Positions 1-24,000 of a DNA stretch of 24,000 nt are shown here, piece by piece (positions within the stretch are counted from its first letter, which is position 1; the number at the start of each line of letters is the position of its first letter). Where the stretch lies: positions 63,822-87,821 of the forward strand of contig CAIRES010000072.1 in NCBI GenBank assembly GCA_903877645.1, given 5' to 3'. Source of the stretch: an uncultured Bacteroidota bacterium. GTDB taxonomy: Bacteria; Bacteroidota; Bacteroidia; Chitinophagales; Chitinophagaceae. The notes beneath the pieces are model-generated. The model did not search any database. It saw only the letters and a list, made by a program, of their open reading frames with translations, and was not told the DNA's origin. The translations under genes and the position numbers were made by a program.

Positions 1-2
1 GC

Positions 3-185
3 AGTTGGGATAAACTGGTAGACGTCACTGTTTTCCTGGTAGACATGAAGCGTGACTTCCAGACCTATAACAAGGTATACGCAGAATACTTCAAGGATAA
101 TCAGCCATGCCGCACCACTGTGGGCATAGATGCCCTACCAACGGCCATCGCCATTGAGCTGAAGTGCATAGCCACAATAGATTAG
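3..185 (+). CDS. RidA/YjgF-family (reactive intermediate deaminase / L-PSP) protein, C-terminal fragment; 5' end lies outside the window
   Basis: The frame is open from the window edge to TAG 183-185. The translation SWDKLVDVTVFLVDMKRDFQTYNKVYAEYFKDNQPCRTTVGIDALPTAIAIELKCIATID matches the conserved C-terminal half of the family (VtvFL.dm.dF...N.vY.eyF....PaRttv.v..LP....iEi..iA). Confidence 0.8.
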   Translation, partial: SWDKLVDVTVFLVDMKRDFQTYNKVYAEYFKDNQPCRTTVGIDALPTAIAIELKCIATID

Positions 186-718
186 TGGGTGAGGAACCCC
201 AGTACAAAGAAGTAGCAGGCGCCCATGGCCAGCAGCATACTAAGGTACCACATCAGTTTTCTGCGGGTGAGTATGGCTATCGCTGATATGGCTATTGCTA
301 TCTGGAAGATGGTCACAGCTCGCGATAATACTACGTGTACACGCATGTGCTCTTCTGAGCTGTTTTCAAGGTCTTCGGCCTCTTTTTTGATCTTTTCCTT
401 GTCGGCTTTATATTGCTCCATCTTTCCGGCATTTTCTTCCGGCAAGGGCTTGCCGATGGCTGCAAGCATAGTGGCCGTAGAAGCCGCTATCTCCGACTTT
501 ATACTCTTAGACTGGTAAAAGGCCCATTGGTCCGATGATTTGACCCGCTCCAGCATGGCCTCATTAGCATGGTGGTTGCCATACATACCTGCTATTGCCG
601 CCAGCACAGCTATGATAGCGGTGGAAAGAGCCACATAGAGTGTCCAGCGCTCTTTTTTCTCCTCGGCGGCCTCCAGGGTTTCTTTCAGCCTTTCGGTTGG
701 GTCTTCTAATTCTTCCAT
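182..718 (-). CDS. DUF4337-like membrane protein
   Basis: 178-aa ORF with an acidic N-terminus, a TM helix (LYVALSTAIIAVLAAIAG), then NEAML....SDQWAFYQSKSIKSEIA (the W.yYQaK.iK signature I associate with DUF4337) and a C-terminal TM pair. Its stop (182-184) overlaps the RidA stop. Confidence 0.65.
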   Translation of the reverse strand: MEELEDPTERLKETLEAAEEKKERWTLYVALSTAIIAVLAAIAGMYGNHHANEAMLERVKSSDQWAFYQSKSIKSEIAASTATMLAAIGKPLPEENAGKMEQYKADKEKIKKEAEDLENSSEEHMRVHVVLSRAVTIFQIAIAISAIAILTRRKLMWYLSMLLAMGACYFFVLGFLTH

Positions 719-850
719 GATATGACGGGGATGTGAATGTACAAAAAGTAAATGTGCTGTAATATTAAGAGTATTCTTAAAAAAATCAGAAAAAATTCTA
801 CATACGGCAAAATTTTATGCACAATTCTATTAGTTATAAGATAATAGCAA

Positions 851-858
851 TATTTTTG
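851..858 (+). promoter_or_regulatory. Candidate Bacteroidetes-type -7 box (TATTTTTG) for the 883 lipoprotein gene
   Basis: Exact match to TAnnTTTG, 24 nt upstream of ATG 883. No good -33 TTTG at the expected spacing. Confidence 0.4.
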
Positions 859-882
859 CACCCAAACTAAAATGTATTTACA

Positions 883-1290
883 ATGAAAAAACAATTCCTT
901 TTCCTGGCTGGTTGTGCAGTGATCCTTGCATCTTGCGGCAGCAACAATACCAATGCAGGCCAAACCCAGGCTCAGATAGACTCCAGCGTTAATGCTAAGA
1001 TGGCGCAGCATGATGCAGACAATGCTGCAAAGAACGACTCAACGCTGAAAGCTATAGAAAAAGAAAAGGCAGAAGCTATAGCTAAGGAGCATGAGGCCAA
1101 GCACGAAGAAAAACGTGCTGAAAAAGCGACTAATAATTCAACTCCTCCGGCAGCTCCTGCACCGGCCCCTTCGCCACAATCTGGTATGAAGGCTCATTCA
1201 GACCAAAGCCAGACTAGTCCTAATCCAACTGGGGTTAAACCAGCAGGTGGTGGTATGAAAGCACATGCTGATCAAAATCAGGGCCACTAA
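883..1290 (+). CDS. Small low-complexity lipoprotein (Lys/Glu/Ala-rich helix, Pro-rich linker, duplicated GMKAHxDQxQ motif)
   Basis: MKKQFLFLAGCAVILASCGS is a signal peptide with lipobox Cys. It has its own promoter-like box and a strong downstream terminator. No family recognised. Confidence 0.7.
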   Translation: MKKQFLFLAGCAVILASCGSNNTNAGQTQAQIDSSVNAKMAQHDADNAAKNDSTLKAIEKEKAEAIAKEHEAKHEEKRAEKATNNSTPPAAPAPAPSPQSGMKAHSDQSQTSPNPTGVKPAGGGMKAHADQNQGH

Positions 1291-1302
1291 TAAAGTATAA
1301 TT

Positions 1303-1344
1303 AAAAAAGAAAAACCGCATGTTTTCATGCGGTTTTTCTTTTTT
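1303..1344. terminator. Bidirectional intrinsic terminator shared by convergent genes 883..1290(+) and 1363..1905(-)
   Basis: Perfect 19-bp inverted repeat aaaaaagaaaaaccgcatg / catgcggtttttctttttt with a 4-nt loop (tttt). The GC core CCGCATG/CATGCGG is flanked by an A-tract on one side and a T-tract on the other, so it reads as hairpin plus U-run on both strands. Confidence 0.85.
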
Positions 1345-1362
1345 AATTAGTAGACAACGATA

Positions 1363-1905
1363 CTATTGTTTAGTAAAGTTGCTGAACGTATATGTTGTAG
1401 TTGTTGATCCCGCTTCTTGTAAAACAATAGAAGCTGTTGTGCCGGAAATAGTACCTGTACCTGTGTAAGTTAATCCTGCGCTTGTTGTAGAATTTACCGT
1501 GAATATAGCACCGGAAGCTGTGAATTGACTAAGTGTAACAGTCAAAACAGGAACACCTGCAGTTCCGCCTGTAGCATCCTGAATAGTAAGATTCATTGTA
1601 GTATAGTCTGTAGAACTGCTTGGAATTGAGAATAACATCCTGAAATTAGTATATGTATCACCTAAATTGTCTGTACCTGTGCCTACATACGTATTTGCAT
1701 ATGAAGTTTCGTAGATGGTGGTACAATTGTCAGCAACAGTTGTGCCGGTAGGGCAGGTACAAGTACCGCCGCTACAAGTGCCACCATGCTGGCAGGTTAC
1801 TCCTTTACATGCATCTTTGTTGCAGGAAGTGTACAATACGGCGCCGAATGCGCTCACAGCAAGAATTGCAGTTAATGCAATGTGTTTAATTGATTTCATA
1901 AGCAT
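1363..1905 (-). CDS. Lipoprotein with N-terminal EGF-like six-cysteine module and Thr/Ser/Gly-rich beta domain (paralog 1)
   Basis: Signal peptide ...AVLYTSC, then C-x4-C-x5-C-x4-C-x-C-x9-C (ACKGVTCQHGGTCSGGTCTCPTGTTVADNC). C-terminus ...TYTGTGTISGTTASI...FSNFTKQ is shared with the neighbour. The longest ORF starts at 1929, but a -7 box (1927-1934) lies inside that extension. The start is therefore probably ATG 1905 (MLMKSIKH) or 1899 (MKSIKH). Confidence 0.75.
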   Translation of the reverse strand: MLMKSIKHIALTAILAVSAFGAVLYTSCNKDACKGVTCQHGGTCSGGTCTCPTGTTVADNCTTIYETSYANTYVGTGTDNLGDTYTNFRMLFSIPSSSTDYTTMNLTIQDATGGTAGVPVLTVTLSQFTASGAIFTVNSTTSAGLTYTGTGTISGTTASIVLQEAGSTTTTYTFSNFTKQ

Positions 1906-1926
1906 TTGTTTGTTTAAAAATTTGAG

Positions 1927-1957
1927 CAAAAATAACTTTTAATGGCATTTCACCAAA
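1927..1957 (-). promoter_or_regulatory. Bacteroidetes sigma-A-type promoter for EGF-like lipoprotein 1
   Basis: On the minus strand: TTTG (1957-1954), 19-nt spacer, TATTTTTG (1934-1927). This is an exact match to -33 TTTG / -7 TAnnTTTG with canonical spacing. Confidence 0.6.
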
Positions 1958-2019
1958 TACGTAACGTAGTGGCGCTAAGAATTCTACAAAATCGTGCCAA
2001 CAACTCTAGATCACACAGG

Positions 2020-2571
2020 TTATTGTTTCACAAAGTTGGTCATCGTGACCGTAACCGGCGTTGCGCCAGTCTGGGTTTCCACAAGGTTCAGCGATGCTGA
2101 TGAAGTGCTGATGGTACCCGAACCGGTATAGGTGATAGTTCCTGATGTTGTTGCGGCTATCGTAAAAGAAGAGCCGCTTGCGCTGTTATTGGCCAGTGTT
2201 ACAGACATATTTACATCTCCTCCGCTGCCATGCCAGGTCAGCGACATCAGGTTGTAGTTTGCGGTGTCTGTACCTGCCTGAAAGTTCAGCGTATTGGCAG
2301 TATCCGAATGGTTGGTGTTATTAGTATCCAACACAGTGTAGGTATATAGCGCGTTGCCCTTATATTTATTGGCATATATTTCCCTGTACAGTATCTCGCA
2401 GTTATTCCCGCCAATACCGGGCTTACAGGTACAACTTCCCCCATTACACGAGCCATTGTTGATGCAGGTGGTGTTTTTGCATACATCTTTTTGGCAGGAG
2501 GTATACATGATCCCGCAAAGAGCGCTGATGGTAATAATGGCGGTTAATACTGCTTGCCTGGTTGCTCTCAT
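2020..2571 (-). CDS. Lipoprotein with N-terminal EGF-like six-cysteine module (paralog 2)
   Basis: MRATRQAVLTAIITISALCGIMYTSC, then VCKNTTCINNGSCNGGSCTCKPGIGGNNCE (same Cys spacing; CxCxxGxxGxxC-like end). C-terminus ...TYTGSGTISTSSASL...MTNFVKQ. The longest ORF starts at 2601 but overlaps the -7 box (2599-2606). ATG 2571 is the first start downstream of the predicted TSS. Confidence 0.75.
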   Translation of the reverse strand: MRATRQAVLTAIITISALCGIMYTSCQKDVCKNTTCINNGSCNGGSCTCKPGIGGNNCEILYREIYANKYKGNALYTYTVLDTNNTNHSDTANTLNFQAGTDTANYNLMSLTWHGSGGDVNMSVTLANNSASGSSFTIAATTSGTITYTGSGTISTSSASLNLVETQTGATPVTVTMTNFVKQ

Positions 2572-2598
2572 AATTTGCCTGTTGTTATTAATATTGTT

Positions 2599-2630
2599 CA
2601 AAGATAAGATATACCACTAATTACAGCAAA
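2599..2630 (-). promoter_or_regulatory. Bacteroidetes sigma-A-type promoter for EGF-like lipoprotein 2
   Basis: On the minus strand: TTTG (2630-2627), 20-nt spacer, TATCTTTG (2606-2599). The -7 box ends 27 nt (28 positions) upstream of ATG 2571, the same distance as from the paralog-1 box to ATG 1899. Confidence 0.6.
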
Positions 2631-2671
2631 TGATAAAAACCATTCCCGAAGGATTTTAACAGCCAACTACA

Positions 2672-2679
2672 TACTTTTG
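2672..2679 (+). promoter_or_regulatory. Candidate -7 box (TACTTTTG) for the TPR-like gene
   Basis: Exact TAnnTTTG match 17 nt before ATG 2697. It ends 2 nt upstream of the GTG (2682) that opens the longest ORF, which would leave that GTG upstream of the predicted TSS. This argues for the 2697 start. No convincing -33. Confidence 0.45.
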
Positions 2680-2696
2680 ATGTGGAATACCCCGAA

Positions 2697-4184
2697 ATGG
2701 TAAAAACGCTTTTGATATGGATTTTATTGCTTGCTACCTGCTATTCAAATAGCCGGGCAGCGGTATATACCTATGATTATTCCCCGAACTGTGCTAAGGC
2801 CTACCAGTGCTATATGGCGCTGCATGAAGATGAGGGCCGGAACTACATTATATCCGAGATCAGGGCAAACCCTTACAACCTGATGGCGGTATATGTAGCC
2901 GACTATGAAGATTGTACGCTGCTGCTCATCAATTGCGACCGGCATGAGTATGATGAAAGGGCTGCACACCTGGCTTCCCGCATCGACCTTATAGATAAGG
3001 GGAATAAGGCATCGCCCTGGTACCGTTTTTGCAAGGCGGGTATTTACTTTCATTGGGCCATAATAGCTACCCGTTTCGGGGAGCAATATAAAGCGGCGGT
3101 CAACTTTCACAAATCGTTTGCCCTGCTCAAAGAAAACAAAAGGCTGTTTCCGGGGTTTGATTATAACAACGTGTATTCGGGCCTGGAGGAAGCAGTAGTG
3201 GGTGCCTTGCCCGGCAACTACAAATGGCTGGCATCCATATTTGGTATGAAAGGCGATATAAAGAAAGGAGTGGCACAATTGGACTTGTTTCTCAAAGCAC
3301 ATTCTGCCGGGCAGCCCATGTATGCCGAAACGCAATTGTATAACCTGTTTACCCGCTATTATCTTGCTGCACAGCAGGACGAAGCCTGGGCCTTCATGAA
3401 TGGCAGCCAATTTACTACCACTAATAACCTGCTCAACGCCTTTACTAAAATAACGATAGCCCTCGACTATAAAAAGGCAGACGCAGCCATTGCTACCCTG
3501 AAGGAAGCAACAACAGACGCTTACTGCCGCAGGTATCCTTTCTTTGATCACCTTTGGGGTGTGGCATTGCTCGCAAAAGGCGATATGGCCTGCAATGGCT
3601 ATTTTACTAAATACCTGAAAACCACGAAAAGTGATGTGCATATAAAAGACGACTGGCAGAAGATGGCTTATGCCTGGTACATAGCCGGCAATATACAGGA
3701 GGCCGCTTATTGCCGGCAGCAGATCAGCAAAAACGGAACAGAACGGATAGATGCAGACAAGCAGGCGGCAAAATTTGCGGAAGATAAAGCCTGGCCGTTA
3801 CAGAAACTGTTACAGGCAAGGCTGCTGGCCGATGGTGGTTATAATGATAAGGCATTGCAGCTACTCAATAGCATAGACAGAAAGGAGCTCACCAACCCTG
3901 CCGATAAAACCGAGTATTTGTTCCGCCTCGGCAATATCTATGAAGCGAAAGGGGACAATAAAAGTGCACTTGAGCATTTTCAAACTGCTATCCTCGCTGG
4001 GAAAGAACTGCATGGCCAGTATGCCGCAAGGGCGGCGCTGCGCATGGGCATCATATACGAGTACAGCGGCATGAAAGTGAAAGCTGTGGCACTCTATAAA
4101 GAATGCCTCGGTATGCCTGCCCACGAAATGCAAAACTCAATAGATCAGCAAGCCAAAGCAGGCATCAACCGCATAGAAGGGTAG
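2697..4184 (+). CDS. Secreted TPR-like / all-helical repeat protein of unknown function
   Basis: MVKTLLIWILLLATCYSNSRA is a signal peptide. The ~495-aa helical protein has TPR-like C-terminal repeats (YLFRLGNIYEAKGDNKSALEHFQTAI; AALRMGIIYEYSGMKVKAVALYKECL). The ORF track gives 2682 (GTG) as an alternative start. Confidence 0.7.
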   Translation: MVKTLLIWILLLATCYSNSRAAVYTYDYSPNCAKAYQCYMALHEDEGRNYIISEIRANPYNLMAVYVADYEDCTLLLINCDRHEYDERAAHLASRIDLIDKGNKASPWYRFCKAGIYFHWAIIATRFGEQYKAAVNFHKSFALLKENKRLFPGFDYNNVYSGLEEAVVGALPGNYKWLASIFGMKGDIKKGVAQLDLFLKAHSAGQPMYAETQLYNLFTRYYLAAQQDEAWAFMNGSQFTTTNNLLNAFTKITIALDYKKADAAIATLKEATTDAYCRRYPFFDHLWGVALLAKGDMACNGYFTKYLKTTKSDVHIKDDWQKMAYAWYIAGNIQEAAYCRQQISKNGTERIDADKQAAKFAEDKAWPLQKLLQARLLADGGYNDKALQLLNSIDRKELTNPADKTEYLFRLGNIYEAKGDNKSALEHFQTAILAGKELHGQYAARAALRMGIIYEYSGMKVKAVALYKECLGMPAHEMQNSIDQQAKAGINRIEG

Positions 4185-4187
4185 TGG

Positions 4188-4811
4188 CTATATCTTTTCT
4201 ATTGCATCGACCCATTGGTTGAACAACCGCACTTCTATAGCACATACATCGGCGGCCAGCTTTTCCCATTCGGGGTGAAACTGCACCAGCATACGCTCCA
4301 TCTCGGCAAGGTGGCCTTCTTCTTCTGCAATGATAGATTTTACATTCACTTTCGATTTGTGCCTCGTCAGCGCTTCCTGGTAAATGCCATAAAGCATATC
4401 GGCACGTACTTCGATGGAATAAGTGACCAGCAGGTAAGCGCCATGTTTTAAAGCACGGCCTTCCAGGTGCAGTTTATTTTTTAGGTACCTGCATGCTTCT
4501 ACATCCAGCATGTTCAGGTAGTGGTGGCTTTCTATTGGGGCCAGCAGGTATGGGTACGAGTAGTCGGGGCAACCATCTTTGGTCAGCTTGCCTATTTGCT
4601 TCTTCAGGTAGTAAGCATGACGGGCTTCTTCGGCTGCATGTTTCAACACTATAAGCGTAGTATTTACCGGGTGTTCGTACTTCGATATTTTACGTGCCCC
4701 TGTATTCTCCATCATAGAGAGGCTGTTCAGCCACTTGGCATGCAGGTCATCGTTCACTACTACTTTCTCAGCTATCCTGCTTAATTTTTCTTCCTGTTTC
4801 ATCGGTTGCAA
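4188..4811 (-). CDS. Ferritin-like di-iron-carboxylate protein (full E / ExxH / E / ExxH ligand set), last gene of the bio operon; function unknown
   Basis: 207 aa, predicted helical. Candidate ligands are E35 (MMENTGA), E62-x-x-H65 (AAEEARH; nt 4617-4628), E134 (YSIEVRA) and E164-x-x-H167 (AEEEGH; nt 4311-4322). E-to-ExxH spacings are 27 and 30 residues, as in four-helix-bundle di-iron oxidases. Same strand as bioA, 25 nt downstream of it. Confidence 0.7.
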   Translation of the reverse strand: MQPMKQEEKLSRIAEKVVVNDDLHAKWLNSLSMMENTGARKISKYEHPVNTTLIVLKHAAEEARHAYYLKKQIGKLTKDGCPDYSYPYLLAPIESHHYLNMLDVEACRYLKNKLHLEGRALKHGAYLLVTYSIEVRADMLYGIYQEALTRHKSKVNVKSIIAEEEGHLAEMERMLVQFHPEWEKLAADVCAIEVRLFNQWVDAIEKI

Positions 4812-4836
4812 ATGTAACTTTTTTTTTGGGATAGGG

Positions 4837-6114
4837 TTAGTTGTTTAGCTGTCCGAGCAACTTATGGATGCGCTCATATATGTACGTCAGGTCCTCATCA
4901 GTAATGCAATAGGGTGGTATCAGGTAGATGATATTCCCCAATGGCCGCATAATGATTCCTTCCTCCAGGAAGAACCGGTACAGTACATCGCGCATATTGT
5001 GGTGGTACGATGGATTGTCTGTTTTCAATTCAATGGCAATGATCGTCCCGGTCTGCCGTACATCTGCGATGAGCTGATGGCCCGCCAATGTCTGTGCAAA
5101 AGCTGCATGTCGTTCGGCTATATGTTTTCTCTGTTCAGTACAGCCATCGGCCAATAGAAGATCGAGGCTCGCCAGCGCCGCAGCGCATATCGCCGGGTTG
5201 CCGGTGAAGGAGTGGCCGTGATAGAGCATTTTCATGCGGTCATCTTCGTAAAACGCATCGAATATAGCCTGGGTGGTAGCCGTAACACCCAGGGGCATAC
5301 TACCGCCGGTAAGCCCCTTGGACAGGCATACTATATCGGGCGCAGTAGTGATATGGTCGCACGCAAAGAGCTTACCCGTTCTGCCAAACCCGGTCATCAC
5401 CTCATCGGCGATCACAAGCGTATTGTGTTTCTTAGCCACCCTGAAATACTGATCCAGTACCTCCCGGCTGTACATACACATGCCTGCCGATCCTTGCACC
5501 AGCGGCTCCACGATGAGCGCTGCCACATCACCCTTTTGTAATGCCTCCTTCAATATGCCGATGCTCTCCGATACTTGATCTTTTGCAGGAAACGGGATGA
5601 ATGTTACATCAAACAAAAGATCAGTAAACGCCTCCGTAAACACACTCCTGCCACTCACCGACATGGCGCCGAATGTATCGCCATGATAGGCGTTCTCCAG
5701 CGCTACTATCCGTGTTTTCTTCACCCCTTTATTTTTCCAGTATTGCAGCGCCATTTTCAACGCCACCTCTACGGCAGTAGACCCATTGTCTGAATAGAAT
5801 ATCTTACGCATATCGCCGGGCAGTATGTCCAGCAGCCGTTCTGCGAGCAGCACTGCAGGCTCATGTGTAAAACCTGCAAAAATACAATGCTCCAGCACCG
5901 CCAGTTGCTCACTCACCTTTTGTGCGATGTAGGGGTGTGCATGGCCGTGCAGATTCACCCACCACGATGATATAGCGTCAACGTATTTTTTGCCATCTTC
6001 GTCATACAAATAAGCGCCTTCACCCTTAGTGATGGCTATAGCCTCAGGCCATGCCTTCATTGGTGTGTAAGGATGCCATATTACCTGCCTGTCGCGTTCT
6101 TTTATCGTAGCCAT
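4837..6114 (-). CDS. bioA: Adenosylmethionine-8-amino-7-oxononanoate aminotransferase
   Basis: 425 aa class-III PLP aminotransferase: VIWHPYT, WWVNLHGH, DEVMTGFGRTGKLFA, SKGLTGG (PLP Lys). Its ATG immediately follows the bioD stop with no gap. Confidence 0.93.
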   Translation of the reverse strand: MATIKERDRQVIWHPYTPMKAWPEAIAITKGEGAYLYDEDGKKYVDAISSWWVNLHGHAHPYIAQKVSEQLAVLEHCIFAGFTHEPAVLLAERLLDILPGDMRKIFYSDNGSTAVEVALKMALQYWKNKGVKKTRIVALENAYHGDTFGAMSVSGRSVFTEAFTDLLFDVTFIPFPAKDQVSESIGILKEALQKGDVAALIVEPLVQGSAGMCMYSREVLDQYFRVAKKHNTLVIADEVMTGFGRTGKLFACDHITTAPDIVCLSKGLTGGSMPLGVTATTQAIFDAFYEDDRMKMLYHGHSFTGNPAICAAALASLDLLLADGCTEQRKHIAERHAAFAQTLAGHQLIADVRQTGTIIAIELKTDNPSYHHNMRDVLYRFFLEEGIIMRPLGNIIYLIPPYCITDEDLTYIYERIHKLLGQLNN

Positions 6115-6756
6115 TTATTCGGTTGGTATGTTCAAAGCCCTTTGTAAATTTTCCCTGATATCATTCGCACATTGCTGTACACTGGTTTTATCCAGCTTAT
6201 CTATGTGCGGTATTCGTGCTATCACCTGCACACCCGCATACTGCTCAATAAAGCTTTCAGACGACTTATATGCTGCGCCGCAGATCACAATACCCAACAG
6301 GTCGATACCCCTGCTTTTCAGCACCTCTATACTCAGCAGCGTATGATTGATACTGCCTAAATAATTTTGCACCACTAATATAGAAGGGAGGCTGTAATGT
6401 GCTACAAAATCAGCCATGGTAGTGTTGCCTGACATAGGCGATAATATCCCCCCTGCCGTTTCCACCAGTAATACCTTATCTGTCTTCGGCCATTTAAATT
6501 TGGTGTAGTCTATCACCACCCCATCTATCGCTGCAGCAGCATGTGGCGACATAGGTTGCGTCAGTAACAAAGCTTCCGGGTGTACCCTTTCTTCGCCGTT
6601 CATCAATAGTTGTTTTACTACTACTGCATCCCTTTCTTCGATACCGGCCTGCACGGGCTTCCAGTAATCAGCCCCTATCGCTTCCGCTATCACAGCCGAT
6701 GCCACCGTTTTACCGATGCCTGTATGTATGCCCAGTATGGCTATTGAATAATTCAT
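6115..6756 (-). CDS. bioD: Dethiobiotin synthetase
   Basis: MNYSIAILGIHTGIGKTV carries the P-loop GxxTxxGKT. Context is between bioF and bioA. The ORF-track start at 6798 is a TTG codon adding 14 non-conserved residues, so ATG 6756 is preferred. Confidence 0.88.
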   Translation of the reverse strand: MNYSIAILGIHTGIGKTVASAVIAEAIGADYWKPVQAGIEERDAVVVKQLLMNGEERVHPEALLLTQPMSPHAAAAIDGVVIDYTKFKWPKTDKVLLVETAGGILSPMSGNTTMADFVAHYSLPSILVVQNYLGSINHTLLSIEVLKSRGIDLLGIVICGAAYKSSESFIEQYAGVQVIARIPHIDKLDKTSVQQCANDIRENLQRALNIPTE

Positions 6757-6798
6757 TGGATCAAAAGTAAGGATTGTAAGAATACCCTTCGGCTTCAA

Positions 6799-7926
6799 TC
6801 AAGGGTTTCGTATGCACTCAAACAACATATCCACCTCTTCGGTCGTATTAAACGTATGCAGGCAAACCCTCAGCCGCTCCATGCCTACTGGTACTGTAGG
6901 TTGTAATATCGGGTTTACTTGCAATCCAGCTTGTTGCAGCCGTGTTGCCATTTCCTTACATCGTCCATTGTCACCGATCACTAAAGCCTGTATCGCACTC
7001 CGGCTATTTCTCCAGTTTACATTCCCCGATTCCTGTATCCGCATCCTGAAATGATCGATCAGGTCATGCAGCGCCTTATTCGAAAACCCATTGCCCGCCA
7101 GGTGGTCATATGCGGCTTTTATAGCTGCCACACTATGCCCCGGCAACGCAGTGGTATATATAAATGATCGTGCAAAATTGATAAGGTATTGTTGCAGCAA
7201 TGTGCTGCCCACCACTACTGCACCATGGCATCCCAATGCCTTACCAAATGTATGTACCCGTGCGAAAACCCTGTCCTGCAAGTTTAATAGACAAACGAGT
7301 CCCTCACCATGATTGCCGAATACCCCGGTAGCATGTGCCTCATCTACGATTAGTTGCGCATCGTGCGTTTCGCATAAGGCCACTAATTCGGTAAGCGGCG
7401 CCATATCGCCGTCCATCGAATACACAGATTCCACTACTACCAGCAGAGGCCCTTGCTCCCTGTATTTCTTTAATTGCTCCTCCAGTTCGTGCACATCATT
7501 GTGTCCGAATTTGTACTTGCGGGTACACTGGCTCAGCCTTACGCCATCTATGATGCTGGCGTGGCACAGCTCATCATAAAGTATCGTGGTATGTCTTGAT
7601 GGAATACAGGAGAGCAAACCCACATTAGCATCATATCCTGAGTTGAATAGCAAAGCCGCTTCAGCTTTATGAAAGGATGCGATGAGCGTTTCTAATTCTT
7701 CGGTCTGTACGTTATTGCCCGATAACAAACGTGATCCTGTCGATCCCGTGCTTTGTCCGGTATGAATATTAGGTACCAGGCTTTGTAGTAAGCCGGTTGT
7801 CGCAAGACCCAGGTAGTCGTTAGAAAAAAAGTCAATAGCTTGTCTGCCCACAGGCAATGCCCGCAGGTTTCCGGCCTGTGTTCTTTCCTCCAGTTTATGG
7901 CTCAGGTGTTGCTCAACACGGTTCAT
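6799..7926 (-). CDS. bioF: 8-amino-7-oxononanoate synthase
   Basis: 375 aa alpha-oxoamine synthase: [30 protein letters not shown] (PLP Lys). Its start overlaps the bioB stop by 4 nt (ATGA). Confidence 0.92.
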
Positions 7927-8936
7927 GCGATCTGTGCGGCAGCCTGTTTGTGCTTCGGCAGCCCATCGGCAAATGCAGCTTTTGGTGTCAGCCCAAGTAT
8001 GCGGAACATTTCCTTATCCGAATTGAATTCCGGGTTGGGCGTGGTCAGCAACTTATCTCCCGCAAAAATGGAGTTAGCGCCAGCCATAAAGCACATGCCC
8101 TGCTCGGCTACAGAAAGCTCTAACCTGCCTGCGGATAGCCTTACAGCCGATCCGGGCATTACTATGCGTGCAGTAGCTATCATGCGCACCAGTTCGTCAA
8201 ACGGCACACGGCTGTTATCGGCAAGTGGTGTGCCGGCTACAGGCACCAGTACATTGATCGGCACTGATTCGGGGTGCTGTGGCAGGTTGGCCAGGGTCAG
8301 CAGCATACCCACACGGTCTGCATCTGTTTCGCCGAGGCCTATGATGCCGCCACTACATACCGTAATGCCCGCCTTGCGCACATTAGAGAGAGTGTTCAAC
8401 CGGTCATCGTAGGTGCGGGTAGTGATCACCTCGCTATAATGCTCTTCTGATGTATCTACATTGTGATTGTAAGCATACAGGCCGGCTTCTGCCAGGCGTT
8501 CTGCCTGGTGTGCATTTACCATACCCAGGGTGCAGCATACTTCCATGTCCAGGCCGTTCACGGCTTTCACCATATCTATCACACGGTCAAAATCACGGTT
8601 GTCCCTTACCTCGCGCCATGCCGCACCCATGCAAAAACGGGACGCGCCTCCTGCCTTGGCGTTCTGTGCTGCTTCCAGCACTTCGTCCACCTGCATCAGC
8701 GCATGTACTTTTACACCGGTATGGTAGCGGGCTGCCTGCGGGCAATAGGAACAATCCTCTGAGCAGCCACCTGTTTTTATAGACAATAAGCTACTGATCT
8801 GTACCTCGCCGAAAACATGATACTCACGTTGCACATTCGCTGCATCAAGCATCAGTGGCAACAATGGGCGCTCATATATTTCCGTTATCTCTTCTCTTGT
8901 CCAGTTATGGCGAATAGCTTCCATATTTGCAATCAT
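7923..8936 (-). CDS. bioB: Biotin synthase (radical SAM)
   Basis: 337 aa with [10 protein letters not shown] (CxxxCxxC), YNHNVDTS and GGIIGLGE. First gene of the operon. Confidence 0.95.
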
Positions 8937-9092
8937 TTTTATTTGGCGAAACTATTCGATTTTCCGCAGGATTTGAAATTTTTTGACAACAGTAAAAGCA
9001 ATTAAGCAATATTAATTATTATGTTTTTCCATGTTTCCGTCATAGATTATTTAGCACAATCTTGTATTTTTAGGCAATACTACCCAAGCCGT

Positions 9093-11063
9093 ATGAGATT
9101 TTTATATTTATTGTGCTGCATAGTCTTATTGCCTCTTGTATTATTTGCCCAAACTAACGCAGGCGAAACGTTACAAAAATTACAGCATGCCCAAAGTGAC
9201 AGCCAGGCCATAAACTTATACAAGTCCCTCATCAGGCATTATAGTGTTGATAAACCTGACTCATCAGCCTATTACGCACAGCAAGGTATACAATATGCTA
9301 CCCGGAAGAACTTCCCCGTTGGAGAGGCACGCATTGTCGCACAACTGGCGATCATTGATGTAAACCAGGGCAGGATGGAAATTGCCGAAAAAAGAGCCCA
9401 ATATGCCCTGGACATATTTAGGAAATACAACGATGCCCTCGGCGTAGCTGATATGACCAGTAATCTTGGCGCGATAAATGGTACTAAAGGCAATTTTGAG
9501 CCGGCAACCAGGTACATGATGGCTGCGCTGAAGATACAGGACAGCCTCAAAGACTACCATGGCATAATGATCAGTTGTTCTAATCTCGGTAGCATGTATA
9601 TTGAGCATGAGGACCTGGTCAATGCTACCAAATATCTCGATCGCGGCGCCGAGGCCAGTCGGCATACACCGCTCATAGATCAGTCCATTTCTCTTTATAA
9701 CACAATAGGGGTATTGAAAATAATGAAGGGGGATACCCTGGCAGGTTTGGAAACATTCCAACACGACCTGGAGTTAAGTGACAAACCCGGCTTTATCGCT
9801 TCTCATAGTGAGTGCTATCTGTATCTCGGCAACTTTTATGAAGACAAAAATGACGCGGAAAAGGCGACAATGTATTTTAAGGAGGGATTGAATATTGCCA
9901 CCAAAGCCCATATGCCTGAAATGCAAGCCAATATTTTACTGGAGCTGGCAAAGCTGTCATCTGAAAAGGATCCGAAAGTGGCAATGGGTTTTCTCGATCA
10001 GGCGAAGGTCATTTGTGACAGCACAGGCAACAGGGCTTTCCTGGTAAATGTGCTCGGGATAATGGCCGATGTGCATAAGAAGCAAGGCAATTATGCTGCC
10101 GCTCTCGCAGAGGTGGAGCAGCAACAAAAACTAACGTACGACTTGTTCAGTCTCAATAAAACGAAGGAGATAACCAGCATCAGCGAGGCTTACCAGTTCG
10201 AAACCAACCAGCGCATCCGGCAGCTTGAAACACTCAGCAGGCACAATGAATACCAGCGCAATGTGATCATTGGGATAGCGGCGATCATTATTATTTTTCT
10301 CCTGATCCTGTTGTACTTCTACCGGAAAACACGACTATTGAACAAGCAACTGGTCATCAGTGAGCAGGAACTGAAAGAACTCAATTCTACCAAAGATAAA
10401 CTCTTCTCTGTTATAGGACACGACCTCCGGGGGCCAATAGCCAGGATACCGGCTATCATAGATATTTATGAAGATGAACTGACCACTGATGAAGAAAAGA
10501 AGTACCTGCTCGATACTCTTCGGGAACATACCAAGGCATCGCTCGAAACATTTGATAAGCTGCTCTATTGGGGTCAGTTACTCGTCAACGGTATCCGCCT
10601 GCACCAGACCAAAATAAAACCTAAAGGCTACATCAAGGAAAACATAGACCTGAAGAAAATAAAGGCTGCCGAAAAAAATATAACGATCACAGACAATACG
10701 CCAGACAATATTTTTGTGTACGCTGATTATGCCCATTTCGATTTCATTATCAGGAATCTGCTCGCTAATGCCCTCAAGTACACGAATAAGAATGGCCATG
10801 TAACCATAAGCGCCGATGCGGCCAGCCAGCCGGGCCACACCATTTTTGCTGTAAAAGATGATGGGGTCGGCATCAGCAAAAGCACCATGCAGAAGCTATT
10901 CACGCTGGTGAATAGCAATGAAGGTACTTCAAGCGAAAAGGGCAATGGCATCGGACTGATGCTTTGCAAAGAATTTGCCGTGAAGAATGGCGGCGATATA
11001 TGGGCCGAAAGTGAGGAAGGTAAGGGTGCTACATTCTATTTCTCAGTAAAAAATGCTGAATAA
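9093..11063 (+). CDS. Sensor histidine kinase with extracytoplasmic TPR domain, single TM, coiled coil, HisKA and HATPase_c
   Basis: MRFLYLLCCIVLLPLVLFAQ signal, ~390 aa of TPR-like repeats, TM VIIGIAAIIIIFLLILLYFY. H-box SVIGHDLRGP, N-box NLLANALKYT, G1 VKDDGVGI, G2 GNGIGL. The ORF track starts at 9021, but M25 gives a canonical signal peptide and a TATTTTTA box (9065-9072) sits 20 nt upstream of it. Confidence 0.88.
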   Translation: MRFLYLLCCIVLLPLVLFAQTNAGETLQKLQHAQSDSQAINLYKSLIRHYSVDKPDSSAYYAQQGIQYATRKNFPVGEARIVAQLAIIDVNQGRMEIAEKRAQYALDIFRKYNDALGVADMTSNLGAINGTKGNFEPATRYMMAALKIQDSLKDYHGIMISCSNLGSMYIEHEDLVNATKYLDRGAEASRHTPLIDQSISLYNTIGVLKIMKGDTLAGLETFQHDLELSDKPGFIASHSECYLYLGNFYEDKNDAEKATMYFKEGLNIATKAHMPEMQANILLELAKLSSEKDPKVAMGFLDQAKVICDSTGNRAFLVNVLGIMADVHKKQGNYAAALAEVEQQQKLTYDLFSLNKTKEITSISEAYQFETNQRIRQLETLSRHNEYQRNVIIGIAAIIIIFLLILLYFYRKTRLLNKQLVISEQELKELNSTKDKLFSVIGHDLRGPIARIPAIIDIYEDELTTDEEKKYLLDTLREHTKASLETFDKLLYWGQLLVNGIRLHQTKIKPKGYIKENIDLKKIKAAEKNITITDNTPDNIFVYADYAHFDFIIRNLLANALKYTNKNGHVTISADAASQPGHTIFAVKDDGVGISKSTMQKLFTLVNSNEGTSSEKGNGIGLMLCKEFAVKNGGDIWAESEEGKGATFYFSVKNAE

Positions 11064-11132
11064 TAAATAACAGGCACGGTTATTGTAATCATGTATAACT
11101 GATCCAATGTCTGTGGTCACGAAAAATAAAAT

Positions 11133-11813
11133 ATGATGAAAAAGATTTTTTCAATATTAGCGATTGCCGTTCTTGCTGTTACAGGGTGCAAGAAAAGTAC
11201 AAGTTCCGCACCTGCCAATTCCGCCAACGTTATGTTTGTCAATGGGTGTGCAGGGACCGGGAGTATATATGTGATGGATGGCACTACAAAAATTGCCGGT
11301 GCATCTAATGTTGCATTCTTCGGCACTTCCGGCTATCAATACATTACTGCCGGCAGCCAAAGCCTGTCATTCTATGTAAGTAGCCTCGGTAGCTCTACTC
11401 CCTTAAATACTTTGTCCACGTCTTTTACAGCTAATGCGCATTATTCAGTTTTTGTAGCCGGGCTCATTACCGGTTCTTCAACACTCGTTACTACCGATGA
11501 TCTTTCTGCGCCAACTTCCGGTAATGCGAATATCAGGTTCATCAACTTGTCTTCTGATGCATTATCAGAAAACGTGTCGGTCGGCACTACAAGCATCGCC
11601 ACTTCGGTTACATCTTTGCAGGCAAGTGCATTTGCTTCCGTTGGAGCAGGTAATTTTGTGATCAAGGCCGGAGATCCGTCTAACATAAGTACTGTGGTCA
11701 GTACCGCAAGTGTTACACTTTCTGCGGGTAAGATATACACCGTCATGCTCACCGGTACGCTTGCCGGCATAGGCACATCAGCTCTTACGCTTACTGTACT
11801 TACTAATAACTGA
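11133..11813 (+). CDS. DUF4397-like lipoprotein (paralog 1 of 3)
   Basis: MMKKIFSILAIAVLAVTGCKK is a lipoprotein signal. Two half-domains open with ANVMFVNG... and ANIRFINLSSDA..., the repeated a.vRfvn.s.d pattern I associate with DUF4397. Confidence 0.7.
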   Translation: MMKKIFSILAIAVLAVTGCKKSTSSAPANSANVMFVNGCAGTGSIYVMDGTTKIAGASNVAFFGTSGYQYITAGSQSLSFYVSSLGSSTPLNTLSTSFTANAHYSVFVAGLITGSSTLVTTDDLSAPTSGNANIRFINLSSDALSENVSVGTTSIATSVTSLQASAFASVGAGNFVIKAGDPSNISTVVSTASVTLSAGKIYTVMLTGTLAGIGTSALTLTVLTNN

Positions 11814-11854
11814 TCATAGCTATTATTGTAACTGGCATGAAAATTGCTAAATTT

Positions 11855-11896
11855 ATTGCGTATCCTGTAACAATTTACGGATACGCAATTTCTTTT
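11855..11896 (+). terminator. Intrinsic terminator after DUF4397 paralog 1
   Basis: Perfect 11-bp stem ATTGCGTATCC / GGATACGCAAT (11855-11865 / 11879-11889) with a 13-nt loop, followed by TTCTTTT. Confidence 0.7.
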
Positions 11897-11922
11897 AATT
11901 TATACCCACCTAACAGGCCTTT

Positions 11923-12612
11923 ATGAAAAGACAATATGCCGTCGTGCTTTGCTTAATAAGTATCCTGGCGCTTGGTTGTAATAAAACGAAAGACAGTACC
12001 CCTGCAAATATCGCGCATGTGCAGTTTTTGAATGGCTGCGTAGCAACAGGAGATGTATACGTAGCCGATAGCCTCAAAACGCTGTCTGGTGTTCGTGGCC
12101 TTGATTATGACACTGCCACAGGCTACCTGTCCCTCGCCGCAGGCGCAGAAAGAATGATGGTGTATATCAACAGCTTTGGCAATGCCCGGCCATTGCAAAC
12201 TGCATCCACCACATTTTACGCCAATAACTATTATTCTGTTTTTGCAGGGGGCATTATTACCAACCCTTCTTTTTTTGTAACTGACGATGACCTCTCCGCA
12301 CCTGCACAAGGTATGGCCAAGATCAGGTTCGTCAACCTGTCTGCTGATACGCTTTCCGAAACGGTGATCGTAGGCAGCAATCTGCTGGAAGTACATGTTA
12401 ATACTGCAACCTGTACGCCATATCATACTGTGATTGCCGGCAAATACGTTATTAAAACGTACGACCCCGCTAAGGCAGGTACTACTGACAGCCTCTTACC
12501 GCACACGTACCTTGCCGATAGTATCTATACAGTAGCACTTACCGGTAGGGGTGTAGATAGCCTTGACTATCCCCGTCACCTTACCCTCTTTCTGAATGAC
12601 CCGAACAAATAG
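11923..12612 (+). CDS. DUF4397-like lipoprotein (paralog 2 of 3)
   Basis: MKRQYAVVLCLISILALGCNK signal. AHVQFLNGCVATGDVYV... and AKIRFVNLSADTLSETV... align along the full length with paralog 1 (shared DDLSAP, YSVF.(A/G)G.IT). Confidence 0.7.
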   Translation: MKRQYAVVLCLISILALGCNKTKDSTPANIAHVQFLNGCVATGDVYVADSLKTLSGVRGLDYDTATGYLSLAAGAERMMVYINSFGNARPLQTASTTFYANNYYSVFAGGIITNPSFFVTDDDLSAPAQGMAKIRFVNLSADTLSETVIVGSNLLEVHVNTATCTPYHTVIAGKYVIKTYDPAKAGTTDSLLPHTYLADSIYTVALTGRGVDSLDYPRHLTLFLNDPNK

Positions 12613-12634
12613 CCCATACCCCAAACTGCTTTTT

Positions 12635-13375
12635 ATGAAAAATGTTTTTGCCCTTTTTGCTTTATTCCTCTGTATATTATCTACAACGGGTTGCCGGAAG
12701 AATGATAATCCCGCGGTAAATACCAATAATGCCAATGTCATGTTTGTGAATGTAATGACTAATGGGAATTTGCCATTTTTGCTTGATGGCCACATAGGCG
12801 ACTCTGCTATTGCTTCCGCGCGGGGCCTTGGCATATGCGGTTATACGGCTTATAACACTATTCCTGTTGCAGCAAACGCGCACTTATCATATTGGGTGGG
12901 CAGTAACAAATTGGTTGACTCAATAGAAAACTTTGTTTACAACGATTTTTATTCTGCCTTTATCTGCGGCACACCATCAAAACCAAAACTGATCGTCGTA
13001 CAGGATTTTTTCAATTTACCGGCTCCAGGCTATGCATCAATCCGCTTCCTTAATTTCTGTCCCGGAGATCTTCACCTGGATTGTTATGTGAATAACGACA
13101 AGGTAGACACCATGCTGGGCTATATTGGTTCCTTTCCTTTTGGTGTGTACCTGAATTCAGGCTATGCGCCCGTCAATATCTATGACTTCATCCAGGTGCA
13201 TGCAGGCACGGCCAAATTGATCATGCAAAATGTAGCAAATACGGCCTATACTGCAGTTTACGATGACTATCAGTTGCTTGATGGGGCACAATACACCGCT
13301 ATATGTACTGATACTACTGCCAATTTGTTAAGTACCGGCCACCACCTCAAGATCACAATGATCCACAATCATTGA
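12635..13375 (+). CDS. DUF4397-like lipoprotein (paralog 3 of 3, most divergent)
   Basis: MKNVFALFALFLCILSTTGCRK signal, then ANVMFVNVMTNG... and ASIRFLNFCPGDLHLDCYV. The ORF-track start 12596 overlaps paralog 2. ATG 12635 gives a canonical lipoprotein N-terminus and a 22-nt gap. Confidence 0.65.
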   Translation: MKNVFALFALFLCILSTTGCRKNDNPAVNTNNANVMFVNVMTNGNLPFLLDGHIGDSAIASARGLGICGYTAYNTIPVAANAHLSYWVGSNKLVDSIENFVYNDFYSAFICGTPSKPKLIVVQDFFNLPAPGYASIRFLNFCPGDLHLDCYVNNDKVDTMLGYIGSFPFGVYLNSGYAPVNIYDFIQVHAGTAKLIMQNVANTAYTAVYDDYQLLDGAQYTAICTDTTANLLSTGHHLKITMIHNH

Positions 13376-13444
13376 CCAATCCCCCTGATGAGGGTATATG
13401 AATGAAGGAAAAACAACCTAATTTTATACCCTAATCTGTATTAC

Positions 13445-15481
13445 ATGAATAATAAGTTCATTCTGCTGGCAGCCGCAACTTTATCAGTGGCAGCATGCAA
13501 CCAGCCAACCCCAAAGGAAACAGCTAAAGCTGACATCATTTGCAGCGACATGGATACCACCGTGCGCCCCAATGACGATTTCTTCGCCTATGCCAATGGC
13601 CTGTGGATGAAGAACAACCAGATACCTGCCGATGAAACATCCTGGGGTATTGGCGAGTTGGTACAGAAAGAACTATACGCCAAGCTGCGCAAGATCAATG
13701 AAGATGCAGAGCAGAAAGGGGACAAAACCGGTTCCGGCCAGCAGATAGGCGACTTCTGGTATAGTGCTATGGATACCGTAAATATCGAAAAGAACGGCAT
13801 CACCCCGCTCCACGATGAATTGACCAGGATAGACGGCATGAAGACAAAAGAAGATGTGCTGGCACAGGCTGCCCACATGCACACCTTTGGAGCTAATGTT
13901 TTCTTCGATGAAGGTGTGGCACAAGATCCCAAGCACAGCGATGTTGAAGCCTATTTAATGAACCAGGGTGGCCTTGGCCTGCCGGACAGAGATTATTATT
14001 TTAATACAGATGCCCGTACTGCAAAGATCAGGGCGCAGTATCCTGCATACATAGCTACTATATTCAAGCTCATGGGTATCGATAGTGTTGTTGCGGCAAA
14101 GAAAGCATCCTCGGTCATTGCTTTTGAAACAACGCTTGCAAGGTCATCTCGTAAGCTCGAAGACCTCCGCGATCCTTATACCAATTACCACAAATTTGCG
14201 ATCACCAAATTACGCAGCATGTCGCCGGGTATCAACTGGCCGCAATACCTGGATGAAATGGGCGTGAAGCATGTGGACAGCGTGATCGTAGGCCAGCCTG
14301 AGTTTTATGCGGCGCTTGATAAGGCAATTGCAGCTACCGATATGCAGACGCTGAAGGACTATATGACTTTCCACCTCATCGCTTCTTTTGCCAATGACCT
14401 CAGCAAGCCATTTGCTGATGCCAATTTTAATTTCTATTCAAAAGCCATCCGTGGGGCCGAAGAGCAGCACCCGCGCTGGCGCAGGGCCCTCGATGCCGAA
14501 GAAGGCGCTATAGGAGAAGAACTGGGACAGTTGTTTGTAAAAGAATACTTTAATGCCACGGCTAAAGCCCGGTATGAGCAGATAGTAGAGAATGTACGTA
14601 ACGCCTACAAAGCAAGGATCGGGAAGCTCGACTGGATGTCGGACAGTACCAAGCAGAAGGCGATTCATAAATTGATGGCCATCCGCAAAAAAGTGGGTTA
14701 TCCCGATAAATGGAAAGATTTCTCCTCGCTCAAAATTGACCGTGGTCCTTACGCCCTCAACATCATACGTGCCAACCAATGGTGGAATAATTACGAAATG
14801 AGCAAACTCGGCAAGCCCGTTGACCGCGACGAATGGACAATGACCCCGCAAACCTACAACGCTTATTACAACGAATCCAACAACGAGATAGTGCTTCCCG
14901 CTGCTATGATGACAGTACCCGGCTACAAGGATGCAGACCTTGACGATGCACTCGTTTATGGCTACACAGCCGCCTCTACGGTAGGCCACGAGATCACACA
15001 CGGGTTTGATGATGAGGGCCGCAAGTTTGATGAGAAAGGCAACCTGTGTAGCTGGTGGGGATCCTCTGATACAGCACAGTTTATGCACCGAGCTGATGTG
15101 CTGGTGCAGCAGTTCAATAAAATGATACCTATTGATACCCTGCACATCAACGGCAAAGCCACCCTCGGCGAGAACCTCGCCGATCTTGGTGGTATACTCA
15201 TTGGCCTCGATGCCTTCAAACAAACGGAGACCTATAAAAAAGGAGAGAAAATAAATGGCAAAACTCCATTACAGCGGTTCTTCCTCGGCTACGCCCTTGG
15301 CTGGCTGCTCGAAGAACGTCCGGAACGTGTTGCCACACAATTGCTTACAGACGTACACTCACCTGCCAAGTACAGGGTCAATGGCCCGTTCCCGAATGTT
15401 CCTGACTTTTACGAAGCATTCGGCATTAAGCCAGGAGATAAAATGTACATACCGGATAGCGCAAGGGTGCATCTCTGGTAA
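13445..15481 (+). CDS. M13-family zinc metallopeptidase (neprilysin / endothelin-converting enzyme / PepO type), lipoprotein
   Basis: 678 aa. MNNKFILLAAATLSVAACNQ lipobox, HEITHGFDDEG (HExxH), GENLADLGG (third zinc-ligand Glu motif), NAYY. Confidence 0.92.
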   Translation: MNNKFILLAAATLSVAACNQPTPKETAKADIICSDMDTTVRPNDDFFAYANGLWMKNNQIPADETSWGIGELVQKELYAKLRKINEDAEQKGDKTGSGQQIGDFWYSAMDTVNIEKNGITPLHDELTRIDGMKTKEDVLAQAAHMHTFGANVFFDEGVAQDPKHSDVEAYLMNQGGLGLPDRDYYFNTDARTAKIRAQYPAYIATIFKLMGIDSVVAAKKASSVIAFETTLARSSRKLEDLRDPYTNYHKFAITKLRSMSPGINWPQYLDEMGVKHVDSVIVGQPEFYAALDKAIAATDMQTLKDYMTFHLIASFANDLSKPFADANFNFYSKAIRGAEEQHPRWRRALDAEEGAIGEELGQLFVKEYFNATAKARYEQIVENVRNAYKARIGKLDWMSDSTKQKAIHKLMAIRKKVGYPDKWKDFSSLKIDRGPYALNIIRANQWWNNYEMSKLGKPVDRDEWTMTPQTYNAYYNESNNEIVLPAAMMTVPGYKDADLDDALVYGYTAASTVGHEITHGFDDEGRKFDEKGNLCSWWGSSDTAQFMHRADVLVQQFNKMIPIDTLHINGKATLGENLADLGGILIGLDAFKQTETYKKGEKINGKTPLQRFFLGYALGWLLEERPERVATQLLTDVHSPAKYRVNGPFPNVPDFYEAFGIKPGDKMYIPDSARVHLW

Positions 15482-15496
15482 ACTAAACAACGTATC

Positions 15497-15536
15497 TAAT
15501 AGAGAATGCCCCGGGACTCCGGGGCATTCTCTATTA
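15497..15536. terminator. Long perfect palindromic hairpin downstream of the M13 peptidase gene
   Basis: The 18-bp perfect stem taatagagaatgccccgg / ccggggcattctctatta has a 4-nt loop (gact) and starts 16 nt after the stop. There is no clean U-tract (gaatctcttta follows), so it may terminate transcription or stabilise the RNA. Confidence 0.6.
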
Positions 15537-15837
15537 GAATCTCTTTAAGGTCACTGTTTGGTATATACTTCCCAGCTTACAGACCCACCTTGTGTCTCTC
15601 AGTGTCATACTGTACTGGTAGTGGTCAGCACATCTACATGGAAGTATGTAGTATTACTGCCAAATACTTGTTTCAGCCGTGTATGCAGTTCTGCAATGTC
15701 CATGTGAATGGGCTGCTTATAGTTTCCGACGCTAATGTTCCGGTGGCAGTTCCTGTAGAGTTGTTGTTGTAAGTATAAAAAATATTGGTCGAATCCGGTA
15801 TAAGTTCATTGGCATCCAATGTGTGATTATACTACAC

Positions 15838-15868
15838 GTTAAAAGGAGCCATCATGACTCCTTTTAAC
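15838..15868 (-). terminator. Hairpin downstream of the OmpA-family gene (possible terminator)
   Basis: An 11-bp perfect stem GTTAAAAGGAG / CTCCTTTTAAC with a 9-nt loop, 28 nt past the minus-strand stop at 15896. It is A/U-rich with no separate U-run. Confidence 0.4.
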
Positions 15869-15895
15869 GGGTTAATATTTTCTTAAAATAGAATG

Positions 15896-17422
15896 TTATT
15901 TCCCTTCGTTCATCTTCATAACCGCCCTGCGGTTCTTAGCCCGGCCTTCCGGTGTCTTGTTGGTAGCGGCAGGGTCTTTTGTGCCATGGCCTACTGTTTT
16001 CACAGATTTAGCATTCACACCTTTTTTACGCAGGTAGCTCTTTACAGAGTTTGCGCGTCTTTTAGAGAGTATCTTATTATAAGTAGCCCCGCCCTTGCTA
16101 TCAGTATAGCCGTGTACAGTTACAGTTGAATTCGGATCTTCCTGTAATTCCTTTATTGCTTCTTCCAGTATAGGGTAAGAAGAAGGGTGGATGCTTGTTT
16201 TATTGAAGTCAAACAATATCGGCGTAGATACGTCCAGCTTTTCTTCCGGCTCCGGCTGATCTTCTACAGTAGTAGGTGATGCCACAGGGGCCTCTTCTTC
16301 TACAGGTGCTATAACAGGTGCCTCTCCTGCAGCAGGCGGCGCCTGGGGGCAACTTCTTTTGCCCAGGCAATACCGTACACCTACACTCAGGCCATAAGAG
16401 TTATTCATGCTGCTCGTTACTGTATTCAGCATAGAACTGTATTGCCCTACCTTATCGGTAATACGGTAATTAGATGCAGCCGTATTATTGAAATCCTGGT
16501 ACAGGTAATATACACCCAGGTTCAGCGAGGTGCGGTGGCAGAATGCAATGCTGATCGCAGGTCGTACCAGCAAGCCTATAGTACCCGCAGTATACGATAC
16601 ATTGCCTGTGGTTTTGTACGGGTTCACACCCAGGCCCACATTGTAGCCATGGCTCTGCAGCTCATTAAAATAGGCAGGGATATTATTATAGCCCGAAGAA
16701 GCATACTTGCTCTTAGTGATCAGCAGGTCTGATGCGCCCGGTGTTGCATTATTGTCATACACAGGTATGATTCCTTCCGGCGTTTCATCGTATTTATAGA
16801 TCGCCTCGTAATCAAATGCACTCTTTGCTGTGTAGTTATTTGTTTCTACCAGGTTGAACAATACACCCGCATCTACCGTAAACCCGATTTTGTTCGTGAA
16901 TTGAGTTTTGTATTTGAACAGTAAAGGGATGTTGAAATTATTGATCTTTAAAGATTCCTTTACTTTGCCATCAGAGGTCAGCAATTGCCTGAAGGTACCA
17001 CCCATGTTATCAGATGATTGGTATTCTACATGAAAATGGTCCATCGTCAGGTCGCCCATCTGGTACATATACATAACACCGGTACCAATACCGAAGTGAC
17101 GTTTTTTACCAAAGAAATAACCGATCTCCGCGTCAGCGCCCATAGATGCACCACTATTGAATTTCAGGCTGCTGGTTTGGGTATTCAGGGAGTTAGTATA
17201 TCCTGCAGCAGGACTTACTGCGCTGTAATCCTGCATCAGCATGCCACCGGTCAGGTTCACATCTATGCACCAGTGCGACATGGCAGAGCCGCCACAGCAC
17301 CCCTGCATGCTGCCCGAATTATTATTCCTGCGCACATTGTCGCCATCTGCATTGATATTCTGCGCATGCAACGGCAGGCAGAAGGCAGCGGTAAGTAGTA
17401 ATAGTATGATCTTCTTCATCAA
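15896..17422 (-). CDS. OmpA-family outer-membrane protein (N-terminal beta-barrel-like domain, Pro/Ala/Glu linker, C-terminal OmpA peptidoglycan-binding domain)
   Basis: MMKKIILLLLTAAFCLPLHAQ signal. Aromatic/Gly-rich alternating N-domain, linker APPAAGEAPVIAPVEEEAPVASP. OmpA_C motif VHGYTDSKGGATYNKILSKRRANSVKSYL...GRAKNRR. Confidence 0.88.
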   Translation of the reverse strand: MMKKIILLLLTAAFCLPLHAQNINADGDNVRRNNNSGSMQGCCGGSAMSHWCIDVNLTGGMLMQDYSAVSPAAGYTNSLNTQTSSLKFNSGASMGADAEIGYFFGKKRHFGIGTGVMYMYQMGDLTMDHFHVEYQSSDNMGGTFRQLLTSDGKVKESLKINNFNIPLLFKYKTQFTNKIGFTVDAGVLFNLVETNNYTAKSAFDYEAIYKYDETPEGIIPVYDNNATPGASDLLITKSKYASSGYNNIPAYFNELQSHGYNVGLGVNPYKTTGNVSYTAGTIGLLVRPAISIAFCHRTSLNLGVYYLYQDFNNTAASNYRITDKVGQYSSMLNTVTSSMNNSYGLSVGVRYCLGKRSCPQAPPAAGEAPVIAPVEEEAPVASPTTVEDQPEPEEKLDVSTPILFDFNKTSIHPSSYPILEEAIKELQEDPNSTVTVHGYTDSKGGATYNKILSKRRANSVKSYLRKKGVNAKSVKTVGHGTKDPAATNKTPEGRAKNRRAVMKMNEGK

Positions 17423-17443
17423 TAATATGTTTAATCAGCCCTT

Positions 17444-19204
17444 TTAGTTCTTTACAAAACGGGTTGTTGCGATCTTTGATCCATTTTCAAAACAGCTTAC
17501 TGCATATATACCTGCGGGCAATGCTGATATGTCCATTTTTGTGGTGTTGCCTGTCACAGGAACTGTCTGTAACGTTCTGCCCAGCATATCTGCCACGCTT
17601 ATGGTGGTTGCGTTGTTTGCATGTGCAATACCAACATTCAGTACATTATCCGCAGGATTAGGATATACCTGCAGATGCGTATCTGATTTTGAAGTACCGG
17701 CTACAGATGTGGTTGGCTTGTTATAATAGATCTTTTGCGAGCAGCCACCCTTTGTCACGATCACCCAATAAGCATTATCAGCAAAGTCGGGCAATGAATT
17801 AGGATAGCTCTGGAAATGGGCTCCGGGTATCATCGTTGAGTCAAGTGTGTTCACATTATCATATCCCCACTGGTACGTATCGGCAGTATTGTCGTTATAA
17901 ACGAATTGAGACCCATAATAGATCACATCAGCAGCGGTGAAGGAGGAAGAACCTACCGTAACAGCAAATGTATCATTCACTGAGCAATGTGACGAGATGC
18001 GCGCGTTAAGTGTTATCCAGGCGTTTCCTGAATTAGGGAAATTAACAAGTGCATACTGTCCGGTGCTACCAACTGTCCATATATCGGCATTGATAGCGCC
18101 CCATGTATAAGAGCTGGCGGCAGGCAGCAGGCTCGATGCGCCAAAATTCTGGTACATTGTTCCCTGGCATACCGATACCGGTGAGCTGGTGCTGATGGTT
18201 GTTACTCCTGTTTGCGGCACTACGCTGATGGTCACATCGCGTGTGGCGCTGCAGCCATTGGCAGTCAATAAAAAAGTGTATACAACATTCACAATAGATG
18301 ATGTGCTATCTGTAAGTGCTTCAACGATCGAACCGCTGCCTGCATTTGTTGCTGGGCTGATGCCGGCTACTGCAGCACGGGTCCAACTGATGGCAGTACC
18401 AGTAGTAGCGCTTGTGGCAGCATAAACGAAAGCGCTGCCTGAGCATACGGTATCTGTTGATGCAGAAGACAAGATCGGTGTCGGGTTCACCACTACGGTC
18501 ACATCAGCGCCTGTACTGCAACCACCTGCAGATACCGAATAATGATACACCACCGGCACGCTGTAATAAGTTGAATTCAGCAATGTTTCCATTGGGTCAC
18601 CGGTACCGCTTGCTGCCGCATTGGTGATGCCCGGTACAAATGAGCGGCTCCAGTTGTAGGTTACGCCTGTACCCGTGCTTGTTGGAGTATAGCTGAATAG
18701 CGTATTGTTACAAACATCAGGTGGTGTAAGTGAACTGGTAAGTGTGTATGTAGGGTTCACCGTTACCACGATCATTGTGCTGTCTTCGAATGTGCCGTCC
18801 GATATTTTAATGCTGAAGGTGTCATTACCTGTAAAGCCTGTAGCCGGTGTATACCTTACCAGCGCAGGGGTTACGGTAGCGCCGGTAGAAACGGTCATGG
18901 TAGTGAAGCCTGCCAGTGTACCATGTGCAGGTGCAGTATTTACCGTCCATGTTTCTGTTTGCGCCACGTCACTGTCTGAAATAGTAAGTATCACGTCAAT
19001 CGATACTTCGCCCGAGTTTTCACAAGCTAATAACGACTGAACATGGCCACCAATGAATACCGGTGCATGATCAGTTGCCGGCCTGCCAATTGCGGTAGCC
19101 GACAAAAATAAAATGCACGGAATAAGCATGAATCTTAAAGAGGATTGCCTCTTTAAATTACCCGAAAAACACGACCTGTATAGGTAAAGAAATCCTTCCC
19201 TCAT
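17444..19204 (-). CDS. T9SS-secreted cell-surface protein: Ig/cadherin-like N-domain, three PKD-like Cys-pair repeats, type-A Por_Secre_tail C-terminal domain
   Basis: The CTD LQVYPNPADNVLNV...ISVADMLGRTLQTV...MDISALPAGIYAV...TRFVKN (nt ~17447-17680) fits the T9SS sorting-domain pattern. Internal ~90-aa repeats (nt ~18212-18754) each have C....Y.....G....W.R...GI.....G.G.I.E.L.......V.Y......GC.....V.V.V.P. The start is uncertain: 19228, 19204 (MREGF..., downstream of a TATTTTTC box at 19230-19237) or 19129 (MLIPCILFL). Confidence 0.85.
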   Translation of the reverse strand: MREGFLYLYRSCFSGNLKRQSSLRFMLIPCILFLSATAIGRPATDHAPVFIGGHVQSLLACENSGEVSIDVILTISDSDVAQTETWTVNTAPAHGTLAGFTTMTVSTGATVTPALVRYTPATGFTGNDTFSIKISDGTFEDSTMIVVTVNPTYTLTSSLTPPDVCNNTLFSYTPTSTGTGVTYNWSRSFVPGITNAAASGTGDPMETLLNSTYYSVPVVYHYSVSAGGCSTGADVTVVVNPTPILSSASTDTVCSGSAFVYAATSATTGTAISWTRAAVAGISPATNAGSGSIVEALTDSTSSIVNVVYTFLLTANGCSATRDVTISVVPQTGVTTISTSSPVSVCQGTMYQNFGASSLLPAASSYTWGAINADIWTVGSTGQYALVNFPNSGNAWITLNARISSHCSVNDTFAVTVGSSSFTAADVIYYGSQFVYNDNTADTYQWGYDNVNTLDSTMIPGAHFQSYPNSLPDFADNAYWVIVTKGGCSQKIYYNKPTTSVAGTSKSDTHLQVYPNPADNVLNVGIAHANNATTISVADMLGRTLQTVPVTGNTTKMDISALPAGIYAVSCFENGSKIATTRFVKN

Positions 19205-19507
19205 AATGATATAAAGTATAAATAACACCGAAAAATACTAAAAAAAGCTAAAAGCCCAAAGTATTGTACAATTATTTATGCGTCGGGAAGGCTGTGGATA
19301 CTACATTCCGGGGTTGACGATATGGCCTCCAGTGAATATATAAAACAAACATAAATAATTATTTCGGATGAAACGGAAAACCGGGAGACCCTTTCATGCG
19401 TATATAAATTACGAACCTGTAGCTTTTGGCGAAATTTTAAGAAAGTTTAGCAAAGCTTCAAATTCTTTGGCACAGGTTTTGTATTACCACAATCAAATAC
19501 AGACACT

Positions 19508-19696
19508 ATGAAAAACAGGACAGTAACATATTTCAGCAAAAGCAAAGCACTCAGGATACTCGAAAGCCCTTTACAGGCCGACCTTAAAACCCTTTTAAGC
19601 GCGACATTTGCTATATCGCACAACAGGGTGGTAAAAAAACACATACAAAATACCTTGCAGGAGCTTTCTATGCCGGCCTATAAGTTATCAGCGTAA
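19508..19696 (+). CDS. Hypothetical small protein (62 aa); may instead be part of a non-coding transcript
   Basis: It is the only + strand ORF upstream of a strong + strand double-hairpin terminator (19736-19797). The predicted helical, basic peptide MKNRTVTYFSKSKALRILESPLQADLKTLL... matches no recognisable family and no clear promoter box is present. Confidence 0.3.
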   Translation: MKNRTVTYFSKSKALRILESPLQADLKTLLSATFAISHNRVVKKHIQNTLQELSMPAYKLSA

Positions 19697-19735
19697 GTGA
19701 CCTCCTATATCAAGTCTAAACTATCAAATGTAGTA

Positions 19736-19797
19736 AGTAACAGTTTTGTGCCATTGCGGTTTAAAACTGTTACTCCGTCCCGCAAGGGACTTTTTTA
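19736..19797 (+). terminator. Tandem hairpins ending in a canonical intrinsic terminator
   Basis: Hairpin 1 is AGTAACAGTTTT / AAAACTGTTACT (12 bp, 15-nt loop; 19736-19774). Hairpin 2 is GTCCC-GCAA-GGGAC (GNRA-type tetraloop; 19777-19790) followed by TTTTTT (19791-19796). It is oriented for the + strand only. Confidence 0.75.
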
Positions 19798-19864
19798 TTG
19801 GCCCTGCTGATGCCTTTAGTCGATATTTGCGTGTGTTGCTTACTTTTACACACAAATCCCCAAT

Positions 19865-21841
19865 ATGCAATTCGACCGCGAAGGCCTTTCAGATGAGGAA
19901 CTGGTAAATCTGTACACTGAGCTGTTGCGCCCACGCATGATAGAAGAAAAAATGCTGGTGCTGCTTCGTCAGGGCCGCATCAGTAAGTGGTTCAGCGGCA
20001 TTGGCCAGGAAGCAATTGCAGTTGGTGCTACACTCGCTCTCGATGCTGATGAGTATGTCATGCCACTGCACCGGAATCTGGGTGTCTTCACCGCCCGCAA
20101 AATGCCTTTCGATAAACTGTTCATGCAATGGCAGGGCCGTAAAGAAGGGTTCAGTAAGGGACGCGAGCGTTCTTTCCATTTTGGGGCAAACGAATATCAT
20201 ATTTGTGGAATGATTTCCCACCTTGGCCCCCAACTGGCCATAGGCGACGGCATTGCCCTGGCACATAAGCTCAGAAAAGAACAAAAAGTGGCTCTTGCCT
20301 TCAGTGGCGACGGCGGCACCAGCGAAGGAGACTTCCACGAGGCGCTCAATGTGGCTGCCGTATGGGGGCTCCCCGTCATCTTTCTCATTGAGAACAATGG
20401 TTATGGCCTCAGCACCCCCAGCAGCGAGCAGTTTGTGTGCGCGCAACTGGCAGATAAGGCCATCGGCTATGGCATGAAGGGCATTACCATAGATGGCAAT
20501 AACATACTCGAAGTATATAAGTACATCAAAGCAGCCAAGGAGTATTGCATCACCGAACAAAAGCCAATATTGGTAGAATGTATGACCTTCCGTATGCGTG
20601 GCCACGAAGAAGCCAGTGGCGTAAAATACGTTCCTAAGGAGCTGTTTGAACAATGGGCGAAACTGGATCCCCTCACCAACTTCGAGAACTTCCTTAAATA
20701 CGAGTACATCCTTAACGAGGAACAGATAAATACCCTCCGTGGGCAGATACAAGCAGAAATTGAAGAAGGTATTGCCCGCGGTTTTGAAACTCAACCCATT
20801 CATCCTGATACCGCAGAAGAACTGGAAGATGTGTATGCACCATACAAGATGCCCACCGTCAAGCCCTCCGCCGCCACTACCGAAAAGAAATTCATACAGG
20901 CCATCAGCGATGCCCTGCACCAAAGCATGGAGCGCCACCCCAACCTTGTACTCATGGGGCAAGATATTGCCGAATATGGAGGCGCTTTCAAGGTTACCGA
21001 AGGTTTTGTAAAAGATTTTGGCAAAGAGCGGGTACGCAATACCCCCCTGTGCGAAAGCGCCATTGTAGGTACAGCCCTTGGCCTGTCCATCAAAGGCTTT
21101 AAATCTATGATGGAAATGCAGTTTGCCGATTTTGTAACAGTAGGGTTCAACCAGATCATCAACAACCTCGCCAAGATACATTACCGCTGGGGCCAGAATG
21201 CCGATGTGGTTATCCGTATGCCTACGGGCGGGGGGGTGGGCGCAGGGCCGTTCCACTCCCAGAGTAATGAAGCATGGTTTGCTCACACCCCCGGCCTCAA
21301 AGTGGTTTACCCATCCACTCCCGAAGATGCCAAGGGGCTCCTGATAGCAGCTATCGAAGACCCCAACCCCGTCATGTTCTTTGAACATAAGGCATTGTAC
21401 CGAAGCATCAGCGGCAATGTACCCGATGATTACTATACTATAGAAATTGGAAAGGCCAGGCAGGTACGCGAAGGCAGTGATGTATCTATCATTACTTATG
21501 GTATGGGGGTACACTGGGCTACAGACTATGCCAACCAACACAAAGATACTTCATTCGATATACTTGATCTCCGCTCGCTACTGCCGCTCGACTATGATGC
21601 CATCAAGGCATCGGTGCGGCGTACAGGCAAGGCGCTGGTGCTGCACGAGGATACGCTCACAGGCGGCATAGGTGGCGAGGTGGCTGCTTGGATAGCAGAG
21701 CATTGTTTCGATCTGCTCGATGCCCCGGTCATGCGCTGTGGCAGCCTCGATACGCCCGTTCCGTTTGCTATCGAACTGGAGCAGAATTTCATGGCGCACA
21801 GCAGGCTGGACAGCCGTGTGCAAAAATTGTTGAGTTATTAG
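19865..21841 (+). CDS. Fused 2-oxoacid (branched-chain-type) dehydrogenase E1 component, alpha+beta subunits in one polypeptide
   Basis: 658 aa. The N-half carries the TPP motif GDGGTSEGDFHEALNVAAVWGLPVIFLIENNGYG. The C-half is an E1-beta/transketolase-like pyrimidine-binding domain (RVRNTPLCESAIVGTALGL, MEMQFADF, PFHSQS). This fused form is, as far as I recall, common in Bacteroidota. Confidence 0.9.
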   Translation: MQFDREGLSDEELVNLYTELLRPRMIEEKMLVLLRQGRISKWFSGIGQEAIAVGATLALDADEYVMPLHRNLGVFTARKMPFDKLFMQWQGRKEGFSKGRERSFHFGANEYHICGMISHLGPQLAIGDGIALAHKLRKEQKVALAFSGDGGTSEGDFHEALNVAAVWGLPVIFLIENNGYGLSTPSSEQFVCAQLADKAIGYGMKGITIDGNNILEVYKYIKAAKEYCITEQKPILVECMTFRMRGHEEASGVKYVPKELFEQWAKLDPLTNFENFLKYEYILNEEQINTLRGQIQAEIEEGIARGFETQPIHPDTAEELEDVYAPYKMPTVKPSAATTEKKFIQAISDALHQSMERHPNLVLMGQDIAEYGGAFKVTEGFVKDFGKERVRNTPLCESAIVGTALGLSIKGFKSMMEMQFADFVTVGFNQIINNLAKIHYRWGQNADVVIRMPTGGGVGAGPFHSQSNEAWFAHTPGLKVVYPSTPEDAKGLLIAAIEDPNPVMFFEHKALYRSISGNVPDDYYTIEIGKARQVREGSDVSIITYGMGVHWATDYANQHKDTSFDILDLRSLLPLDYDAIKASVRRTGKALVLHEDTLTGGIGGEVAAWIAEHCFDLLDAPVMRCGSLDTPVPFAIELEQNFMAHSRLDSRVQKLLSY

Positions 21842-21869
21842 CTACTTTCGTAACAGAAAACTGGTTTGT

Positions 21870-22709
21870 ATGGGTTCAAGATTTACACATGTTGTTTGGA
21901 TTTTCGCGGTGGTCTGCTTGGTTTCCTGCAAAGACTCGCCGTCTAAAAATCACGGCCCTATCGTTCTTGGTGATTCATCTACCATCGTTACTGAAACGGA
22001 TGCTGCACAACTACAGGACATGGTCACCGACCTTAAACCGGTGATTACTTCATCGTCAGAAAAGAAAGATACGCCGATAGTTGCTGCCACAGATGCTAAA
22101 GTAGCGGATACTCCTAAAAAGGCTGCGGTAGTTGTTGCGAAGCAACCTGTAACACTTGCCGGCAATGGCCTTCGTGCCGACTTCATCGAAACTTCTGTAC
22201 TCATCACCAACGTAAATGCCAAATTAGCCGGGAGGGCCGATCTCCACCGGGCCAATGGCGCAGTATATACCATGGCAGGTGGCGAATTGAATGGCAATAC
22301 GGTTAAAGTTACCGGTAACATTACCAAAGTATCCCAGCGCTATCAAACCATTGTACTTGTTAAGAATGAACTCGGCACACTCCCTGTAGAATCGCTGGCT
22401 ACTACTACTAACTGGGTAGCCATGAAAGGATCAAATAACACATACCGCATCTCCGGCCTCGACCCCCGCTCACTTGATGAGCCTGATGGCGACCGCAACA
22501 GCATCCGCAATGCAGTGGGCAAGGCCGCAAAGCGCCACCATATGAGCCGCAAAAAGATACAGGAGTGGGAGAACAGTGTACGTAATGTGCGCGAAACCAA
22601 TCAGAAGCCCCTCTACGTCACCCTCCGCTCAGTTATGTGGAAAATAGACGGCAAGGACGACAAAGGCCGGATGTTTTCCAAGCAGATCAGGATAGATATT
22701 CCGCTCTAG
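21870..22709 (+). CDS. Hypothetical lipoprotein
   Basis: MGSRFTHVVWIFAVVCLVSCKDS signal plus lipobox. 279 aa, 28 nt after the E1 gene, so probably co-transcribed. No family recognised. Confidence 0.65.
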   Translation: MGSRFTHVVWIFAVVCLVSCKDSPSKNHGPIVLGDSSTIVTETDAAQLQDMVTDLKPVITSSSEKKDTPIVAATDAKVADTPKKAAVVVAKQPVTLAGNGLRADFIETSVLITNVNAKLAGRADLHRANGAVYTMAGGELNGNTVKVTGNITKVSQRYQTIVLVKNELGTLPVESLATTTNWVAMKGSNNTYRISGLDPRSLDEPDGDRNSIRNAVGKAAKRHHMSRKKIQEWENSVRNVRETNQKPLYVTLRSVMWKIDGKDDKGRMFSKQIRIDIPL

Positions 22710-22718
22710 CCGTTTTGA

Positions 22719-23153
22719 CTATCTCAAAACAAAATGACTCATTGCCGGGTAGTGCATGCTTGTTTTCCAGTCAAGCGAAAAGATTTTTTTGAGATTGACC
22801 TTTAATTGTTCAAAGGTATCAGGTTTCATCAGGTAGAAATTCGCTCCCGTTCTGTAACAGTCTTCTATCGTTTTTCCGAAGCTCTCCGAAGTGTACATGA
22901 TGACAGGCAGATGATCATATTCTTTTGATTGTCTTATTTCCCTGATGCACGACATACCGTCTTTGCAGGGCATGTGGATGTCAAGAAAAAGCATTTCCGG
23001 GATTCGTTCTTTTAATAAGACGAAAAGAACTTCACCATTATGAGCGTGCCTGATCAAAACAGGTGTTTCTGTTTCTTTTATCGCCAGCTCAAAAAAATGC
23101 AGATCATCGTAATCGTCTTCAGCTACAATAACATCCCTCTCTTGTTCAGCCAT
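22719..23153 (-). CDS. Stand-alone response-regulator receiver domain (CheY-like, no output domain)
   Basis: 144 aa with acidic pocket VAEDDYDD, phospho-acceptor LFLDIHMP, conserved T/S (IMYTS) and K (YLMKP). Confidence 0.88.
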   Translation of the reverse strand: MAEQERDVIVAEDDYDDLHFFELAIKETETPVLIRHAHNGEVLFVLLKERIPEMLFLDIHMPCKDGMSCIREIRQSKEYDHLPVIMYTSESFGKTIEDCYRTGANFYLMKPDTFEQLKVNLKKIFSLDWKTSMHYPAMSHFVLR

Positions 23154-23373
23154 TGATCCATGGTTTTAGCCTGGTTATAAATTGCTATTCCGATTCTTAA
23201 ATTAAAACCATGCCAAACCGCCTATGCACACAGGTGTATTTTCATGATCTCAAACGCAGCCAAATGTAAATAATTAAGCTTTACGCCGCTGTTTTGAGAA
23301 TGATTTTCTCCGCTTGAATAATCTTCCCGCTTCCCCCGCACAATGCAAGCGTCTCGTCTGCGAATACAACTGA

Positions 23374-23407
23374 AATGCAAAAAGGCGCAACTCGAAGCTG
23401 TGCCTTT
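23374..23407 (-). terminator. Probable intrinsic terminator of rpiB
   Basis: Minus-strand RNA AAAGGCACAGCUUCGAGUUGCGCCUUUUUGCAUUU forms a GGC.CA/UG.GCC stem with one A-C mismatch, followed by U5. It starts 22 nt after the rpiB stop. Confidence 0.5.
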
Positions 23408-23428
23408 CTATAAATTATTCTCAGGAGT

Positions 23429-23875
23429 TTATATCTTTTCCACCCTGCGCTCATGCCTGCCGCCTTCAAAGGCAGTAGCCAGGAAAGTATCCGCCATTTG
23501 CTGTGCCAGCTCGGGCGATACAAAACGCGCAGGGATGCAGATCACATTCGCATTGTTGTGTGAGCGTGCAAGTGTTGCCAGCTCTGTTTCCCAGCATATC
23601 GCCGCGCGTATACCCTTGTGCTTATTGGCGGCCATAGCCACGCCATTAGCGCTGCCACATACCAGTATGCCTGCCGCCGCTTTGCCATCTTCTACCATAC
23701 TTGCTACCGGGTGTGCGAAGTCAGGATAGTCCACGCTATCCAGGCTATAGGTGCCCTTGTCTTCTATCTGCCATCCTGCGGCCGCGAGCGTTTTTTTGAT
23801 CTGCTCCTTGTATTCAAATCCGGCATGGTCTGCGCCTATCGCCAGTGGAAGGCTTTTGTTGAAAGTGTTGCTCAT
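23429..23875 (-). CDS. rpiB: Ribose-5-phosphate isomerase B
   Basis: 148 aa with IGADHAGFEYKE, GILVCGSANGVAMAANKHKGIRAA (catalytic Cys) and FEGGRHERRVEKI. Confidence 0.93.
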   Translation of the reverse strand: MSNTFNKSLPLAIGADHAGFEYKEQIKKTLAAAGWQIEDKGTYSLDSVDYPDFAHPVASMVEDGKAAAGILVCGSANGVAMAANKHKGIRAAICWETELATLARSHNNANVICIPARFVSPELAQQMADTFLATAFEGGRHERRVEKI

Positions 23876-23876
23876 A

Positions 23877-24000
23877 TTATTCGAGGTCTTTTAATGCTTT
23901 TCTTTTGTTCCTGTTGGTCGCAGTACGTCCGCTGATCACCACTGATATTTCGAACAGCAGATACAAAGGTATAAAAACAAGCAGGCAACTAAACATATCA
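23877..24000 (-). CDS. tatC: Twin-arginine translocase subunit TatC, C-terminal fragment (5' end outside window)
   Basis: Not in the ORF track because it is under 60 aa in the window. The minus-strand translation ...DMFSCLLVFIPLYLLFEISVVISGRTATNRNKRKALKDLE* resembles, from my memory of it, the E. coli TatC C-terminus (..[25 protein letters not shown]..). Its stop at 23877-23879 leaves 1 nt before the rpiB start. Confidence 0.7.
   Translation of the reverse strand, partial: DMFSCLLVFIPLYLLFEISVVISGRTATNRNKRKALKDLE

Follow-up and report, generated by a model that had tools for sequence, protein, structure and literature searches.

The open reading frame that follows bioA in the stretch of Chitinophagaceae DNA analysed here (24,000 nucleotides, hereafter the window) very probably codes for a nonheme diiron oxygenase of the BioE family, which serves the 'fourth' pimelate route. 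Judged by the sequence comparisons described below, it qualifies as a clear, full-length BioE ortholog that is 58% identical to the characterised enzyme of Elizabethkingia meningoseptica. The main proposal of the original prediction, namely that a small diiron oxidase would use O2 to cut a long acyl chain at a C-C bond and so provide the pimeloyl thioester, is supported by homology to characterised enzymes, orthologs for which this same reaction has been shown, and by the gene context.

BioE was described in two papers of December 2025 as an enzyme that turns a long fatty-acyl chain into the seven-carbon precursor of biotin (PMC12704756, PMC12915131). The orthologs from E. meningoseptica (EmBioE) and Chryseobacterium indologenes (CiBioE) are dimeric nonheme diiron oxygenases with about two Fe per monomer, and they rescue E. 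coli bioC and bioH mutants under aerobic conditions only (PMC12704756). In vitro, BioE accepts acyl-CoA or acyl-ACP with chains of C14, C16 and C18 but not C12 and cuts them at C7-C8, the products being pimeloyl-CoA/ACP and the Cn-7 acid (PMC12704756). The iron ligands of EmBioE are E26, E53, H56, E125, E155 and H158, and any substitution among them kills function (PMC12704756). The Chlamydia psittaci enzyme (CpBioE), with ligands E41, E68, H71, E140, E170 and H173, has been validated and behaves like EmBioE, and acyl-pocket residues have been given for both (PMC12915131). With a search criterion of more than 40% identity and more than 85% coverage to EmBioE, the range of BioE was found to include Flavobacteriaceae, Chitinophagaceae, Sphingobacteriaceae, Flectobacillaceae, Burkholderiaceae and Chlamydiaceae (PMC12915131). 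Among characterised ferritin-like oxygenases, both papers name the cyanobacterial aldehyde-deformylating oxygenase (cADO) as the most similar (PMC12704756, PMC12915131). In Weeksellaceae, BioE forms a module with the MocR-type repressor BioL, an association that is not universal and is missing in Chlamydia.

Five consecutive open reading frames of the window, all on the minus strand, correspond to bioB, bioF, bioD, bioA and the bioE ortholog (Table 1). The original prediction had placed bioA and the reading frame after it on one strand, which stands, with the strand itself now corrected to minus. The matches of bioB, bioD and bioA lie above the NCBIfam equivalog cut-offs. The exception is bioF, for which TIGR00858 is by far the top NCBIfam match yet scores 360 bits against the model's cut-off of 426 bits. 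Pfam is consistent with the NCBIfam identities of all four genes, with Radical_SAM and BATS domains in the bioB product and Aminotran_1_2 in that of bioF. The Pfam match in bioD starts at residue 19 of the reading frame, and this gene more probably begins with the ATG at 6756 than with the TTG at 6798. The tight packing reported for the four late biotin genes is borne out by a 4-base ATGA overlap between bioB and bioF and by a bioD stop that abuts the bioA ATG; the bioF stop abuts the bioD reading frame as well. A Pfam scan of the reading frames agrees with the earlier observation that bioC, bioG, bioH, bioJ, bioK, bioV, bioI, bioW and bioZ are all missing from the 24-kb window, since no gene of the methyltransferase, hydrolase, P450, pimeloyl-CoA ligase or KAS-III type was found among them.

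Table 1. Features of the biotin gene cluster in the window (codon positions of individual ligands in brackets)
Feature	Position	Strand	Evidence or remark
bioE ortholog, 204 aa, predicted pimeloyl-CoA/ACP-making diiron oxygenase	4188..4802	-	58% identity to EmBioE
Predicted ligand codons E131 (4410-4412), E161 (4320-4322), H164 (4311-4313)	4311..4412	-	E131 on helix 115-147, E161 and H164 on helix 155-175
Predicted ligand codons E32 (4707-4709), E59 (4626-4628), H62 (4617-4619)	4617..4709	-	E32 on helix 18-42, E59 and H62 on helix 50-70
bioA-bioE spacer with Bacteroidota -7 promoter box TACATTTG (TAnnTTTG)	4803..4836, box 4809-4816	-	Box 14 nt before the ATG
bioA, adenosylmethionine-8-amino-7-oxononanoate transaminase	4837..6114	-	TIGR00508, 554 bits vs 405-bit cut-off
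bioD, dethiobiotin synthase	6115..6798	-	TIGR00347, 110 bits vs 83-bit cut-off; AAA_26
bioF, 8-amino-7-oxononanoate synthase, takes the pimeloyl thioester	6799..7926	-	TIGR00858, 360 bits, E = 1.2e-107
bioB, biotin synthase, first gene of the cluster	7923..8936	-	TIGR00433 equivalog, 393 bits vs 225-bit cut-off
84-bp region upstream of bioB with -7-like box TAGTTTCG	8937..9020, box 8947-8954	-	Recurrence in relatives

Other reading frames of the window were assigned by Pfam to DUF4337, EGF-like lipoproteins, a TPR histidine kinase, three DUF4397 proteins, an M13 peptidase, an OmpA-family protein, a T9SS-tailed protein, a fused 2-oxoacid dehydrogenase E1, a response regulator and RpiB. A TPR gene is convergent with the bioE ortholog and ends 3 nt from its stop.

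The 207-aa reading frame predicted 25 nt after bioA is indeed present at 4188-4811, but its TTG start is less likely than the ATG at 4802. Homologs are 204-208 aa long and begin at the methionine of MKQEE..., so the start of bioE is more likely this ATG, which would probably leave a protein of 204 aa and a spacer of 34 nt after bioA. As had been proposed, the interval from bioA to the bioE reading frame is free of terminator-like sites; over the region such sites are not commoner than in shuffled sequence. The predicted ligand set, E35/E62xxH65/E134/E164xxH167 when numbered from the TTG, is present and becomes E32/E59/H62/E131/E161/H164 when numbered from the ATG. Of these, E32, E59 and H62 correspond to E26, E53 and H56 of EmBioE and to E41, E68 and H71 of CpBioE, while E131, E161 and H164 correspond to E125, E155 and H158 and to E140, E170 and H173, respectively, and the ligand spacing of 27/3/69/30/3 is identical in the three proteins. 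In a set of 135 sequences, in which the window protein and EmBioE were joined by 133 representatives of clusters at 50% identity, E32, E59 and H62 are kept in 132-135 members and E131, E161 and H164 in 132-134; A134 and the tyrosines of the pocket hardly vary in the same set. Because of this conservation the six ligands are not a chance occurrence, and the loss of ExxH ligands that had been named beforehand as an argument against the prediction is not what the family displays.

The alignment of the window protein with EmBioE is gap-free and extends over 197 of the 209 EmBioE residues (58% identity, E = 3e-81), values above those of the published search. By comparison, CpBioE, which is functional, reaches about 40% identity to EmBioE and is thus the more distant of the two. 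The EmBioE sequence used in this comparison is an E. meningoseptica protein recovered by homology search (P0344), the identity of which was verified by 21 of 21 published residue positions. Its locus fits the published layout, with a divergent GntR/aminotransferase gene (bioL), bioE-bioF-bioD and then bioB-bioA. At an offset of +6, 19 of the 21 EmBioE residues are identical in the window protein, and the next-best offset gives only 5. The identical residues include 13 of the 15 non-ligand positions of the hydrophobic acyl-chain pocket and carrier contacts, for which mutagenesis had demonstrated a requirement (L22, M25, R31, K32, I33, Y89, L90, Y117, I124, A128, L131, F188 and W191). F24 and R87 of EmBioE, both of which are proposed carrier contacts, are replaced by M and H, respectively. 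Compared by published residue numbers, CpBioE agrees with the window protein at 15 of 17 residues with an offset of -9, and at 9 of 11 pocket residues; at offset 0 the published Cp numbering found no match among the cluster representatives. The closest relatives of the window come from Flavipsychrobacter, a Chitinophagaceae genus, and the relatives of the protein in this genus and other Chitinophagales are 72-97% identical to it.

An AF2 model of the window protein, built on a 64-sequence alignment of the family, is confident, with a pLDDT of 94.6 and a pTM of 0.90, and all-helical, with seven helices. All six ligands are found on four long helices that pair as two helix hairpins (Table 1), and the hairpins are joined by a long excursion, which we take to be the layout expected of a ferritin-like diiron core. 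The two halves of the protein align with one another locally, at the ExxH helices only (pairwise E = 0.0018), and a global hhalign comparison of the halves gave nothing. A Foldseek search of the model against the PDB returned no match at E <= 0.001, and cADO was not within the top 50. The best matches, which are weak, were to the heme-oxygenase-like diiron enzyme AetD, to Sden_3740 and to TenA (TM about 0.6, identity 13%). This weak scaffold result leaves the BioE orthology unaffected. By sequence, no PDB chain matched the window protein, and the 64-sequence profile gave sub-threshold matches to PDB sequences, of which the one sensible match was a bacterioferritin ExxH alignment (E = 0.17).

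In the mechanism that we propose, two iron ions would be bound by E32, E59, H62, E131, E161 and H164 on the four long helices. A C14-C18 acyl chain, bound as its CoA or ACP thioester, would be oxidised at C7-C8 by the diiron site with O2 and a cellular reductant, and the cut at this bond would give pimeloyl-CoA/ACP and release the Cn-7 fatty acid. BioF, which is encoded three genes upstream, would join the pimeloyl thioester to alanine, and BioA, BioD and BioB would complete biotin. By analogy with the characterised enzymes we infer the catalytic activity, the carrier preference (CoA or ACP) and the oligomeric state of the window protein.

The gene neighbourhood was compared over 80 species-representative loci, 74 of which have enough upstream sequence to be judged. 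[quoted passage not shown] No bio gene occurs within 10 kb at 56 of the 74 loci, and the neighbours of such stand-alone bioE genes are unrelated (for example GNAT, VWA/TPR, 2-oxoacid dehydrogenase E2 or phosphoesterase). Linkage to bio genes is thus recurrent, yet it is the minority arrangement. The original prediction had accepted that homologs scattered over unrelated contexts and rarely found beside bio genes would speak against it. This argument applies in part, given the 56 unlinked loci, and is outweighed by the experimental data on orthologs. In four related loci a 1.9-kb gap between bioF and bioD was considered as a possible site of a hidden bioC or bioG; it is occupied by an opposite-strand adenylate cyclase gene. 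A tblastn search found no homolog of EmBioL in the window or within 10 kb on either side in the 80 related loci, and the reading frames of the window include neither a GntR/MocR regulator nor a GntR/aminotransferase fusion. The BioE-BioL module of Weeksellaceae is not the arrangement present here.

The spacer between bioA and bioE carries a promoter-like box (Table 1), and in 40 of 82 loci, mostly those with stand-alone genes, the same -7 box precedes the bioE start codon by 10-15 nt; the background rate of the TAnnTTTG motif is 0.00056 per position. This distribution suggests that bioE keeps a promoter of its own, with a very short leader, even behind bioA. With such a promoter, the gene that had been called the fifth of the operon may be transcribed by read-through and also separately. 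Just upstream of bioB, a TAG(T/A/C)TTCGC element recurs in seven related loci (L011, L019, L022, L034, L035, L041 and L045), and the region that contains TAGTTTCG is probably the operon promoter. We would expect bioE to be co-transcribed with bioBFDA, to receive extra transcription from its own near-leaderless promoter and to be regulated without BioL. A broader generalization, which we offer tentatively and hold to be rather doubtful, is that BioE of Chitinophagales and the related Cytophagales and Sphingobacteriales is BioL-independent and expressed near-leaderless from its own promoter, its gene being mostly unlinked and sometimes appended to bioBFDA. If this were true, a different restraint would be needed for BioE, the over-expression of which is reported to be toxic, and BioE could also act beyond biotin, for example in making odd-chain acids.

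An alternate explanation for the window gene is that it encodes a paralog within the BioE family whose job is not, or not only, the supply of the biotin precursor, so that it might cleave acyl chains for another purpose or at another position and its place next to bioA in this lineage would be incidental. This could account for the 56 of the 74 closest species-level loci that carry the gene alone among unrelated neighbours, for the gene's own promoter-like box and for the size and diversity of the family, which comprises 546 clusters at 50% identity (E <= 0.001). However, the stand-alone genes of Flavipsychrobacter are 72-80% identical to the window protein, which marks them as orthologs and not as a separate subfamily, and genes for one cofactor are frequently dispersed. 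Moreover, the adjacency of bioA recurs, in two orders, and the window protein shares nearly every pocket residue by which EmBioE and CpBioE fix the register of cleavage. We consider a paralog with a different role to be improbable.

The original prediction had itself allowed for a different function, that of a helper or iron supplier of BioB, which gained no support. The protein would then be a ferritin- or rubrerythrin-like one that handles iron or detoxifies peroxide, and that supplies or buffers the iron needed for BioB's sacrificial Fe-S cluster. Some homologs are labelled 'rubrerythrin' or 'bacterioferritin', and the sole Pfam match of the window protein is to Rubrerythrin (PF02915), a sub-threshold match with 18.4 bits against a cut-off of 22.8 bits (E = 0.003) that covers residues 124-180 only. 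The bacterioferritin alignment of the profile search points in the same direction, but all of these matches are sub-threshold. In addition, the Elizabethkingia bioE gene is placed with bioF and bioD, not with bioB, and the window protein retains the hydrophobic acyl pocket. Both the BioB-helper and the iron-storage readings are rejected because the window protein is orthologous, over its full length, to a characterised oxygenase that cleaves acyl chains, and we regard a role in iron handling as very improbable indeed. The absence of a Pfam or NCBIfam family is the only observation that would favour a chance reading frame or a decaying, non-functional remnant, a notion to which we attach practically no probability. 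It is already refuted by conservation, since there are at least 3489 homologous clusters at 90% identity, the homologs of the window protein are 77-84% identical across species and 58 columns are invariant in the alignment of 64 sequences; the high pLDDT of the model also stands against it.

With the protein read as a BioE diiron oxygenase, the window is an unannotated example of this enzyme, and its practical value lies in annotation. In the biotin synthesis of Bacteroidota it was the pimelate arm that varied and was frequently missing, a gap that BioE fills. The BioE family has no model in Pfam or in NCBIfam release 20 (June 2026), the NCBIfam scan of the window protein gave zero matches, and nearly all of the 90%-identity clusters are labelled 'hypothetical protein', 'rubrerythrin' or 'bacterioferritin'. 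For want of such a model, metabolic reconstructions will wrongly call Chitinophagaceae and their relatives biotin auxotrophs. Since BioE has been published and Chitinophagaceae were already among its carriers, the system in the window is a known one; the BioL-free bioBFDA-E order and the conserved promoter box extend the published story slightly and do not amount to a new system. A protein of 1911 aa with a BioE-like N-terminus (P0129) was considered as an informative fusion; its partner is a C25 peptidase, so it is probably a gene-calling artefact.

The systems most like the one in the window are those of EmBioE (BBD33_16475) and CiBioE, with which it shares the ligand spacing, a length of about 205 aa and linkage to late bio genes. 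The gene order differs, being bioB-F-D-A-E in the window and bioE-F-D plus bioB-A in Elizabethkingia, where a divergent MocR-type bioL is also present that the window lacks. The sources differ too, as EmBioE comes from a Weeksellaceae pathogen and the window from an environmental Chitinophagaceae bacterium. In having a bio cluster without BioL the window resembles Chlamydia, and all six ligands are identical to those of CpBioE at a fixed offset. The predicted reaction, an O2-dependent C7-C8 cleavage of long acyl-ACP that feeds BioF, is the same as that of BioI (CYP107H1) of Bacillus subtilis. In contrast, BioI is a heme P450 and the window protein a predicted 204-aa nonheme diiron helical bundle in which Pfam found no match to a P450 domain, so that the folds and cofactors are unrelated.

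The ligand motif of the window protein is common to cADO, which has a substrate tunnel for fatty chains. In the structure search, AetD and other heme-oxygenase-like diiron enzymes (PDB 8ji5, 8tww) gave a TM of about 0.6 over about 220 columns, matches that are weak (E at best 0.02, identity 13%, rmsd about 5.7 Å). AetD-type enzymes are seven-helix diiron proteins that carry out oxidative C-C chemistry. Heme-oxygenase-like diiron enzymes such as AetD have a site of three His and three carboxylates. The window protein, unlike these, has a predicted site of four carboxylates and two His arranged in ferritin-type E/ExxH pairs.

In 40 of the 82 loci, whether bioE is linked or stands alone, its ATG is preceded at a distance of 10-15 nt by TAnnTTTG, the Bacteroidota -7 promoter box. 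The related loci L003-L020 and L046-L079 carry it at the position equivalent to window 4809-4816, and in the Larkinella loci it is found at -32. The pattern suggests that bioE has a dedicated, near-leaderless promoter.

The bioD ORF of the window begins with a TTG at 6798 that abuts the bioF stop, and the first residue of the ORF matched by Pfam is residue 19. An ATG that may be the true start and another copy of the box lie within this part of the cluster, and the region 6756-6798 may hold an internal promoter. The same box precedes each of the two EGF-like genes elsewhere in the window, at 1934 and 2606; their products have signal-like segments at the N-terminus and a teneurin-type EGF match that is below threshold.

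Features in the window and in the related Flavipsychrobacter locus L011
Feature	Position	Strand	
-7 box TAnnTTTG before bioE	4809-4816	minus	
TAnnTTTG box near bioD start	6762-6769	minus	
Possible alternative bioD start, ATG	6756	minus	
TPR gene, convergent with bioE	2682-4184	plus	
Two tandem paralogous genes for small Cys-rich EGF-like Thr/Ser-rich proteins	1363-2601	minus	
Tandem run of three lipoprotein-like paralogs, all containing DUF4397 domains	11133-13375	plus	
bioF-bioD gap of L011	6133-7698	minus	

At its 3' end, bioE (stop at 4188, minus strand) is separated from the stop of the TPR gene by only 3 nt, and no terminator-like hairpin was found between the two stops (window 4182-4190).

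The arrangement of the bio genes varies among related loci. Four Flavipsychrobacter loci (L011, L022, L041 and L045) have a bioF-bioD gap of about 1.9 kb, which in L011 contains an opposite-strand gene of 521 aa with an adenylate/guanylate cyclase domain; this gene breaks up an otherwise compact cluster. The Sphingobacteriales loci L042, L047 and L080, from Mucilaginibacter and relatives, have bioE partnered by bioA only. The flanks of L042 and L047 extend to 10 kb, and neither bioB, bioD nor a same-strand bioF accompanies bioA-bioE there; this negative result applies to those two loci, as L080 is a short contig.

The database protein P0129 (1911 aa) is 61% identical to the window protein over its BioE-like residues 17-182, which are joined to a Peptidase_C25 domain protein. 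The joining probably reflects a frameshift or an error in gene calling and not a true fusion.

Published accounts of Chlamydia disagree: bioL was placed upstream of bioE in Chlamydia psittaci (PMC12704756), whereas the same group described Chlamydia as being without BioL (PMC12915131).

When the model of the protein encoded at 4188-4802 was compared with the PDB by Foldseek, the best matches had a TM of about 0.6 but weak E-values. They comprise heme-oxygenase-like diiron enzymes (AetD) as well as TenA-like proteins, and include neither cADO nor other ferritin-like oxygenases, although BioE is classed as ferritin-like in the publications (PMC12704756, PMC12915131).
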